Source: an uncultured Acidobacteriaceae bacterium (lineage in GTDB: Bacteria; Acidobacteriota; Terriglobia; Terriglobales; Acidobacteriaceae). From it: a stretch of DNA of 64,000 nt. How positions within the stretch are numbered: position 1 is the stretch's first letter; each line of letters starts with the position of its first letter. The position numbers and the translations under genes were made by a program. This document shows, one piece after another, positions 1-64,000 of this stretch. The DNA is taken from assembly GCA_963724815.1 (NCBI GenBank), contig CAVRWS010000016.1, positions 51,741-115,740 on the forward strand, in the 5' to 3' direction. Under the pieces are notes generated by a model that saw only the letters and a list, made by a program, of their open reading frames with translations, was not told the DNA's origin and made no database searches.

Positions 1-39
1 AACTAATCTGAAAGTGAGGCGGATGCCCCAGCCTTGGCC

Positions 40-2112
40 TTACCAAACGCGGCAGGCATTCTCCGCCACCATCGGTTGTCCCGCCTTACAGCCCCACGCC
101 TTCTGAAACTCCGGCATGTTCTGCACCACCCCATTCACGCGGTATTTCCCCGGTGAATGAGGATCCGTCAGCACCCGCGCGCGAGCAATCTCCGGACGCC
201 GTTTCTCGCACCACACCCGCCCGAATCCCAAAAAGAACCGCTGCTCCGGCGTGTAGCCATCGATTGTCTGTGCTTCTTTTCCGTTCTTGTCGTCGGCAAT
301 CATCTGCTCCAGCGCCATCAGCGCGATGCGCGCGCCTCCGTTGTCGGCAGTATTCTCGCCGAGGGTGAGCCGTCCATTCAGCTTCAAATCGTCAACCGCA
401 ACAAAGTTCGAGTACTCATTGGCCACGCAACTTACACGCTGTTCAAACTCTTTTCCATCCTGCGCCGTCCACCAGTCGTGCAAGTTGCCGTGGGGATCGA
501 ATTTGCGCCCCTGGTCGTCGAACCCATGCGTGAGCTCATGCCCAATGACCAGCCCAATGCCGCCGAAGTTCACCGCGTCATCCACGTTCTTGTCAAAAAA
601 TGGCGGCTGCAGAATGCCCGCCGGAAAAACAATCTCGTTGAACGACCCGCTGTAATATGCGTTCACCGTGGGCGGAGTCATACCCCACTCCTTGCGATCC
701 AGCGGCTTGTCGATTTTATTAATCTGCCGCTTCGCTTCGAATTCATCCGCGCGTTCGATGTTGCCCATCAGATCATTCGGCTTGATTACGACGGAACTGT
801 AATCGCGGTAAACGTCCGGATAGCCAATCTTGTTGCGAATTGCATCCAGCTTCACCTTGGCTTCTTTCTTGGTTTCGTCGCTCATCCAGGAAAGATCCTG
901 AATGTCGCTGGTCAAAGATTTCTCCAGCGCATCCACCATCTTTAGCATGCGCTGCTTTCCGTCCGGACCAAACGTCACATCCACATATCTCTCTCCGAGC
1001 GCCTCGCCCAGTTCACGATCGGTGAGGTTGACGCAGCGCTTCCAGCGCGCCTGAATCTGCTCTTGGCCGGTGAGCTTTTGCTGAAGTTTGAAGTTGGCGT
1101 CCACAAACGGCTGCGAAAGCCACGGAGCCGCTGCGTTCAGCACATGCCAGCTCACATAGGTCTTCAAAGCATCCAGAGACTCAGCCTCAAGCACTCCATT
1201 CACCAACTTGAAGAACTCTGGATTCGTAACATTCATCTCCGTGAAGTTCGGCGCGCCCACAGCCGTGAAGTAACGATTCAAATAGAAGTCAGGTCCGAGC
1301 GCTGCCGCTTCCTCTCGCGTCATCTTATGATCGCGGTTCTTCGGATCCCGACGCTTGGTCCGGTCCATCGAATCCACGGCCAGCATGGTTTCGATCACCA
1401 GCACGGTCTGCGCGGAGTGCGCTGCCTGCAGCGGAGTTTGCCCCGCAAGAGTGAACAACTGGGTGGCGTAGTCGACCATGAACTGCCGCTTCTCCACTTT
1501 GTCCGGATCGTCCTTGATGTAGTAATCGCGATCCGGCAACGTGAGACCACCCTGGTCGATGTAGGCGATCACCTGATCGGCATTATGCAGATCGGGCGCT
1601 GAATAAAAATTGAACAGCGGACTCGGCCCAGTCAGGTGCACATGCGCGACCTCATCGATGAGCGCGCCTTTATCTTTCACCGCGGCAATGCGTTCCAGTT
1701 CCGCCTTGACCGGCGCTATACCCTTCGCGTCCACGGCTTTCTCATCCAGGCACGATCCGTAGAGATCGCCAATTCTCTGGTCAATGCCATTTCGGCTTGC
1801 TCCGCCCGCGGCGGCCTTCTCCAAAATTCCGTGCAGAATATCGAGATTGCGCTCGTGCAGTTCTACGAAGCTTCCCCACTGCGCCTGATCCGCCGGAATC
1901 TGCGAATTCTTGATCCAGTTGCCACAAGCGTACTGGTAAAAGTCCACACAGGGGTCGATTGTTTTGTCGATAGTATCCAGGCTAAACCCCGGAGCCGGCC
2001 TGGCGGACGGGGAAGTTTGCGCGAAGCAAGCGAGAGTCGAGAGAACAATCAGAAGCAGAAAGAAACGGAACATGCGCATCGCGTGAATTCTCCTTTGCGG
2101 AACGGTTGACAT
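40..2112 (-). CDS. M13-family zinc metalloendopeptidase (PepO/neprilysin-like), secreted
   Basis: 690-aa ORF with N-terminal signal peptide (LLLIVLSTLACFAQ), HExxH motif VIGHELTHGFD and downstream GENTADNGG motif typical of M13 peptidases. Confidence 0.9.
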   Translation of the reverse strand: MSTVPQRRIHAMRMFRFFLLLIVLSTLACFAQTSPSARPAPGFSLDTIDKTIDPCVDFYQYACGNWIKNSQIPADQAQWGSFVELHERNLDILHGILEKAAAGGASRNGIDQRIGDLYGSCLDEKAVDAKGIAPVKAELERIAAVKDKGALIDEVAHVHLTGPSPLFNFYSAPDLHNADQVIAYIDQGGLTLPDRDYYIKDDPDKVEKRQFMVDYATQLFTLAGQTPLQAAHSAQTVLVIETMLAVDSMDRTKRRDPKNRDHKMTREEAAALGPDFYLNRYFTAVGAPNFTEMNVTNPEFFKLVNGVLEAESLDALKTYVSWHVLNAAAPWLSQPFVDANFKLQQKLTGQEQIQARWKRCVNLTDRELGEALGERYVDVTFGPDGKQRMLKMVDALEKSLTSDIQDLSWMSDETKKEAKVKLDAIRNKIGYPDVYRDYSSVVIKPNDLMGNIERADEFEAKRQINKIDKPLDRKEWGMTPPTVNAYYSGSFNEIVFPAGILQPPFFDKNVDDAVNFGGIGLVIGHELTHGFDDQGRKFDPHGNLHDWWTAQDGKEFEQRVSCVANEYSNFVAVDDLKLNGRLTLGENTADNGGARIALMALEQMIADDKNGKEAQTIDGYTPEQRFFLGFGRVWCEKRRPEIARARVLTDPHSPGKYRVNGVVQNMPEFQKAWGCKAGQPMVAENACRVW

Positions 2113-2268
2113 ACTAAGCCTCGCGGTTCTCGCTGGGCAAGGACGACGCAGGGCGGGTTAGCGAGTCATGTGCATGAACCATCTTTCGACGGTTGTTCTT
2201 CATTGCAGCAATCTCGGGCTCCGTCCGAGTATAATCGGGACCTGGACACTCCCATAAGGCTGGCCTAA

Positions 2269-3729
<1,461 letters not shown>

Positions 3730-4026
3730 GCGCTCTTGAGGACCGCGATCCCGAGGCATGCACGAGGTCTCAAGTGAAGGCACTCGCCTTATTATTTGGC
3801 GCGGTTCTTTTGAGATTCTTGTTCGTCTCTCCATTCATGCTTTTGTTCTGGTGGATCCGCCGCTCCACAAAGAAGCTCCGTCCGCGCGATAACGGTAATT
3901 CCGCGGAGTTCTCACTTGCTCCCCGGATGCATGTTCTTATCGAGATAGTCACCGTGTCGCTGGTGGCCTTCACCGCTCTGATCGTGTTGAGAGGCGGTCC
4001 GTACGGGGGAGGGACTGTATGCGGCG

Positions 4027-4305
4027 TTGATCCCTGTCTCGGTGCTGGTCGCAATTCTTCTTGCCGAACCCAGAACTGTCCTGATCAACCATGAAGGCAT
4101 TCGCCAGCACCGCCGGCTTCGCGGAGATCGCATCATCGCATGGAATGAGGTCGCCTGGATGGGGAGGGGCCGCAATACCGGGACTACCTACGTCAAGAGC
4201 CGAAACGGAGGTCGACCGGTGTCGTTTTCGCCGCTGCTGGTTGGCCAGTCGCGCTTTGAGCGAGAGGTCCGGAAGCATGCTCGCGACCTCGCGCTGGACG
4301 AATAA
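4027..4305 (+). CDS. hypothetical small membrane-anchored protein; may be the 3' part of a split gene starting near 3774
   Basis: 92-aa ORF (TTG start) with one hydrophobic helix (IPVSVLVAILLA) then a soluble domain. The upstream frame (GTG 3774 to 4094) encodes 2-3 further TM helices and overlaps it, suggesting a frame break around 3990-4027. Confidence 0.3.
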   Translation: MIPVSVLVAILLAEPRTVLINHEGIRQHRRLRGDRIIAWNEVAWMGRGRNTGTTYVKSRNGGRPVSFSPLLVGQSRFEREVRKHARDLALDE

Positions 4306-4405
4306 TTCCCAGGGGTGTCCAGCGCTTGCAGGAAATCCTCGCCGAGCGGCAGCGGAAGCAAGCCCCTGCGCAGTCCTCTCCGAACTCGCAGTGACCAACC
4401 CAGAC

Positions 4406-4918
4406 TTACTCTTGTCGCTGGAGCAAACGGTTCCGGGAAGATCGCGCTGAGCCGAATCGACTGGAGAAAAGCTTATGGCTCTGCTTGCTGAATTGTGAAT
4501 CGAGTCCCGGAGTTGACTTGTTGTTCCTTGTGCTGCCACCGAGCGTGATAATTCCAAGCGAGCATCCCAGGATTTCCAGCGCGAGCAGGATGAAGACACT
4601 CACGTTAAAGATGGCAGTCCAATCTCCGCTCGCCACCATAAAAACGTTGTTTTGAGAGGCGTGCAGGAAGTGCTCATAAAGATCGGCACTCATTGCGGCC
4701 AAAAAGAAAATTACCGAGACAAACCCGGCAACTTTCTCGCTGAGCTTCCACAAGAGAATTGATACGACCGCGTGCCCTGACGTTATCAAAATTATGGCTA
4801 CCCAACTGACGTGGTTGTTCGGCGCTGGAAGAACCTTGGCCGCAAGGAACAGGTGCCAGATAGCGACCATCCAGTGTGCGGCGACAACCAGGAGGGCGAG
4901 CGTCCGTGCTTTCGTCAT
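4406..4918 (-). CDS. hypothetical integral membrane protein
   Basis: 170-aa ORF with about four hydrophobic helices. No family recognised. Confidence 0.5.
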   Translation of the reverse strand: MTKARTLALLVVAAHWMVAIWHLFLAAKVLPAPNNHVSWVAIILITSGHAVVSILLWKLSEKVAGFVSVIFFLAAMSADLYEHFLHASQNNVFMVASGDWTAIFNVSVFILLALEILGCSLGIITLGGSTRNNKSTPGLDSQFSKQSHKLFSSRFGSARSSRNRLLQRQE

Positions 4919-5018
4919 AGGCTGATGCCTTTATCCCCCGGCGGTTGGTTGGCCGGTCTTCGGGAATTATATTACCCGAGTGGCTGTCCAGTCGTGGGTG
5001 GGATCCCCTCGAGAGGCG

Positions 5019-5056
5019 GGTGCCCCATTTCTCGCACCCTTTGCGAGAGCGGGGAT
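5019..5056. repeat. P-family palindromic element, copy 1 (GGTGCCCCAYTTCTCGC-loop-GCGAGARGTGGGGA)
   Basis: ggtgccccatttctcgcaccctttgcgagagcggggat. Near-identical copies at 40544, 44624 and 48766. Lies 3' of the MarC-family gene. Confidence 0.85.
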
Positions 5057-5079
5057 CGCCGCAAGATGTTTAGCGCTGG

Positions 5080-5727
5080 TTAGCTCTTAAAATCAGCCAC
5101 GCCATCCCAAACAAGCTGCACCGCAATCGCCAAAATCAAAAACCCGAAAATTTTATTGATCGCTCCCACCGCGTTAGGCCCCAGCCACCGTACCAGCGGT
5201 CCGCCCATGCAGAAAAATAGGAAAACCGTTAACGCAATTGCGGCGATCCCAATCACCATCCCCAGATACGACATGGAACTATCCACGTGCGCTGCCAGCG
5301 CCATGACCACGCCAATTGCGCCCGGACCCGACATCAGCGGCATGGCCAGCGGTGTCAGAGAAATATCTTGCTTATCCTCCGCCTCGTGAGTTTCTTCCGG
5401 CGTGATGCGCGCATGCGACGTCACCATGCCCCAAGCCGTATTGGCCACAATCAATCCTCCGGCTATCTTTAACACGGGAAGAGAAATGCCGAAAAAAAGC
5501 AGCACGAAACGACCCACAAAAAGAAACGTCACCAGAATGACAAAGACCCAGATGCCCGTCTTTAGTGCCGTCCGGTTCCGTTCTTTCGCAGTCCACGAGG
5601 AAGTCATGCTAAAGAAAATCGGAACGCCCCCAAAAGGATCGACAATCGGGAACAGCGCCAGAAAAGTGGCCGCCGCCGAGTGCGGCAGCGTGCGCAGGAA
5701 TTGTCCGAGTGCGTGGGTAGCGTCCAT
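5080..5727 (-). CDS. MarC-family (UPF0056) integral membrane protein
   Basis: ORF 5080..5835. Likely start is the internal ATG at 5727 (MDATHALGQFL). FLALFPIVDPFGGVPIF motif and six TM helices typical of the MarC family. Start lies 4 nt after the upstream gene's stop. Confidence 0.85.
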   Translation of the reverse strand: MDATHALGQFLRTLPHSAAATFLALFPIVDPFGGVPIFFSMTSSWTAKERNRTALKTGIWVFVILVTFLFVGRFVLLFFGISLPVLKIAGGLIVANTAWGMVTSHARITPEETHEAEDKQDISLTPLAMPLMSGPGAIGVVMALAAHVDSSMSYLGMVIGIAAIALTVFLFFCMGGPLVRWLGPNAVGAINKIFGFLILAIAVQLVWDGVADFKS

Positions 5728-5731
5728 AGGC

Positions 5732-7901
5732 CTATCGGTAGCTCTCCAGTGCCTTGGCTGCCCGCTCCAGCGCCGCGGCCAAAACAGCCATTTGTTGCCG
5801 CGCCCGGTCAACGTCCCTTTTATCCAACGCTTCATTCACTCCAGGAATTACCACCGCCGCATATCCCGTATATTCCCCCGGCGCGTAGATCGCATGCCGA
5901 TACCAGGGACGGTGCGGCAGTCCCTCCGGCACCAGCAACGCCCGCTCGGCGCCAAGCAGCGCATGATTCAATCTGGCTGCATCTCGCGGCGGATTTCTCT
6001 GCTTCGAAAGAATTTTCGCGCCCGCATCCTGAAAATGTTTTGCCGCCGTTGTAACTGCGCTGAAATCGAGAACATGATTCCCAAACTTGTTCTCCGCACG
6101 TTTCGCCGCGGCGTCCGCATAAGCGACAACCTCCTTGCCGTATTCCTCGTAGTCGTAAGGCAGTACATCCGCGTCGGCCATGCGCAAAGCCTCCAGCCCG
6201 AAAATTCTCGCCATTTCCTGTTCGTAAAGGAAATCCGGATCGCCGAACTTTTTGAACCAGGCGAAATCGTCGAACGTCGAATGGTACACACCGTAAGGCC
6301 CGCTTGAGCCAATATCGGTAGAAGGCACACCCAGGTGCTGCTGGAACGCGCTGTAGTCGGAACCACTGCCCAAATCTCCCACCGGGACGTCGGCCTTGGC
6401 CGATGCCGCAGGCATGCGGCGCCCGTCGCCAATTGCCTCCGTCGGCGATTGCGTCAATAGGAGCGCCGGTCTGATCCACCCTCTGCCATGCCTCGTAAAC
6501 CGTGCCGCCCTTCGGACTTGGCACCGCCTTGGTCAAGTCTCGCAGGAACTGTTTCAAACTCGGCACCGCTGAGGCGCCAAACTTCGGCCCGGAAACCGCC
6601 ACGTCCACATTAAAATAAGCCGGCGCATTCACCAGTTCGGTTTCATGCTGCTCCGCCCATTCAGTGGAACCCATCAGGCCTTCTTCTTCACCATCCCAAC
6701 TGGCAAAAATCATGGTGCGCTTCGGCTTCCATCCAGACTTCAGCAACTCGCCGACTCCATGTACTGCTTCGAGCATCGCAGCCGTGCCGCTGTTTGGATC
6801 CACCGCCCCATAAACCCATGCGTCACGATGGTTCCCCGCAACTACCCACTCGTCCGGCGATTCGCTGCCGCGCACTCGACCAATCACATCCCACAAAGTG
6901 CGAAATTGATAATCCTGCTTCAGATGCATTTTTACCCGCACCGGCCCCGGCCCCACGTGATAGGTGAAAGGCAAAGCGCCCTGCCATTCCCGCGGCGAAT
7001 CGGGCCCTCCCAGATGCTGCAGAATGGGCCACGCATCGTGATAAGAAAGCGGCGTAACCGGAACCTTCGGCATCTGCGCCGACTGCTCGGGAGAAATGCG
7101 TTTGCTTTCCGGCAATGAAGGCACTGAGGCAATTCCCGGTGTCGTCGGATCGCCAGGAAATTCGAACATGTATCCTACCGACCCGCGCTGCACCCCAGTA
7201 TCGGGCCGCCACGGCCCCTCGGGATATTTATCCCCGCGCCGCCAGCCATCGTCGAACGGATCGGAATAAATAATCACTCCCGCCGCGCCGTGCTCCTGCG
7301 CAATAAATTCCTTTACCCCGCGAAAATTCTGCCCGTAACGCACAATCACAATTTTTCCGCGCACATCGATCTTCAACTTCTCCAGCTTCTCAAAATCTTC
7401 CGGCGTGCCGTAGTTCGCATAGACCACATCCGCCTCGGCATCTCCGGAAGGCGACATTCCGTTGAAAGGCATCACCACCCGTGGATCGTTGTCGTATGGA
7501 TCGCCCTCGACATGCTCGCGCGTAGGCCCATGCATTTCCACTCCAGCGGGCGCCGTGATGTCCACGCTGATTTCCTGCGGATAATTCATCCAGACTTTGT
7601 ATTCGACAATCTCAGTCTCGAGTCCGGCGTCTCGAAATTTCTGCGCGACATAATCGGCGGTCGCTTTGTCCTCGGGCGTGCCCGCCATATGTGGCGCCTG
7701 CGTTAACACACGCAAATGCTCTTCCGCCAGCTTGGGGTCAGGCACAGCAAGAAAGCGAGCCTCGGCACCGTTTTCGGCAGCCGCGTCGCGAAAGCCGAAG
7801 ATGGATTGAGCGGCCGAAGCAGGCGCAGTGCCGCTGACTGTTATTGGAAAACTTGAAAGCATTACGACTGCGGTAAGAAGTGACGCGGACAATGGTCTCA
7901 T
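5732..7901 (-). pseudogene. M28B peptidase, glutamate carboxypeptidase II-like (PA + M28 + TfR-like dimerisation domains); frame broken near 6437-6455
   Basis: Two overlapping ORFs (5832..7901 and 5732..6457) in different frames together give a full GCPII-like protein: HRDAWVYGAVDPNSG, FASWDGEEEGLMGSTEW, LGSGSDYSAF, YHSTFD. The protein-like sequence switches frame between APIDAIADGG and GDGRRMPAAS. Confidence 0.85.
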
Positions 7902-8004
7902 GGGCTCTCGCGGTCAAAGTAAGTAAGGTAGCACAGCGCAACCTTCCGGTTGCTCCCAGCGTGTTTCGCGGCTCGCTCTGCTCTTCAGCGGTACGACACC
8001 AATA

Positions 8005-8052
8005 TCACCTTATTCACCATCATCACCATTTTCACCAATTAAATGGTATAAT
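8005..8052 (+). promoter_or_regulatory. candidate vapBC operator/promoter: four TCACC boxes at exact 9-nt spacing plus extended -10 TGGTATAAT
   Basis: TCACC at 8005, 8014, 8023 and 8032. TGG-TATAAT at 8044-8052. The vapB ATG (8059) is only 6 nt after the -10, implying a leaderless transcript. Confidence 0.4.
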
Positions 8053-8058
8053 ACGCAT

Positions 8059-8301
8059 ATGAAACGAGCTACCATGACCCTGCCGGACGACCTGGCGGAA
8101 GCCGTAAAAAACTATCTGCGCGCTCAAGAGGCTCCGCCTGCTCTCACGACCGTGGTTCAAGCCGCCTTGCGAGAGTACTTGGGAGAGCGGGGATTTCTCC
8201 GTAAGCACAAGTCGTTGAAAATCAGGCCAGCCAAGCATGGTAGCGGGCGCAGCGACATAAGTGAGAATCATGACATGTACTTGGCGGGCATCAAGAAGTG
8301 A
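8059..8301 (+). CDS. vapB: ribbon-helix-helix (CopG/VapB-type) antitoxin
   Basis: 80-aa ORF with N-terminal RHH-like MTLPDDLAEAVKNYL. Overlaps the downstream PIN gene by 4 nt. Confidence 0.8.
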   Translation: MKRATMTLPDDLAEAVKNYLRAQEAPPALTTVVQAALREYLGERGFLRKHKSLKIRPAKHGSGRSDISENHDMYLAGIKK

Positions 8302-8696
8302 CGCGCGCCGTGCTGGCGGATACCGGGCCGCTCTACGCGGCTGTTGACCCGCACGATGCGCACCACAAGCGAGCCCTCGCGGACCTGCAAAAGTTGGATC
8401 GGGAGAAACGGGAGGTGGTGGTGCCTTACCCGGTCCTGTTCGAGGCCTACACTATGGTCCTGCACCGCCTCCGCAGGAATGCCGCGACGGATTGGCTCAC
8501 CGACATGGCCAATGCGGCTCTGGTCAATCCCACGTCGGAGGACTACCGGAAGGCTCTAGCCATAATTGGAGCGCTCTCTGACCAGCCCCTCACGTTATTT
8601 GACGCGACTGTTGCTGCATTAGCCGCGCGGCTCAATTTAGAGGTTTGGACATACGATCATCACTTTGACGTGATGCGCGTCGGGATATGGCGGTGA
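8298..8696 (+). CDS. vapC: PIN-domain toxin VapC
   Basis: 132-aa ORF (GTG start) with the acidic PIN residues in LADTGPL, LFEAY, LFDAT and TYDHHFD. Confidence 0.85.
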   Translation: MTRAVLADTGPLYAAVDPHDAHHKRALADLQKLDREKREVVVPYPVLFEAYTMVLHRLRRNAATDWLTDMANAALVNPTSEDYRKALAIIGALSDQPLTLFDATVAALAARLNLEVWTYDHHFDVMRVGIWR

Positions 8697-8714
8697 GGCT
8701 AGTTACAGCTGGCC

Positions 8715-8945
8715 CTACTTTACAGCGCGTCGAAATTCCCAGATGAAGCCAGCCGCAAATATCAGGGCAGCGAAAACCCAGGGCACTGGCCTATTTAGTG
8801 AAACGGGATCCCATCCGATTGCGCCATCTCCTATAGATTTCGAAGCAAAATACATGTACAGACCTAACGCGAGTATAGATAGAATTCCGGCCACTAGGAC
8901 AGCGGCAATTCCAGCTGTCAGACTCTTGATGTAAATCATTCGCAT
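8715..8945 (-). CDS. hypothetical small two-TM membrane protein
   Basis: 76-aa ORF with two hydrophobic helices. No family recognised. Confidence 0.4.
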   Translation of the reverse strand: MRMIYIKSLTAGIAAVLVAGILSILALGLYMYFASKSIGDGAIGWDPVSLNRPVPWVFAALIFAAGFIWEFRRAVK

Positions 8946-8952
8946 TCGCTTC

Positions 8953-10209
8953 CTACCGCACCTGCCCCGTCCCCACGATCTCGTACTTCGAAGAAGTCAA
9001 TTCCGCTAGCGCGAAAGGCCCGCGGCAGTGCAGCTTCTGCGTGCTGATGCCCATCTCCGCGCCGAAGCCGAACTCCGCGCCGTCGGTAAAACGGGTCGAA
9101 GCATTCCAGTAAACAGCCGCCGAATCCACACTGCGCAGGAACTTGCGAGCATTCGCCTCATCACGGGTCACGATCGAATCCGAGTGTTTTGTGGAATAGC
9201 GATTAATATGGTCGATCGCCTCCTCGACATTCTCCACCACCCTGACTCCTATACAGAGCCGCAGATATTCTTCATACCAGTCTTCTTCTGTAGCCGGAGC
9301 AATCTTCAGTCCCGCAGCCAGACTGCGTGACTTCTCATCCCCGCGCACCTCAACTCCTGCATCAAGCAGCTTTTTCACGATGCGCGGAACATATCCCATG
9401 GCAATCTTTTCATGAACCAGCAATTTCTCCGCCGCATTGCAAACCGACGGACGCGACGTCTTGGCATTGATCACAATCCGATCCGCCATATCAAAATCGG
9501 CCGATTCATCCACAAAAATGTGGCAGTTCCCCGCTCCCGTCTCAATCACCGGCACCGAAGAATTTTCGCTGACAAATGCAATCAGCCCAGCACCACCTCT
9601 AGGAATAATCACATCTACCAATCCCCGCACCTTGATCAGCTCCTGCACCGATTCCCGCGTGCTCGAATCCAGCAGTTCGATCGCACCCTCGGGCACTCCT
9701 GGCACTGATGCAAGAATTTCCACCAGCCGCTGATTGCTCCTCGCTGCCTCTTTCCCTCCGCGCAAAACAATCGCATTGCCAGTTTTCAACGCGAGCACAG
9801 CCGTATCCACAGTAACGTTTGGCCGTGATTCGTAAATGATTCCCACCACCCCCAGCGGCACTCGAACCTTGCGAATCTGCAACCCGTTCGGACGCGTCCA
9901 CTCCGCCAGCGTCTCCCCAACCGGATCGCGTAGCGCCGCTACATCACGCACTCCCTGCGCCATCTCCTTGATCCGCTCCGTCGTCAGCAGCAGCCGGTCG
10001 CTCATGGCGCCATGGAGTCCCGAACTTTCTACGTCGGCCCGATTCGCCGCCAAAATGCTCTCCATGTTCGCTTCAATGGCGTCCGCCATTGCAAGCAACA
10101 ATGCATTCTTCTCGCTGCTGGAAAACAGCGCCAGCTTGCTCGAAGCGGCTCTCGCACGCAGGAGTTTTTCCTGCGTGGAAGCCGCGCTTGTAATGCCAAT
10201 CGTCATCAT
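8953..10209 (-). CDS. proA: gamma-glutamyl phosphate reductase
   Basis: 418-aa ORF, ProA-like over its full length (ALDH fold, VCNAAEKLLVH catalytic Cys region). Overlaps proB by 4 nt. Confidence 0.95.
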   Translation of the reverse strand: MMTIGITSAASTQEKLLRARAASSKLALFSSSEKNALLLAMADAIEANMESILAANRADVESSGLHGAMSDRLLLTTERIKEMAQGVRDVAALRDPVGETLAEWTRPNGLQIRKVRVPLGVVGIIYESRPNVTVDTAVLALKTGNAIVLRGGKEAARSNQRLVEILASVPGVPEGAIELLDSSTRESVQELIKVRGLVDVIIPRGGAGLIAFVSENSSVPVIETGAGNCHIFVDESADFDMADRIVINAKTSRPSVCNAAEKLLVHEKIAMGYVPRIVKKLLDAGVEVRGDEKSRSLAAGLKIAPATEEDWYEEYLRLCIGVRVVENVEEAIDHINRYSTKHSDSIVTRDEANARKFLRSVDSAAVYWNASTRFTDGAEFGFGAEMGISTQKLHCRGPFALAELTSSKYEIVGTGQVR

Positions 10210-10961
10210 CTTTTCCTCCGTGCCGGAGGAAAATAAGTTCCGGTTTTGCGTTCGATACCCAGCGCAATCGCCTGCGGATGCCGCCCATTCACAATCGCGA
10301 CATGTATGCCCGCTTCACTGGCCAGCTTCGCCGCACGCAATTTGGAAACCATGCCCCCGCGCCCCAGCGCGCTTTTACCGTCGCACTTTGCCTCCAGAGC
10401 CGGAGTCAGCTTTCGTACCACGCGCACGAGCCGCGGCTTTTTGCGTCCATTTGGCATCAGAAAGCCGTCAACATTCGTCAACAGCAAAAGCCAATCCGCC
10501 TTCACCGCCGTCGCCAGCAAGGAACTCAGCTCATCGTTGTCGCCAAAAGCGCCTTCCAGTTCGCGCACTGATACGCTGTCATTTTCATTCACGATAGGGA
10601 CAACGCCCAGCGCGAGCAACTCTCCCAGAGCATTCTGCAAATTGCGGTAGCGGGTCGGCGAAGTAAAGTCGTCGCTCGAAAGGAGAAGCTGCGCCACCAC
10701 CTTCTTGCCAAAAAAAAGCCGCTCGTAAGTGTGCATCAGTTTGCTCTGCCCCACCGCGGCACACGCCTGCATCCCGGGAACGTCGCTCGGCCGTTCGCTC
10801 AATCCCAGTCCCGACATCCCAGCCGCGATCGCGCCCGATGTCACGATCAGATATTCATTCTTATTGAGATCGAACTGGTCCACCATCGCCCGCAACACGT
10901 TCGCGTCGATCTGACCGTCTGGCGCGATCAGGCTGGTCCCCACTTTGATGACTATTCTCAT
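10206..10961 (-). CDS. proB: glutamate 5-kinase (short form without PUA domain)
   Basis: 251-aa ORF with amino-acid kinase fold (IVIKVGTSLI, VTSGAIAAG, GDNDELS). Translationally coupled to proA. Confidence 0.93.
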   Translation of the reverse strand: MRIVIKVGTSLIAPDGQIDANVLRAMVDQFDLNKNEYLIVTSGAIAAGMSGLGLSERPSDVPGMQACAAVGQSKLMHTYERLFFGKKVVAQLLLSSDDFTSPTRYRNLQNALGELLALGVVPIVNENDSVSVRELEGAFGDNDELSSLLATAVKADWLLLLTNVDGFLMPNGRKKPRLVRVVRKLTPALEAKCDGKSALGRGGMVSKLRAAKLASEAGIHVAIVNGRHPQAIALGIERKTGTYFPPARRKR

Positions 10962-11057
10962 GCGCTAGGAACTTTCATGGCTTGCTTGGAATGGTATCGC
11001 ACTTGAGGCCGCCACAGGACTCTCGTCAATTTGCGGCCACGCAATTAGAATAAATAT

Positions 11058-11852
11058 TTGGTCGCGCAAACTGCTCAGCTAAATCCCATGCCTGCTTCCA
11101 ACGCTACCAGCCGCTTTTCCGATCGTGTTGAGAACTATGTTCTATACCGTCCCGGCTATCCTGCGGAAGTCTTGCAGACCCTCAGGACCGAATGCAGTCT
11201 TTCGCCTGGTAGCGTCATTGCTGATGTCGCCTCAGGCACCGGCATCTGGACGCGCATGCTGATCGAGAACGGCAACCCAGTCTTCGGCGTCGAGCCGAAC
11301 CCCGAGATGCGAAGCGCGGGCGCACGCCTGCTGGCGGCGTTTCCAAAATTCACCAGCGTCGACGGTACAGCCGAGGCGACGACTCTTGCAGATGACAGCG
11401 TCGATGTCATCACCGCCGCGCAAGCTGCCCACTGGTTTAATCGCATATCTGCCCGGCGTGAATTCCTTCGCATCCTAAAGCCCGGTGGTTGGCTGGTTCT
11501 ACTGTGGAATGAGCGCCTGACGGATTCGTCGGAATTTCTTCGCAAGTACGAAAGGTTGCTGCTGACCTATGGCACTGACTATGAAGATGTTCGTCACGAA
11601 CGCACCACTGACTCCGTAAACGAATTCTTTGACCCTGCTGTTTATCGCGAGCGAGTCTTCGACATGCGCCAGGAATTTGATTACGCCGGCGTGGAAGGCC
11701 GTCTGCTCTCCTCGTCGTATGCGCCCGGGCCAGATCATCCTCGACACGCCCCCATGCTGCGCGAGTTGCGAGACATCTTCGAACAATGCGCAGTGGCAAA
11801 CCGAGTCGCCTTCGAGTACAAAACGCGAGTCTATTTCGGACAGCTGTTTTGA
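11058..11852 (+). CDS. class I SAM-dependent methyltransferase
   Basis: 264-aa ORF with SAM motif I VIADVASGTGIW and N-terminal YRPGYP motif. Confidence 0.85.
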   Translation: MVAQTAQLNPMPASNATSRFSDRVENYVLYRPGYPAEVLQTLRTECSLSPGSVIADVASGTGIWTRMLIENGNPVFGVEPNPEMRSAGARLLAAFPKFTSVDGTAEATTLADDSVDVITAAQAAHWFNRISARREFLRILKPGGWLVLLWNERLTDSSEFLRKYERLLLTYGTDYEDVRHERTTDSVNEFFDPAVYRERVFDMRQEFDYAGVEGRLLSSSYAPGPDHPRHAPMLRELRDIFEQCAVANRVAFEYKTRVYFGQLF

Positions 11853-11932
11853 ACGATTCTACTTCGTGTACCTTCGTGACCTTAGTGGTAAATCGATCGC
11901 AGTGAACAGTTCGGTGCTCCGAGGTTTAGCAA

Positions 11933-13384
11933 GTGCCTGACGAAAAATCTTTTCACATGACGCCCGACGAATTCCGTCGCCACGGCCACGCCGTAATCGA
12001 CTGGATCGCCGACTATCAATCTCATGTCGAGTCATTTCCCGTGCTCTCCCAAGTCAAGCCGGGAGCGATCCGAGCCTCGCTGCCAGCGACTCCTCCCGCG
12101 CAAGGCGAGCCTTTCGCCTCGCTGCTCAAAGATGTCGACAATCTGATTCTTCCCGGCGTCACGCACTGGCAATCTCCAAATTTCTTCGCCTACTTTCCCT
12201 GTAACGCCTCCGGCCCCGGAATTCTCGGCGACCTTCTCTCCTCCGGCCTGGGCGTGCAAGGCATGCTCTGGTCCACCAGTCCCGCATGTACGGAGTTAGA
12301 AACTCACGTTCTCGACTGGCTCGTTACTATGCTTGGATTGCCTGAAAAATTCCTTTCCTCGAATACGGGCGGTGGAGTAATTCAAGACACAGCCTCGAGT
12401 GCCGCACTCTGCGCACTGCTCGCCGCTCGCGAACGTGCTACCAACTACAGCAGCAACAAAAAAGGATGTGACGGCCGCATCGTGGCTTATGTCTCCACCC
12501 AAACCCATTCCTCCCTGCAGAAAGCCGCCATGATCGCGGGAATCGGCGTCGACAATCTGCGCCAGATCGAAGTCGATGAAAACTTCGCCATGCGTCCTGA
12601 CGCTCTCGTTCGCCAAATTGAAGTCGATAAGCGCGCAGGCCTCGTTCCCTGTTTCGTCTGCGCCACAGTCGGCACAACTTCTTCGAATGGCATGGACCCG
12701 ATCCCGCAGATAGCGGAAATCTGCCGCAAACACAACCTCTGGCTGCACGTCGATGCCGCCATGTCAGGCACCGCAGCGCTTTGCCCGGAATTTCGCCATC
12801 TGCAAAACGGAGTTGAGTTTGCCGACAGCTACAACTTCAATCCCCATAAGTGGATGTTCACTAACTTCGATTGCAACTGCTTCTGGGTCGCCGACCGCAA
12901 AGCCCTCATTCAGACACTCAGCATCCTGCCGGAATATCTGCGCAATCAAGCGACGGAATCGGGAGCAGTAATCGACTATCGCGACTGGCACATCCAACTC
13001 GGTCGCCGCTTCCGCTCACTCAAGCTCTGGTTCGTCATCCGCCATTACGGAGTGGAAGGTCTTCAACACCACATTCGCCGCCATGTGGAACTGGCGCAGC
13101 AATTCGCCGATTGGGTGCGCCATGACAATGACAAAGACTTCGAACTCGCAGCGCCCGTCCCGCTGAATCTGGTTTGTTTTCGTCATAAAGCCGGAGATGC
13201 CGCCAATCAAGCCATCATGGATCGCCTCAACCGCAGCGGCGATCTCTTCCTCACCCACACCAAACTCGACGGAAAACTCACTCTTCGTCTCTGCGTCGGC
13301 CAGACAAACACCGAAGCGAAGCACGTCGAGCGTGCCTGGAAAAGAATTCGTGAAGAATCGCAAAAGTTAAAATCTCACGCATGA
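11933..13384 (+). CDS. group II PLP-dependent decarboxylase (aromatic-L-amino-acid/tyrosine decarboxylase-like)
   Basis: 483-aa ORF with PLP-lysine motif NFNPHKW. The true start may be ATG 11957 (MTPDEFRRHGH). Confidence 0.9.
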   Translation: MPDEKSFHMTPDEFRRHGHAVIDWIADYQSHVESFPVLSQVKPGAIRASLPATPPAQGEPFASLLKDVDNLILPGVTHWQSPNFFAYFPCNASGPGILGDLLSSGLGVQGMLWSTSPACTELETHVLDWLVTMLGLPEKFLSSNTGGGVIQDTASSAALCALLAARERATNYSSNKKGCDGRIVAYVSTQTHSSLQKAAMIAGIGVDNLRQIEVDENFAMRPDALVRQIEVDKRAGLVPCFVCATVGTTSSNGMDPIPQIAEICRKHNLWLHVDAAMSGTAALCPEFRHLQNGVEFADSYNFNPHKWMFTNFDCNCFWVADRKALIQTLSILPEYLRNQATESGAVIDYRDWHIQLGRRFRSLKLWFVIRHYGVEGLQHHIRRHVELAQQFADWVRHDNDKDFELAAPVPLNLVCFRHKAGDAANQAIMDRLNRSGDLFLTHTKLDGKLTLRLCVGQTNTEAKHVERAWKRIREESQKLKSHA

Positions 13385-13433
13385 CGTTCCATCCCTAACT
13401 CTCCACTTGCCTCCACATCGGCTAAAGTAAAGT

Positions 13434-14690
13434 ATGCGAAATATCCTCGGCCAGCGCCCGTTGCGCTTCGTCTTTGCCGCCAACGTGATCTCCATGTTGG
13501 GCAGCGGGATGAATTCGGCCGCGGTCGCTTGGTACATCCTCGAAGTCACGCATTCGGAAATGGCGCTCGGCACATTCGCCGTCCTGCAAACCATTCCCGC
13601 CATGCTGATGCTGCCCTTCACCGGTGTGATTATTGATCGCGAAGATCGCCGCCGCCTCGTTATGTGGCTGGACGCGGTCCGCGCCGTAATCATTGTTACC
13701 GTATGCATCCTGGCCTTCCAGCACCGCGTGAAAATCTGGCAACTCTATTTGATGAACACGCTGGTCGCCGCGGGCTTCTGGATGTTCTGGCCAACCATCA
13801 CCGCACTCATTCAGGAACTCACTCCCGAAGGCCAGTTCGTGCAGTCGAATACTTTTCTTCTCGCCGGCGTGCAGGGAGGCTGGCTCATCGCCGGATCTCT
13901 CGTCGGATTCATGTACAACCACATCGGCCTCGGCGGCGTGCTTTTGATCGATGTTTCCACTTACGTGGTTTCGTTCCTCTGCTACTTCGCCGTGCGCAAG
14001 GGACGTCACGTTGTGTTGCGGCCCGAAGAATTACGCGCCGATATAATAGCCGCCGAAACTCAGTTCCAGCACTTCTGGCGCGAGATGCGCGAGGGTCTTC
14101 ATTTTCTTCGCGATCGCCGTCCCGTCATCCTGCTCGGCATCAGCTGGGCGCTGTTTCTCGGCGCGATGATCACCGGCGTGGTCGTCACTCCGTCGCTGAG
14201 CGAGCGCATTTTCCACGCTGGCGCCGTCGGCTACGGATGGCTCAACGCCGGCTGGGGCACCGGCGCATTTCTCAGCGCTCTCTACGCTCCCGCAATCATC
14301 GCCAGCCTCGGCGGACGCCGCTCCGTCGCCTTTTCCATGGCCATCATCGCCGCGTGCATCGTCTGCGCTCCAGTCTCGCGATGGCTCGCCGCGGCGGTCT
14401 TAATATACGGTGTAATGGGCTCAGCGCGCGGCGTCGGCGGCATCGCCATGAACACCAGCCTGATGGAAATGGTCCCGAACCATCTGATGGGACGCGTACA
14501 AAATTCCTTTTATTTCTTCGGAACCTTCCTGCAGCTTGTGCTGGCGCTGGCAGTCGGCGCTGTCGCGCATAAAGTGAGCCTGGTCGCCGCCTTCGCGATC
14601 CTCGCCTGCGTCTACGGCTTGTCGTTCGTGGCCGCAAGCTGGCCGGTGGGAGCCGTCGTCGCGGAACAGGTTGGCGCACCGCAACGTTGA
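13434..14690 (+). CDS. MFS transporter
   Basis: 418-aa ORF with about 12 TM helices and the MFS loop motif GVIIDREDRRR. Confidence 0.85.
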   Translation: MRNILGQRPLRFVFAANVISMLGSGMNSAAVAWYILEVTHSEMALGTFAVLQTIPAMLMLPFTGVIIDREDRRRLVMWLDAVRAVIIVTVCILAFQHRVKIWQLYLMNTLVAAGFWMFWPTITALIQELTPEGQFVQSNTFLLAGVQGGWLIAGSLVGFMYNHIGLGGVLLIDVSTYVVSFLCYFAVRKGRHVVLRPEELRADIIAAETQFQHFWREMREGLHFLRDRRPVILLGISWALFLGAMITGVVVTPSLSERIFHAGAVGYGWLNAGWGTGAFLSALYAPAIIASLGGRRSVAFSMAIIAACIVCAPVSRWLAAAVLIYGVMGSARGVGGIAMNTSLMEMVPNHLMGRVQNSFYFFGTFLQLVLALAVGAVAHKVSLVAAFAILACVYGLSFVAASWPVGAVVAEQVGAPQR

Positions 14691-14704
14691 TTCCACGCAT
14701 ACGA

Positions 14705-14798
14705 TTTGATTTCCGATTGCCAATTTACAATTTTCGATTTCCAATTGAAGTCGCATCCGAAACGGTTTCCAATTGGAAATTGGCAATCGGAAATCGAA
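14705..14798. repeat. long hairpin element: perfect 19-bp inverted repeat with 50-nt spacer containing direct TTTCCAATTG repeats
   Basis: gatttccgattgccaattt (14708-14726) is the exact reverse complement of 14777-14795. tttccaattg recurs at 14738 and 14767. Lies between the MFS gene and fabI. Confidence 0.85.
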
Positions 14799-14871
14799 AA
14801 TTCAAGTTCTCGCGGTCCTCGTGGTAAATGCCTCTTCTGGCTGATATCCTTTCCCATTCCAAGGAGCACTC

Positions 14872-15642
14872 ATGTCCTCAGACTTACAAGGCCGTAACGG
14901 CGTCGTCTTCGGAGTCGCCAACAAGCGCTCGATCGCCTGGTCCATCGCCCAGGGACTTCACGCCGCCGGTATGAAGCTCGCTATCACCTACCAGAACGAG
15001 CGTCTGGAGCAGGAAGCCAAAGATCTCATTCTGTCGCTCCCCGGCGCCGAAGCCTACATGTGCGACGTAAGCAAAGACGAAGAAATCGACCGCCTCTTCG
15101 CCACGTTGAAAGAACGTCACGGCAAGCTGCACACTCTCGTGCACTCCGTGGCCTACGCTCCCGCCGACGAACTCAAAGGAGAATTCCTCAACACCACGCG
15201 CGAAGGCTTTCGCATCGCAATGGATGTCAGCGTCTATTCGCTGGTCGCCGTCGCCCGCGCCGCCGCGCCGCTCATGGAAGATGGCGGATCGATTCTCACT
15301 ATGACTTACTACGCTTCCGAAAAAGTCGTCCCACGTTATAACGTAATGGCCGTCGCCAAAGCGGGACTGGAATGCTCTGTCCGCTATCTCGCCTACGAAT
15401 TAGGAAAGAAGAAAATCCGCGTGAACGCCATCTCTGCCGGCCCGATCAAGACTCTGGCCGCCCGCGGCATCGCCGGCTTCGGCGACATGCTCAAAGGCCA
15501 CGAAGAGCGCGCCCCACTGGGCCGCCGCGTGGATGTCGAAGAAGTCGGTTCCACCGGAGTCTTCCTCGCCTCCGACGCCAGCAGCGGCATCACCGGCGAA
15601 GTGATTTATGTCGATTGCGGGTATAACATCATGGGATTCTAG
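14872..15642 (+). CDS. fabI: enoyl-ACP reductase (NADH) FabI
   Basis: 256-aa ORF, FabI-like SDR over its full length (GVANKRSIAW, VHSVAYAP, AKAGLE). Confidence 0.93.
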   Translation: MSSDLQGRNGVVFGVANKRSIAWSIAQGLHAAGMKLAITYQNERLEQEAKDLILSLPGAEAYMCDVSKDEEIDRLFATLKERHGKLHTLVHSVAYAPADELKGEFLNTTREGFRIAMDVSVYSLVAVARAAAPLMEDGGSILTMTYYASEKVVPRYNVMAVAKAGLECSVRYLAYELGKKKIRVNAISAGPIKTLAARGIAGFGDMLKGHEERAPLGRRVDVEEVGSTGVFLASDASSGITGEVIYVDCGYNIMGF

Positions 15643-15674
15643 AGCGGGTTCAGTCCCAGATACCAAAAGGGTTA

Positions 15675-15707
15675 CCCTGTGTTCCTCTGTGTCCCCTGTG
15701 GTTGAAG
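15675..15707. repeat. C-family repeat (CTGTG/CACAG-rich element)
   Basis: ccctgtgttcctctgtgtcccctgtggttgaag. Related elements at 49560-49595, 57001-57045 and a CTTCGTG variant at 45672-45730. Confidence 0.7.
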
Positions 15708-15851
15708 ATGTTGACGTCCCGACGAAAAGCCCTGTGTCATAATCAAACTAGTGAAATCGAATCGCCTAGCCCTGATCTTCTTCGCCGCCGCAATCCTCTT
15801 TTCGATGTTGCGCGAATGGAGCGTCGCCTTCCTCATGCGCACGAACCGTGC

Positions 15852-16301
15852 TCATTGCGGGAGTTCCGCTTGCCCGTTAGCTGACGATCCGGATCCTCCG
15901 CCCATTCTCCCCCTCCCGCTCCAAAGAAATCTCCACATCCCGCTCGCGCAGCAGCGCGGAAATTTCTCTCCCCACTCGATCAACAGCACACTATTCTCTG
16001 AGCGCAAATCATCCAATCCCAGCGTCTCCAACTCGCGCTGCGTATCGATGCGATAAAGATCAATGTGATAAAGGTTGGCGCGCGGTCCACGATATTCATG
16101 AATCAGCGTAAAGGTAGGACTGGTGACGTCTTCTTCCTGGGCCGCTTCGAACGCCGCGGCAATTCCCCTGACTAGCGTGGTTTTCCCCGCGCCCAGGTCG
16201 CCGCGCAGCAGCACGATCTTGGGCGGCGCCAGCAACTCCGCCAGCGTTCGCCCGAAGGCGATCGTCTCCTCCGCCGACTCAGTAGTAATCTCCCGCGTCA
16301 T
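15852..16301 (-). CDS. tsaE: tRNA t6A37 ATPase TsaE (YjeE); 3' end appears frame-shifted near 15955-15960
   Basis: P-loop GDLGAGKTTLVRG. After IEWGEKFP the ORF frame becomes non-protein-like. The adjacent frame reads ALLRERDVEISLEREGENGRRIRIVS and stops at 15877-15879, a typical TsaE C-terminus. Confidence 0.85.
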   Translation of the reverse strand: MTREITTESAEETIAFGRTLAELLAPPKIVLLRGDLGAGKTTLVRGIAAAFEAAQEEDVTSPTFTLIHEYRGPRANLYHIDLYRIDTQRELETLGLDDLRSENSVLLIEWGEKFPRCCASGMWRFLWSGRGRMGGGSGSSANGQAELPQ

Positions 16302-16401
16302 TCCTCGAATCCGTTCGCAGCCATCTCCTGCATGACCACGAACAGTATAGCGAGAGCTCCGCCCTCAGCATCGGAGAAGAGGAGTGAGTCGCCCGCGCCG
16401 A

Positions 16402-16800
16402 CTAAATCGTCGTCTTCGGCACCACAAACACCGACGACTTCAATCCCAGCAGACTCCGGTCCGCCACATGATCGACCGAAGTCCGCAGACGCCGATGATC
16501 GTCATCCTCAAACGCGACGAAACGAAATGGTTGGAGTACGCCAGTATTTGTCTTTCGCATGGGAGCGAGGACTTCCGCCATGCCATGCACCGGACCCGAT
16601 TGCGTCTGAAACGCCAGTTCGACGAACGAACCGGTTCCCAAAGCATGCGGCAATTGCAACAGTCCACCAGTCACGGAAATGGATTGGAGTTTGGCTTTTG
16701 TGCGCCGGCCATCTTCTAAACGGATCGCAGCCAGGACAGCATCGCCTAACTGGATTCGGGCCGCGCGCCTCGAAGGGTGCGGTTGGGGGAAGTGGGTCAT
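16402..16800 (-). CDS. PilZ-domain protein (c-di-GMP receptor-like)
   Basis: 132-aa ORF with an N-terminal RRxxR-type motif (SRRAARIQL) and a D/NxSxxG-like motif (QSISVTGG). Confidence 0.55.
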   Translation of the reverse strand: MTHFPQPHPSRRAARIQLGDAVLAAIRLEDGRRTKAKLQSISVTGGLLQLPHALGTGSFVELAFQTQSGPVHGMAEVLAPMRKTNTGVLQPFRFVAFEDDDHRRLRTSVDHVADRSLLGLKSSVFVVPKTTI

Positions 16801-17013
16801 AGTGAAACCACTATGTCACGCCATTCGTACAGGTAACAGGTTACGGAAGCGAATGGCCGGATTCCCGCGCTGCTAGCCCGTCTCCGCCCCTTCAAGTAAC
16901 TTTCCCGACAGCACTTACGGTTTTGTTTACTGTTGATACAATGTCCCGTCAGACCAGGGATGATTTTCTTGTGCGACCACGATTTGTCAATTTTGTACCC
17001 ACGGAGTGCTTGC

Positions 17014-18135
17014 ATGCGCCATTTTTTATCCTTCGCCAGTTTTGCATTGATTCTCTTATTCGGACTTCCACATCTGCAAAGCCAGAGCATGCCCGCGCAA
17101 AATCGGCCTCCTCTGCGTGTCGGCATCGTCGGCTTGGTCCACGGCCATGTCCAAGGATTTTTCGAGCATTCGCTCCACGATCCCGCGATCGAAATCGTTG
17201 GCATCGCCGAACCTGACCAATCGCTGTTTGCTCGGTATTCGAAGCAGTTCGGCATCGACGGGAATTTGCTCTTTCCGAACCTGGAAGAAATGCTCGACCG
17301 CGCCCATCCGCAAGCTGTGCTCGTTTACACCGATACTTACGATCATCGCCGCGTCGTGGAAATCTGCGCCCGGCACGGCGTTCACGTCATGATGGAAAAG
17401 CCTCTAGCAGTCAGCTTCGAAGACGCACTGGCGATCAAGAAAGCCGCAGACGCTGGAAAGATTCATGTCCTCGTGAACTACGAGACAACGTGGTACCGCA
17501 GCAATCACGCCGCTTACGACCTCGTCCACGAAAAGGCAATTGGTGACATCCGCAAAGTGGTGGTTCACGATGGTCACAGCGGTCCCAAGGAAATTGGCGT
17601 CAGCCCAGAATTTCTAGCCTGGCTCACCGATCCCAAACTCAACGGCGGAGGCGCACTCTTCGATTTCGGTTGTTACGGCGCCGATCTCATGACATGGCTG
17701 ATGGACGGCCAACGCCCCGAAACCGTGACCGCCGTCACGCAGCAGATCAAACCAGAAATCTATCCGCATGTCGACGACGAGGCCACCATGATCCTCACCT
17801 ATCCCAAAGCGCAAGCCATCCTACAAGCCTCATGGAACTGGCCGTTCGACCGCAAAGATATGGAAGTGTACGGTCAGACCGGCTACGTAATTACGGTGAA
17901 GCACGATGATATCCGCGTGCGCCGCGCTGGCGGCCAGGAAGAGCAGATGGCAGCTAAAGCAATCCCTGCCCCTTACGACAGTTCCTTGTCACTTCTGAGA
18001 GCAGTGGTGATCGACGGAATGAAGCCCGATGGATTATCTTCGCTTGAAACCAATATCACTGTGACCGAAATCCTGGACGCAGCAAGGCGTTCCGCAGCTT
18101 CGGGAAAAACAATTCGCTTACCCGCTTCCAGATGA
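17014..18135 (+). CDS. Gfo/Idh/MocA-family oxidoreductase, secreted
   Basis: Likely start ATG 17014 (MRHFLSF, signal peptide), then Rossmann motif VGIVGLVHGHV and EKPLA motif. Confidence 0.85.
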   Translation: MRHFLSFASFALILLFGLPHLQSQSMPAQNRPPLRVGIVGLVHGHVQGFFEHSLHDPAIEIVGIAEPDQSLFARYSKQFGIDGNLLFPNLEEMLDRAHPQAVLVYTDTYDHRRVVEICARHGVHVMMEKPLAVSFEDALAIKKAADAGKIHVLVNYETTWYRSNHAAYDLVHEKAIGDIRKVVVHDGHSGPKEIGVSPEFLAWLTDPKLNGGGALFDFGCYGADLMTWLMDGQRPETVTAVTQQIKPEIYPHVDDEATMILTYPKAQAILQASWNWPFDRKDMEVYGQTGYVITVKHDDIRVRRAGGQEEQMAAKAIPAPYDSSLSLLRAVVIDGMKPDGLSSLETNITVTEILDAARRSAASGKTIRLPASR

Positions 18136-19725
18136 CATAAGATTGCACGCGCAATTATTCCCCCCAGCACACCAGCTTTTGCTCTGCCGGCTTTCTGCGT
18201 CCGCCGGAAAGCCTCCGGCAGTCCCCGCAGAAGATCGGTCGCCACCAGCGAATGTTCACCCACGCTCTCACGCATCACGTCGCCAGCCAATCCGTGTAGA
18301 TGCACCGCAGCCATCGTGGCGGCAAACGCATCTTTCGGATTCTGCGCAATCATGCCCGCGACGATTCCGGTCAGAATGTCTCCCGTGCCGCCGGTAGACA
18401 TCCCCGGATTGCCAGTTGTGTTCACCCAAACCTCGCCCTCTGGTCGCACCACCAGTGTGCGATGGCCTTTGAGCACGACGATCAATTCGTGCTCGCGGGC
18501 AAACTTCCGCGCCACACCCAAGCGATCTTTTTGCACATCGGGAATGCTCATTCCCACCAGCCGCGCCATCTCTCCGGGGTGCGGAGTAATCACCAGCGTC
18601 CGGCCCTCGCCGTTCAATTCCTGCGTGCGGCCATCGAACGCATTCAGTCCATCCGCATCGACAACCATGCCGACTCGAAGTTTCGCCACTAGCGCCCGCA
18701 CGAGTTCTGCGGTCTGCATATCCTGGGAAATCCCTGGACCAATCGCGACCACAGCTCTTCCCTTTCGCCAACTCATCGATCCGCTCCAGCGCGCCCGCCG
18801 AAATCGTACCCGCCTCCGTTTCGGCTAAAGGCTCCGTCATCAACTCAGGATGAAATCCCGCGACTGTGCCCAGCGCCGACTTCGCCGTCGCCACCGTCGA
18901 AAGCCCCGCCCCTGCTCGCAACGCGGCCATTCCCGCCATCGCGGCCGCGCCCGATTTTCCCAGCGATCCTCCCATTACAAGCACATGCCCGTAGTTCCCT
19001 TTGTTCGACTCCGCCGGTCGTGGCCCAATTAACGGGGCAATATCGCGCGCCGTAATTACATTCAGTTGAAGCGAAGAAACAATCGCCTCTTCAGGAGAGC
19101 CAATGCCCGCCACGCAAGTCGCACCCGACGTCAACGATCCAAATACATGCGCGGGACGCGGCGCGGTAAATGTCACGATCGCATCGGCGCGTGCAATCGT
19201 CCCAGTCTGCCCGCCCACTGCGTCGGCATCTGCGCCAGAAGGAATATCCACCGCGATCACCGGAACTTGGCTTGCGTTCATGATCGCGATTGCTTCGGCG
19301 TAGAGCCCCCTTACCGGAGGCTTGAACCCCGTGCCCAGAATGGCATCGACATACAAATCAGCCTGCACCAAAAGCTGCACGCGTTCACTTTTCAACTCAT
19401 CGATGGAATGCACACCAATTGCCCGGATCGGCAACTTGCCGTACATGACTGCAGCGTCGCCCCGAAGGTCGGCTGGGTCCGCCAGCAGGATTACCTGGAC
19501 CTTTTTCTCCCGTTCACGCAGCAGGCGCGCCGCCACAAAACCGTCGCCGCCATTATTTCCCTTGCCGCAAAAGACCAAGATGCGCTCTGCCGAAGCGTAA
19601 TGCGACAGCACATAATGAGCCACGGCCGCCCCCGCATTCTCCATCAGCGTGAGCGAAGGTACGCCAAAGCGCTCACTAGTAGCGTGGTCTACGGCTCGCA
19701 TTTCTTCTGCGCTGACAATCTTCAT
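17973..19725 (-). pseudogene. nnr: bifunctional NAD(P)H-hydrate repair enzyme Nnr (YjeF_N epimerase + ADP-dependent dehydratase); frame broken near 18755-18765
   Basis: ORF 18268..19725 is Nnr-like up to IDELAKGK. ORF 17973..18776 continues with AVVAIGPGISQD...GGTGDILTG. Removing one base in gggaagag joins them. The 3' tail runs 163 nt into the convergent oxidoreductase gene, so the true stop is uncertain. Confidence 0.85.
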
Positions 19726-19828
19726 ACTTCAACTACTTTCTTTCTGATCACACCTTCTCGAACCGACTATAAAACAAAAAGGCCCTCCGCGCTGCGCGGA
19801 GAGCCCGGAATTGTAAGAGAGAAACTCC

Positions 19829-21310
19829 CTAGGACGCACTCTTCGAAACTGGCTCTGCCTGCAGCGCTTGTTGAACCTTGCTGTGCTTACGTCCGTAGCT
19901 AAAGTAAATGGCCAGTCCAATCACCAGCCAGACCACTAGCCGGATCTGCGTTGCTGGAGAAAGGAAAATAATGAGAGCCCCCGAAAAAAGAATCGAGAGA
20001 ATGGGAACCAGCGGCACCAGTGGCGTCCTGAACGGCCGGACGAGCTCCGGATGAGTGCGGCGCATCACCCACACTCCCGCACTTACCAACACGAAAGCTA
20101 GCAGCGTCCCCACGCTCGTCATCTCGTCCAGAACATTGAGCGGAATCACCGTGGCCAGGATCGCAACGAAAATGCCTACAACGATGGAGCTGAGATAGGG
20201 CGTGCGGAAGCGATGATGAATCTTTCCCGCCCAGGGCCAGAGCAAACCGTCACGCGACATCGAATAAAACACCCGCGATTGTCCCAGCAGCATTACCAGC
20301 ATCACCGTGGCCAGGCCGCCCAGCGCGCCAATTTCCACCAAGAACGTAGCCCATTGCTGCCCCGCCACGCGAATGCCCACCACTACTGGATCTGGAACGT
20401 TGAGTTGCTGATAGGGCACGAGGTGAGTGAGCAAGCCGGAAACCAAAATATAAAGCACTGTGCAAATAACCAGCGAACCGAGAATGCCAAAGGGCATATC
20501 TCGCTTAGGATTCTTCGCCTCCTGCGCCGCTGTTGAAACAGCATCAAACCCGATATACGCGAAGAAGACCACGCCCGCGCCGCGCAAAATTCCCGACCAT
20601 CCAAAGTGTCCCCATTCGCCGGTGTTTGGCGGGATGAATGGATGCCAGTAGTTTGGTTTCCAGGAATGCGAATACAAAAACCATGCGGCCAGAACCACGA
20701 ACATGCAAACGACCGCAACCTTCATAATCACAATGGCGGTGGTAAAATTCGCCGATTCCTTGATGCCGATCACCAAAATCGTGGTGATCACCATGATGAC
20801 GATGAACCCCACGTAGTCGTATTTCAGATGTACCGGCATCCCGAAAAGCACGAAATCGGAGGTAGGAAGAGCCGGCATATTCCAGCCCAGATCGTGCAGA
20901 AACGCCCGCAAGTGGCCGCTCCAGCCAACCGCAACCGTAGCCGCACCGAACGCGTACTCCAGAATCAAATCCCAGCCGATGATCCATGCCACCAGTTCAC
21001 CCAGCGTCGCATAAGAGTACGTATACGCACTGCCCGCGATGGGAATCATCGAAGCGAATTCGGCGTAGCAAAGTCCCGCGAACGCGCAGGCAACGCCAGC
21101 CAGGACGAACGAGATCACAAGCGCGGGTCCGGCAAACTGCGCCGCGGCTTGTCCAGTAATGACAAAAATCCCTGCCCCTATAATCGCGCCGATGCCCAGT
21201 GTCACCAGATTCAGAGGACCGAGGGCGCGCCGCAGACTTTGTTCGCCTTCAACCTCGACCGCCTCTTTCATCAGTGTGGGAAGGTCTTTCTTCGCGAACA
21301 GATTCGCCAT
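19829..21310 (-). CDS. APC-superfamily amino acid permease (cationic amino acid transporter-like)
   Basis: 493-aa ORF with N-terminal LVTLGIGAIIGAGIFV motif and about 12-14 TM helices. Confidence 0.9.
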   Translation of the reverse strand: MANLFAKKDLPTLMKEAVEVEGEQSLRRALGPLNLVTLGIGAIIGAGIFVITGQAAAQFAGPALVISFVLAGVACAFAGLCYAEFASMIPIAGSAYTYSYATLGELVAWIIGWDLILEYAFGAATVAVGWSGHLRAFLHDLGWNMPALPTSDFVLFGMPVHLKYDYVGFIVIMVITTILVIGIKESANFTTAIVIMKVAVVCMFVVLAAWFLYSHSWKPNYWHPFIPPNTGEWGHFGWSGILRGAGVVFFAYIGFDAVSTAAQEAKNPKRDMPFGILGSLVICTVLYILVSGLLTHLVPYQQLNVPDPVVVGIRVAGQQWATFLVEIGALGGLATVMLVMLLGQSRVFYSMSRDGLLWPWAGKIHHRFRTPYLSSIVVGIFVAILATVIPLNVLDEMTSVGTLLAFVLVSAGVWVMRRTHPELVRPFRTPLVPLVPILSILFSGALIIFLSPATQIRLVVWLVIGLAIYFSYGRKHSKVQQALQAEPVSKSAS

Positions 21311-21329
21311 GCTTCGGTTTCTCCTTAGG

Positions 21330-22919
21330 CTAAGATGCGCTCGTTCTGGAACTCTTCGACCACGCGTAATATACCGGGATGCCTAGCAGTACCACAATCA
21401 GCCCCGGCCACGTGAATTGCGGTTTATAGCGCAATAGTATGACATCGATAAATAAAGCCATCACAATATAAATCGCTGGCAGCACCGGATAACCGACGGC
21501 GCGGTAGGGTCGCGGAACATCCGGACGCGTTTGCCGCAGCACGAACAATCCCACAATCGTCAGAATATAGAAAACCAGCACGGCAAAAATAATGTAATCG
21601 AGAAGTTGTCCATAGCTGCCCGAAGCGCACAGCAGGCACGCCCAGACCATCTGCACCATCAGGGAAACCGCCGGCGTTTTATAGGTTGGATGCAGCTTGG
21701 CCACGCTCTTAAAGAACAAGCCGTCCTTCGCCATCGCATAGTAGACGCGTGCGCCGGAGAGAATCAGCCCGTTATTGCATCCGAAGCTTGAAATCAGAAT
21801 GGCTCCGGCCATCAGCAATCCGCCGACAGCGCCGAACATCTGCGTCATCACCGCAGTCCCTACCCGATCTTCGGCGGCATACTTTATGCCTCGGCCTAGA
21901 ATCGTGGCCGCGCCTGCGCTTCCATCGAGCGGCAGCGCCAGTAAATAAATAAAGTTGCAGGCAATGTATAGCGCAATCACCACACCGGTGCCCAAAGCCA
22001 AAGACAACGGCAAATTGCGGTTGGGATTCTTCACTTCTCCCGCGGTAAACGTGACGTTGTTCCAGGCATCCGCCGAAAACAACGATCCCACCTGCGCCAC
22101 CGCCAGAATCGTCAGCGTCCCCACCATCACCACCGGCCCGCCCACTCCCACTTGAACGGCGTGCTGGGCGCCCAATCCAGCGTTGTGCCAGAAATGTCCG
22201 CTAAAGTTCGCCGCCAGCGCGTGAGCGTTTCTCCCCAACGCCAATCCGAACAATGCCAGCCCCAGCAGCGCCGAAACCTTCGCGGCAGTGAAAACATTCT
22301 GGATCAGCGCTCCAGTCTTCAATCCAAAAATATTCACCACCGAAAGGAAAACCACCAGAAGGATAGCGACCAGATTTTGCGTGTTGATTCCAACATCCAT
22401 GTTGCCCAGAACCATGGGGCCGAGACGAATCGGCGGCACTTTCCACAGATGCAGAATCCAGTTTGAAGAGGAAATCGCCGGAAAGAAAACTCCGAGGAAC
22501 TTGCCGAAAGCCACGCCGACAGCGGCAATTGTCCCGGTTTGAATTACCAGAAATAAAGTCCAGCCGTAGAGAAATCCCCACAGCGGCCCCAGCGCTTCGC
22601 GCAGATAAACATATTGGCCGCCGGCCCGCGGCATCATCGCTGCCAGTTCGCCATAACTGAGGGCGGCGACGATGGTCATGAAACCCGCCACTGCCCACGC
22701 GCCGATCAGCAAAGCCGGCGAAGCTACTTCGCGGGCAATCTCCGCCGAAACAATGAAAATTCCCGAGCCAATCATCGACCCCATGACCAGCATGGTGGCG
22801 CTGGTCAGACCAAGGCCTTTGACCAGTTCCTTATCCTGATGGCTATGAATTTCCCAGTCGCTGCTCGCGACCGGTCGCGTTGTCGGTGTACTCAGGCACC
22901 CTCCTGCACGATCACACAT
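21330..22919 (-). CDS. APC-superfamily amino acid transporter
   Basis: 529-aa ORF with LVMGSMIGSGIFIV motif and about 12 TM helices. Confidence 0.88.
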   Translation of the reverse strand: MCDRAGGCLSTPTTRPVASSDWEIHSHQDKELVKGLGLTSATMLVMGSMIGSGIFIVSAEIAREVASPALLIGAWAVAGFMTIVAALSYGELAAMMPRAGGQYVYLREALGPLWGFLYGWTLFLVIQTGTIAAVGVAFGKFLGVFFPAISSSNWILHLWKVPPIRLGPMVLGNMDVGINTQNLVAILLVVFLSVVNIFGLKTGALIQNVFTAAKVSALLGLALFGLALGRNAHALAANFSGHFWHNAGLGAQHAVQVGVGGPVVMVGTLTILAVAQVGSLFSADAWNNVTFTAGEVKNPNRNLPLSLALGTGVVIALYIACNFIYLLALPLDGSAGAATILGRGIKYAAEDRVGTAVMTQMFGAVGGLLMAGAILISSFGCNNGLILSGARVYYAMAKDGLFFKSVAKLHPTYKTPAVSLMVQMVWACLLCASGSYGQLLDYIIFAVLVFYILTIVGLFVLRQTRPDVPRPYRAVGYPVLPAIYIVMALFIDVILLRYKPQFTWPGLIVVLLGIPVYYAWSKSSRTSAS

Positions 22920-22935
22920 TTCGCCTTGGAGTGGA

Positions 22936-23003
22936 ACGGGAAGGGCACGGCTTTAGCCGGGCCATAAAGATACGCCAATGATTGGGGGCTTTAGCCCCTG
23001 AGG
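22936..23003. repeat. composite two-hairpin module (T-type + G-type elements)
   Basis: acgggaagggcacggctttagccgggcc (22936-22962) plus ggggctttagcccctgagg (22985-23003). The 19-mer is the exact reverse complement of 61704-61722. Confidence 0.85.
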
Positions 23004-23038
23004 TCATCCCGGCGCGCTGAACCCAAGGTCAAATGACT

Positions 23039-23671
23039 TTACCTCAAGATGCGCAAAAATTCCTCTGCTGATTTTCGTGGCTCCCGTATCAGATCAGATA
23101 TCACCGCCACGGAAACAGCCCCGGCCTCAATCACTGACGCAGCATTGCCCCGCGTGATTCCTCCGATAGCGACCAGCGGTTTTCTCGTCAATGACCGAGC
23201 CTGACGGACTCCTTCGAGACCTACCAGCGGATCAGGCTTCTCTTTGTTTGATGTAGAAAAGACGGGACCGATAGCAAGATAGTCGGCTGAAGTCCGATCG
23301 GCCTCCTGCAGTTGGTCTGGGTTATGAGTGGAAAGCCCGAGCCAGAGATCAGGTCCAATAATCCTTCGCACCGATTCCGGCGAAAGATCATCCTGCCCAA
23401 CATGCACGCCGTCGAACTCCGCAGCCAGGCACAAATCCGCGCGGTCATTCATGATCAGTCTTGGCAAGTGTGGCGCGGGCGCCCTCGCCCGCGAACGCCT
23501 GCGCAGTTCTCGAGCCTGCTCCAGTATCAGGCGTGCGTCCCCACTCTTGTTGCGGTATTGCAGCAGCGTGCATCCGCCCGCTACAAGCTCCTCGGCACAC
23601 GCCGCCAAGTCTTCCATTCTCGTAAAGCACGATGCATCCAGAATGGCATAAAGACGAGGAACAGAAATCAC
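23039..23671 (-). CDS. thiE: thiamine-phosphate synthase
   Basis: 210-aa ORF, TMP-TENI-like over its full length (LLQYRNK, VHVGQDD, AIGPVF, VAIGGI). Overlaps the accC stop by 4 nt. Confidence 0.9.
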
Positions 23672-25032
23672 GCCGCCGAATCCTTTTTATTCTTCGCCAG
23701 AAATCGCTCAATAAACCCAGTATCAAACTTCCCAGCCCGAAAATCCGGATCGGCCATAATCCTCCGGTGCAGCGGAATCGTCGTATACACGCCCTCGACG
23801 ATAAACATCTCCAGCGCGCGCGACATGCGCGAGATAGCTTCGTTGCGGTCTTTGCCGCGCACGATCAACTTGGCAATCAGCGAATCGTAATACGGCGGGA
23901 TCACGCCCTCGGTGTAGGCTGCAGTATCAATGCGCACTCCAGTCCCTCCCGGCGGATGAAACGCCGTAATCTTCCCCGCCGACGGCGTGAACTTCTCGGG
24001 ATGTTCCGCGTTAATCCGGCACTCGATGGCGTGCCCGCGATGCACAATCGGCCCTTGCAGCACGTCCCGCATATGAGCGCCGGCTGCAATCATGATCTGG
24101 CTCTTTACCAAATCCACGTCCGTCACCATCTCCGTCACCGGATGCTCCACTTGAATCCTCGTATTCATTTCAATGAAGTGCAATCGTCGGTCCTGATCCA
24201 TCAAGAACTCAATCGTTCCCGCATTCGTGTAGCCGATATCCGTGAGCGACCGGCACAACACTCCGCCGATCTGATCTCGTAACTCGCCCGTAACTTGGGT
24301 AGATGGCGATTCTTCCAGCAATTTTTGATGCCGCCGCTGGATCGAGCATTCTCTTTCGCCCAGGCTCACCACATTGCCGTGCTCATCCGCCAGCACCTGA
24401 AATTCGATGTGCCGAGGATGCTCGACATACTTCTCCATGTAAAGATCGCCATTACCGAACGCGCCCGCCGCCTCCGATTGCGCCGCCTTGAATAAACCCG
24501 GCAGCTCTTCTTCGTTGCGAACGATGCGCATCCCACGCCCGCCTCCGCCCGCCGAAGCCTTTAAAATCACGGGAAAGCCAACCTGCCGCGCCCACTCAAT
24601 CGCCTCGCCCTCCGATGCAATGATTCCATCCGAGCCGGGCAAAATGGGCACGCCCGCACGCTTCATGGCGGAACGAGCTTTTTCTTTTTCCCCCATCAGC
24701 CGCGTCACTTCCGGCCGCGGACCGATGAACTTGATCCCACTGGTCTCGCACACCTCGGCAAAGTTGGCGTTCTCCGCCAGCAAGCCGTAGCCGGGATGCA
24801 CCGCGTCCACGTTAGCGATCTCCGCAGCGCTGATGACCGCAGGAATGTTCAGATAGCTTAGCGCCAACTGTGGAGGCCCAATGCAAATAGCTTCATCCGC
24901 AAAACGCACCGGCAGGGAATGGCGATCCGCCTCGCTGTAAATGGCAACTGTACGGATGCCGAGTTCCTTGCACGCACAAATAACTCGCAGTGCAATCTCT
25001 CCCCGGTTCGCAATCAGAATTTTCTTAAACAT
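23668..25032 (-). CDS. accC: acetyl-CoA carboxylase, biotin carboxylase subunit
   Basis: ORF 23668..25113. Canonical start at ATG 25032 ([17 protein letters not shown]). ATP-grasp motifs are present throughout. Confidence 0.95.
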
Positions 25033-25152
25033 TGAAGTCAAAATGTGGGGACATTCGCCCGGGCTGCCCCCGGTCGCAGCCCGGCCTGTTAACCGCGCCC
25101 CTTTCAGACGCAAAAAAGCGCGCGAAGTACGCGCGCTCGTTTCTCGAACCTC

Positions 25153-25638
25153 TCACTTTTTCGCCCGGATGGCGAACAACTCCTGCCCGTATTCAATCGG
25201 CTGGCCGTTGCTTCCCAACTTCTTCACGATCTCCCCAGCCACATCCGACTCAATCTCATTCAGCAATTTCATAGCTTCGACGATGCACAGTACCTGCCCC
25301 ACTTCCACCGTATCGCCGACCTTCACGAAAGGCGGTGCACCCGGCGAGGGCGCTTCGTAGAATGTCCCCACAATCGGAGACTTCACCATGTGAAGATTCT
25401 CTTCCGGAACCGGCTCGCTGGAAGCCGCCGCCGGGACGGGGGGAGAAGCTGTGGACGTGGCCTGCCCAGGTTGTCCAACGGGCGCAGGCGCATAAGGCAT
25501 TTCCGTGCGCGCATGCACCACGATGTGCTCGCCGGCCCGCTTGATCTTCACTTTGACATCGCCCCGTTCCAGTTCGAACTCAGCAATGTCTTTTTCTATT
25601 AAGAACTCAATGAGTTCCTTCAGCTCTTTTTGATTCAT
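25153..25638 (-). CDS. accB: biotin carboxyl carrier protein
   Basis: 161-aa ORF with Pro/Ala linker and biotinyl-lysine motif EAMKLLNEIE. Confidence 0.93.
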   Translation of the reverse strand: MNQKELKELIEFLIEKDIAEFELERGDVKVKIKRAGEHIVVHARTEMPYAPAPVGQPGQATSTASPPVPAAASSEPVPEENLHMVKSPIVGTFYEAPSPGAPPFVKVGDTVEVGQVLCIVEAMKLLNEIESDVAGEIVKKLGSNGQPIEYGQELFAIRAKK

Positions 25639-25719
25639 TCGTATAAAAGGTAGGACCGTTTGCCGTCCCAGGAACGGCCTAGCGCCTGTCTCCGACGCCT
25701 TACTTCAACCCCGAAAGAC

Positions 25720-26820
25720 CTAAACCACCAGGAAATCCTTGCTCGTAGGCGTTAGCACTTCACAACCCGTCTCGCTTACGGTCACCATGTCCTCGATCCT
25801 CACGCCCCATTTGCCGGGGAAGTATACTCCCGGCTCAATCGTGATAACCATACCGGGCCGCAGTATCTCCTCCTGCCTGGCAGCGATCCGTGGCGGTTCA
25901 TGAATCTCCAAGCCCACGCCATGACCGGTCGAATGAGTAAAGTAGCGGCCTAACCCGGCCTTGCGTAACACTTTACGCGCGGCCTCGTCTACTTCCGCTA
26001 CACGAACTCCGGGCCGCACAGCCGCAATCGCCGCCTGCTGCGCTTCTCTTACCGATTCGTACGCGACGCGAGCGTCTTTCGGGACAACTCCGGACGCTGC
26101 CCCAACCCATACAGTGCGGGTCTGGTCCGAACAATAACCTGCGAGTATAACACCGAAATCGCACACTACGAACCCGCCCCGCGTGATGGCTTGCCGTGAA
26201 GCCCGACCATGCGGCAACGCTGACCTTGCCCCAGAAGCAATGATCGTAGGAAACGACATTTCCTCTGCCCCCGCCCGCCGCGCCGTGTACTCCATCTCGG
26301 CTGCCACATCCGTTTCTTTTATTCCCGGGCGCAATACTTCAAGGGCATTATCGAATAAATTTGCACCGAGCTGAACCGCCGCGCGAATCTTCTGTAACTC
26401 GTCGGCATCCTTCACCATTCGCGCTCGTTCCACAACCGCAGACGCCTCCTGAATCCTCCGGCCCCTCGGCAGCAAATCCGTCAGCCTTCTTTTTTCCGCG
26501 ACCGTCATGTGTTCGGATTCAATGCCGATCGTCCATCCCTTCGACCGCTGCCGGCGGGATCCAATCCATTCAGCCAGTTCGCTCAATACGGCCTTCCTCG
26601 CAATGACGACCTTCGCGCCCTTTACCTCCTCACGACTCTGCGTGTCATAACGGACGTCCGTGAAAAAGACACTGCCGGATTCCTCGACCAGCAAGAACCC
26701 CGCGCTGCCGGTAAAGCCGCAAAGATATCGAATGTTAGGGAGATGACTGATCAGCAAGGCGTCAAACCGCGTTGTGGCGAGATGCTCCCGCAGTTTCTTC
26801 TGACGAAGGAGGAAATTCAT
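25720..26820 (-). CDS. pepP: M24B Xaa-Pro aminopeptidase
   Basis: ORF 25720..26952. Likely start ATG 26820 (MNFLLRQKKLREHL). Metal-binding motif HSTGHGVGLEIHE. Confidence 0.88.
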   Translation of the reverse strand: MNFLLRQKKLREHLATTRFDALLISHLPNIRYLCGFTGSAGFLLVEESGSVFFTDVRYDTQSREEVKGAKVVIARKAVLSELAEWIGSRRQRSKGWTIGIESEHMTVAEKRRLTDLLPRGRRIQEASAVVERARMVKDADELQKIRAAVQLGANLFDNALEVLRPGIKETDVAAEMEYTARRAGAEEMSFPTIIASGARSALPHGRASRQAITRGGFVVCDFGVILAGYCSDQTRTVWVGAASGVVPKDARVAYESVREAQQAAIAAVRPGVRVAEVDEAARKVLRKAGLGRYFTHSTGHGVGLEIHEPPRIAARQEEILRPGMVITIEPGVYFPGKWGVRIEDMVTVSETGCEVLTPTSKDFLVV

Positions 26821-26891
26821 GCTCGCTGAGTTTAACAGGCAGACGCAAGAAGGTCTGAATTCGCAGAGATCAGTTCTCTGAGAACTGACTT

Positions 26892-26940
26892 CCCAAAAAA
26901 CAAAGCCGCCGGCCCTGACAGGTTCTTCAGGCCGGCGGCT
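26892..26940 (-). terminator. rho-independent terminator of the pil operon
   Basis: 11-bp perfect stem agccgccggcc (26904-26914) / ggccggcggct (26930-26940). On the minus strand it is followed by TTGTTTTTTGGG, 38 nt after the pilQ stop. Confidence 0.7.
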
Positions 26941-26977
26941 TTCAATCTTCAACCTAGCGCTGCTATGTCTGACGCTG

Positions 26978-29164
26978 TTACGTCTGAATGATTCGCGGCG
27001 TGATGAAGAAGATCAACTCCTGGTTAGACGTATTTACCTGCGTATGCTTGAACAGGTTTCCCAGGATTGGGATGTTGCCCAGCAACGGTACCTGATCGAT
27101 GTTGATCGAATTCTGCGTCTGGATCACGCCACCGATCACCACCGTGCCGCCATCAGTCACCAGCACCTGGGTGGTCGCCTGTTGTGTGATCAACTCAGGA
27201 TTACCCTGCACTTGCTGACCGAAGTTCGGCGTGGTGTTCTCCACATCGATATTCAGAAAGATCGTATTCTCTGACGTGATCTGTGGTGTCACTGTCAAGC
27301 GCAGGAAGGCGCTGACGTAGGTTACGGTCGGAGGACCGCCCAACTGCGCCTGAGTCACGATGGGCACCTGCACGCCCTGTTTCACCAGAGCCTGGATATT
27401 GTTTTGGGTAACTACCCGCGGCCGCGACAGAACCTTCAGCAAACCGCGCGATTCGGCCATCGAAAGTACGGCGTCGATTCGCACTGTATTGCTGGCATTC
27501 AGGAACGTCAAGCCGCTGGTGGGCGAAGTCGAAGCCAGATTAGAGAACAACGGAATCGTCGACCCCGTCGTTGACCCTCCCCCCGTGCCGGGCAAGGTGA
27601 CGTAGCCTGGCGTCAAACCGCCGACGGTGGTGGGCGAACTTCCCACTGCGGAGGCGCCGCCAATCGCGCTGTGTCCGTCGCCCCAGCCGAAACCGAGCTG
27701 TGTGCCAATGTCGCGGGCAAAGGTTCGGGTTGCTGCCACGACGCGGGCTTCGATTTCCACTTCCTGTGTCTTGCGGTCGAGCTGCGTCAGCAAGCGGTCG
27801 ATGATTGGGATCACTTTCGGAATATCGTTCACGATGATGGCATTGGTACGTTCATCCGCAACCACGTCACCGCGCTGCGAGAGGAATTTCTTCACCGTGA
27901 TCATTACATCCTTGGCATGAGCATAGCTGAGAAAACGCGTGATGGAAACTTTTTCCACCGCCATCGCCTCCGCTTCCACCTGGGCGCGCCGTCCGTCTGC
28001 TTCTTTCTTGAGCGTGTCCACTGTGGCGATGCGCAGGACATTGCCTTCCAGTTCACGGGCCAGATCGTTGTTCTTGAGTACGATGTCCAAAGCCTGATCC
28101 CACGGCACATCGTCTAATACCACCGTCAACGTGCCGTGCACATTCGGATCCAGCACCACGTTTAAACCGCTGATCTCGTGAATCAGCCGGAAGAAATCCT
28201 TCAGATCCACATCTTTCAGGTTCACTGAAATCGGTTCACCCGTATACTTCGGGCCAACCGAAGTGGGCTGCTGCCCAGCTTGCGCTCTCTGCTCCGCAGC
28301 CAGATTGACTGCAGGCTCAATGCCGGTACTGGATGAGACGCTCTGCGACGCCTGCGACGCGTTCATGCTTACCGGCAGCAACTCCGCCGCCGTCTTGTCG
28401 GCAAACTTCGCCGCCGCTTCCTGAGCGCGTCCGGCAGGCTCATCTGCCGTCTCGGTGGTGCTGGTCTTGGCAGCGTATTTGGGTTCCACGAACACGAAAT
28501 CGCTGGTCGGGGGAGCGTCCAGCTTCTGACCACTCGGAGCCACGTTCGTTGCCACGGCCTTCGGCTCAAGCGGATGACTGGCCACGGGCGCAGTTGCTGC
28601 CGCTGCCACTTTCACTTCCACTTCCGTTTTCGATTCAACGACGCGCGGTGCAAACGGGGATATTCCTTGTTTCGCCACCGGAGAGGCTTCCGCCACTACC
28701 GCTTTGGGAGCGTGTGCGCTCGCCGCCGTCACAGACGACGTATGCAGGGTCAACACCAGCTTTCCATCAGCCGACGAATTCAATTCGTAGCGGCAAGCAT
28801 GCTCGAGGTCGATCACCAGGCGCGTGGTTGGAGGAGTGTGGCCATCCATGGCGATGCGCACCCCTTTGACCCCGTCGCTGCCGATGCCGATACGGCTTTG
28901 CCCGGTCGCCATCACCGTCCCAGGCAAATCCAGGATCAGGCGCGCGGGCGAGTCCGCCGTGCTCAGCTTGGGCGTCACTTGGCCACGAGCGCTGATCTCG
29001 ACCCGGATCTCATCCGCGCCGCGGACCACGTTCACTCGTTGCAGCTCGTTTCGCTGGCTCGCCGCCGGTAACGCCGGCGTCTCTGCGGCTGAAGCCATCA
29101 GCCCCAGCAGCATCAGCGGTAGGATCACACTCAGCAGTTGCTTTCGCATTTCGCTTCTCCCCAA
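26978..29164 (-). CDS. pilQ: type IV pilus secretin PilQ
   Basis: 728-aa ORF with signal peptide, AMIN-like N-terminus (ARLILDLPGT) and C-terminal secretin domain (VPLLGNIPILGNLFK). Confidence 0.9.
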   Translation of the reverse strand: MGRSEMRKQLLSVILPLMLLGLMASAAETPALPAASQRNELQRVNVVRGADEIRVEISARGQVTPKLSTADSPARLILDLPGTVMATGQSRIGIGSDGVKGVRIAMDGHTPPTTRLVIDLEHACRYELNSSADGKLVLTLHTSSVTAASAHAPKAVVAEASPVAKQGISPFAPRVVESKTEVEVKVAAAATAPVASHPLEPKAVATNVAPSGQKLDAPPTSDFVFVEPKYAAKTSTTETADEPAGRAQEAAAKFADKTAAELLPVSMNASQASQSVSSSTGIEPAVNLAAEQRAQAGQQPTSVGPKYTGEPISVNLKDVDLKDFFRLIHEISGLNVVLDPNVHGTLTVVLDDVPWDQALDIVLKNNDLARELEGNVLRIATVDTLKKEADGRRAQVEAEAMAVEKVSITRFLSYAHAKDVMITVKKFLSQRGDVVADERTNAIIVNDIPKVIPIIDRLLTQLDRKTQEVEIEARVVAATRTFARDIGTQLGFGWGDGHSAIGGASAVGSSPTTVGGLTPGYVTLPGTGGGSTTGSTIPLFSNLASTSPTSGLTFLNASNTVRIDAVLSMAESRGLLKVLSRPRVVTQNNIQALVKQGVQVPIVTQAQLGGPPTVTYVSAFLRLTVTPQITSENTIFLNIDVENTTPNFGQQVQGNPELITQQATTQVLVTDGGTVVIGGVIQTQNSINIDQVPLLGNIPILGNLFKHTQVNTSNQELIFFITPRIIQT

Positions 29165-29243
29165 CTCGCGGGTCTACCCCGCGGTCCTTACTGGAACTCG
29201 ATTTTGTTGATGTTCCGGCTCTCCCGGAGCACCGTTGCCCACG

Positions 29244-30011
29244 CTAAACAGCTGGCGTGAAAATTCGTTTGGTCACTTCCCGCGTCATCGCTTTGCCTAA
29301 CTTGTCCTGGACCGTCTCCTGAAACACGACCGTATCGCCAGTAATCCTCACTACGTATCCGTTGAATACCGGGTCGTTTTCCCGTAGGAAGTACGCCTTA
29401 TTCAGCGAATTGGTGACAACCGCGATGAAGCCGTTCTCCGACTTCACCACACCACGCAGATTGATCTGCCCGATCTCCAGGCACTTTTTCCCGGTCGAGC
29501 AACCCGAGCCAGAAGGCTCCTGCACGATGGGACTGAAAAATGGATCGCGCTTCCCAGTCATCGCCCATTTCTTTTCTTCGGGCTTAGGCGCCTTGGGAGC
29601 CTCGGCGACTTTGGCGGCGTCATCCGTTTTGGCATCCGGCGAGATTTTGACGTTGGCGGCAGGCACGGCCTTGGCTGCAGTCTTAGGCGCCGTCTCTTTT
29701 GCAGCGATAACAGAATGGGCCGTCTTCTTCTTCGCAGCCGGCGCGGGCTGCGATTTGGCAACGGCGCTGGCTGGCGCAGGAGCACTCTTCATAACCGAAA
29801 CAGGTACAATGGCAGCGGACTTCGCTGCGGCTCCCGGAGCCGGCTTCGCCGACGGTGTGCTGGAAATTCCCAGCGCTGCGTTGGAGTCATCCGTCTTCTT
29901 CTGCTGCACCGCATTCATGGTGCCCTGCACCTTATTGATGATGTTGGGATTCTGGGCCCAGAGTCCGCCCGTCATCATTCCCACTGCCAGAATGCATGTC
30001 GTTAGCTTCAT
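29244..30011 (-). CDS. pilP: pilus assembly protein PilP-like with Ala/Pro/Lys-rich linker
   Basis: 255-aa ORF with signal peptide, low-complexity A/P/K linker and C-terminal PilP-type domain with the GKRDPFFSP motif. Position between pilO and pilQ. Confidence 0.75.
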   Translation of the reverse strand: MKLTTCILAVGMMTGGLWAQNPNIINKVQGTMNAVQQKKTDDSNAALGISSTPSAKPAPGAAAKSAAIVPVSVMKSAPAPASAVAKSQPAPAAKKKTAHSVIAAKETAPKTAAKAVPAANVKISPDAKTDDAAKVAEAPKAPKPEEKKWAMTGKRDPFFSPIVQEPSGSGCSTGKKCLEIGQINLRGVVKSENGFIAVVTNSLNKAYFLRENDPVFNGYVVRITGDTVVFQETVQDKLGKAMTREVTKRIFTPAV

Positions 30012-30019
30012 AGCGATTC

Positions 30020-30658
30020 CTATTTGCCCCCGCTTGCGGCCTTGGCTCCTGGTGCCGCGCCCGCCGGCTCCAGATCGTGACTGAAGAATGTGGTCGCGGT
30101 AAATGTCGCTACCACACTTTCATTCGGCGCGTACAGATATGTATGCTTCGCTTTTGCGCCTTGCGGATTCTTCGTATTCGAAACCAGAAGCCCGCTCACA
30201 TTCACCAAACGCTCCAGCTTGCCCAGCCGATCGAAAAAGTTCAGCATCGAGTAATACGGACCGTCCAACTCCAGATCGAACGGCATTTCCGAGTAATACT
30301 CCTTGGCGACAACGGGCTTGGCGGTGTAGCGCCGCAGCTCCACGCCCGCCTTCGCCGCTTCACCGTCCATGGTTTCAATGAAGGTATCCACTTGCTTCTC
30401 GTCCGGAACGATGCGCCGCTCGATTTCCAGTTGCTGCTTCAAGTTGGCCAGCTGCCGATCCATGTCCTTAAGCTTGGGACGGTAAGACTCCAGTTCGTTG
30501 TTCTCCCGAACTTTGTCCTGCAACGCATGTTGTGCCGCCGTGTTTTTGTCGCTCTGGTTCTTGAACACCGTGAAGTACAGCGCAGTGCTCACCAGCGCTC
30601 CCCCCAGGATGACCGCCCCCCATTGCTTCAGGCCCGACAGTTCACTGAAATTAGCCAT
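30020..30658 (-). CDS. pilO: pilus assembly protein PilO
   Basis: 212-aa ORF with single N-terminal TM, coiled coil and PilO-like C-terminal domain. Operon position supports the call. Confidence 0.8.
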   Translation of the reverse strand: MANFSELSGLKQWGAVILGGALVSTALYFTVFKNQSDKNTAAQHALQDKVRENNELESYRPKLKDMDRQLANLKQQLEIERRIVPDEKQVDTFIETMDGEAAKAGVELRRYTAKPVVAKEYYSEMPFDLELDGPYYSMLNFFDRLGKLERLVNVSGLLVSNTKNPQGAKAKHTYLYAPNESVVATFTATTFFSHDLEPAGAAPGAKAASGGK

Positions 30659-30668
30659 AAGTGCGCCT

Positions 30669-31265
30669 CTAGGACTTTCCCTTCTCGCAGGTCAGCGTGA
30701 ATTGAAATGCCTGCATGTCCTTAATCGTTTCATCCTGGTAGGTTTCCTTGATCTCGACCGTTTTGAAGAAACCGGTCTTTTGCAGATTTGCGATCAGGTT
30801 TGCCACCGCATCTGCGCTCAGCGCAGTTCCTTCCAGACTCACATTCGAACCCGTGTCATCCATGCTCTTCAACCAAACCGCCTCGGTTCCATTCACCGTC
30901 TCACCCAGCATGGCGAGAAGGTTGACCGGACCGGTCTGACCCGCAGTGTGCAGCTGCTCAATCACATCTACCCGCCGCTTATAGTTGTTGGCTTGAGTCT
31001 GGCGTTCCAGGTAGCGCGCCTTCACATCGCTAAGTTCGCGATTCTGTTTTTCGGCGGCCTGCATCTGCGTTGCGATCACTTTGCCCTGTTTGTCCAATCG
31101 GTACCAGTATCCGAAGTTGAGTAGCCCTGCGAGCAACAGCACGACCAGCACCTTCAGCTTGGGCGATCCCATATCGCCCATTTCCATCGTGGGCATGGAC
31201 GGGGCGTTGCTGCCGCCGCGCTTGTTTTTCCCTTTGGAGGATTCCAGCAGATTGATTTTGATCAT
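30669..31265 (-). CDS. pilN: pilus assembly protein PilN
   Basis: 198-aa ORF starting MIKINLL, with single TM and coiled coil. Overlaps the pilM stop by 4 nt. Confidence 0.8.
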   Translation of the reverse strand: MIKINLLESSKGKNKRGGSNAPSMPTMEMGDMGSPKLKVLVVLLLAGLLNFGYWYRLDKQGKVIATQMQAAEKQNRELSDVKARYLERQTQANNYKRRVDVIEQLHTAGQTGPVNLLAMLGETVNGTEAVWLKSMDDTGSNVSLEGTALSADAVANLIANLQKTGFFKTVEIKETYQDETIKDMQAFQFTLTCEKGKS

Positions 31266-32317
31266 AGGGATTCAAAGCTCCTCAAAGCCAAGCCCACCGC
31301 TACCGCCAGCTGGCCCGCATTCTGCTCCACCAGTTCCGCTCCCGGACCGTCCGCTGGCGGCACTACGCGTTGGAATGGATTCAGCAATTCAACCGGCATG
31401 GAAAATTCCTGCCGCAACGCTTCCATCAATCCCGGCACCTTCGCCGAGCCTCCGGCCAGATAAATTTTCTCAATGTGCTCGCCCGCAGCGCTGGCTCGGA
31501 AGAAGTCAAACGTCTTCTGAATTTCCAGCACGATGATCTCGGTCACTTGCTGCAGGATCGGCGCCTTCGCGTCCTCGCTCACCGTGCCGACCTTCTCGCC
31601 CAGCTTCAACTTCTCGGCATCTTCAAAGTTCAGATCGAGTTCCTTCTGCAGCGAGTCCGTGTACTGATGTCCGCCCACGCTGACGTCGCGCGGAAACAGC
31701 GGCGTAGTGCCCTTCACAATGTTGATGTTCATTACGCTGGCGCCCAGGTTCAAAAGCGCCACTACCTGGCCCGGCGCCGGCTGGTAGTTGTACTCGTAGC
31801 AGTTCTGCAAAGCCAGCGCATCGATGTCCACAATAGCCGGGGTGCGTCCCGCCATCGAGAGTACGTTGGTGTAGTTCAAAATCTTGTCCTTCTTGACCGC
31901 GACCAGGAGCACATCCATCTGCGGGCTGCCCGCTTCTTCCGACAAAATCTGGTAGTCCAGACTCACGTCCGCCAGGTCGAAAGGAATATGCTGCGCCGCT
32001 TCTTTCTCGATCGTCTCCGCCAATTCCTGATCGCTCATCGAAGGCAGCGAGATTTTCTTGACGATCACAGAGTGTCCGCTGACCGCCGTGGCCACCGCCT
32101 TCGTCTTGATCAGGCAGTCGGCAAACAACTTCGAAATCGCGCTCGATACCGTTCCCGAGTCCACGATCATCGAATCCACGACAATGTCAGAGGCCAGCAT
32201 TTCCAGTCCCAGATGCGCCACTTCAATCTGCGCACCCTTCTTTTTCAACTCCACGGCCTTAATGCTGGAAGAGCCCACATCCAGACCTACAATCGTCTTC
32301 GATCCCATTCCAAACAT
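31262..32317 (-). CDS. pilM: pilus assembly ATPase-like protein PilM
   Basis: ORF 31262..32647. Likely start ATG 32317 (MFGMGSKTIVGLDVGSSSIKAVEL), actin-like ATPase fold. Confidence 0.9.
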   Translation of the reverse strand: MFGMGSKTIVGLDVGSSSIKAVELKKKGAQIEVAHLGLEMLASDIVVDSMIVDSGTVSSAISKLFADCLIKTKAVATAVSGHSVIVKKISLPSMSDQELAETIEKEAAQHIPFDLADVSLDYQILSEEAGSPQMDVLLVAVKKDKILNYTNVLSMAGRTPAIVDIDALALQNCYEYNYQPAPGQVVALLNLGASVMNINIVKGTTPLFPRDVSVGGHQYTDSLQKELDLNFEDAEKLKLGEKVGTVSEDAKAPILQQVTEIIVLEIQKTFDFFRASAAGEHIEKIYLAGGSAKVPGLMEALRQEFSMPVELLNPFQRVVPPADGPGAELVEQNAGQLAVAVGLALRSFESL

Positions 32318-32385
32318 GTGCCCACCCTTTCGTAGCGCCGGCTTGCCCGGTTTTTGTAGCGCCGGCGTCTCGCCGGCCTTTCCAA

Positions 32386-32622
32386 CTACTGTGAACCGGC
32401 GGCTTTCATCGCCGCCTTCGGTTTCCGTTTCGCTCCCGACTCCATGTGACTCGACTTCTCTTCCATCCACTGATCCAGCTTCGATTTCTTGAAGCGCCAG
32501 CGATTGCCTAGCTTGAAAGCCGGAATGCTCTGCTCCCCGACGTACTTGTAAAGCGTGTCCGGACTCACTCCCAGATACTGCGACGCCTGGCGAATATTCA
32601 TCACTTCCCGCGAGTCGGCCAT
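32386..32622 (-). CDS. excisionase-family helix-turn-helix DNA-binding protein
   Basis: ORF 32386..32766. Likely start ATG 32622 (MADSREVMNIRQASQYLGVSPDTLYKYV...NRWRF), an HTH_17/MerR-like motif. Sits directly upstream of pilM. Confidence 0.7.
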   Translation of the reverse strand: MADSREVMNIRQASQYLGVSPDTLYKYVGEQSIPAFKLGNRWRFKKSKLDQWMEEKSSHMESGAKRKPKAAMKAAGSQ

Positions 32623-33113
32623 ATTTCCCTTGCCCTGTTCCTGCCAAATCTCCCGCACCGCATTTCCCCCGCGCAGGCTAATCTCAGGAGACGCCGCGCC
32701 CTCTATGCCTGTCAGAGGGCTTTCGGTGTCCCGAGCATATATCAACCCGGTAAAACCCCTGCCCAAAGCGAATTTCCGGTTTTTACTGGGTTTTTTAAGG
32801 TTTTTCTGGAAATAGCGGAAGGAACGACACGAGCTAGATTCTATATATTGTGGCGTATCGCTAATAAGCCACTATTAGAGGTAGCACCCGCAGGAATGCT
32901 GAAGAGTCACTTGAAGAGCGGTAACCGAAGTACTAGAGACGGTACGGAAGTACTACGACGCAGGCTCAAGTTGCTGCGCCCAGAGACTTTAACCACTCTC
33001 ACCTCCAGGTCAATCACATTACTAAATCAGCTGGGGGCTGTTGCTTTAAGCCGAATGACCCGAGTTCAAACACCCAGGGTTAGGGATCTTTTTCAAGAAA
33101 CGTGCGTTCCCTC

Positions 33114-33944
33114 CTACTGCACATCCGAAACTTTCCCATTCAGGAAAGTCACTTTCAAATCCTTGTAGACATAAATCTGTTTGCTACCCAGATTTACCTT
33201 CTTGTCAGGCTGCCCCATGGCAGCTTCGACCTGATCTGGAGTCATGCCCTTTTCGATGCTCTGGGGCTCCGCCGCCGGCTGTTGCGCCTGTTGGCCCTGA
33301 TCCTGTCCTCCAGCCTGTTGACCTCCGCCGCCCTGATCCGCCCCCTGCTGTCCACCACCCTGATCCTGCTGTGCGTCGTCATTGCTGATGGTGAGCACCT
33401 GCCCGATCATGTCTTCCACTCCACCCGCACTACCATTTGCCAGCGATCCCTTCGGGAACTGAAAGACCACATTCGCTTTGTTATAGGTTGGCGGATCGGT
33501 CTTGTTGCACGTGTCGCAGGCAACGATCTCCAGCGTCACCACATCTTTCGCAACGTTCACATCGATCTTCATGGGATAAACTTTGTCGCCGACGGCAAAC
33601 AGATGCGTCGTTTGTTCCTTGCCAAATTTTCCCATGATGGACTTCCGTCCCATCAGCGATATTCCGCTCGGGGCGTGAATGGTTCCGTTTTCGTACTTGT
33701 TCGAAAGGACGTTCTGGTCACTGTAAGGCACGGCCAGGATCCCGCCTTTCTGAATCGCCAGCAGCGTGCCCTTTTCCACCACCGAATATCCGCTGGTGTC
33801 CGAGCCCATCTTCACCAGTTTGTACTGCGCCGTAAGTTGCTCCTGCACCGACACCGGCGCCTGCGCGCTGGCAATGGCGAATGGATAGATTGCGACAGCC
33901 AGAAGCACGAGTCCCCAAACTAGACTGCCGAATTTCCGCGACAT
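33114..33944 (-). CDS. secreted protein with Q/G-rich linker and C-terminal SmpA/OmlA (BamE)-like domain
   Basis: 276-aa ORF with signal peptide (LLAVAIYPFAIASAQA), a QQGADQGGGGQQAGGQDQGQQ linker and C-terminal GMTPDQVEAAMGQPD motif. Confidence 0.6.
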   Translation of the reverse strand: MSRKFGSLVWGLVLLAVAIYPFAIASAQAPVSVQEQLTAQYKLVKMGSDTSGYSVVEKGTLLAIQKGGILAVPYSDQNVLSNKYENGTIHAPSGISLMGRKSIMGKFGKEQTTHLFAVGDKVYPMKIDVNVAKDVVTLEIVACDTCNKTDPPTYNKANVVFQFPKGSLANGSAGGVEDMIGQVLTISNDDAQQDQGGGQQGADQGGGGQQAGGQDQGQQAQQPAAEPQSIEKGMTPDQVEAAMGQPDKKVNLGSKQIYVYKDLKVTFLNGKVSDVQ

Positions 33945-34120
33945 AATAAGCCTCCCGATTTAGCTCTCCTGGAACTCAGACGCCCAAATGCATTCTGAAT
34001 GAATTCTCAATACAGTTTCCGCCGTGATGAGAGCGAAGGGAGCGCCTTGTTCCGGCGCCCCCCTTCAACCAAATTGGTCAAGTTGCCGCGCTCTATCCAG
34101 CACCGATAACGAGCGCTAGT

Positions 34121-35857
34121 TTACTGGCCTCCTGCAGCCGCGGTCTCCTGCTTCACCTGCGACTCGGTCTGGTCCGCCTGTTGTTGTTGGTCCTGCAGAG
34201 TTTTTGCTGCAGTATCGTCCGGCGGCGGAGGTGCCACGGAGGCATTGGTTGTGCCGGTATCGGGGGCTTTCGGCATGCCATTCGTGCCCTGCTTCTTTGC
34301 CAGTTCGCCCATTCCGTTGGTCAGGTTTTCCTGGAAGTGGTTGTACATCTCTTGCAAGTCATCCACTTTCACGGCAACGGTCTGTCCCGAACCGCAATCG
34401 CCCTTCTTGCTCGCCGAAACGCTGGCAGTCACCTGGTTGTCACCATCCGGAGTATCGGTGAGCCGAGTGATTACGTCACCCGAGGTCAAGCCGCATTCCT
34501 GACCATTGGCCGCCACCGTCACATCGGAATCCACCACAAAAGTGCGCTGCGACGGATCGAGCGCTGGCGGCGGTGTGTCGGTAGAGGACGCCGGAGCTGC
34601 AGCCGAAGCCTGCCCAGAATCCTGCCCTGCCTGCGACTGTTGTGCGGCCAGTTGCGCCTTCACTTCCTGCGCAATTGCTTCCTTCACCTCAGGTGTCAAC
34701 GCCACTTGGCCCGACGATGCTGCCGGCGGCGGATCTCCGCCCGCATCGCCACCGCCGCTGGCTGCCGCATCCGCCGCCATGGCATCCGCATTAGCCTCTT
34801 GCCGTGCCGCATACGCCGCCTGCAATTGCTGCGAGATTAAATAGTCGGTCAGCCAGTAGTAGGGAGCGGCATAAACCGGATAAGGATTCCACCACCCACC
34901 GTAGTATCCCCACCACGGCGCTCCGCCCCATCCCCACGCCCCAATGCCCCAGGCAATCGGCGCTCCCCACGGATGGTAGCCCCACCCGTAGAACCCAGGA
35001 TGATACCAATAGTGGGGGTAATAACCGTAGTACATGTGTCCGCCCCAACCGTAGCCCCGATAAACACCAACCCGGTAATGTCCGTGATCGTAGAAAGTCC
35101 GCGAGTAATAAGCATGGCCGCCGCGGTTCACATAAGCGCGTTGCACATAACCGCCGCGCCCACGGTTCACCACGCGTACTCCATTATGTTCACTCACCAC
35201 CGTCCGCCCACCGTGGACCCCATTCTGAATGTGCATGCCACCACGGTCGATCGAACGAATCGAGCCATTCGGACGAACGTTCGCTCGGCCTCCGCCCTTC
35301 AACGAAACCGTCCGGCCGGGAGGAGTTCGACTAGCATTGCCCCGGCTTGCAGCCGCGTTTCCGTGGGCTGCCGTATTTCCGTGAGCCGCTGCATTACCGT
35401 GCGCGGCTGTATTTCCGTGGCTGGCTGCATTCGTGTGCCCAGCATTCGTATTCCCATGGCTGGCCGTGTTGGTATGGCCAGCAGTGTTTGCATGCCCGGC
35501 GGTCGTGTTTCCGTGACTTGCTGTAGTTGTGTGACCAGCGCTCGTATTTCCGTGGCTCGTATTTCCGTGGCTCGTATTTCCGTGGCTCGCGGTATTCGTG
35601 TGGCTTGTCGTATTGCTGTGGCCGGCTGTTGTCGTGTGACCGGCGCTGGCGCCACGAGATGGCGTTGTGTGGGATTGCGTTGAGTGCGAAGGGCTTGAGG
35701 AATGCGAAGGCGCGCTCGCGTGCTGCGCCGGTGCACTGGCATGCGACGCGGGCGCACTCGTCTTGTGTTGGCCCCACGCCAGCGCGGGGAGCCCGATCAC
35801 CAGCAAAGCCACCACCCAGTACTGCAGCATCTTTTCGTGCGTCGAAGTGCGATTCAT
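34121..35857 (-). CDS. secreted histidine-rich repeat / aromatic-glycine-rich protein
   Basis: ORF 34121..35983. Likely start ATG 35857 (MNRTSTHEKMLQYWVVALLVIGLPALAWG) preceded by GGAGG. Contains about 22 His in xGHTNTx / SHGNT repeats, then a W/Y/G-rich segment. Confidence 0.7.
   Translation of the reverse strand: MNRTSTHEKMLQYWVVALLVIGLPALAWGQHKTSAPASHASAPAQHASAPSHSSSPSHSTQSHTTPSRGASAGHTTTAGHSNTTSHTNTASHGNTSHGNTSHGNTSAGHTTTASHGNTTAGHANTAGHTNTASHGNTNAGHTNAASHGNTAAHGNAAAHGNTAAHGNAAASRGNASRTPPGRTVSLKGGGRANVRPNGSIRSIDRGGMHIQNGVHGGRTVVSEHNGVRVVNRGRGGYVQRAYVNRGGHAYYSRTFYDHGHYRVGVYRGYGWGGHMYYGYYPHYWYHPGFYGWGYHPWGAPIAWGIGAWGWGGAPWWGYYGGWWNPYPVYAAPYYWLTDYLISQQLQAAYAARQEANADAMAADAAASGGGDAGGDPPPAASSGQVALTPEVKEAIAQEVKAQLAAQQSQAGQDSGQASAAAPASSTDTPPPALDPSQRTFVVDSDVTVAANGQECGLTSGDVITRLTDTPDGDNQVTASVSASKKGDCGSGQTVAVKVDDLQEMYNHFQENLTNGMGELAKKQGTNGMPKAPDTGTTNASVAPPPPDDTAAKTLQDQQQQADQTESQVKQETAAAGGQ
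35541..35585. repeat. three perfect 15-bp tandem repeats inside the His-rich gene
   Basis: gctcgtatttccgtg x3 (35541, 35556, 35571), encoding SHGNT x3 on the minus strand. Embedded in a longer degenerate 15/21-nt periodic tract spanning about 35340-35650. Confidence 0.9.
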
Positions 35858-36324
35858 TACTGCCTCCTGATCGTCAAACATTCTCAATGCCAACCCAAAC
35901 CCGAAAATAACCTGTAGGACTGCGGTGCGAAGACGGCTCTGGGAAAGACTATGCACTGCAAACACGAAACCCGCCGATTCCACTCACGCCGTTGAAATTA
36001 ATTTTTGAGCCAGAGGGAAGGCCGATTCCCCAAAAGCGCTTCAGACGCCACCGGCAACCCGTATCTTGAGGCGAAAGAACGTTACCAGAAGTTCGCACCT
36101 CGCGCAAGATTCTGCGCATTTGGGTAGTGGGTCAGCACGAAACGAACCCCCTACCCGCATTTGAATCATCGTGCATTCTTCCGCACTCCGGCACGACGTG
36201 GCCGAACTTAGAAGACGGTCTCGTAAAGACGGGATGCTCAGAAAACGTTTTAGCCTGAAACTCCGTAGCTGCGTTCCCGGATAGCTGGTACAGCTTCCCT
36301 CTATCAGCTCCACTCCTGTAATCT

Positions 36325-36765
36325 ATGGATTCTTTTCCCGGAGGAACTCATTTGCGCTACCTCGATCGCCTGCAACCCCTCGCACTTCTGGTAATGCGTC
36401 TGGCCCTTGGCGCAGTCATGACCGGCCATGGATATCACAAAGTTTTCGGCGGCCTTCATCACCACGTGCAATTCGTCACCAGCCTCGGACTTCCCGGCTG
36501 GACCGCCTATCTTTCCGCGTTTGCCGAATTCTTTGGCGGCATCCTGGTGCTGATCGGCCTATTCACCCGAGTCGCCGCTCTTGCTATCTGCATCGATCTT
36601 TCCGTCGCTATCGCCAAGGTGCACTTCCACAACGGACTGATGGGTCAGGGCGGATACGAGTTCCCGTTAGCTCTCGCGGCTGTGGCATTTGGCCTGATTT
36701 TTCTCGGACCCGGTTCTATCGCCTTCGATCACATTCGCGCTCCCGGCGGCGTGAAATCCAAGTAA
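36325..36765 (+). CDS. DoxX-family membrane protein
   Basis: 146-aa ORF with four TM helices and DoxX-like LALLVMRLALGAVMTGHGYHKVFGG. Confidence 0.85.
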   Translation: MDSFPGGTHLRYLDRLQPLALLVMRLALGAVMTGHGYHKVFGGLHHHVQFVTSLGLPGWTAYLSAFAEFFGGILVLIGLFTRVAALAICIDLSVAIAKVHFHNGLMGQGGYEFPLALAAVAFGLIFLGPGSIAFDHIRAPGGVKSK

Positions 36766-36937
36766 CCGCCAATTGTCTTTGCCGGAAATTGGCGGCCTTG
36801 TCGGCGTTCGCCGTAACATTCTTACGGCGTGCCGCAACTTCTTGCGCGTACTTGGGTTTGATTGCGCGTTGCGCGCCGGTATCGCAACATTGAAGAAACA
36901 AGCAATTTGCTTGACACTTCTTTACAAAGTTCCCCAG

Positions 36938-36967
36938 TTGAATTCCGACGCTCTTCGAAATTATGAT
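36938..36967 (+). promoter_or_regulatory. candidate sigma70-type promoter TTGAAT-N18-TATGAT
   Basis: ttgaat 36938-36943 and tatgat 36962-36967, about 70 nt upstream of the OMP gene at 37036. Confidence 0.3.
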
Positions 36968-37035
36968 GGGTGGTAACCGTTGTTGTTACATCCGAACGAT
37001 TTAGTAAGCGCATCTTATCGCTTACCACGAACTGA

Positions 37036-37668
37036 TTGGAGGTTCTCTTGAGAAAGTTAGCGTTTCTTGCAACAGTTCTTGCTGTCCTGTTTTCTTGCCA
37101 CTTCGCTTCCGCCCAACAGGGAGACATCATGTTCTTCGGCGGAACTCTGCTGTCTTCTTCGCCCAGCACCAGTTCGGTGTTGTCCGGGCAGCTCGCGGAA
37201 AAGGGTGGAACCTATCTTGGAGTCGCCGGAGATGTCGTCGGCTTCAAACGTCATTTTGGAGTTATGGTCGAAACCTCTTGGAGGGCGAGCCAGGCAAGTT
37301 ATTTTGGGTATGAGTCTTATCGCCCCATCCTCACCGACTTCAATGCGCTCTATCAGCCTAAGCTGGGCAAGAAAGTTGGCCTCGACCTGTTCGGAGGGAT
37401 CGGCGTTGCTGCCACTCGCTTCTACGTACCTTACATCACGGGCGGGAATCCTTACACGGGTTACAGCAACTACACCAGCAACGATCACTTCATGGTGGAC
37501 CTCGGCGGCGGTATTCGCTATTACGTCTGGAACCATTTCTTCGTCCGCCCGGAAATTCACTACTATCACGTTGTGAACAACAACAACATCAACAACGGCG
37601 GCTATTTCAGCACCGACAATCTGTTTCGCGTAGGCGCCTCGATCGGCTATACCATCGGCGGCGACTAG
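37036..37668 (+). CDS. outer-membrane beta-barrel protein, paralog 1
   Basis: 210-aa ORF with signal peptide ending ASAQQ, alternating beta-strand pattern and an aromatic residue near the C-terminus. Shares ETSW, GYESYRPI, NALY, DHFM, RYYVW and RPEIHYYH with the next gene. Confidence 0.7.
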   Translation: MEVLLRKLAFLATVLAVLFSCHFASAQQGDIMFFGGTLLSSSPSTSSVLSGQLAEKGGTYLGVAGDVVGFKRHFGVMVETSWRASQASYFGYESYRPILTDFNALYQPKLGKKVGLDLFGGIGVAATRFYVPYITGGNPYTGYSNYTSNDHFMVDLGGGIRYYVWNHFFVRPEIHYYHVVNNNNINNGGYFSTDNLFRVGASIGYTIGGD

Positions 37669-37827
37669 ATTTTGACTCCGCCGCGTGATCGTGTATTTTG
37701 GCTTCGGCGCAGCTAGTTACCAGAGTTGGCAGGTTTTGCACTCGCCCACCACTGGGACTGGCGCGCCGAACGCCACAATTCCGGCGCATTGATTCCAATC
37801 CTGAATGAATTTTAAAGGGGGCTGTAT

Positions 37828-38439
37828 TTGAGAAGGCTCGCGCGCACCGCGTCCGCGTGTATTGTACTGTTCTTCGCTGCTTTCGCTGGGGCGCAAATTC
37901 AGCAGATGGACATAGCCGTCGGCTACGGCAGGCTGCTCGCCTTCAAAGACTTAAATGCGTCCCAGGCGCTGATCCCTCCCCAGGAAAAAGGCGGGGTATT
38001 CCCCAGCGTCAGCTTCGACGCCTTTGTCAAGAATCGGCTCGGCTTCAATGCAGAAACTTCCTGGGAATATAAAAAAGTTAGCTACGATGGCTACGAAAGC
38101 TACCGCCCGATTTTTATGGACGTCAATGCGCTCTACGAGCCGCAAATCCGAAAGAAACTCAGCCTGGACTTAATGGCGGGCGTAGGAATTGACAGCAACC
38201 GCTTCTATCTGCCGGGAATGACGGGTTGCACGGGAGTTGCGGGCACCTGTTACGTAAGCAGCGATCATTTCATGGAGCACGCCAGTTTGGGTGTCCGCTA
38301 CTACGTTTGGCACCGCATCCCGCACATTTTTATCCGCCCGGAAATTCATTACTATCACATCCAGAACAATCGGGAGTTCTACTCCGACAATGTGTACCGC
38401 GCCACCTTCTCGGTTGGATATACCTTCCACAATCACTGA
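37828..38439 (+). CDS. outer-membrane beta-barrel protein, paralog 2
   Basis: 203-aa ORF with signal peptide ending FAGAQ. Same conserved blocks as 37036..37668. Confidence 0.7.
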   Translation: MRRLARTASACIVLFFAAFAGAQIQQMDIAVGYGRLLAFKDLNASQALIPPQEKGGVFPSVSFDAFVKNRLGFNAETSWEYKKVSYDGYESYRPIFMDVNALYEPQIRKKLSLDLMAGVGIDSNRFYLPGMTGCTGVAGTCYVSSDHFMEHASLGVRYYVWHRIPHIFIRPEIHYYHIQNNREFYSDNVYRATFSVGYTFHNH

Positions 38440-38480
38440 AACTCCGGATTGGGCCCCATCTGCGACCGCAGCGGCAACTG

Positions 38481-38520
38481 AAATAAAAAAGCGGCGTCTC
38501 TTCGACGCCGCCTGAATTTT
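38481..38520. terminator. bidirectional rho-independent terminator
   Basis: Stem gcggcgtc (38491-38498) / gacgccgc (38504-38511), flanked by an A-run upstream and ctgaattttt downstream. Lies between convergent genes. Confidence 0.7.
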
Positions 38521-38534
38521 TATTGTTCACGATT

Positions 38535-38840
38535 CTACGGCTCCCGCATGCACTCTTCTGCTTCGTGAATAGCCGCATCCAGGTGCTCAATTGCTTTGGC
38601 GCGATGGCCATGGAACTCGCCCTCGGCATGCGACATATGGTCCCGGGCGCTACGCATCGCTTCGATTGCTTCGTGCACTCGCGGATGCGGAGGTACGGGA
38701 GCTGGTGCAGCAGCCGCTGGACTTGCGGGAGCTACCGCCACGGCAGCCGCCGGCGCCTTTGGACTAGCCGCTGCAGAGAAGGCCAGAGTTAACACGAGCA
38801 TCGCCAGGATTACTAAACTCAGGAACCCAATTCGCTTCAT
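38535..38840 (-). CDS. small secreted His-rich helical protein
   Basis: 101-aa ORF with signal peptide, Ala/Pro linker and a C-terminal segment containing nine His (HPRVHEAIEAMRSARDHMSHAEGEFHGHRAKAIEHLDAAIHEAEEC). Confidence 0.5.
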   Translation of the reverse strand: MKRIGFLSLVILAMLVLTLAFSAAASPKAPAAAVAVAPASPAAAAPAPVPPHPRVHEAIEAMRSARDHMSHAEGEFHGHRAKAIEHLDAAIHEAEECMREP

Positions 38841-38995
38841 ATATTCCTCCTCGTCCGAATTCCGGCGCGGACGCCGCCTGTGAAATCAATGCCTAACGTC
38901 CCTGTACTCACGCCGGTACGCCCGAGGCACCCGCACAGTATAAGCCGCCACCCTTGGAATCCTGCGGTACCTAAGTTGATTCTTAAGGTGCTGCC

Positions 38996-39604
38996 TTACA
39001 TGCTCCGCGCACTGCGATTTCTCCACCACACAATGACGGCAAATGAAACGAAAACTACAGCCAGAACCTGGTCAAAGCGCTTCATGTAATAAATCAGGAG
39101 TCGCCAGCGGCCTCCAAAAAAATATCCCGCAAGTGAGATCGCGCTCACCCATAACGCTGCTCCCAGCAAATTAAAAACCGCAAAACTCTTCCACGGCATG
39201 CGCAGGATTCCGGCCATCGGTCCTGCAATCACTCTCATCCCAAACACGAATCGCGAACCCAAAATCGTGACCGACCCATACCGTTGGAAGAGCCTCTCGC
39301 CCCTCGCGACCGCACCATCACTAACATGAAACGCGTTTCGATAGCGTTCCAGCAGCGGACGCCCGCCATAGCTCCCGAGCGCGTACCCAAAGTTATCTCC
39401 CACCGTGGCCGCCAACGTCCCCACCAGAATGATCCACGGCAGTTGCAGTTCGCGCTGTGAGTACGCCAGAAAACTTGCCAGCAACAGCACGGTTTCTCCC
39501 GGCGCCGGAACTCCTGCATTCTCCAGCAACAACACCGCCGCCACCGCCCAGTATCCGTAGTGCACCAGCGCGTCACGCAGCACTGCAATAATATGGTGAG
39601 TCAT
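38996..39604 (-). CDS. DedA-family membrane protein
   Basis: 202-aa ORF with DedA/SNARE-associated motifs (ENAGVPAPGETVLL, GDNFGYALG). Confidence 0.88.
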   Translation of the reverse strand: MTHHIIAVLRDALVHYGYWAVAAVLLLENAGVPAPGETVLLLASFLAYSQRELQLPWIILVGTLAATVGDNFGYALGSYGGRPLLERYRNAFHVSDGAVARGERLFQRYGSVTILGSRFVFGMRVIAGPMAGILRMPWKSFAVFNLLGAALWVSAISLAGYFFGGRWRLLIYYMKRFDQVLAVVFVSFAVIVWWRNRSARSM

Positions 39605-39653
39605 GACAGAACGGAATAGCAGTTATGTGGAGATTATGTGGGGACAGCCGCCC

Positions 39654-39681
39654 CTTCGACAAGCTCAGGGCAGGCTCTCGG
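39654..39681. repeat. L-family element (TCGACAAGCTCAGGGCAGSCTCTCGG), intergenic copy
   Basis: cttcgacaagctcagggcaggctctcgg. A near-identical copy lies at 51340-51366 inside the dmpA-like gene. Confidence 0.8.
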
Positions 39682-39728
39682 CCGTCCAAGTCGAGCAACG
39701 CGCGGCGACCCCTCCCAAGCCCAGGGGG

Positions 39729-40736
39729 TCAATAGGTCCTGGCCGGGACCTTCTCACTGGTCAGGAATTCAATTAGCACCCGGTTAAACTCCTCCGGACA
39801 CTCTTCGTAAGGCAGATGTCCGATCCCCGGAAAAACAACCAGCTCAGAATTCGGAAAGAATTTTCTCAGCGGCTCCGCCGACGAAGCATACACCGCCGTG
39901 TCCTTGCTCCCCCACATCAAGAGTGTCGGAACACCGGCCAGTTCCGGCAAAATCGCTTCTAATTCACGCAGGTCCTGCGTCCAGGTCCGCACAATGCTCA
40001 GCGCGTGTTCGAACAATCCCGGCTTCGCCAGCGGAGCCATATAACCCGCCAGCGCATCCGGAGGAATGCGTCTGCGGTCGCCATACATTCGCGAATGCCA
40101 ATACGGATACGAAAAACCTGTGCGCGCAATCGTGGCCCGGAACAACCCGGCGCCAAAATTGCTGCCGAAAAACGGCGCCAACCTCCGCCCGTGCGCAGAG
40201 TAGGGATTCACCGGATCCACCAGCACCAAACGCCGCAAGCGCAGCCCGCTATTCGCGTCCAGACATTGTGCCGCGGCAAACATCGCAACCGCCCCGCCAT
40301 GCGAAGTCCCCAGCAAATCAAACGACGTCACTCCCAATCCCGCGATAAATCGCAGAAGCCGCCGCGCCGTCCCCCGCATCGAGTGGTCAATCCCCGCCGG
40401 ACGATCCGAAAACCCCGCTCCCAACATATCCGGCGCGTACACCGTGGCATAAGGCGCCAGAGCCGGCATCGTAAATCGCCACGAAAATGAATACCCCAGC
40501 AGCCCGTGTAAAAGAATCAAAACCGGAGCCGGTGAGACTGCGGGTGCCCCATTTCTCGCGTCCTTTGCGAGAAGTGGGGACCTTGTGCGCAAGTACCGCA
40601 TACGAGCGCCGTCGAAATCCATCCAGCACTCTTCAACTCCCGGACTGAATCCCGAAAACGGCGCGGTAGAATCTCCCCGCTGCGCCGCCGGATCCGTTAA
40701 TTCCTCCAGTTTCCGGGACAACTTTTTCCCCACCAC
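39729..40736 (-). CDS. alpha/beta-fold hydrolase
   Basis: 335-aa ORF with LILLHG oxyanion region, nucleophile elbow GTSHGG and C-terminal GHLPYEE. Carries a P-family repeat in frame near its N-terminus. Confidence 0.85.
   Translation of the reverse strand: MVGKKLSRKLEELTDPAAQRGDSTAPFSGFSPGVEECWMDFDGARMRYLRTRSPLLAKDARNGAPAVSPAPVLILLHGLLGYSFSWRFTMPALAPYATVYAPDMLGAGFSDRPAGIDHSMRGTARRLLRFIAGLGVTSFDLLGTSHGGAVAMFAAAQCLDANSGLRLRRLVLVDPVNPYSAHGRRLAPFFGSNFGAGLFRATIARTGFSYPYWHSRMYGDRRRIPPDALAGYMAPLAKPGLFEHALSIVRTWTQDLRELEAILPELAGVPTLLMWGSKDTAVYASSAEPLRKFFPNSELVVFPGIGHLPYEECPEEFNRVLIEFLTSEKVPARTY
40544..40581. repeat. P-family palindromic element, copy 2, located inside a CDS
   Basis: ggtgccccatttctcgcgtcctttgcgagaagtgggga. 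Read in the hydrolase frame as SPLLAKDARNGAP. Confidence 0.85.
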
Positions 40737-40823
40737 CCGATTCTATCTAAATGAACATCGCCTCTGTTCGCTTCACTTGGGGAGCTTCGGCTCCCCGTTT
40801 TTTCTTGTCGCCTAATTACTTGT

Positions 40824-40866
40824 CGCCTAATAAGGATTGTCATCCGAGCGAAGCTGATGCGCAGTC
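40824..40866. repeat. W-family element (GTCATCC-GAGCGAAG ... CAGTCGAAGG)
   Basis: ggattgtcatccgagcgaagctgatgcgcagtcgaaggttccc, between the hydrolase start and the argD stop. Confidence 0.75.
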
Positions 40867-40955
40867 GAAGGTTCCCTCTGCGAACACTGCGGCCTCTTCT
40901 CCGCGTCCTCTGCGATTCAAGCTTTTGATCTCCTCGACACTTATCGAGAACCCCA

Positions 40956-42179
40956 CTAAGCCGCCGCCTTCCGCTTCTTCCTCAACAACTTCTTCAGCAC
41001 CCGAATCCCCTTGTCGACGTGCTTTTCCTCTAATAAAAATGGAGGCAAAAATCGCACCACCGTATCGTGCGTCGAATTAAAAAGCACGCCCTCACTCAAA
41101 GCCTCATCCACAATCGGCCGCGCCGGAATCTCCAAATTAATCCCCTGAATAAATCCCCGCCCGCGCACTTCCTTAGCCGCAGCGCTCTTCTCAACAATCA
41201 TTTTCAATTCCGACTGCAGATAAGCCCCAACTTTATTCACGTTATCCAAAAGTTTTTCATCCTCCACAATCGCCAAAAACTCCAGCGCCACCCTGCAAGC
41301 CAGCGGACCACCCCCAAACGTAGTCCCATGCTGCCCCGGAGAAATCGCCGAAGCAAATTCTTCCTTCGCAAGAAACGCCCCCAGCGGCAGCCCGGCCGCA
41401 ATCGGCTTGGCAATCGCTACAATATCCGGAGTCACGCCAAAACTCTGGAACGCAAACATCGTCCCCGTGCGCCCCAGCCCACATTGAATCTCATCAAAAA
41501 TCAGCGCCGCCTCGTGCCGGTCCGCCGCCGCACGGCACGCCTGCAAAAATTCGACCGAACACTCATAAATTCCGCCCTCGCCAAAAATCGGCTCCAGCAC
41601 AATCGCACAAGTGTTGTCGTTCACCGCCGCCCGCAGCCCTTCCAAATCATTCTGCGCAATAAACGTCACTTCCTCCAGCATCGGCTCAAATCCCTTGCGA
41701 TGCTTCTCCTGCCCAGTCAGCGACAGCGCCCCAAACGTCCGCCCGTGATACGAGCCCTCGAGCGCCACCAGCCGCGACTTCCCCTCCCCGCCCGCGCGAT
41801 GTCCCGCCAGCCGCGCCAGCTTGATCGACCCCTCAATCGCCTCAGTCCCCGAGTTCTGAAAAAACGCCCGGAACTTTTCTCCCGTACCCCCGCCCGCCAG
41901 CGTGCACAGCTTCTCCGCCAGCGCCCCCTGATACTCGTGGTAATAAAGGTTGGAGACGTGAATCAGCTTCCCCGCCTGCTCCCGAATCGTCTTCACAATC
42001 CGCGGATGCGCATGCCCCAACGCATTCACTCCCAACCCCGACACAAAGTCGAGATAGCGCTTGTCGTCGAGGTCGTAAAGAAACACGCCCTTCCCCCGCG
42101 TCAACACAACGGGATACCGGTTGTAAGTCCCCAGCAAATACTGCTTCTCAAGCTCAACAATCTGTTCGAATGTTTTCAT
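40956..42179 (-). CDS. argD: acetylornithine aminotransferase (class III)
   Basis: 407-aa ORF, class-III aminotransferase over its full length, with PLP-lysine region DIVAIAKPIAAGLPLGA. Confidence 0.88.
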   Translation of the reverse strand: MKTFEQIVELEKQYLLGTYNRYPVVLTRGKGVFLYDLDDKRYLDFVSGLGVNALGHAHPRIVKTIREQAGKLIHVSNLYYHEYQGALAEKLCTLAGGGTGEKFRAFFQNSGTEAIEGSIKLARLAGHRAGGEGKSRLVALEGSYHGRTFGALSLTGQEKHRKGFEPMLEEVTFIAQNDLEGLRAAVNDNTCAIVLEPIFGEGGIYECSVEFLQACRAAADRHEAALIFDEIQCGLGRTGTMFAFQSFGVTPDIVAIAKPIAAGLPLGAFLAKEEFASAISPGQHGTTFGGGPLACRVALEFLAIVEDEKLLDNVNKVGAYLQSELKMIVEKSAAAKEVRGRGFIQGINLEIPARPIVDEALSEGVLFNSTHDTVVRFLPPFLLEEKHVDKGIRVLKKLLRKKRKAAA

Positions 42180-42255
42180 AGGAAGACTCGATTGTAACGG
42201 AAATATAAACGTGAATCGTCCCCAGCATCGCCCGCCCGATATGGGAACGAATTAT

Positions 42256-42300
42256 CGTCCGCAGGACGCCTGGCAATAGCCCGGCGTTTCAACGCCGGGT
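42256..42300. repeat. R-family REP, copy R1 (upstream of RAYT)
   Basis: cgtccgcaggacgcctggcaatagcccggcgtttcaacgccgggt. Two hairpins. 41/45 identical to the reverse complement of 42852-42896. Confidence 0.9.
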
Positions 42301-42360
42301 ACGATGTAATGGTATCGAACCGCTTCCCGTAGGGAAGCCTGAAATCTCCCTGAGAATCCC

Positions 42361-42807
42361 ATGGCGCACACTTACGTTTCCGAATTGATCCATTGCGTTT
42401 TCTCGACGAAACAGCGCCGCAATCTAATCCCGCCCGAGATCCAACCACAACTCTGGTCCTTCCTAGGCGGCATCGCCCGCAAGAACGGATTCAAGGCGCT
42501 CATGGTCGGCGGAACTGAAAATCACGTACACATCCTGCTCTCGTTACCCGCAACGATGCCGCTAGCCAAAGCCATGCAATTAGTAAAAGGCGCGTCGTCA
42601 CATTGGATGAATGAAACATTCAAAACGGAATTTGCCTGGCAGGAAGGCTACGGCGCCTTTACCGTCGGAGTCTCACAGAAGACCGACACGATTGCCTATA
42701 TCCAGAATCAGGCAGAGCGCCATCGCAAGCGCAATTTCGAAGATGAGTTCGTCGCCTTCTTGAAGAAGAATGGCATCGAATACGATCCGCAGCATGTGTG
42801 GGGATAG
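42361..42807 (+). mobile_element. tnpA: REP-associated tyrosine transposase (RAYT; IS200/IS605 TnpA Y1 family)
   Basis: 148-aa ORF with HUH motif (ENHVHILLS) and C-terminal tyrosine motif (AYIQNQ). No TnpB partner. Flanked by inverted REP hairpins. Confidence 0.85.
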
Positions 42808-42851
42808 GTTCATGCATCCCTACGGGATGCGCCTCCCTCGTGGACGATCGA

Positions 42852-42896
42852 CCCGGCGTTGAAACGCCGGGCTATTATCAGGCGTCCTCCGGGCGC
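42852..42896. repeat. R-family REP, copy R2 (downstream of RAYT, inverted)
   Basis: acccggcgttgaaacgccgggctattatcaggcgtcctccgggcg, the inverted partner of R1. Confidence 0.9.
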
Positions 42897-43002
42897 AAAC
42901 CCCTCTCGAATCACCTCGCCGGTCCAAGCTACTCTGTATTGGACACTGTCCTTGCGCCTAACCTCCGGAGGACGCCAGACACGCATCCGAGAACACAGGC
43001 CC

Positions 43003-43047
43003 AACGTCCGGAGGACGTTTGAAAATAGCCCGGCGTTTTAACGCCGG
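43003..43047. repeat. R-family REP, copy R3 (same orientation as R1)
   Basis: cgtccggaggacgtttgaaaatagcccggcgttttaacgccggtt, 38/45 identical to R1. A partial copy lies at about 42961-42975. Confidence 0.85.
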
Positions 43048-43237
43048 TTGCAGCCGCGAGAAAAACCAAACCCGTCCCGGAGGGACGGCTGAACCGCGTG
43101 GCGCTCTTCGCTTCAACTGGACCAACGAAGACCAGGGAGAAGCTGCGCTAAAATGCACCATAATCCGGTTCTTGGAGAGAACGGATATAGAGAACGGAAG
43201 TGAAAAGGCCAAATCGTCAGGCTTTTGAAGAGCAACC

Positions 43238-43981
43238 ATGGGCCAAGACAACTTCATTCCGGTTACAACGAATGCGAGGTCGCGAAGCGATCTCGTCGCG
43301 CGCGGATTTACTCGCCAGCCGCTCAGAGTTGACGCAGACGTAGCGCGCTCGCTGGAAGAGTTATCCCACACGGCCTGGTCTATTCCACGGGATAAATACT
43401 ATGAAGCGGGCGACAGGTATCGTTCCTTAAATCGCGTCCGGGCAGAGATCGTTGAGGGTGGTGTAAAGGTTTCCTTGAGCGAAGAGACCACGCCTTACGT
43501 GCAGTTGAAAAAATACAACACGACCATCGGCGGCCAGCCGCGAGAGTACGCTCCGCTGTCCCCGGCAATCGCCGGTTCCATAGGCGTTCTCAAGATGATT
43601 GCTCACCACCTGCAATACCTGCCGCTCTCGGCGGTGGGCACCAGGTATCTGGTCAACGTCCATCTCATAAGATTCACAGCTACGCCAGGGCGGCCCTGCG
43701 ACACCAGCCCTCCGGGTTTACACAAAGACGGGGAGAAGTACATCGCGACGCATCTACTGGGCCGCTGCGGCGCTCACGGTGGAGAAGTCGTCATCAGCGA
43801 CAATGACAAACACGAAGTGGATCGCTTCACCATGCACGAAACGGGTGAGTGTTACGTCTTCGACGATGATCGCGTCTGGCATATGCTGACGCCGGTGGCT
43901 GTACTGGAAGGCAATCAGTTCGCCTATCGCGACACGCTGGCATTCGATATGCTCCCAGAGGGCTGGGAACCCGCGAAATAA
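43238..43981 (+). CDS. 2OG-Fe(II) dioxygenase family protein (2OG-Fe_Oxy_2-like)
   Basis: 247-aa ORF with HxD facial-triad motif in GLHKDGEKYI and distal His in RVWHMLTPV. Confidence 0.75.
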   Translation: MGQDNFIPVTTNARSRSDLVARGFTRQPLRVDADVARSLEELSHTAWSIPRDKYYEAGDRYRSLNRVRAEIVEGGVKVSLSEETTPYVQLKKYNTTIGGQPREYAPLSPAIAGSIGVLKMIAHHLQYLPLSAVGTRYLVNVHLIRFTATPGRPCDTSPPGLHKDGEKYIATHLLGRCGAHGGEVVISDNDKHEVDRFTMHETGECYVFDDDRVWHMLTPVAVLEGNQFAYRDTLAFDMLPEGWEPAK

Positions 43982-44207
43982 TCCGTGGCTGGCGGGCCAC
44001 GTCTGCAGTCTGACTAAATTGGGTGCCACACTTGGGCTTTGGCAGCGATCAACTGGAGGCTGGCCCGGCCTATTCAGATCGAAAGTGTCGACTCAAGTCT
44101 CGCTCGGGCGGAGATTTGGAAAACTGAGCAATTCAGGGCAGCGCCCGTTCCAGCGTGTGAATAGTGTGAGAGCACTACGCCAACAGCCTTACAACTGAGG
44201 AGAATTC

Positions 44208-44612
44208 ATGAAGATATTCACATCTCTTGCCCTTGCTGCGATTGCTGGTATGTGCTTTACCGTCACCGCTCCCAAAGTAGATGCCCAGATCGGCGTCGAA
44301 ATCGGCGTCGCACCTGACTGCCCCTATGGTTACTACGATGCCGCTCCTTATGGTTGCGCCCCTTACGGCTATTACGGATCGGAATGGTTTACCGGTGGCG
44401 TCTTCATTGGCGCCGGACCGTGGTTTCATGGCTCCGATAACTTCCGGGGACACGTAAATAATCGCTACCATCCCGAGCACGGTTATAGAGGCCCAACGCC
44501 GCAACGTGGCGAGAAAGCCGAGCCCTCAAAACGCGTCGATAAGGTCGCCCACTTCAAAGGAAACGAAGTCCGTGATGGGCGCGGCCACGCAACCGGAGGG
44601 AAGCGAGGCTAA
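44208..44612 (+). CDS. small secreted Gly/Tyr/Pro-rich protein
   Basis: 134-aa ORF with signal peptide (AAIAGMCFTVTAPKVDAQ) preceded by GAGGAG. Contains repeated PYGYY/PYGC motifs. Confidence 0.5.
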   Translation: MKIFTSLALAAIAGMCFTVTAPKVDAQIGVEIGVAPDCPYGYYDAAPYGCAPYGYYGSEWFTGGVFIGAGPWFHGSDNFRGHVNNRYHPEHGYRGPTPQRGEKAEPSKRVDKVAHFKGNEVRDGRGHATGGKRG

Positions 44613-44623
44613 GATTAGCCGGA

Positions 44624-44661
44624 TGCCCCACTTCTCGCCGCCGTTGCGAGAAGTGGGCTGC
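44624..44661. repeat. P-family palindromic element, copy 3
   Basis: gatgccccacttctcgccgccgttgcgagaagtgggct, with a 12-bp perfect stem cccacttctcgc / gcgagaagtggg. Lies between convergent genes. Confidence 0.85.
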
Positions 44662-44703
44662 GGCTGAAATCTTTGGACGAGTGTGGCCCACGAACCCGCG
44701 GGC

Positions 44704-45603
44704 TCAGTACAATCCCTTCGCCCCCGGCGGCCGCGTCTTCCACCTGCGATGCACCCACAACCACTGCTCCGGATACTTCCGCACATACTCTTCAATAATC
44801 GACGTGAATTTCTGCGTGTTCGCCTGGATGTCCGCCTCCAAATCGCCCGTACGCACTAACTCTACGGCCGGATCAAACCGCAGGCGGTATTTCCCCAGCG
44901 CTGCGTCCCAGATCGTGAACGTCGGTACCACTGCCGCATCGGTGCGCAGCGCAATCCGCGCCAGCCCGCTAGCCGTGCATGCCGGGATGCCGAAGAAATC
45001 CACGAAGATCCCTTGCGGCGGAGTCATGTTGGTATCCATCAGCATGCCTACCACTTCGCCCGCATGCATCGCCGAAAGCAGCCCACGCACAAAATTATCT
45101 TTGTCCACGGTTTTGTTTCCATACATGGTGCGATACTCGCGAATCAACCGGTCGAGATACTGATTATCCAGCGCACGCATCACCACATGCATCCAGTGCC
45201 CGTGCATGGAATGCATAAACGCGGAAAGCTCCCACCCGCCAAAATGCGCGGTCAGAAACAGCACTCCTTTACCACGGGCATACGCCTGCTGATAGTTTTC
45301 CAGCCCGTCATACACAACAACTTGGTCAACATTTTCCAGCGTGTACTTCGGGAAGTGGCAGACCTCCGCCAGTTGACGCCCCAGCGAAGCAAACTCCCCG
45401 CGCAGAATCCGCGCCCGCTCCGCTTCAGTTTTTTCCGGAAACGCCAGGGCCAGATTGCGCATGCCCACATGCCGCAATCGCACGTGCAGAAGATAAACGC
45501 CCCAAGCCAGACCAATGCCAATGGCCCGGGCCAACCGTCGTGGCAAAATACCAAGGATTTTGATAAACGGCCAAGCTGCCGCGTACTCAAGTCGCTGCCG
45601 CAT
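44704..45603 (-). CDS. lipid A biosynthesis acyltransferase-like protein (LpxL/HtrB family)
   Basis: ORF 44704..45681. Likely start ATG 45603 (MRQRLEYAAAW). Acyltransferase motif LTAHFGGWE. Confidence 0.85.
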   Translation of the reverse strand: MRQRLEYAAAWPFIKILGILPRRLARAIGIGLAWGVYLLHVRLRHVGMRNLALAFPEKTEAERARILRGEFASLGRQLAEVCHFPKYTLENVDQVVVYDGLENYQQAYARGKGVLFLTAHFGGWELSAFMHSMHGHWMHVVMRALDNQYLDRLIREYRTMYGNKTVDKDNFVRGLLSAMHAGEVVGMLMDTNMTPPQGIFVDFFGIPACTASGLARIALRTDAAVVPTFTIWDAALGKYRLRFDPAVELVRTGDLEADIQANTQKFTSIIEEYVRKYPEQWLWVHRRWKTRPPGAKGLY

Positions 45604-45742
45604 CGGGGGAAGCGTGACGGTACCACCGTCACAACTTAATTGCAAATAAGTGCGGATACCACAAAGGACACCAAGGTTCACGAAGAAAAATCAAAATCCT
45701 TCGTGCAACTTCGCGTCCTTCGTGGTTCATGATGCTGTCCTG

Positions 45743-46426
45743 CTACTTTGCCGCTTCCTGCGCCCACTGCGCCAGCGACGTCAAGAACGCGTTCGCTCCC
45801 GGCGGCGGCTCAATCTCTCCGGTCAGCGCAGTCTTAAACGGGACCATGCGCCCGTAGAAATCCCTTGTGCTGTCTTTATCCTGCTTGATGACGGCTCCAT
45901 TCAGACTCACGCCGGCGAATAACCCACGCGCCCGCGAGTAAGTCAGAACCTCAGCCCGCATCTTCCAATCCGTATTCCCTTCCGCGTGGCGCCCCACGGG
46001 CCCCGCCGCCACTGAAGCGTCCGCGCCCAGCGCGAACTGGCTCGAGAGCAAATGCTTCATCCCATTTTTGTTCATAATCAGCATCACCAGATCCACCGCC
46101 TGGCCGCCGATCTGGAACCCTACGCTTCCGCCGGTCACCACAAAAAATGCCGGAGCACTCCATCCCTTCGCGGTGCGGCAACTCGCCAGCCCGCGCCCAT
46201 ACTTCGCGCCCACAATAAATCCGCCTTTCAGCATCGACGGCACTACGGCCACGCACTCTGCCGACCCCAACACCTCTTGGGGTATACCTTTGTCCGGCGC
46301 ACCCTGAATGTCGTTTAGCACCTGGGCCGCCGCTTCTACGCGGTCCGAAACCTTCGTATCCTCATCGGCCGCAAAGGAGAAAGAACAGACAGAAACAATC
46401 ACAGCAAGCAACAAGAACTTTTTCAT
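45743..46426 (-). CDS. SYLF (Ysc84-like, DUF500) domain protein, secreted
   Basis: 227-aa ORF with signal peptide and SYLF-like blocks (AECVAVVPSMLKGGFIVGAKYGRG, FQIGGQAVD). Confidence 0.8.
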   Translation of the reverse strand: MKKFLLLAVIVSVCSFSFAADEDTKVSDRVEAAAQVLNDIQGAPDKGIPQEVLGSAECVAVVPSMLKGGFIVGAKYGRGLASCRTAKGWSAPAFFVVTGGSVGFQIGGQAVDLVMLIMNKNGMKHLLSSQFALGADASVAAGPVGRHAEGNTDWKMRAEVLTYSRARGLFAGVSLNGAVIKQDKDSTRDFYGRMVPFKTALTGEIEPPPGANAFLTSLAQWAQEAAK

Positions 46427-46742
46427 GGTTCCTCACCACACAAAATTTTTCTGGGATCTGTTGCTTTGGATTGTAAACGAACCTCGCCCCCGCGTGTCAG
46501 GAACGCTCAACCACGAAGCGTCGAGTCTGGAAGAAATCAAGTTCAGAAAAGGATGGAATTTTGGAAGGCAAAAAAATCGGGGCTGAAAGCAGTGACCCTA
46601 ATCGCCACTCTCAACCCCGTCTCCCAGGTTCTGTGGTAGGTGAACCGAGTATGCCGCGCACTCAATTTCCCTGCAAGATTACCGAGGTCACGGCTCCAAA
46701 GTTACTAAGCCGGAAGCGCGTAGCCAGCAGCCAAAAACTACC

Positions 46743-47399
46743 CTACTTCGCCGCTACCAGCGAATGCGTAATCGCGTGCACCGAAAGCGCAATCCGATTC
46801 TGCACGCCCACCTTGCGCATTAACTTCGCCACATGCGCCTTAACCGTACGCTCTTCAATTCCTAACTGTGCGCCAATCTCTTTGTTGGAGCGTCCCGCCA
46901 CCAACATCTCCAGCACTTCTTTTTCGCGATCGGTAAATGTCACGCGCCCCGCGGGAAAAATCCTTCCCGGCGCCGACGATACCCGCTCAATAAACATGGA
47001 TAGCACTCGGCGCGGCGCCCACACCGATCCCTGGCTCACGATGCGAATCGCCTGCGCGAACTCCGCCGGCGAAGCCGCCTCGTCCACATAACCCTTGGCT
47101 CCCGAAGCGATCGCTTTAAGAATCGTCTCTTCGTCCACTCCCGATCCCGTCACAATAATGCGCAGATCCGGACGCGTCGCCTTCAGGCTCGCCATCACAT
47201 CAAACAGATTCTGGCCAGAGCGGTTTCCAAGCAGGATCAGGTCGACATCCTGCAACGTGGAAATCTCAGGCAGGCCTGCGGAGATCAGTTCGAACTCAGG
47301 CTCGGTATCGAACAAGGCGCGGAATCCCACAAACCGCAGGGGATCGCTTTCCACTACGGCAATCTTGATAATCGGTTTTCTCGCTACGGCTGCTTTCAT
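46743..47399 (-). CDS. LuxR/NarL-family response regulator with atypical receiver domain
   Basis: ORF 46743..47456. Likely start ATG 47399. C-terminal LuxR HTH (TDREKEVLEMLVAGRSNKEIGAQLGIEERTVKAHV). The receiver has Gly where the phospho-acceptor Asp is expected (DLILLGNRS). Confidence 0.85.
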   Translation of the reverse strand: MKAAVARKPIIKIAVVESDPLRFVGFRALFDTEPEFELISAGLPEISTLQDVDLILLGNRSGQNLFDVMASLKATRPDLRIIVTGSGVDEETILKAIASGAKGYVDEAASPAEFAQAIRIVSQGSVWAPRRVLSMFIERVSSAPGRIFPAGRVTFTDREKEVLEMLVAGRSNKEIGAQLGIEERTVKAHVAKLMRKVGVQNRIALSVHAITHSLVAAK

Positions 47400-47580
47400 T
47401 AGGTTTCCCTGTTGGGCGTAATTACGTAACAAAAGCATAGCGGCAATTCCTCGCAATGCAAAGAGAACGTGACCGAAGTCGAATTACGGGAGTAACATGA
47501 AAAAGCGTCCCAAAAGGAATCTTTCACCGCCGAAATTGGCGGTTATTTCTTGTACCAGTCATTTGCGGAGAAGAATCAGC

Positions 47581-48039
47581 ATGGGAAAATGTTCTACCTC
47601 TTTGTTAGCCCTGACGATCGGTATTGCATTAACGTTAACCAATTTATTTGTGCTGGCTCCCCCGCTCGCCGCCCAAACCCCCGCCTCAACTTATAAACCA
47701 AAATTTCCCGGCGACCCCGCCCGCTCTGATTCCGAAGCCGCCGCTCTTGCCTATATGCGCGTCGTAATCCGCGCCCAGCACCGCTTTCAGAAGCAGTACG
47801 GCCACTTCGCGACTTCTCTGAACGAACTGGTCCACTCCGGCTCCTTCACCAAACGCATGGTCAACCCCGACCGCGGCGATTACCTAGCCAGCTTCAAAGG
47901 CAAGAAAGACAGCTTCATCCTGACCATGACGCCCCAGCATCTCGACGCCGAACACCGCTCCTTCTACGCCGAAGACGACGGCAAAATCCACGCCGAAGAA
48001 GACAAACCCGCCGGTCCGGACTCGCCCATCGTCAAATGA
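47581..48039 (+). CDS. hypothetical secreted protein
   Basis: ORF 47497..48039. Likely start ATG 47581 (MGKCSTSLLALTIGIALTL...AAQ signal peptide). No family recognised. Confidence 0.5.
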   Translation: MGKCSTSLLALTIGIALTLTNLFVLAPPLAAQTPASTYKPKFPGDPARSDSEAAALAYMRVVIRAQHRFQKQYGHFATSLNELVHSGSFTKRMVNPDRGDYLASFKGKKDSFILTMTPQHLDAEHRSFYAEDDGKIHAEEDKPAGPDSPIVK

Positions 48040-48104
48040 TTTTTGGATCTGTCGTCCTGATGATATTTCCAGCTCTGTCATCCTGAGCGCCCATTTCCAA
48101 CTCT

Positions 48105-48165
48105 GTCATCCTGAGCGAAGGCAGTGCTTCGCGAATGCGAAGCATTGCCGCAGTCGAAGGATCCC
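48105..48165. repeat. W-family element, full copy
   Basis: gtcatcctgagcgaag-gcagtgcttcgcgaatgcgaagcattgc-cgcagtcgaaggatccc. Preceded by two head-only copies (48050-48060, 48075-48089). Confidence 0.85.
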
Positions 48166-48282
48166 TTGCGCCCAAGCGAACCCGTCGCCCGAGCGAGGTA
48201 TTTCGATCACTGGCCACTCAATAAGCCAATCCTCGGTTTATGATGGAAGAGAACTTATTATGGAATTGCATACGGAGGAACT

Positions 48283-48744
48283 ATGACACCGAATGTCGGC
48301 GCGCAAGCGCCCGAATTCACATTGAAAGACCAAGATCAGAAAGAAGTAAAACTCAGCGACTACCGCGGCAAAAAGAACGTGGTGCTCGTCTTCTATCCAC
48401 TCGACTGGAGTCCGGTCTGCACCAAAGAGCACGCCTGCATGGTCAATGACAAAAAGCAATTCGATCAGCTCGACGCGCAAGTCCTCGGCCTCAGCGTCGA
48501 CAGTGTTTGGTCGCACAAGGCCTACGCTGACAAGATGGGAATCCACTATCCACTGCTCGCCGATTTCCATCCCCGCGGCGCGGTCGCCGCCAAGTACGGC
48601 GTCTATCTGGAAGACAAGGGCATTACTGGCCGCGCCATCTTCATCATCGACCGGAACGGCAAACTCGCCTGGCAAAAAAACTACGACATCCCCGTCGTCC
48701 CCGACATCAACGAAGTCTCTAAAGCGCTGTCCCAAGTTAAATGA
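48283..48744 (+). CDS. peroxiredoxin (AhpC/TSA family, Bcp/AhpE-like)
   Basis: 153-aa ORF with peroxidatic Cys motif [13 protein letters not shown]. Confidence 0.9.
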
Positions 48745-48765
48745 AGCTCTTAAGAATCTGAACCG

Positions 48766-48806
48766 GGTGCCCCATCCTTCTCGCGCCTTTTGCGAGAGGG
48801 TGGGGA
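48766..48806. repeat. P-family palindromic element, copy 4
   Basis: ggtgccccatccttctcgcgccttttgcgagagggtgggga, between convergent genes. Confidence 0.85.
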
Positions 48807-48817
48807 TTTTGACTCTC

Positions 48818-49546
48818 TCAAGTCCCCGGCTTAACCTCCCGTGCCTTCCCACCCTGATAATTCACCACCAGCGGCTTTCCTCCATTCGGATATCTCACCG
48901 TCTTATCGTCCGAAGAAGCCCCCGCATCCGGCACTCCCATGCCCACGGCAAAAACCGCTTGCAGTTCATCCATTCCCGGTTTCACCTGATGCTGTCCAAT
49001 CGCCTGCCACACTTCAGCCGGCCAAAATTTATACAACTCATGCGGATCCTGCACATAAAACATTTCATCCGAATAAATCTTGTACTGCCCGTCATCCTCG
49101 AGCCCGATCGGCACCGCATAGCTTTTCCCGTCTTTCTGAAACACTGCCATGACCTGCCGCCGATTCCCTGCTCCACTGGGGATATCCGTCACCACATCTT
49201 TAATCTCCAACTGCTCGATCGGCAACAGCAGCCCAGCCTCATGGCCAAAGTCAACTTTCTTCCGCGCCGCATCATACGGATAATAGGTATATCGATATCC
49301 TTCCTTCACCCAAACCGGCTGATCCATCAACTGCCTCGCCGACTTCAAATCAAACGGATACAATTTTTTTGGCGTCACATAGTATTCCGCATTCGAGTAC
49401 CCGGCATTCTTCGCCACCTGCTGCCTCTGCGCCGCAACATAATCCTCATGGCGCTGGTAAAGGATGTACCCCGCCCGCGCTCCCGCTACCACAATAGCCA
49501 GCGCCAGCGCAATCTGAATCCTCTTCTTCGCCTGTTCGCTCATCAT
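48818..49546 (-). CDS. hypothetical N-terminally membrane-anchored protein
   Basis: 242-aa ORF with a single N-terminal TM (IQIALALAIVVAGARAGYIL) and a soluble domain. No family recognised. Confidence 0.55.
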   Translation of the reverse strand: MMSEQAKKRIQIALALAIVVAGARAGYILYQRHEDYVAAQRQQVAKNAGYSNAEYYVTPKKLYPFDLKSARQLMDQPVWVKEGYRYTYYPYDAARKKVDFGHEAGLLLPIEQLEIKDVVTDIPSGAGNRRQVMAVFQKDGKSYAVPIGLEDDGQYKIYSDEMFYVQDPHELYKFWPAEVWQAIGQHQVKPGMDELQAVFAVGMGVPDAGASSDDKTVRYPNGGKPLVVNYQGGKAREVKPGT

Positions 49547-49559
49547 GAAATTGCTTTAC

Positions 49560-49595
49560 CCTGTGATCTCTGTGGCCTCTGTGGTAAAGGTTTTA
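49560..49595. repeat. C-family repeat
   Basis: ccctgtgatctctgtggcctctgtggtaaaggtttt, in the 70-nt divergent gap upstream of the DUF59 gene. Confidence 0.7.
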
Positions 49596-49616
49596 AGGTA
49601 AACTGAAATAGACCCG

Positions 49617-49952
49617 ATGCCCACAGTCACCGAACAAGACGTCCTAAGCGCTCTGAAAAGTTGCTACGACCCCGAGATCCCCGTCAACATCGTCGACCTC
49701 GGCCTCATCTATTCCGTTCAGTTCGCCGCCGCGCCAACCGAGGGTGCTGAAGAAGCCAAACAAGACGTCACGGTCGACCTGACCCTGACTTCACAAGGCT
49801 GCCCCGAGCACGTGAACATCAGCGCCCAAGTCAAATCACGCCTCGAGCAGTTGCCTGGCATTCGCGACGCCAAGGTAAACGTAGTCTGGACCCCGCCCTG
49901 GACTCCTGAACGCCTCAGCCCTGACGCCAAAAAACAACTGGGCATCGAGTAA
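49617..49952 (+). CDS. DUF59/SufT-like Fe-S cluster assembly protein
   Basis: 111-aa ORF with the DUF59 signature CYDPEIPVNIVDLGLIY. Confidence 0.85.
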   Translation: MPTVTEQDVLSALKSCYDPEIPVNIVDLGLIYSVQFAAAPTEGAEEAKQDVTVDLTLTSQGCPEHVNISAQVKSRLEQLPGIRDAKVNVVWTPPWTPERLSPDAKKQLGIE

Positions 49953-49986
49953 ACCGGCTTGAGCTCAAGAAGTCCGGAGCGCCGGC

Positions 49987-50259
49987 CTACATCTCCTCCC
50001 ATGCATCCATCGCGCTCTGCCCTGCCGCTTCGGTAATGCGTCTGCCTGCCCTTGCCGCCATTTCCATCACGTGCATTCCGCGATCGAAATAGCCCGGCAA
50101 CGACTCTCGCACCTGCTCAAACTTTTCCGGATATTCCGCCGACAACAGCGCCAGCGCCACTCCCCCTGCCATCACGCCCCCGGCATACTTCTTCTTCAGA
50201 AACAGCACCGTCGCCGCCGCAACCGACGCTGCCAACACCGCTTTCTTCCAGCTATCCAT
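49987..50259 (-). CDS. hypothetical small membrane protein
   Basis: ORF 49987..50310. Likely start ATG 50259 (MDSWKKAVLAASVAAATVLFL). Confidence 0.4.
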   Translation of the reverse strand: MDSWKKAVLAASVAAATVLFLKKKYAGGVMAGGVALALLSAEYPEKFEQVRESLPGYFDRGMHVMEMAARAGRRITEAAGQSAMDAWEEM

Positions 50260-50512
50260 GTTTCCCCCGCGAAATTTTTTTCTCACGCGATTGTACCTCC
50301 GCCCCTTCACGATTTACCCACAGCTCTCCGATGCCGCTTTTCCCTCTCGCGTTGTCGCCCGCCAAACGCAGTGTCTGCACGTTTAAAAAATAAACTTTGT
50401 CATTCCGAACCGGGCTGAAAGCCCGGTGAGGAACCTGCTGGTTTCATCCGCTCACCAAATGCCTGTCAGTGCGCCAATCCTTTATACTTCCTCGTTCCCT
50501 GGAGAGCCCCAA

Positions 50513-51821
50513 ATGTCCACCATCTCAAAATTCAGCTCGACGCCAACTCTGCTCGCCCTCATCCTCACACTAACCCTCGCTGCCTTCGCCCAAACCAAGC
50601 CCCGCGCCCGCGATCTCGGCGTCCCCTTCGACGGCACCCCCGGACCCGAACAATGCCATCACCGATGTAAAAGGAGTCGAGGTCGGCCACACCACGCTCA
50701 TCTCCGGCCAGGGAAAATTAATAGTCGGCAAAGGCCCCGTCCGTACCGGAGTCACGGCCATCCATCCTCGCGGCAAAACCAGTAATGACGCCGTTTTCGC
50801 CGCCTGGTTCACCCTCAACGGCAACGGCGAAATGACCGGCACAACCTGGGTCGACGATTCCGGCTTTCTCAACGGACCCGTGATGATCACCAACACGCAC
50901 AGCGTCGGCGTCGTTCGCGACGCCGTCATCGCCTGGAAGGTAAAACACGGTACGCCTGATATGGAAGGCTATTGGTGGTCACTCCCCGTTGTCGCCGAAA
51001 CCTGGGACGGTTGGCTCAACGACATCAATGGATTTCACGTCCACCCCGAAGACGCCTGGCACGCCCTCGACACTGCTCACTCCGGCCCCGTCGAAGAAGG
51101 CAACGTCGGCGGCGGAACCGGAATGATCTGCAACGAATTCAAAGGCGGCATCGGCACCTCATCCCGCGTTCTCGACGCCAAAGCCGGAGGCTACACCGTC
51201 GGCGTCCTCGTCCAGTGCAACTACGGACGCCGCGAGCAGCTCCGCATCGCTGGCGTTCCTGTGGGCAAGGAAATTCCCGAACATCCCGCTTACGAAGACA
51301 CTTCAGATTCGGCCGCAGGAAGCAAGGCTCTACCTCGGACTCGACAAGCTCAGGGCAGCCTCTCGGATGTCCGGCGGCCCGAAGGGCCGCTGGAGTCAGC
51401 ATCAAGCCCCGCGATTGCTGGCAAGGACGTCGGCTCCATTATCGTCATCGTCGCCACCGACGCGCCGCTCATTCCCACACAACTAAAACGCGTAGCCAAG
51501 AAAGTTTCCCTCGGCCTCGGCCGCGATGGCAGCTACTCCGGCGACGGCTCCGGCGACATCTTCCTCGCCTTCTCCACCGCCAATCCCGGCGCAGTGAGTC
51601 CAAAAAGCAATCAGCCGAATAACGTTCACCCGCTCACAATGCTTCCCGAATGATTCGCTGGATCCCATCTTCCTCGCGACAGTCCAAGCCACCGAAGAAG
51701 CCGTATCAATGCCATGGTCGCCGCCGAAACCATGAAAGGCATCGACGACCACGAAGTGATCGCCCTGCCTCACGACCGCCTCCGCGAAGTCCTGAAAAAA
51801 TACAATCGCCTGGCGAAGTAG
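50513..51821 (+). pseudogene. P1/S58 (DmpA-type) aminopeptidase with three frame disruptions
   Basis: Signal peptide and RARDLGVPFDGTPGP in frame 2. NNAITDVKGVEVGHTTL...ATDAPL...MLP in frame 0 (shift near 50648). NDSLDPIFLATVQATEEAV in frame 1 (shift near 51648). INAMVAAETMKGIDDHEVIALPHDRLREVLKKYNRLAK-stop in frame 0 (shift near 51705). Confidence 0.8.
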
Positions 51822-52106
51822 TGTCGACGCGCCTCTCACTAAACTCTGTCATTCCGACCGAAGCCCGACCCTGAGCGAAGGCGAAGGGGACGGCGCAGCG
51901 GAGGAACCTGCTTTCGCCCTGCACCACCACAACTCATGCGGAGACAGCCGACCTCGGCTGCCCGTCGGCGAGCGAACCCGTTCCCATTTTGGAACTCCCC
52001 CCTCATTACCTTCGCTGCCCCACCCCCGTGCCTTTCCATCCTCGCGCAAAGGACTACACTCGAACTTGTGAAACGCCTCTACACCATCGGACGCATCAAA
52101 GGCGGC

Positions 52107-52283
52107 ATGAAGTTCACCTGCTCGCACTGCGCTCACCACGTCACCACGCTCGACTTCGACCCGCGCGACGGCAACCTCCGCACCCAGGCCGCCACCGCCA
52201 TCAACCAGCACGCCACCAAAGTGCACCACGAGCCCGTAATGTTCTCCTCGCTCGACGCCCAACAACACATCTGGCGCGCCTGA
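52107..52283 (+). CDS. hypothetical small Cys/His-containing protein
   Basis: MKFTCSHCAHHVTTLDFDPRDGNL... with GC3-rich codon usage like neighbouring genes. Alternative GTG start at 52068. No family recognised. Confidence 0.25.
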   Translation: MKFTCSHCAHHVTTLDFDPRDGNLRTQAATAINQHATKVHHEPVMFSSLDAQQHIWRA

Positions 52284-52574
52284 TCCCCGCGCACACAACG
52301 CCCAGCATAAAACAGGATTGTCATTAAACAGGATTGCCATTAAATTAGGCTTGTCATTCCGAAAATTAGGATTGTCATTCCGAGCGCGCCGCAGGCGGGC
52401 GAGAGCCTGCCCTGAGCGGAGCCGAAGGGAACCTGCTCTGAGCGAGTCGAGGGGAACCCGCCGTTCGCGTTTGGGTAGCGCAGCGCTTCAGCGCTGTGAT
52501 CTGGCCAAAAAAATAACCAGCGGCTTTAGCCGCCAAAGTGTTGCACCCGAGATTGTCCCCAGGAATCGAAGCAA

Positions 52575-52603
52575 TTGGAAATTTGAGGCTCCCCGCCTAC
52601 AAT
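52575..52603 (+). promoter_or_regulatory. candidate promoter TTGGAA-N17-TACAAT for a leaderless antitoxin mRNA
   Basis: ttggaa 52575-52580 and tacaat 52598-52603. The ATG at 52611 is only 7 nt after the -10 and has no SD. Confidence 0.35.
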
Positions 52604-52610
52604 AATATTT

Positions 52611-52835
52611 ATGGAAATTTCCCTAGCGCCTGAGCTTGAAGCGAGCCTCGTGAGAATTGCTTCCGAAGCGGGCAAGGCGGCGAATCAAGTCGTCGAGGAG
52701 TTGGTCGCGGACTACCTGCGCCATGACGAATGGTTCAGGCGAGAAGTGCAAAAAGGCGTGGCCTCTTTGGACGCGGGCAAGTTCGTGTCGCATGAAGAAG
52801 TGGGCCGCCAAATCGAGCGCATCCTCAGGCCTTGA
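52611..52835 (+). CDS. ribbon-helix-helix ParD/CopG-like antitoxin, no adjacent toxin gene
   Basis: 74-aa ORF with N-terminal RHH strand-helix (ISLAPELEASLVRIASEAG) and a ParD-like C-terminal tail (VQKGVASLDAGKFVSHEEV). Confidence 0.7.
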   Translation: MEISLAPELEASLVRIASEAGKAANQVVEELVADYLRHDEWFRREVQKGVASLDAGKFVSHEEVGRQIERILRP

Positions 52836-53042
52836 TGACGGTTTTGACTGCCGTTGACCTCGCTGTTGGTTTTGATCGATCCCGAACACGAACCGAATGC
52901 AGCGCCGTGGAAGAGCGGCGCTTCAGCGCCGCGTAAAGCCCCACAATAGATCGGGCTTCAGCCCCTGCGACAACCCGACGCCGCAAAGATACCTGGAATT
53001 TCCTCCCACCAACGTGTAAAAAGGAACCCCGACTGTGAAGGG

Positions 53043-53069
53043 GGCCACGGCAATGCCGTGGCCTTTTTT
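53043..53069 (+). terminator. intrinsic-terminator-like hairpin ending repeat unit 1
   Basis: ggccacggc-aat-gccgtggcc followed by tttttt. Confidence 0.6.
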
Positions 53070-53874
53070 ACCTTGTCATCCTGAGCGAAGCCGAGAGATT
53101 CGCGAAGCGAATCCCTCAGCGTAGTCGAAGGATCCCTACCTCCTCCCGACTCCCGTTCGCACCCGGCCCGTGTGCGAACAGCAGCCCCCGCCTGTCCGCG
53201 CCGCGAAGCGAAGCCCAGCAAGTGTAGAGCGGGCACCCCTGCCCGCTGCCCTTGACCTTGCCGTTGGTTTTGATCTTGCCGTTGGTTTTGATCAATCCCG
53301 AACACGAACCCACGCAGCACCGTGGAAGAGCGGCGCTTAAGCGCCGCGTAAAGCCCCACAATAAATCGGGCTTCAGCCCCCGCGACAACCCGACGCCGCA
53401 AAGATACTTGGCATTTCCTCCCGCCAAAGTGTAAAAAGGAACCCGACTGTGAGGGGGCCACGGCAGCGCCGTGGCCTTCTCTACGCTGTCATCCTGAGCG
53501 AAGCCGAGAGATTCGCCAAGCGAATCCCTCAGCGTAGTCGAAGGATCCCTACCCTCATCCCGACGCCCGCTCGCGACCCGCTCCCATGTGTGCACACCCG
53601 CCCTCGGCTGTCAGGCGAAGCACCTACGTTCGTGTAGAACGGACACTCCTGTCCGTTGCCTTTGACCTTGCTCTTGGTTCTGACTGCCGTTGACCGAGCA
53701 GTTGGTCTTGATTGATCCCGACGCGAGCCCACGCAGCACCGTGGAAGAGCGGCGCTTCAGCGCCGCGGTAAGCTCCCAGATGAATACGGGCTTCAGCCCC
53801 CTTCGGTAACCCGATGCCGCAAAGATACTTGGCATTTCCTCCCGCCAAAGTGTAAAAAGGAACCCGACTGTGAG

Positions 53875-53906
53875 GGGGCCACGGCTTAGGCCGTGGCCCC
53901 TTTTTT
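53875..53906 (+). terminator. intrinsic-terminator-like hairpin ending repeat unit 3, directly abutting the RBS of the PIN-like gene
   Basis: ggggccacggc-ttag-gccgtggcccc (11-bp stem) followed by tttttt, then GGAGGA (53907-53912) and GTG 53921. Confidence 0.65.
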
Positions 53907-53920
53907 GGAGGACCTCGACG

Positions 53921-55270
53921 GTGCGAAAGACATTTGTCGGCTATTACCGACCCACAGAAACCGAGTTCAACCAGTTATGGGATAAGTGCATCTTCGTACT
54001 GGACGCGAATGTCCTCCTGAATCTTTACCGCTATACAGAGGAGACACGCAAGAAGCTTATAGACATACTCCAAAGGATCAAGGGACGACTCTGGGTTCCT
54101 CACCAAGCGGCTCTCGAGTATCAACGCAACCGTCTCGAAGTCATTTCCGCCCAAAGAGAAGCGTATACGGAGATAGAACGCTTACTGTTAGAGACCCAGA
54201 AGAAACTGGACTCCCAAGTGAGAAGCTACAAGCGGCACACGCTTATCAATACCAGTAAATTGCTAGAGCCCATAGATAAAGCGCTTGCGGCTCAGGTTGA
54301 GACGCTGAAAGGGACCCTTCAGAAACATCCCAACCTAGTCGAAAAGGATGATGTCCGAGAGATACTGACGAAGCTCCTAGCCGGAAAAGTTGGGCCGCCG
54401 TACTCCGAAGAAAAGCTGGCACAAATTTATAAAGACGGGGAGCAACGGTATGCCAAATCAACGCCGCCTGGGTTCAAGGACGCGAAATCCAAAGATGGTC
54501 AGCGAGCCTTCGGCGACCTGGTGCTGTGGTATCAGGTAATGGACAAGGCAATCGCAGACAAAGTGCCAATAATCATTGTGACTGACGACGTTAAGGAAGA
54601 CTGGTGGTGGCGACACGAAGGCAAGATTATTGGGCCTAATCCCGAGTTGATTGAAGAGATATGGAAAAAAGCGAGCGTAGGCTTCTATATGTATGTGTCC
54701 GACCAATTTATGGAGTACGCGAGGGAACACCTCAAGGAACAAGTCGACCAAGGAGCAATCGACGAGATACGCGAGGTCCGGAAATTAGATGAGCAAAGCC
54801 GGATTCGCTTTCAGACGGCTTTGCACAGCGAGAAGTTCATCAACAACCTTCGGGTGCAACTTGTGTCCTCGGACGCTGAGACAATCAAAACCCGCGCTGA
54901 GATAGAGGCAATTAATAACAGGCTCACAGAAATAAGGGCGCAGCCCCACGAGTTGGGCCAAGAGGAACAGAAACTAGAACTGGTCGCGAGCCTCTCGATG
55001 CGAGTCGGAGAGCTTGAGGGCAGATACCACGCTCTCGAAATAAGACGAAACGAACTCGAAACACGGCTGCGCGCCGCCCAGGATAAGCGCAATGTGGCGG
55101 TACACCGCAGGCCCGAAACCTTCCAAATGGTGAGGACCGGAGACGGCCGTTTCCATGCGGTGCCCGCGCGAGTCGCCAGCGGGCAGACCCCAGCCCGTGA
55201 CGGGACTCCGAACGTCCACCCCCCGAAAAAACCCGCGCCGGGGCAGGCAGCTAACGACGAGCAAGAATAG
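53921..55270 (+). CDS. PIN-like domain protein with C-terminal coiled coil and Pro-rich tail
   Basis: ORF 53870..55270. Likely GTG start 53921, 8 nt after GGAGGA. PIN-like blocks FVLDANVLLNLYRY, VPHQAALEYQRN, FGDLVLWYQV and IIIVTDDVKEDWWW. Heptad-rich segment around residues 300-400. Many ATA/AGA/AGG/TTA/CTA codons that are rare in flanking genes. Confidence 0.75.
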   Translation: MRKTFVGYYRPTETEFNQLWDKCIFVLDANVLLNLYRYTEETRKKLIDILQRIKGRLWVPHQAALEYQRNRLEVISAQREAYTEIERLLLETQKKLDSQVRSYKRHTLINTSKLLEPIDKALAAQVETLKGTLQKHPNLVEKDDVREILTKLLAGKVGPPYSEEKLAQIYKDGEQRYAKSTPPGFKDAKSKDGQRAFGDLVLWYQVMDKAIADKVPIIIVTDDVKEDWWWRHEGKIIGPNPELIEEIWKKASVGFYMYVSDQFMEYAREHLKEQVDQGAIDEIREVRKLDEQSRIRFQTALHSEKFINNLRVQLVSSDAETIKTRAEIEAINNRLTEIRAQPHELGQEEQKLELVASLSMRVGELEGRYHALEIRRNELETRLRAAQDKRNVAVHRRPETFQMVRTGDGRFHAVPARVASGQTPARDGTPNVHPPKKPAPGQAANDEQE

Positions 55271-55636
55271 ACAACCAGCTGGCCCCGTTTTACATACCGT
55301 TCAGCGCTCCAGCTCTGTGACATCTAACCTTTTCATCCACAGCCCCAACCACTGATCATCAAAGCGAAGGCAGAGCGGCACCATGATTCGTCGTCGTCCA
55401 GCGCGGGCCAACTCCTTTGCTTCACGTATTTTGACCTCTAAGCTCTTTGAAAAACGGATTTTGCGTAGAATTTCCTGCTCACCCTATGATTCCCCATAGA
55501 CCATGGAATAGGGGGGAGGGTACCCCACGAACCAAGCTCCGATGCCCGAAAAGGGTCGCGGGAAGATCGGCAGCCGTGCAGATGGGAAGAGGCGGACAGT
55601 AGTGTCCGCCCCACACGAGCAACGCGGTACCAGCTA

Positions 55637-56971
55637 TTAGCTCACAACCTTATCCGTAATCTCCAGCCCGCAATCGATAATGGCAAACGCTTCGCGCAGT
55701 TGCTGTTCGTTGATGCACAGCGGAGGATTGGTAAAGAAAGTGTTCCAGCGCACGAACGTGTAAAGCCCCTGCTCGCGGAAGAAGCGCCCGAGCGCGGCCA
55801 TTTCATCGGACGTGCCATTGAACGGAGCCATCGGCTGGCGCGTCTTGCGATTGCGAATCAGTTCGACGATGCCAAATAAACCAATCGACCGCACCGCTCC
55901 CACCGACGGATGCTTCGCATGCAGTTCGGTCCCAAGTTGCGTCAAAATCGCGCCCATTTTTTTCGCGTTGTCGATCAGGCCATCTTCTTCATAGACGCGA
56001 ATGGTCGCCAGCGCCGCCGCGCAGCCCATGGGATGGCTGTTGTAAGTCAGCCCTCCATAAAACACCTTGTCCTGAAAATGCTGCGCGATGTGATGCCGCA
56101 TGCCCACAGCGCCGAGAGGAAGATAGCTGGAAGTCAATCCTTTCGCCATGCAAAGCAGATCGGGAACAACCTTCCAGTGATCGACCGCAAACCAGGAGCC
56201 AGTGCGTCCGAAGCCCGACATCACTTCATCGGCAATCATCAGGATTCCATACTTGTCGCAAAGCTTGCGCACGCCTTCGAGATATCCGTCAGGCGGAACA
56301 AGAATGCCATTCGTTCCAGTAACCGGCTCAAGGATGAACGCCGCAATCGTCTGCGGACCCTCAAGCTGAATCGTCTCCTCAATCATGGCAAGCGAAGATT
56401 CCGCCGATTCCCAACCGCGCTCGATGCCATGATAAGGATCAAGCACATGAATCACGCCCGGAATGCCAGGTTCCGCGGCCCATCTGCGGGGATCGCCGGT
56501 GAGACTGATCGCTCCCGCAGTTGCGCCGTGATAAGAACGATAGCGCGCGATGATCTTGTGACGTCCAGTAAAGAAGCGCGCGAGCTTGATGGCGTTCTCG
56601 TTCGCGTCGGCTCCGCCGTTGGTGAAGAAGAATGTGTCAATATCGCCGGGAGTGATTTCGGCAAGCTTGGCGCCGAGCCGCGCGCGAACTTCCGTCGCCA
56701 TGAAAGGGTTCGCATACGCAAGCGTTGCGGCTTGTTCGCTGATCGCTTGAATGACGCGCGGGTCGCCGTGTCCAATGTTGACGGACATAAGCTGGCTATT
56801 GAAGTCGATGAAGCGCTTGCCCTCGGGCGTGTAGAAATAAATTCCCTTGGCGCTGGCAACCGGAATCGGATCGACCTTCGATTGCGCCGACCATTCGTAG
56901 AGCGTGTGCTTGCGCGAGAGATCCACGATTTCCTTGCCCGTCAGGGAAGTGGTTTCAGCGATGGTGGTCAT
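55637..56971 (-). CDS. class III omega-aminotransferase (beta-alanine/taurine:pyruvate type)
   Basis: ORF 55637..57346. Likely start ATG 56971 (MTTIAETTSLTGKEIVDL). PLP-lysine region DLLCMAKGLTSSYLPLGAV. Confidence 0.9.
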   Translation of the reverse strand: MTTIAETTSLTGKEIVDLSRKHTLYEWSAQSKVDPIPVASAKGIYFYTPEGKRFIDFNSQLMSVNIGHGDPRVIQAISEQAATLAYANPFMATEVRARLGAKLAEITPGDIDTFFFTNGGADANENAIKLARFFTGRHKIIARYRSYHGATAGAISLTGDPRRWAAEPGIPGVIHVLDPYHGIERGWESAESSLAMIEETIQLEGPQTIAAFILEPVTGTNGILVPPDGYLEGVRKLCDKYGILMIADEVMSGFGRTGSWFAVDHWKVVPDLLCMAKGLTSSYLPLGAVGMRHHIAQHFQDKVFYGGLTYNSHPMGCAAALATIRVYEEDGLIDNAKKMGAILTQLGTELHAKHPSVGAVRSIGLFGIVELIRNRKTRQPMAPFNGTSDEMAALGRFFREQGLYTFVRWNTFFTNPPLCINEQQLREAFAIIDCGLEITDKVVS

Positions 56972-57000
56972 AGTTAATCCTTTTTGGCCTCCGTGATCCA

Positions 57001-57045
57001 CTGTGTTCTCTGTGTTTAAGAACTTCTTCACCACAGAGAACACAG
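57001..57045. repeat. C-family hairpin: perfect 14-bp inverted repeat
   Basis: ctgtgttctctgtg (57001-57014) and cacagagaacacag (57032-57045), between the aminotransferase start and the mmsA stop. Confidence 0.85.
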
Positions 57046-57074
57046 AGGTCACAGGATAAATCCGAAGAAGCCTG

Positions 57075-58568
<1,494 letters not shown>

Positions 58569-58629
58569 GGGGTTGCCTCTGCTATCGCGAAGAGTTGCAT
58601 GCACTCAATCAATGATACCAATGCTTATA

Positions 58630-58695
58630 GGGATCCTTCGACTGCGGCTGTCCTTCGCGCTTGACGCGCGATAGACAGTCCTCGCTCAGGATGAC
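58630..58695. repeat. W-family element (reverse orientation)
   Basis: gggatccttcgactgcgg...cctcgctcaggatgac, between the mmsA start and the gabT stop. Confidence 0.85.
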
Positions 58696-58715
58696 AAAAC
58701 GTGACGACAAAGCTC

Positions 58716-60078
58716 TTAGACCAATTGCGCTACTGCGCCTTTCTTGTCGCAGACCGCAGCCAGGGCGCACTCCAGCACGTTGAGACCTTCATCCATTTGC
58801 TCATCGGTTGCAACCAGCGGCACAAGGACTCGAATCACGTTGGAGTAGGAACCGGCAGTGATCGTGATCAGGCCGTGTTCGTAGCAATACTGCGTGATCT
58901 GTTTGGTTTCTTCTGTTGCCGGAATTTTTAATTCCTGCGACTTCACGAGTTCGATGGCTTGCATGCCGCCGAGGCCACGAACGTCACCGATGATCGACCA
59001 GCGGCGCTGCCATTCGCCGGCGCGGCGCTGGAAGCGATCGCCGAGTTCGTTGGCGCGGGCTAGCAAATTTTCTTTTTCAAATAGATCCAGAACAGCGAGT
59101 GCCGCCGCGCACGAAAGAGGATTGCCGGCGAACGTGCCGCCAAGCCCGCCGGGTGCGGGCGCGTCCATGATTTCGGCGCGGCCGGTAACGGCGGCGAGCG
59201 GTAAGCCTCCACCGAGCGATTTCGCGGTAACGATCAAGTCGGGCTCGATGCCGTAGCGTTCGCTGGCGAATAGAGTGCCGGTGCGCCCGAAGCCAGATTG
59301 AACTTCGTCGGCGATAAACAGAATGCCATATTTGCGGCACAGCTCGATGAGCACTTTGAAATAGTCAGGAGGCGGAGCGATAAATCCGCCCTCGCCGAGA
59401 ACCGGCTCGGCAATCACCGCGGCTACTTCTTCATTGGCGACGACTCGTTTGAAAGTATCCTCGAGATGGCGCGCGCAGTAGAGATCGCACGCCGGATATT
59501 TCAGGTTGTATGAGCAGCGATAGCAATACGCGAATGGGACGCGATAAACCTCGCCCGGAAACGGCGCGAATCCCGCTTTATAAGGATGCGTTTTACTGGT
59601 GAGCGCGAGCGTCATCATGGTGCGGCCGTGGAAGGCATCTTCGAAAGCGATGATCGCAGGACGCTTCGTATACGCGCGTGCGATTTTTACCGCGTTCTCG
59701 ACTGGCCTCGGCTCCACTGTTAACGAAGAGAGTCTTCTTTGGAAACTTGCCGGGCGTGACTTCGTTCATGCGCTCGGCAAGGCGGATGTAGCCTTCATAG
59801 GGCGTGACTTGGACGCAGGTGTGGAGGAATTTTTCGAGTTGAGCACGCACCGCGTCGACTACGGGTTGCTGGCGATGGCCGGCATTAGCGCATCCGATAC
59901 CGCCGGCGAAATCGAAGTAGTGGTTGCCGTCGACATCTTCGAGCCACGCGTCTTCCGCTTTAGCCACATAGATAGGCGTGCCGTGAGAAAGCCCGCGGGG
60001 CACAGCTTGGGCGCGGCGGGCGGCCAGCGCGCGGGAGTTGGGGCCAGGGATCGGGGTGCGTAATTGGATCGTGCTCAT
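58716..60078 (-). pseudogene. gabT: 4-aminobutyrate aminotransferase (class III); frame broken near 59703
   Basis: ORF 59593..60078 (MSTIQLRTPIPGPNS...FVNSGAEA) and ORF 58716..59717 (VENAVKIARAYT...DLIVTAKSLGGGLPLAAV) join if one base is removed at gcc-a-gtc. Confidence 0.85.
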
Positions 60079-60131
60079 CTCAATTTCTCGTGAGAACGCT
60101 ATAAATAGCCACAGGCGTTTCCATGCGCATT

Positions 60132-60196
60132 GGGATCCTTCGACTGCGGTTGATCTTCGCGCTTTGGCGCGAAGATCAATCCTCGCTCAGGATGAC
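60132..60196. repeat. W-family element (reverse orientation) with perfect 13-bp central stem
   Basis: gggatccttcgactgcgg-ttgatcttcgcgc-tttg-gcgcgaagatcaa-tcctcgctcaggatgac. Ends 6 nt before the ALDH stop codon. Confidence 0.9.
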
Positions 60197-60202
60197 AACA
60201 TT

Positions 60203-61684
60203 TCAGTACCAGCCGATTGGCTGCTCGTTCAGGTTGATGTAGACCTGCTTAGTTTCCAGATATTCTTCGATGCCCCAGGGGCCGAGTTCGCGGCCGAAGC
60301 CGGACTGCTTGTATCCGCCCCAAGGAGCTTCGACGTAAGTTGGCTGCATGTGGTTTACCCAAACGATTCCTGCGCGCAGGGCTTTCACGGCGCGCATCGC
60401 TTTGAAAATGTCGCGCGTCCAGACGGCGGCAGCGAGGCCGTAGGGAGAATCGTTCGCTATTTTCAGCGCATCCTTCTCGTCTTCGAAGGGAATCACAGCT
60501 GCGACGGGGCCGAAGATTTCTTCACGGGCGATACGGGCGGAGTTAGAGACGTCGGAGAAAATTGTGGGCTGGACGTAATAACCTTTGCCGATTTTTTCCG
60601 GACGTCCGCCGCCGGAAGTAAGCTTCGCTTCTCTCTTGCCGATCTCGATGTAGGAGTTGACGCGGTCGTATTGTTCTTTGCTGACGAGCGGTCCCATCTT
60701 GGTTTCACGTTCGAGCGGCGGACCGAGCTTGATCTTCTTCGCCTTCTCGGCCATAGCTTCGACAAATTTTTTGTAAATCGATTTCTGGACCAGGATGCGG
60801 CTGCCGGCGGAGCACACTTCGCCTTGGTTGATGAAGACTCCGAAGAGTGCGCCGTCGATGGCGGCTTCAAAATCGGCGTCCGCGAAAAAGATGTTGGGCG
60901 ACTTACCGCCGAGTTCGAGAGTAACGCGTTTCACAGTATCGGCAGCCTGTTTGACTATGATCTTGCCAACGGCGGCGCTGCCGGTGAAGGCGATCTTATT
61001 TACGTCGGGGTGCTGAACGAGTGGGGCGCCGCAGGTTTCGCCGAAGCCGGTGATGATGTTGACAACGCCTGGTGGCAGGCTGCAGTCTTCGAAATATTTC
61101 GCGAATTCGAGAGCGGTGAGCGGAGTTTGTTCGGCGGGCTTGAGTATGCAGGTACAGCCCGCTGCAATTGCGGGAGCGAGCTTCCACGCGGCCATAAGCA
61201 GTGGATAGTTCCAGGGAATAATTTGTCCGGCGATTCCCACTGGTTCTTTGAGCGAGAGAGACATCGCGTTGTCGGGAACGGGGTTCACGTAGCCGACAAC
61301 TTTGGTGGCGAGGCCGCCGTAATATTCGAAGCAAGTAGCAGCGTCGTTGATGTCGAATTCGGCTTCGACGATGGGTTTGCCGGTGTTTCGGCATTCGAGT
61401 TCGGCGAGTGCAGGGAGATTCGCGCGAAGTTTTTCTGAGAGCCGGAAGAGCACGCGGCCGCGTTCCTGCGCCGTACTCGTGCTCCATGGGCCCTCTTCGA
61501 ATGCGGCTTTGGCGGCGGCGACAGCGCGGTTGACGTCGTCGGCACCAGCTTCGGGAACTTGCGCGATTACTTCTTCGGTTGAGGGATCGTAAACCGGGAA
61601 AGTTTTCGCGGACTTGCTGGCGACCCACTCGCCGTTTATATACATTTGATAAGTGCGGACTTCCGTGGTGACTCCGCCGGGCAT
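60203..61684 (-). CDS. NAD-dependent aldehyde dehydrogenase (betaine/aminobutyraldehyde dehydrogenase-like)
   Basis: 493-aa ORF with LELGGKSP and catalytic Cys GEVCSAGSR. Confidence 0.9.
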   Translation of the reverse strand: MPGGVTTEVRTYQMYINGEWVASKSAKTFPVYDPSTEEVIAQVPEAGADDVNRAVAAAKAAFEEGPWSTSTAQERGRVLFRLSEKLRANLPALAELECRNTGKPIVEAEFDINDAATCFEYYGGLATKVVGYVNPVPDNAMSLSLKEPVGIAGQIIPWNYPLLMAAWKLAPAIAAGCTCILKPAEQTPLTALEFAKYFEDCSLPPGVVNIITGFGETCGAPLVQHPDVNKIAFTGSAAVGKIIVKQAADTVKRVTLELGGKSPNIFFADADFEAAIDGALFGVFINQGEVCSAGSRILVQKSIYKKFVEAMAEKAKKIKLGPPLERETKMGPLVSKEQYDRVNSYIEIGKREAKLTSGGGRPEKIGKGYYVQPTIFSDVSNSARIAREEIFGPVAAVIPFEDEKDALKIANDSPYGLAAAVWTRDIFKAMRAVKALRAGIVWVNHMQPTYVEAPWGGYKQSGFGRELGPWGIEEYLETKQVYINLNEQPIGWY

Positions 61685-61703
61685 TGTTTCGACCTCCTGA
61701 TTG

Positions 61704-61818
61704 CCTCAGGGGCTAAAGCCCCGGATCAAGTAGCGCATTATCGGCACGACTAAAGTCGTGCCCTTCCCGATCCTTACTAATCACTTAACGGCACGATTAA
61801 AGTCGCGCCCTTTCCGAT
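61704..61818. repeat. composite module: G-type hairpin plus two tandem T-type hairpins
   Basis: cctcaggggctaaagcccc (61704-61722), ggcacgactaaagtcgtgcccttcccgat (61743-61771) and ggcacgattaaagtcgcgccctttccgat (61790-61818). The last copy encodes the C-terminal ~14 residues of the permease ORF. Confidence 0.85.
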
Positions 61819-63345
61819 GCTTGGTTGCGGCGCTTTATGGCGCCCATAGACGTAGAAAAAGAATGCGGCGAGGCCGATGAAGAACAGAGTGCCGCCAAAC
61901 ATCCAACATTCGTACGACCACAGCGAGGTAATTTGCTGGGCCGGGAAAAATACCAGCGCGATGCCGAGCGCAGTGGTCAACAGACCGCTGGTGCCAGCGA
62001 GAAACATCGTTGTGCGACTGTACTGGCCTTGAGGCACGGATTCTTTCAGAGCAAATCGGATGAGCGCACCGAACATATAAAGGAACGGAACCAACTGAAG
62101 AACAACAGCTAAGGAAAGAAGCTTCTGAAACACTTCGCCGGCGCCGGCCGGGCTGAGGTATAACCGCGGCAGCAATCCGATGGCTCCCATTAATTTGTCC
62201 CAGAACCACCATCCGAAAAAATTGCCGAGCACTAAAAGTGCCGAGACAATTCCCTGCACGATCAACGCGGCGTAAGGAGTGGCGTAGCGAGGATGGATTT
62301 TGGCGAGCCAAGAGGGCATGTAGGAATCGAGGCCGGCAACGAAGGGAATGCGCGCGGAGCCACCCATCCACGCCGAACCGATGCCGGCGATGGAGAGGCT
62401 GAGCATCAGCGCGAAGGGAATAATAATCCAGCCCAGGCCAAGGCTGGCAGCCATGTGGCTGACGGCTTGAACGATGCCCTGCAGCACATTGACATTTTTC
62501 CCGACGGCGATGAGCAGAGTAAGCGTCGCACCGACGTAAAGAATGCCGGAGATAGTTCCGCCCCAAGCGACAGCGCCGGGCAAGGTGCGGCGAGGATCTT
62601 GAATTTCATCTCCCATGACGGAGGCGAGTTCGAGTCCGACCAGACCAAAGCAGATGACGCCGAAGGAATTGAGGACGAAGCGCGGGTCGGAAGGAATTTT
62701 GAAATCCGCTGCGGTAATGGTGGTGCCGAAGCGCGACCAGATCACGATGCCGAGGCCGATCAGAACCGCGGCTGCGATGAATGTGCCGATGGCGCCGAGG
62801 TTGTTGATCCACTTGCCGACGCCCAGACCGACGATATTCAGAAGAGTAAGAAGAGCAAGCAGGACGAGCGAAGTGGTGGAGGCGAAGATTTTGTTATCGG
62901 CGAGGCCGAGATGGGTTGGCCCGAGCACATAGACGGAGACGCCGACGAAGTAAAGCATGACGGTCGGCACATAGAGCATGTTGTTGGTCCAGTAGCACCA
63001 GCCGGAGAGGAATCCGTGGAAGTCGCCGAAGACTTCTTTGGCCCAGAGATAGACTCCGCCTTCGCCGGGATAGCGGTGGGCGAGTTCGATGACGGCGACG
63101 CCTTGAGGCCAGAAGAAAAGAAGAAGGGAGATGATCCAGAGCCAGATGGTGACGCCACCATTGGCCGCGATCGAGGGGACGACGTTGAGGTTGAAGACTG
63201 CGACGACAAACAAGAGCACCAGATCTCGCCGTCCGAGGGCGCGGATCAGGTGGGTCTGAGTGGCGGGTTGGGTGGTGGTGGACAAAGTCAGTTCGATGCT
63301 GCGAAGCAGCAGGTCCCCTTCGACTTCGCTCAGGGAAGCTCTCAC
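61777..63345 (-). CDS. APC-superfamily amino acid/polyamine permease
   Basis: 522-aa ORF with about 12 TM helices. The start is uncertain: the first ~15 codons overlap a W-type repeat, and TTG near 63283 is an alternative. Confidence 0.85.
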   Translation of the reverse strand: MRASLSEVEGDLLLRSIELTLSTTTQPATQTHLIRALGRRDLVLLFVVAVFNLNVVPSIAANGGVTIWLWIISLLLFFWPQGVAVIELAHRYPGEGGVYLWAKEVFGDFHGFLSGWCYWTNNMLYVPTVMLYFVGVSVYVLGPTHLGLADNKIFASTTSLVLLALLTLLNIVGLGVGKWINNLGAIGTFIAAAVLIGLGIVIWSRFGTTITAADFKIPSDPRFVLNSFGVICFGLVGLELASVMGDEIQDPRRTLPGAVAWGGTISGILYVGATLTLLIAVGKNVNVLQGIVQAVSHMAASLGLGWIIIPFALMLSLSIAGIGSAWMGGSARIPFVAGLDSYMPSWLAKIHPRYATPYAALIVQGIVSALLVLGNFFGWWFWDKLMGAIGLLPRLYLSPAGAGEVFQKLLSLAVVLQLVPFLYMFGALIRFALKESVPQGQYSRTTMFLAGTSGLLTTALGIALVFFPAQQITSLWSYECWMFGGTLFFIGLAAFFFYVYGRHKAPQPSIGKGATLIVPLSD

Positions 63346-63427
63346 CGAGCTTCACCCGGTTCGGAATGACAAAAGCTCTTCTAAGTACATGGCAGGGGCG
63401 GACGATGGCGTCCGCCCCTCCACGAAT

Positions 63428-64000
63428 CTAGTGCGCGACCGCGACGGGCGCTTCGCGTTCCTGCTGCGCTTTTGCTAACGAAGCAGCGATGTCATCGAAG
63501 GCAGATAGATGCTTGTCTATATCTGCTTCGGTGTGCTGGACGGAAATCGTCCACTGCTCGTCCCACCAGTAGGGCTGCGCCATGACGCCGCGATTGACCA
63601 TGGCGAACCAGTAGTGGCGCCAGAGGTCGATATCGATCGTGGTCCAGTCGCGGTAGTTGCGAATCTCTTTCGGATAGAACATCAGCGCACCGTTGGCGCC
63701 GGCTTGTGCAATGTACGCTTGCAGGCCGACTTTGGCGATAGTTTTGCGATATCCATCCGCAAGTTTCTTGCCGAGTTTGTCGACGTGAGCGTAGTTGTCG
63801 CGGGTAAGAACCTCGCGGAACGTCGCGAGGCCCGCGGCCATCGAAACGGGATTGGTATTGTAAGTGCCGCCGTGGAAGACTTTGTGTTGCGAGATGAGAT
63901 CCATCACGGACTTGCTGGCGCCGAACGCGGCCAGGGGAAAGCCTCCGCCGATCGACTTGGCGAGACAGATCATATCCGGCTTCACATTGAAGTATTCGCT
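63428..64000 (-). CDS. class III aminotransferase (GSA-aminomutase-like), 5' end beyond the window
   Basis: C-terminal 185+ aa: PDMICLAKSIGGGFPLAAFG (PLP-lysine), HGGTYNTNP. The ORF is open to the window edge. Confidence 0.85.
   Translation of the reverse strand, partial: SEYFNVKPDMICLAKSIGGGFPLAAFGASKSVMDLISQHKVFHGGTYNTNPVSMAAGLATFREVLTRDNYAHVDKLGKKLADGYRKTIAKVGLQAYIAQAGANGALMFYPKEIRNYRDWTTIDIDLWRHYWFAMVNRGVMAQPYWWDEQWTISVQHTEADIDKHLSAFDDIAASLAKAQQEREAPVAVAH

What the first reader, a model, noticed from the sequence alone, without database searches (positions are those of the whole stretch)
52836..53906. 1.07-kb intergenic gap built from ~2.6 tandem copies of a ~400-420 bp composite non-coding unit
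Right after the stop of the ParD-like gene, the sequence repeats in phase three times. Each unit has five parts:
- An X module of 9-18 nt direct repeats. CTTGCCGTTGGTTTTGAT is perfectly duplicated at 53257-53274 and 53275-53292.
- Two REP-type hairpins (CCGTGGAAGAGCGGCGCTTCAGCGCCGC and CGGGCTTCAGCCC).
- A highly conserved Z module ending in a GC hairpin.
- A W-family element. 53075-53136 and 53488-53549 differ at one position.
- A diverged tail with further GC hairpins (GCGGGCA-CCCC-TGCCCGC and AACGGACA-CTCC-TGTCCGTT).

The third unit stops after the Z module, at the RBS of the next gene. Bacterial intergenic tandem repeats of this unit size are uncommon. The mix of near-identical and diverged sub-modules suggests selection on parts of the unit rather than a recent neutral duplication.
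Basis: seen in the sequence. Interest (0 to 1): 0.7.

Follow-up and report, generated by a model that had tools for sequence, protein, structure and literature searches.

The report
Tandem repeat beside variable defence-gene slot
The 1.07-kb gap is a real three-copy tandem repeat found only in this strain: it is built from short palindromic repeats plus a conserved hairpin-ended element ("Z") which, in related soil Acidobacteria, sits once just upstream of an ever-changing defence-type gene.

Summary
The array is real: period 415 bp, 2.5-2.6 copies, 84% matches, window 52840-53898. The units are X-REP-Z-W-tail, X-REP-Z-W-tail and X-REP-Z.

The organism is a Candidatus Sulfotelmatobacter-like acidobacterium. 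About 20 orthologous loci from other assemblies hold zero or one X-REP-Z copy and never W-tail between copies. The triplication is therefore a copy-number variant seen only in this assembly.

Divergence differs strongly between modules (W 96%, tail 67%; chi-square p = 4e-9). Individual modules resemble alleles in other strains more than their neighbours in the array. Recombination and mosaicism explain this better than selection on parts. The closest known kind is a REP/BIME-type cluster repeated in tandem together with flanking DNA.

The unexpected part is Z, about 90-135 nt ending in an invariant GC hairpin and a T run. It recurs at three or more unrelated chromosomal places in related MAGs. 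A co-oriented, strain-variable gene usually starts 21-76 nt downstream (PIN_8, SIR2, OLD nuclease, AAA ATPases, DUF7002). A second conserved element, RB (TGTGACATCYRACCTTG), usually follows that gene.

My best guess is that Z is a leader and leaky terminator gating toxic cargo. A cassette-exchange role is not excluded.

The parts
52611..52835 (+). ParD/RelB-like antitoxin gene (74 aa). It is orphaned here: no ParE gene anywhere in the window.
   Evidence: ORF. Weak NCBIfam RelB/ParD hits. The same protein overlaps a ParE_toxin gene (PF05016) in L011, L002 and L003. tblastn with ParE against the window finds nothing. A promoter-like TTGGAA-17-TACAAT lies at 52575-52603.
52836..53250 (+). Unit 1 (X-REP-Z-W-tail).
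   Evidence: TRF period 415; alignment.
53251..53663 (+). Unit 2 (X-REP-Z-W-tail).
53664..53906 (+). Unit 3, partial (X-REP-Z only). It ends at the T run just before the RBS of the PIN_8 gene.
52844..52894 (+). X module of unit 1: a run of 9/18-nt TTGnnnnnn repeats. Other copies are at 53251-53310 and 53664-53729.
   Evidence: X copies are only 63-65% alike. Similar runs follow the tail-type hairpin in L005, L018 and L020.
52907..52938 (+). REP1: GTGG head plus the GCGGCGCTTCAGCGCCGC hairpin. Other copies are at 53322-53353 and 53741-53772.
   Evidence: REP1-like copies lie at non-orthologous places in L015, L019, L026 and L027.
52950..52965 (+). REP2: the small hairpin CGGGCTTCAGCCC. Other copies are at 53365-53380 and 53785-53800.
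52980..53069 (+). Z1, a copy of the conserved Z element. Hairpin 53041-53063, T run 53064-53069.
   Evidence: CM R1 hit, 96 bits. Hairpin -27.9 kcal/mol. Closest to the Z of L004.
53395..53482 (+). Z2. Hairpin 53454-53476, followed by a degenerate T run (TTCTCT).
   Evidence: CM R1 hit, 109 bits. Hairpin -28.6 kcal/mol.
53816..53906 (+). Z3. Hairpin 53875-53900, T run 53901-53906. It lies directly upstream of the RBS and start of the cargo gene.
   Evidence: CM R1 hit, 109 bits. Hairpin -30.5 kcal/mol. Loop and 3' arm resemble those of L008 and L012.
53070..53140 (+). W element, a dispersed Acidobacteria repeat (TGTCATCCTGAGCGAAGC...GTCGAAGGATCCCTAC). The second copy is at 53483-53553.
   Evidence: 96% identity between the two copies. 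Other family members in the window lie at about 48075-48166 (+), 58628-58697 (-) and 60132-60198 (-), and many more in related loci.
53141..53250 (+). Tail of unit 1, ending in the GTAG-headed REP-type hairpin GTGTAGAGCGGGCACCCCTGCCCGC (53222-53250). The tail of unit 2 is 53554-53663, with its hairpin at 53632-53660.
   Evidence: The two tails are only 67% alike. The two hairpins differ by paired changes (GCGGGCA/TGCCCGC versus ACGGACA/TGTCCGT). U1's type occurs in L012; U2's type occurs in L004, L005 and L020.
53921..55270 (+). Cargo gene: PIN_8 (PIN-like nuclease domain) protein, 449 aa, about 50% G+C against 56-63% in the flanks.
   Evidence: Pfam PF18476, E = 2.7e-68. Composition. Different genes take its place in relatives.
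55316..55332 (+). RB core (TGTGACATCTAACCTTT), the right-hand conserved element of the variable slot. Conserved non-coding DNA continues to about 55600.
   Evidence: Chance expectation is 0.12 matches per window.

Best explanation
What it is (mostly shown). This is a copy-number variant of a REP/BIME-like mosaic, seen only in this assembly. The non-coding segment X-REP-Z lies once, in related Sulfotelmatobacter-like genomes, between the ParD-like antitoxin gene and a variable downstream gene. Here it is present three times, with a dispersed W repeat and a GTAG-type REP hairpin (the tail) between copies. The locus lies between peptidase S58 and a class-III aminotransferase and is a recombination hotspot. 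Within it, a toxin-antitoxin module, REP-type modules and defence-type genes are gained, lost and swapped.

How it arose (inferred). The likely route is unequal or ectopic homologous recombination and gene conversion between the repeated X/REP/Z modules, partly between diverged alleles of different strains. That gives some near-identical modules (W, REP, Z) and some dissimilar ones (X, tail).

How it works (inferred). Z is the functional core. It is a conserved leader about 90-135 nt long. It carries a -35/-10-like pair (TTGGCA, 17-18 nt, TAAAAA) and ends in an invariant 12-bp GC hairpin plus a T run, on the same strand as the next gene and 21-76 nt ahead of its start. I propose that Z supplies and/or gates transcription into the promoter-less, potentially toxic cargo gene, acting as a weak promoter plus a leaky intrinsic terminator or a 5' stem-loop. 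In this window the two extra Z copies are most likely by-products of recombination. They would place up to three terminator hairpins in series between parD and the PIN_8 gene.
For: The array is real.

Orthologous loci:
- L008, L009/L010, L012, L005, L020 and L027-L030 each carry one Z.
- L011, L025, L026, L006/L007 and L013 carry none.
- No other locus carries more than one.
- L001-L003 are 99% identical to the window up to 52843 and then continue into parE or something else.
- L011 is 95% identical upstream and has an intact parDE with no X-REP-Z.

Mosaic relationships of X, Z, the terminator and the tails to alleles in other strains are shown. Rate heterogeneity has p = 4e-9.

W is dispersed, and REP1 and the tail recur elsewhere. 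[quoted passage not shown]

Z family:
- 18 aligned copies have an invariant stem and a variable 3-5 nt loop.
- Conservation among copies stops at the T run.
- Z lies at locus A, at locus B (L014-L016, L019, L021-L023, which are orthologous to each other upstream of Z) and at L018's locus.
- 14 of 20 distinct copies have a co-oriented ORF of at least 150 aa starting 21-76 nt after the stem.
- At locus B, a GIY-YIG-like ORF (motif read by eye) about 250 nt upstream of Z in L022 lies on the opposite strand. Read-through from that neighbour cannot drive the cargo there.
- The cargo proteins are nuclease, NADase or ATPase types typical of defence systems.
- Hairpin energies are -28 to -30.5 kcal/mol.
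Against: - There are no expression data, so the promoter and terminator roles are inferences.
- The consensus scan called neither a promoter nor a + strand terminator in Z. The T run can pair with the A/G run 5' of the stem, which defeats that scan. The -10-like TAAAAA lacks the usual final T.
- No base pair in Z shows a compensatory change.
- Most Z copies outside this locus were found with an exact 25-base pattern from Z itself, which inflates the apparent conservation of that stretch.
- Z2 has a poor T run.
- Two Z copies (L016, L021) have no ORF of at least 150 aa starting within 160 nt.
- Three copies are seen in one assembly only, and I could not look at reads.
- The sharp, shared cargo boundaries (Z's T run on the left, CTGTGACATC on the right) are not an obvious product of plain homologous recombination.
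Confidence: 0.6

Rival explanations
1. Z and RB are the two ends (or attachment sites) of a cassette system served by a recombinase encoded elsewhere. Cargo genes are inserted or exchanged site-specifically between Z's hairpin and RB. The three Z copies in the window would be stacked cargo-less cassettes or duplicated sites left by repeated events.
For: - Z and RB bracket co-oriented, unrelated cargo at three or more non-homologous places.
- 12 of the 14 Z-bearing loci with enough downstream DNA have RB in the same orientation. No RB without Z was seen in about 420 kb.
- Boundaries are sharp. Variation starts at Z's T run, and in L004 and L017 RB starts right after the cargo stop codon.
- L021 has Z and RB only about 95 nt apart, which looks like an empty slot.
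- L022 has two RB copies 172 nt apart, mirroring the repeated Z here.
- The hairpin stem is invariant while the loop length varies. That fits recognition of a folded single strand, as in IS200/IS605 ends or attC.
Against: - No integrase, transposase or Y1/HUH gene lies next to any slot. The only one is an IS110 transposase about 5 kb away in L011, which lacks Z.
- The left junction is not at a fixed base. In L004 the cargo starts 13 nt into W.
- No cargo was found at two different loci apart from one 28%-identical fragment.
- Z and RB share no terminal inverted repeats or flanking direct repeats that I could see. No attC-like R/L boxes were seen by eye.
- The unit repeated here includes 175 nt of ordinary REP material.
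Confidence: 0.15
2. One reading: the array encodes repeated functional RNAs, for example three paralogous small RNAs each ending at a Z terminator. Purifying selection would act on Z and W but not on X and the tail.
For: - Z is highly conserved and ends in a terminator-like hairpin.
- An A-rich stretch (AAAAAGGAA) and a CCUCCC stretch precede the hairpin.
- Whole units fold better than shuffles (z = -4.9 and -3.6).
- Rfam gives only weak matches of the hairpins to the terminator ends of sRNA families.
Against: - No Rfam family reaches its threshold.
- No covariation.
- Relatives keep one Z, or none, at this locus, so three copies are not required.
- W is a generic dispersed repeat.
- Module similarity tracks alleles in other strains, not a within-array gradient.
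- Z is tied in position to the start of the next gene, which points to action in cis.
Confidence: 0.12
3. Assembly artefact: alleles of co-existing strains were chained in tandem by a metagenome assembler.
For: - The source is a metagenome-assembled contig.
- The three units each resemble alleles seen in other strains.
- Short-read contigs of the closest strains break or diverge exactly here.
- No other assembly shows more than one Z.
Against: - The units are in phase, with unique W-tail joints.
- Both joint types exist in independent assemblies: tail to X in L004, L005 and L020, and Z to the start of W in L004.
- The copies are diverged enough to be placed unambiguously.
- Sister assemblies of this project look like long-read assemblies with contigs up to megabases. 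If so, single reads should span 1 kb. This point is inference.
Confidence: 0.05
4. A type III toxin-antitoxin-like arrangement: the repeats are an RNA antitoxin for the PIN_8 nuclease, separated from it by a terminator as in toxI-toxN.
For: Direct repeats, then a terminator, then a nuclease gene on one strand. An 18-nt perfect duplication lies in X.
Against: - The unit is 415 nt, not about 36 nt.
- The same Z precedes unrelated proteins (SIR2, OLD, AAA ATPases, DUF7002), so there is no specific RNA-protein pairing.
- Relatives have one copy.
- PIN_8 is not a ToxN/AbiQ-type fold family, and PADLOC gives no hit.
Confidence: 0.03

Closest known systems
REP clusters / BIMEs (bacterial interspersed mosaic elements)
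   Same: Extragenic, non-coding mosaic of short GC-rich palindromes with GTAG/GTGG heads plus other conserved motifs. It is repeated in tandem together with flanking DNA, varies in copy number between strains, and has stem-covarying subfamilies (PMC3733652).
   Different: The unit is large (415 bp). It embeds a low-copy, non-REP element (Z) that is tied to gene starts. No RAYT/Y1 transposase was examined. Genome-wide copy numbers are unknown. The phylum (Acidobacteriota) was not among those listed with GTAG REPs in that survey.
Defence-island hotspots / Neisseria 'minimal mobile elements' (variable gene cassettes between conserved flanks; from my own knowledge of Saunders & Snyder 2002 and recent hotspot surveys)
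   Same: Conserved flanking genes (peptidase S58 ... aminotransferase). Different whole genes occupy the same slot in different strains. No mobility genes are present. The cargo is defence-type.
   Different: Here the slot is also bracketed by two conserved non-coding elements (Z and RB) that recur at other, non-homologous loci, and the cargo always has one orientation.
Integron cassette arrays / CALINs and Acinetobacter pdif modules
   Same: Promoter-less, co-oriented genes are each preceded by a conserved structured site. Sites can occur in series, and the recombinase need not be adjacent.
   Different: No IntI or attC architecture and no Xer-type 11-6-11 sites were seen. Usually one cargo lies in each slot. 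The left junction is not at a fixed base.
Small dispersed regulatory repeats such as Neisseria Correia elements, ERIC or BOX
   Same: Elements of about 100-150 bp next to gene starts that can supply promoters, terminators or RNA-processing hairpins.
   Different: Z is low-copy (2-3 places found per genome with my pattern). It has no terminal inverted repeats and is specifically next to variable defence-type genes.
Type III toxin-antitoxin loci (toxIN)
   Same: Repeats, then a terminator, then a nuclease gene on one strand.
   Different: Repeat size, lack of RNA-protein specificity, and single copy in relatives (see rival explanations).

Membership tests
REP / BIME cluster | Short imperfect palindromes with a conserved GTAG-type head | tested here: met
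   Tail hairpins GTGTAG + GCGGGCA-CCCC-TGCCCGC and GTGTAG + ACGGACA-CTCC-TGTCCGT. REP1 is GTGG-AAGA + GCGGCGC-TTCA-GCGCCGC. The head/stem format is as described in PMC3733652.
REP / BIME cluster | Members dispersed in many extragenic copies through the genome | tested here: inconclusive
   W has five or more copies in the 64-kb window and many in related loci. REP1 and the tail-type hairpin occur at non-orthologous places in L015, L019, L026 and L027, and at window ~55590. X18, REP2 and Z do not occur outside this kind of locus in the DNA held. No whole genome could be counted.
REP / BIME cluster | Mosaic tandem arrangement of REPs with other conserved motifs, varying in copy number between strains | tested here: met
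REP / BIME cluster | Associated RAYT (Y1) transposase in the genome | not tested
   The window was not scanned for Y1 transposases, and the whole genome is not available.
Intrinsic (Rho-independent) terminator (Z hairpin) | GC-rich stem-loop followed directly by a U run on the transcribed strand | tested here: inconclusive
   Stems of 12-14 bp, -28 to -30.5 kcal/mol. T6 follows Z1 and Z3, but TTCTCT follows Z2. Other Z copies have 4-7 T. The consensus scan did not list them. There are no 3'-end data.
Structured RNA family (sRNA or riboswitch) | Match to a curated family, or covariation supporting a fold | tested here: not met
   No Rfam match at gathering score in the window or related loci. 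Zero of 20 predicted pairs show compensatory change in 18 Z copies.
Integron / attC cassette array | IntI integrase with attI nearby, and attC sites with R''-L''/L'-R' boxes at cassette 3' ends | tested here: not met
   No integrase Pfam among called genes within about 10 kb in 15 related loci. Inspection of Z and RB by eye shows no GTTRRRY/RYYYAAC pair. No integrase search of whole genomes was possible.
Type III toxin-antitoxin (toxIN-like) | Short (~34-37 nt) tandem RNA repeats specific to one ToxN-family endoRNase | tested here: not met
   The unit is 415 nt. The same Z lies upstream of unrelated proteins. PADLOC gives no hit for the PIN_8 protein.
Type II parDE toxin-antitoxin module | Antitoxin gene followed by an overlapping ParE toxin gene | tested here: not met
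   The antitoxin is intact and differs at one residue from that of L011. No ParE is in the window. ParE is present in L011, L002 and L003.
Variable-gene hotspot (defence island / minimal mobile element) | Conserved flanking genes with different whole genes in the slot in different strains | tested here: met
   Across the S58 peptidase ... aminotransferase interval the cargo is PIN_8, SIR2_2, DUF7002, DUF2254 + 572 aa, or proteins of 262, 241 or 403 aa.

The most novel reading that the evidence does not exclude
Z (left) and RB (right) define a previously undescribed, recombinase-in-trans cassette slot, or a shared regulatory chassis, for defence genes in Sulfotelmatobacter-like Acidobacteria. 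Unrelated toxic effector genes would be plugged in, in one orientation, behind a common conserved leader and terminator at several chromosomal sites. The tandem array in this window would be a fossil of repeated slot turnover.
Probability: 0.25. Interest if true: 0.8.

Novelty: new variant of a known kind. Interest (0 to 1): 0.55.

Why it matters
The array on its own adds an acidobacterial example of REP/BIME-type tandem amplification. It also shows how such clusters erase a toxin gene and leave an orphan antitoxin.

The more useful outcome is the Z...RB bracket. These are two conserved non-coding elements that flag, and perhaps control or mobilise, single-gene defence cargo at several loci in an abundant but uncultured peat-soil lineage.

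If Z is a common leader, it points to shared regulation of unrelated defence genes. If it is a recombination site, it would be a new route of defence-gene exchange without adjacent mobility genes. Either way, Z and RB could serve as sequence handles to mine unknown defence genes from Acidobacteria metagenomes. Candidates are the unannotated cargo proteins of 215+572, 262, 403 and 540 aa.

Tried and rejected
- Rfam, whole window at gathering score, and the region and RB at permissive E-values: nothing meaningful.
- ParE remnant inside the array, by tblastn and short-word blastn: none.
- Small ORF on the minus strand starting at GGGAGGAAATG inside Z: the ATG is absent in several copies and the peptides are unrelated, so it is not coding (reading).
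- Sigma-54 promoter in Z: the GG-GC spacing is off by one and the GC is not conserved (reading).
- Antiterminator pairing of CCUCCC with the stem: the motif is not conserved in L018, L012 and L023.
- Z in viral contigs: none with two patterns.
- Extra diverged Z copies in all DNA held, using a covariance model: none beyond those already known.
- Same cargo at two different loci: only a 28%-identical 74-aa fragment linking L005 and L014.
- tRNA or tmRNA as an integration target: none in the window or in 14 of the 15 loci scanned. The exception is a tRNA-Ile inside the L022 slot.
- The first Z pattern found nothing in GTDB representative genomes and two metagenome contigs. A second pattern was needed.
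- Look-ups of the PIN_8 protein and of the source contig by exact protein found no record.
- Literature searches for Sulfotelmatobacter defence systems and for PF18476 returned nothing.
Full report
**1. The observation**

Tandem Repeats Finder reports one array at window 52840-53898: period 415, 2.5 copies, 84% matches. Aligning 52836-53249, 53250-53662 and 53663-53906 puts the three units in phase.

- Each full unit runs X (9/18-nt TTG-repeats), then REP (two hairpins), then Z (conserved block ending in a GC hairpin and T run), then W, then tail.
- Unit 3 stops after Z at 53906. GGAGG follows at 53907 and a GTG start at 53921.
- The perfect 18-nt duplication at 53257/53275 holds, as does the single difference between the two W copies.
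- U1 versus U2 identity is uneven: X 65%, REP 92%, Z 89%, W 96%, tail 67% (chi-square 44.8, p = 4e-9).

**2. Genes on either side**

- Upstream, 52611-52835 encodes a 74-aa protein with no Pfam hit and weak RelB/ParD NCBIfam hits.
- Downstream, 53921-55270 encodes a PIN_8 (PF18476) protein. Its G+C is about 50% against 56-63% around it.
- A class-III aminotransferase converges from the right (55637-57346, minus strand).
- Source names of near-identical aminotransferases place the window in Candidatus Sulfotelmatobacter-like Acidobacteriota MAGs.

**3. What relatives have at this place ('locus A')**

I fetched orthologous loci through exact-protein look-ups and DNA pattern scans.

- Three short metagenome contigs (L001-L003) are 99% identical to the window up to 52843, eight bases past the antitoxin stop, and then diverge. 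L002 and L003 run into an overlapping ParE-type toxin gene. L001 has only the first bases of that gene.
- L011 is 95% identical upstream. It has an intact parD-parE (PF05016), a different 241-aa gene and no X-REP-Z.
- L008 and L009/L010 are 85-90% identical. They keep the antitoxin gene and one contiguous X-REP-Z, followed by a 262-aa protein (L008) or a 654-aa SIR2_2 protein with LmuA/Dsr1/ThsA-like PADLOC hits (L009).
- L012 has an internally deleted parD and one Z.
- L020 and L027-L030 have one Z without parD. The cargo is a 403-aa protein or DUF7002.
- L025, L026, L006/L007 and L013 have no Z.

Copy number at this locus is therefore 0 or 1 everywhere else and 3 here. W-tail never lies between copies elsewhere. 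The window has no parE and no remnant of it, so the antitoxin is orphaned.

**4. Mosaic, not clean duplication**

Module by module, the three units are not each other's closest relatives.

- U1's Z shares its diagnostic bases and loop with L004.
- U2's and U3's Z match L005, L008 and L009.
- U3's loop and 3' arm match L008 and L012.
- U2's X matches L004.
- U1's tail hairpin matches L012, and U2's matches L004, L005 and L020.
- The two tail hairpins differ by paired stem changes, as REP subfamilies do (PMC3733652).

This pattern, together with the rate heterogeneity, points to unequal or ectopic recombination and gene conversion among repeated modules and between strain alleles. It does not require selection on parts of a recent duplicate.

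L004, an independent assembly, contains the tail-to-X joint and the joint from Z to the start of W. The joint types of the array therefore exist elsewhere.

**5. Which modules are dispersed**

- W is a dispersed family: five or more copies in the window and many in related loci.
- REP1 and tail-type hairpins recur at non-orthologous places: L015 and L019 upstream of another Z, L026, L027, and window ~55590.
- X18, REP2 and Z are not found outside this kind of locus in the DNA held.

[quoted passage not shown] That is what this array looks like.

**6. Z is something else**

A first exact pattern from Z found nothing in GTDB representative genomes and two metagenome contigs, L004 and L005. A second pattern found 11 places in 9 Acidobacteriaceae/Sulfotelmatobacter MAGs, two per genome in two of them.

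Seven of these places (L014, L015, L016, L019, L021, L022, L023) are orthologous to each other upstream of Z. This 'locus B' is unrelated to locus A, and the seven differ downstream of Z. L018's left flank is different again.

Eighteen aligned copies show the following:
- an invariant stem GGGGGCCACGGC/GCCGTGGCC(CC);
- a variable 3-5 nt loop;
- a short T run;
- a near-invariant AAAAAGGAAyCCGACTGTGA before the stem;
- a TTGGCA box 17-18 nt upstream of TAAAAA, with a variable spacer between them.

There is no compensatory change in any predicted pair. Part of the apparent conservation is ascertainment, because the search pattern lies in that stretch.

A covariance model (R1) finds no further copies in about 420 kb held. 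Z is absent from IMG/VR with two patterns. No Rfam family matches.

**7. Z is tied to the next gene**

In 14 of 20 distinct copies, an ORF of at least 150 aa starts 21-76 nt after the stem, on the same strand. The exceptions are U1 and U2 here, the degraded L005 and L012, and L016 and L021.

The cargo genes are unrelated to each other. They include:
- PIN_8 and SIR2_2;
- an OLD-family nuclease (AAA_15 + TOPRIM);
- an AAA_15/AAA_21 ATPase and a PHP + SMC-like ATPase;
- DUF7002, and DUF2254 plus a 572-aa protein;
- several proteins with no family.

There is little room for a separate promoter. At locus B, a GIY-YIG-like ORF (motif read by eye) lies about 250 nt upstream of Z in L022, on the opposite strand. 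Transcription of the cargo should therefore start in or just before Z and pass the hairpin.

This is the basis for my mechanistic proposal: Z is a weak promoter or leader plus a leaky intrinsic terminator or 5' stem-loop. It would keep potentially toxic cargo at low, insulated expression. The proposal is inference. The consensus scan called neither a promoter nor a terminator there.

**8. A right-hand partner**

The 16-17 nt core TGTGACATCYRACCTTG (RB, window 55316-55332) lies after the cargo, in the same orientation as Z.

- It is present in the window, L004, L005, L009, L014-L018, L021, L022 (twice, 172 nt apart) and L027-L030.
- That is 12 of the 14 Z-bearing loci with enough downstream DNA. 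There is no RB without Z in the DNA held. The chance expectation is 0.12 matches per window.
- In L004 and L017 RB begins right after the cargo stop codon.
- In L021, Z and RB are about 95 nt apart with no gene between them.
- About 300 nt to the right of RB is also conserved between locus A (L005) and locus B (L015, L016, L018).
- L011, which lacks Z, also lacks the RB core.

No recombinase gene lies next to any slot. No cargo was seen at two different loci. The left joint is not at a fixed base in L004. A cassette or recombination-site role for Z and RB is therefore possible but unproven. I give it 0.15-0.25.

**9. Verdict**

The finding is a real, composite tandem array. In kind it is a REP/BIME-like cluster amplified by recombination at a hypervariable toxin-antitoxin and defence locus. 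Its three-copy state is specific to this assembly.

It belongs to a low-copy conserved leader/hairpin family that, together with RB, brackets variable defence-type genes at several loci in this lineage.

I score the array itself as ordinary and the Z...RB architecture as moderately novel and worth a census and transcript mapping.

Noticed in passing
window 52611-52835; L011 12658-13157; L002, L003: The ParD/RelB-like antitoxin is orphaned in this strain. Relatives 95-99% identical upstream still have the overlapping ParE toxin gene, and the breakpoint is 8 nt after the antitoxin stop (52843/52844). L012 shows yet another decay state, an internal deletion of parD joined to the REP region.
   Followed up: yes
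window 55316-55600; L014 7888, L015 4185 (-), L017 560 (-), L021 28 (-), L022 1239 and 1411 (-): A conserved right-boundary element RB (TGTGACATCYRACCTTG), plus about 300 nt of conserved non-coding DNA containing two ATTTTG/ATTTTA boxes about 29-30 nt apart. It always lies downstream of a Z element and its cargo.
   Followed up: partly
L022 1523-1595 (+): A tRNA-Ile(GAT) gene sits inside the variable slot, between the OLD-nuclease cargo and the two RB copies. No tRNA was found in the other slots.
   Followed up: no
L015 (Z-oriented 4067-4624), L016, L018: A conserved Cys-rich protein of about 185 aa (MSLNKNTRxCTHIKVNGxRCGSPSLRxEVFCYFHQRMIRG...) with no Pfam or NCBIfam family lies just right of RB at locus B and at L018's locus.
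   Followed up: partly
window 5017-5054, 40541-40578, 44620-44657, 48766-48803; L005 2781-2823: Another dispersed palindromic repeat family (CGGGTGCCCCATTTCTCGCG..CTTTGCGAGAAGTGGG). In L005 a copy takes the place of the REP1/REP2 hairpins upstream of Z.
   Followed up: no
window 52306-52470: Short tandem repeats (16-nt CATTAAACAGGATTGT x3.2, a 21-nt unit x2, a 25-nt unit x2.2) and W-like elements lie upstream of the antitoxin promoter. The same arrangement occurs in L011 and L012.
   Followed up: no
window 52456-52498 (-); L014 4205-4250 (-): The hairpin upstream of parD gives a sub-threshold Acido-Lenti-1 (RF01687) match (14.6 bits). A genuine Acido-Lenti-1 hit (57 bits) lies about 750 nt upstream of Z in L014.
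   Followed up: no
window 42256-42298 and 43005-43047; 58621-58697 and 60123-60198: Further pairs of intergenic repeats 84-86% identical. The second pair are W-family members downstream of the aldehyde dehydrogenase and neighbouring genes.
   Followed up: no
L004 353-2715; L015 (Z-oriented 1798-3420); L020 (Z-oriented 6319-7530); L008 11363-12151: Several slot cargo proteins (215+572 aa, 540 aa, 403 aa, 262 aa) have no Pfam or PADLOC hit. By position they are candidates for unknown defence genes.
   Followed up: partly

Follow-up and report, generated by a model that had tools for sequence, protein, structure and literature searches.

A stand-alone PIN_8 gene in an exchangeable slot of an acidobacterial genome: a candidate one-protein defense nuclease

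Within the window, by which we mean the whole 64,000-nucleotide stretch of acidobacterial DNA analyzed here, one gene looks out of place. From the bare letters, it had been predicted to encode a PIN-like nuclease fused to a long coiled coil and to serve a mobile defense or addiction function. What does such a protein do, how did its gene come to lie here, and does it act alone?

The PIN_8 module and its C-terminal extension

The gene (53921..55270, plus strand) encodes 449 amino acids between a GTG start and a TAG stop, limits that were set by translation of the open reading frame, the N termini of homologs, and the Pfam match. The closest homologs begin with M-R-K-T-F at this same GTG codon, and a Shine-Dalgarno site, GGAGG (53909..53913, plus strand), can be read in the sequence 7 nt ahead of it.

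The PIN-like fold is borne out both by a profile match and by the predicted structure, which has a VapC-like core. Pfam PIN_8 (PF18476) matches with an E value of 2.7e-68 and 230.7 bits (cut-off, 26.1), and the alignment spans model positions 1-227 of 227 at amino acids 24-243 (53990..54649, plus strand); conserved columns and a model of the N-terminal domain also define this segment. The protein is a member of the family, with no essential difference from it. A far weaker match to PIN_12/DUF4935 (PF16289; 32.5 bits, barely above the cut-off of 32) reflects the sister-family relation of PIN_8 and PIN_12. All of the acidic blocks that had been pointed out are present: VLDANVL (D28), ALEYQ (E66), FGDLVLW (D199), and VTDDVKEDWWW (D222, D223, and D227). 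In an alignment of 75 homologs, four of these residues (D28, E66, D199, and D227) never vary, and the conservation of D222/D223 is 90% or higher. Conservation thus marks as candidate catalytic residues D28 (54002-54004), E66 (54116-54118), D199 (54515-54517), D222/D223 (54584-54589), and D227 (54599-54601), all encoded on the plus strand. Their positions in the predicted structure agree with the end of strand 1, with helix starts, and with a T-x-D after strand 4.

In that structure, the PIN core is interrupted by a long helical insert (helices at amino acids 61-101 and 111-135), so that the PIN blocks, amino acids 24-66 and 193-240, stand apart with the insert between them. Recovering PIN structures required that amino acids 1-295 be folded separately (AF2; pLDDT, 91.8), because the C-terminal hairpin swamps searches with the full model, for which Foldseek and VIA-align returned coiled coils only (dynein stalks, in the case of Foldseek) and no PIN structures. 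With the N-domain model, VIA-align found 1y82_A (Z 9.2; 146 of 147 residues aligned), VapC2 (3zvk_A; Z 8.8; 132 of 134), the DIS3 PIN domain (Z 8.5), and FitB (2bsq_A; Z 8.0), while the Foldseek E values for PIN matches were weak, about 0.2; Nmd4 and PRORP were also among the structural matches. When PDB sequences were searched with a profile, the only matches were spurious coiled-coil ones, and there is thus no solved relative by sequence.

Beyond the PIN_8 domain lies an alpha/beta extension of the N-terminal module (amino acids 244-294; 54650..54802, plus strand) that is kept in nearly all homologs. Most homologs align across residues 1 to about 295, and PHROG 9788 covers amino acids 2-306. 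What follows is far less constant. The heptad-rich stretch of about 100 amino acids and the Pro-rich tail, both part of the original prediction, take shape in the AF2 model as an antiparallel two-helix coiled-coil hairpin (amino acids 277-395; 54749..55105, plus strand) and a tail predicted to be disordered (amino acids 420-449; 55178..55267, plus strand; pLDDT, about 45-50). The helices of the hairpin, 277-340 and 348-395, are modeled at pLDDT 93-98, and superposition on known helical hairpins gave at best a Z of 12.9 (root mean square deviation, 1.2 Å over 101 residues). This part evolves fast: among the 22 closest homologs, identity is 68% in the N-terminal module versus 26% in the hairpin, and the Pro-rich tail is not alignable between homologs. 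More broadly, the tails of 252 homologs fall into 171 BLAST clusters, and the hairpin plus Pro-rich tail is limited to one small subclade, which accounts for 23 of the 252 tails examined. A search for longer, fused homologs found none, which is weak evidence.

An accessory gene in an exchangeable slot

The gene had been described as isolated, and it is: upstream lie a tandem repeat and a 74-amino-acid open reading frame, and downstream 366 nt separate it from a convergent aminotransferase gene. A profile search of its own genome found one copy. Its codon usage had also been called foreign, and this holds for rare codons. ATA, AGA, AGG, TTA, and CTA together make up 6.9 per 100 codons, the highest value among 41 long open reading frames in the window and the 99.6th percentile among 3,180 genome-wide; ATA alone accounts for 0.41 of the Ile codons (99.3rd percentile in the genome), and the GC content of 0.534 is at the 5.5th percentile. 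It does not extend to third positions, where the GC content of 0.618 (27.6th percentile) is no outlier.

The distribution of the gene is patchy. In 36 other genomes of the genus, we found one intact copy, one fragment (a 105-amino-acid open frame), and one sub-threshold match; in 24 genomes of the sister family, no PIN_8 gene was found. Moreover, the site itself is empty in one relative, G002, in which, aligned base by base, 48 nt replace window positions 52256-55651. The whole 3.4-kb insertion (52256..55651, no strand assigned) contains short repeats, the RelB-like open reading frame discussed below, the tandem repeat, the PIN_8 gene, and an element that we call Y. Two further genomes likewise appear empty, judged by BLAST spacing; in three others, matches are confined to the flanking mmsA gene, and we build no claim on them. 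The empty site and the patchy family in the genus support the horizontal acquisition originally proposed, and we conclude that the PIN_8 gene is an accessory, horizontally acquired single gene.

Comparison with a second relative, G090, narrows the exchanged unit further. The slot of G090 retains the sequences at either end, corresponding to window positions 53832-53898 and 55316-55493, with other cargo inside: a 412-amino-acid protein of no known kind and an MT-A70 methyltransferase. The strain-specific cassette (53899..55315, plus strand) is therefore essentially the PIN_8 gene alone, lying between an upstream element, Z, and Y. Y (55316..55599, plus strand) is a non-coding 3′ boundary of the slot with 79% blastn identity to that of G090; a few dispersed copies occur on three contigs of its own genome and in relatives.

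Z (53815..53906, plus strand, the third copy here) is defined by its folding and its conservation in relatives. It consists of a conserved TTGGCA...CCTCCC...TAAAAAGGAACCCGACTGTGA block and then an 11-bp GC hairpin with a T-run that stops 2 nt before the Shine-Dalgarno site. The predicted fold has a free energy of -48.5 kcal/mol (z -3.4), and the element is conserved in relatives, with compensatory changes in the stem. No Rfam family matched at or near its gathering score. We considered reading Z as an integron attC site and dropped the idea; the perfect 11-bp GC stem followed by a T-run looks terminator-like. The tandem repeat (52840..53898, no strand assigned) has, by TRF, a 415-bp period and 2.5 copies; its unit is made of dispersed REP-like units with a copy of Z at its end, and it has 49 dispersed matches within its own genome.

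Z-like elements are found in 24 of 80 other genomes of the genus; they mark at least four syntenic hotspots, and the cargo downstream is unrelated at each. The genes preceded by Z in these genomes include ThsA (E 1e-153), the reverse transcriptases DRT UG19 (1.5e-135) and DRT UG13a (4e-74), a PD-T4-6-like kinase (2e-44), a DpnI-like protein (6e-58), and Dam, as well as SIR2-like, DndB-like, DACNV, FRG, DuOB, and nucleosidase-like proteins. In relatives, slots equivalent to that of the PIN_8 gene thus contain known defense genes. Cargo of other kinds is found at the same site as well: a fimbrial-like operon in one genome, a secreted protein in another, and membrane proteins in a third. Variable hotspots gather accessory genes of every kind, and slot-sharing is therefore guilt by association. 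Similar hairpins also lie directly 5′ of PIN_8 homologs at four other loci.

The PIN_8 family and known systems

How much was already known of this family? The original prediction called such proteins largely uncharacterised, and as far as function goes, this is right: our literature search found no functional study of PF18476 and no experiment on its members. The family is, however, already cataloged, as Pfam PIN_8 and by Matelska, Steczkiewicz & Ginalski 2017, who placed a PIN_8 cluster in the VapC structural group with the label 'function unknown' (PMC5499597), and software has flagged it as probably defensive; the label 'predicted novel defense gene' was given by DefensePredictor to WP_114499597.1, a PIN_8 protein of E. 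coli (PMC13092281). The cluster of Matelska 2017 shares with the protein here the four to five conserved acidic residues, the long helical insert after strand 2, and mostly monocistronic genes, bacterial with occasional phage copies (PMC5499597). The family comprises 8,177 clusters at 50% identity.

Two PIN systems described by DeWeirdt, Mahoney & Laub, DS-3 and DS-5, offer the nearest experimental parallels; both defend E. coli, and catalytic mutants of them lose defense (PMC13092281). DS-5 combines a PIN_12/DUF4935 nuclease (WP_021513009.1) with a DUF5830/AcrIF4-like partner. Compared by description, it resembles our protein as a sister-family PIN nuclease that belongs to no toxin-antitoxin pair, and its catalytic residues are needed for defense, but it requires a second gene, whereas the Z-Y cassette holds one and homolog loci have no conserved partner. 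Like the protein here, DS-3 (WP_022645725.1; 340 amino acids) comes from a single gene, has PIN blocks separated by a long helical insert, and lacks a cognate antitoxin; its PIN domain is split between the N and C termini, and its authors propose autoinhibition (PMC13092281). The working label 'PIN8' of DS-3 had suggested a direct match to our family, but the authors' Pfam table lists only PF01850 for it, at 56.9% probability, and not PIN_8 (PMC13092281). By eye, DS-3 also lacks the PIN_8 hallmarks (HP, PPG, and DWWW), and it has no C-terminal tail.

The protein shares with VapC toxins (PF01850) the PIN fold, with a Z of 8.8 to VapC2 of Rickettsia felis and of 8.0 to FitB and Shigella VapC, and the D-E-D-D acidic constellation, and, like them, it is probably an RNase. 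It differs in being 449 amino acids long, versus about 135 (a compact single domain of about 130-150 amino acids), with an insert of about 130 amino acids, the alpha/beta extension, the C-terminal hairpin, and no adjacent antitoxin.

A tie to restriction-modification is seen at a distance. In a distant PIN_8 subclade (31-38% identity), the PIN_8 gene is the last gene of operons that also encode an Eco29kI-like protein, Vsr, a GHKL ATPase, an Mrr-helicase, and a 175-amino-acid protein; this matches the MORC/paraMORC restriction-modification-type neighborhoods of Iyer et al. 2008 (PMC2292703). In one fusion protein, a GHKL ATPase is combined with the C-terminal half of PIN_8. The gene here differs, standing alone and outside any such operon. 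Among 150 immediate neighbors of closer homologs, we saw no dominant defense family and no partner gene; the largest Pfam counts were 3 and PADLOC matches were mostly to generic domains, all of these being raw counts. This lack of a conserved neighbor agrees with the stand-alone status originally proposed. A direct check against PADLOC-DB v2.0.0, suggested along with the original prediction, gave no model that fits; the only match was LmuB, at E 0.71 and on the coiled coil. Menshen NsnC, considered as a relative, was set aside, being an inactive PIN and unrelated.

Defense and the competing explanations

Taken as a whole, these features incline us, somewhat past the even mark, toward a stand-alone, metal-dependent PIN_8 endonuclease, acquired horizontally, that acts as an autoinhibited one-protein defense, either against phages (of the abortive-infection type) or against mobile elements. 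The effector would be the N-terminal module, amino acids 1-294, with its VapC-like PIN core, in which D28, E66, D199, and D222/D223 would bind Mg2+ or Mn2+; RNA is most probably what is cleaved. Because no antitoxin gene travels with the PIN_8 gene, we imagine that the fast-evolving hairpin and tail serve as regulator or sensor, restraining the nuclease until it is released by an infection cue. Z, with its promoter-like hexamers, its CCUCC block, and a strong hairpin whose U-run abuts the Shine-Dalgarno site, probably acts as a leader that keeps basal expression low or insulated.

The strongest competitor is that PIN_8 serves mobile elements, as a nuclease by which plasmids or prophages maintain themselves, exclude others, or compete (an addiction-like role, or one against rival elements), and that the chromosomal copy is a stranded passenger. 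The family is mobile. We found it on plasmids in 69 records, including a 4.2-kb Psychrobacter plasmid of which it is the main cargo and a 5.2-kb Klebsiella plasmid; it occurs in one Clostridium phage and as phrog_9788, at least 120 IMG/VR contigs carry it, and integrases adjoin eight homolog loci. Yet no conserved antitoxin or immunity gene accompanies it, as classical addiction modules need, and near the gene at its chromosomal slot, there are no integrase, replication, or transfer genes. We consider this explanation rather unlikely, and since prophage and plasmid cargo is often made up of defense genes, it overlaps largely with the defense reading.

Alternatively, the gene could be an idle passenger, recently acquired and intact-looking, poorly expressed, and on its way to decay. 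The rare-codon load may mean poor expression here, the terminator-like hairpin with its T-run lies immediately upstream, and one relative (G034) has the fragmentary copy mentioned above. Against this, the frame is full length with every conserved residue intact, the Shine-Dalgarno site and start codon are good, and in relatives, this hairpin also stands ahead of intact PIN_8 homologs and of other defense genes that are intact, which speaks for a leader with a function and against a block. We give the idle-passenger account little credence.

The original prediction also saw an orphan antitoxin upstream, and one can envision a VapBC-like type II pair, with the PIN_8 protein as toxin, split by the 1.07-kb tandem repeat. 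The small open reading frame in question (52611..52835, plus strand; 74 amino acids) is on the same strand, 1.07 kb upstream, and it resembles the NCBIfam RelB family with E 1.8e-4; PIN domains are, in textbook terms, the classic VapC toxins, and VapC structures are among the N-domain matches. However, the RelB similarity is sub-threshold, at 21.5 bits versus a cut-off of 50, with no Pfam match, and no counterpart of the open reading frame lies near the other PIN_8 loci compared, about 180 in number. Its 5′ part is present in the slot of another relative, G084, where Z is found and the PIN gene is absent; this makes it a part of the conserved flank, unlinked to the PIN_8 gene. In addition, the cassette that is exchanged holds only the PIN gene, and the protein, with a C-terminal module of its own, exceeds VapC threefold in size. 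The split pair is thus already largely refuted, and we regard it as very improbable. A type III (ToxIN-like) reading of the tandem repeat was also rejected: the unit is 415 bp, the array is strain specific, and relatives and PIN_8 homolog loci have a single copy of Z or the hairpin, with no array.

Least credible, to the point of being nearly negligible, is a housekeeping or regulatory host nuclease for RNA processing, like other multi-domain PIN proteins; PIN domains do help to mature rRNA and tRNA and to degrade RNA, and DIS3, Nmd4, and PRORP are among the structural matches, but an intact copy is missing from 35 of the 36 other genus genomes and from all 24 sister-family genomes, relatives have an empty site, the codon usage is foreign, and plasmids and phages carry the family.

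If the defense reading holds, this protein would be an acidobacterial, coiled-coil-tailed member of what may rank among the larger single-gene immune families that await validation, set on plasmids, in prophages, and at chromosomal hotspots; if it is wrong, the protein is an ordinary accessory nuclease of a cataloged family. A wider proposal, which we put forward tentatively and would sooner doubt than accept, is that PIN_8 as a whole is a very large family of one-protein anti-phage nucleases, each a split-PIN effector with a hypervariable tail of about 120 amino acids as sensor or autoinhibitor, and that in this genus such genes are swapped as single-gene cassettes between Z, as a shared 5′ leader with a covarying hairpin, and Y; this would make a slot for defense genes under one regulatory leader, unlike integron cassettes or classical defense islands. 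The pairing of a conserved nuclease body with a hypervariable tail opens the autoinhibition or sensor model to direct testing, for which the precise boundaries of the cassette provide a clean construct of the PIN_8 gene. One conserved leader that stands, across a genus, ahead of ThsA, DRTs, kinases, restriction enzymes, and a PIN gene may be of wider interest than the gene itself.

Reading frame and predicted fold

The gene at window positions 53921 to 55270 on the forward strand is, judged from its sequence, a stand-alone PIN_8 nuclease cassette, and relatives fill the chromosomal slot in which it lies with known defense genes. Its coding sequence runs from a GTG at 53921 to a TAG at 55268 to 55270 (449 aa) and is preceded by a Shine-Dalgarno sequence, GGAGG, at 53909 to 53913 (+). 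Because the N terminus of the closest homologs, M-R-K-T-F, begins exactly at this GTG, a longer frame opening at 53870 is not used. The predicted reading frame is real, and all four acidic motifs cited for a PIN-like nuclease are present in the protein.

The Pfam family PIN_8 (PF18476) matches end to end over aa 24 to 243 (E value of 2.7e-68; 230.7 bits, against a cutoff of 26.1), while the sister model PIN_12/DUF4935 is barely reached (32.5 bits against 32). PHROG 9788, of unknown function, covers aa 2 to 306 (E value of 2.4e-65), and searches of PADLOC-DB v2 and NCBIfam gave no match. No solved structure was related by sequence in a profile search of PDB sequences. The full-length AlphaFold2 model, made with a 75-sequence alignment (pLDDT of 89.9, pTM of 0.79), has a beta-alpha PIN core broken by two long helices (aa 61 to 101 and 111 to 135), an additional alpha/beta extension that ends near aa 271, two long antiparallel helices folded into a hairpin (aa 277 to 340 and 348 to 395), a small beta hairpin of low confidence, and a disordered Pro-rich tail (aa 420 to 449). 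The original prediction of a long coiled coil followed by a Pro-rich tail agrees with this model. Structure searches with the whole model pick up the helical hairpin only; Foldseek returned dynein stalks, and VIA-align returned CT398 (Z of 12.9, rmsd of 1.2 Å over 101 aa), prefoldin, and SMC/Rad50 coiled coils. We therefore modeled the N-terminal 295 aa separately (pLDDT of 91.8) for the PIN-fold search. With this model, VIA-align matched PIN domains along their full length: 1y82_A (Z of 9.2, 146 of 147 residues), VapC2 3zvk_A (8.8), the DIS3 PIN domain and PcrIIC1 (both 8.5), and FitB (8.0); Foldseek was in weak agreement with a PIN fold. Together, the Pfam match and these alignments uphold the PIN-like fold. 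D28, E66, D199, and D227 are invariant in 75 homologs, and D222/D223 are conserved in at least 90%. The conserved acids occupy PIN active-site positions, with D28 at the end of strand 1, E66 and D199 at helix starts, and D222/D223 in a T-x-D after strand 4.

The codon usage had been called foreign, and this holds for the rare codons: ATA, AGA, AGG, TTA, and CTA reach 6.9 per 100 codons, the 99.6th percentile of 3,180 genome ORFs and the highest load among 41 long ORFs of the window. ATA makes up 0.41 of Ile codons (99.3rd percentile), AGR makes up 0.31 of Arg codons (95.9th), and GC content, at 0.534, lies at the 5.5th percentile. However, GC3 is ordinary (0.618, 27.6th percentile). This genome has one PIN_8 copy; 36 other genomes of the genus hold one intact gene, one fragment, and one sub-threshold match, and none was found in 24 sister-family genomes.

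A variable slot bounded by Z and Y

The slot is a more unusual feature than the gene it holds. Its flanks are housekeeping genes, an S58 peptidase gene and a small conserved gene on one side and a class III aminotransferase gene followed by mmsA on the other. These flanks are 3,396 nt apart in the window (52256 to 55651), compared to 48 nt in one relative (G002), and the site looks similarly empty in two others (G004 and G008). Unrelated cargo is seen at the equivalent spot elsewhere: membrane proteins (G018), a secreted protein (G022), and a fimbrial-like operon (G003).

On the 5′ side lies a conserved element, Z, present in three copies in the window (52980 to 53070, 53395 to 53485, and 53815 to 53906). 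In genomes G084 and G090, synteny holds on either side, and each has a single Z copy. In G090, three genes lie between Z and the noncoding 3′ boundary element, Y: one for an unknown protein of 412 aa, one for a 119-aa ORF, and one for an MT-A70 methyltransferase (L155:4243-6710, replacing the PIN gene). In this genome, the aminotransferase gene comes after Y. Y (window 55316 to 55599; L155:3549-4214) is 76 to 82% conserved there, with part of it duplicated; it is present in reversed orientation in the G018 slot, and a few dispersed copies occur on contigs C51, C40, and C28 of the genome studied here. Since the G090 slot keeps both Z and Y, the only stretch between these elements that is specific to the window is 53899 to 55315, and it holds the PIN gene alone, exchanged as a one-gene cassette. 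The 412-aa protein, which matches nothing in Pfam, PADLOC, or NCBIfam, shows by eye a C-terminal D...E-x-K pattern; with the adenine methyltransferase, it possibly forms an undescribed restriction-modification pair.

The 74-aa ORF at 52611 to 52835, originally described as an orphan antitoxin, is part of the flank rather than a partner of the PIN gene. Its RelB similarity is sub-threshold, it has no Pfam match, no counterpart was found near any of about 180 other PIN_8 loci, and its 5′ part is kept in G084, which has no PIN gene.

Of 80 other genomes of the genus, 24 have Z-like elements, at about one per genome (loci L120 to L147). The sequences 5′ of Z form four or more syntenic groups, or hotspots, and those 3′ are unrelated. 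The first gene after Z differs by genome: ThsA (E value of 1e-153), DRT UG19 (1.5e-135), DRT UG13a (4e-74), a PD-T4-6-like kinase (2e-44), a DpnI-like enzyme (6e-58), Dam, and SIR2-like, DndB-like, DACNV-domain, NA37, FRG, DuOB, and nucleosidase-like proteins, as well as some proteins without a family match. Among the last, proteins of ~500 to 530 aa right after Z at L123:1-1596 (−), L138:3-1505 (−), and L132:1497-3056 (+) have no Pfam or PADLOC match; the L123 and L138 genes share ~70% DNA identity, and the L132 protein has only weak coiled-coil/SMC-like matches. By position, these are candidate undescribed defense genes.

A candidate defense nuclease or servant of mobile elements

The PIN_8 family itself is already catalogued. 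It was defined in 2017 by Matelska et al. within the VapC group, with 458 sequences of unknown function (PMC5499597), and our literature search found no paper testing a PF18476 member. DeWeirdt, Mahoney, and Laub validated two PIN-based systems, DS-3, a one-protein split PIN with no antitoxin for which autoinhibition was proposed, and DS-5, a PIN_12/DUF4935 protein with a partner; catalytic mutants abolished defense in both (PMC13092281). In the same study, an E. coli PIN_8 protein, WP_114499597.1 (PF18476 at 99.9%), is tabulated as a "predicted novel defense gene," a software prediction, and was not among the cloned units. DS-3 carried the working label "PIN8," but the authors' Pfam table lists only PF01850 for it (56.9% probability), and we do not equate it with PIN_8 (PMC13092281). 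HEC-03 and HEC-09 (Payne et al.) are other PIN/NYN defenses, not PIN_8.

We slightly favor, as the best explanation, an autoinhibited one-protein defense nuclease. The original observation is confirmed, and its interpretation as a candidate defense gene is supported as far as computation reaches. Against 1.84 billion representative sequences, phmmer found 8,177 clusters at an E value of ≤1e-3 and 3,722 at ≤1e-30, nearly all aligning from aa 2 to ~295 at their own N terminus. The tails beyond (median, 122 aa) are hypervariable, with 252 tails forming 171 BLAST clusters; the type seen here has 23 members. In the 22 closest homologs, identity is 68% in the conserved N-terminal module and 26% in the hairpin. 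No conserved neighbor gene was present at 80 metagenomic loci of closer homologs (38 to 61% identity), and tallies of 150 neighbors by Pfam and PADLOC were diffuse.

The main rival is that the protein serves mobile elements. PIN_8 relatives are carried on 69 plasmids, on at least 120 IMG/VR contigs, and, as the final gene, by one Clostridium phage, and integrases adjoin 8 homolog loci. The plasmids include tiny ones, Psychrobacter pA48P2 (L036, 4,204 bp) and Klebsiella pC51_006 (L037, 5,240 bp), in which PIN_8 is the chief nonreplication cargo. In each, a small hypothetical ORF on the same strand precedes PIN_8 (65 and 91 aa, respectively); neither has a family match, and they resemble neither each other nor the RelB-like ORF of the window.

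A distant alphaproteobacterial subclade (31 to 38% identity) is the final gene of a conserved six-gene operon, following an Eco29kI-like endonuclease, Vsr, a 775-aa GHKL ATPase, an Mrr_cat-ResIII helicase, and a 175-aa protein without a family match (L005 to L018 and L020, e.g., L005:4088-11119; L019:7922-10633). Its hosts are Alphaproteobacteria plus one Nitrospirota and one Acidobacteriota MAG. At L019, the ATPase is fused with the C-terminal half of PIN_8 as a single protein. The operon is of the restriction-modification type described around MORC/paraMORC ATPases (PMC2292703). At L005, genes for a SIR2-like protein and an OLD/AAA_15-like ATPase follow the operon.

Structure and possible role of Z

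Z ends 3′ in an 11-bp GC hairpin and T-run, 2 nt 5′ of the Shine-Dalgarno sequence, and its predicted folding energy is −48.5 kcal/mol (z of −3.4). Relatives carry compensatory changes in the stem (CCACGG/CCGTGG to TCATGG/CCATGG at L130 and L134), and a CCTCC block 5′ of the hairpin could pair with the Shine-Dalgarno sequence. A similar "CTGTGAGGGG-stem-loop-T-run" lies immediately 5′ of PIN_8 homologs of 46 to 61% identity on four metagenomic contigs (L041:9948-9989, L043:9947-9983, L040, and L044). There, CTGTGA(G/A)GGG precedes a GC hairpin and T-run 15 to 45 nt from the start codon, and the stems vary by compensatory changes. Because these homologs carry the hairpin and T-run, PIN_8 genes outside the genus also seem to come with the 3′ part of Z. 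One can envision that Z could act as a leader or attenuator, an insulator, or a recombination boundary. The hairpin and T-run in the window (53874 to 53906, +) were missed by a consensus terminator scan, despite a very stable predicted stem.
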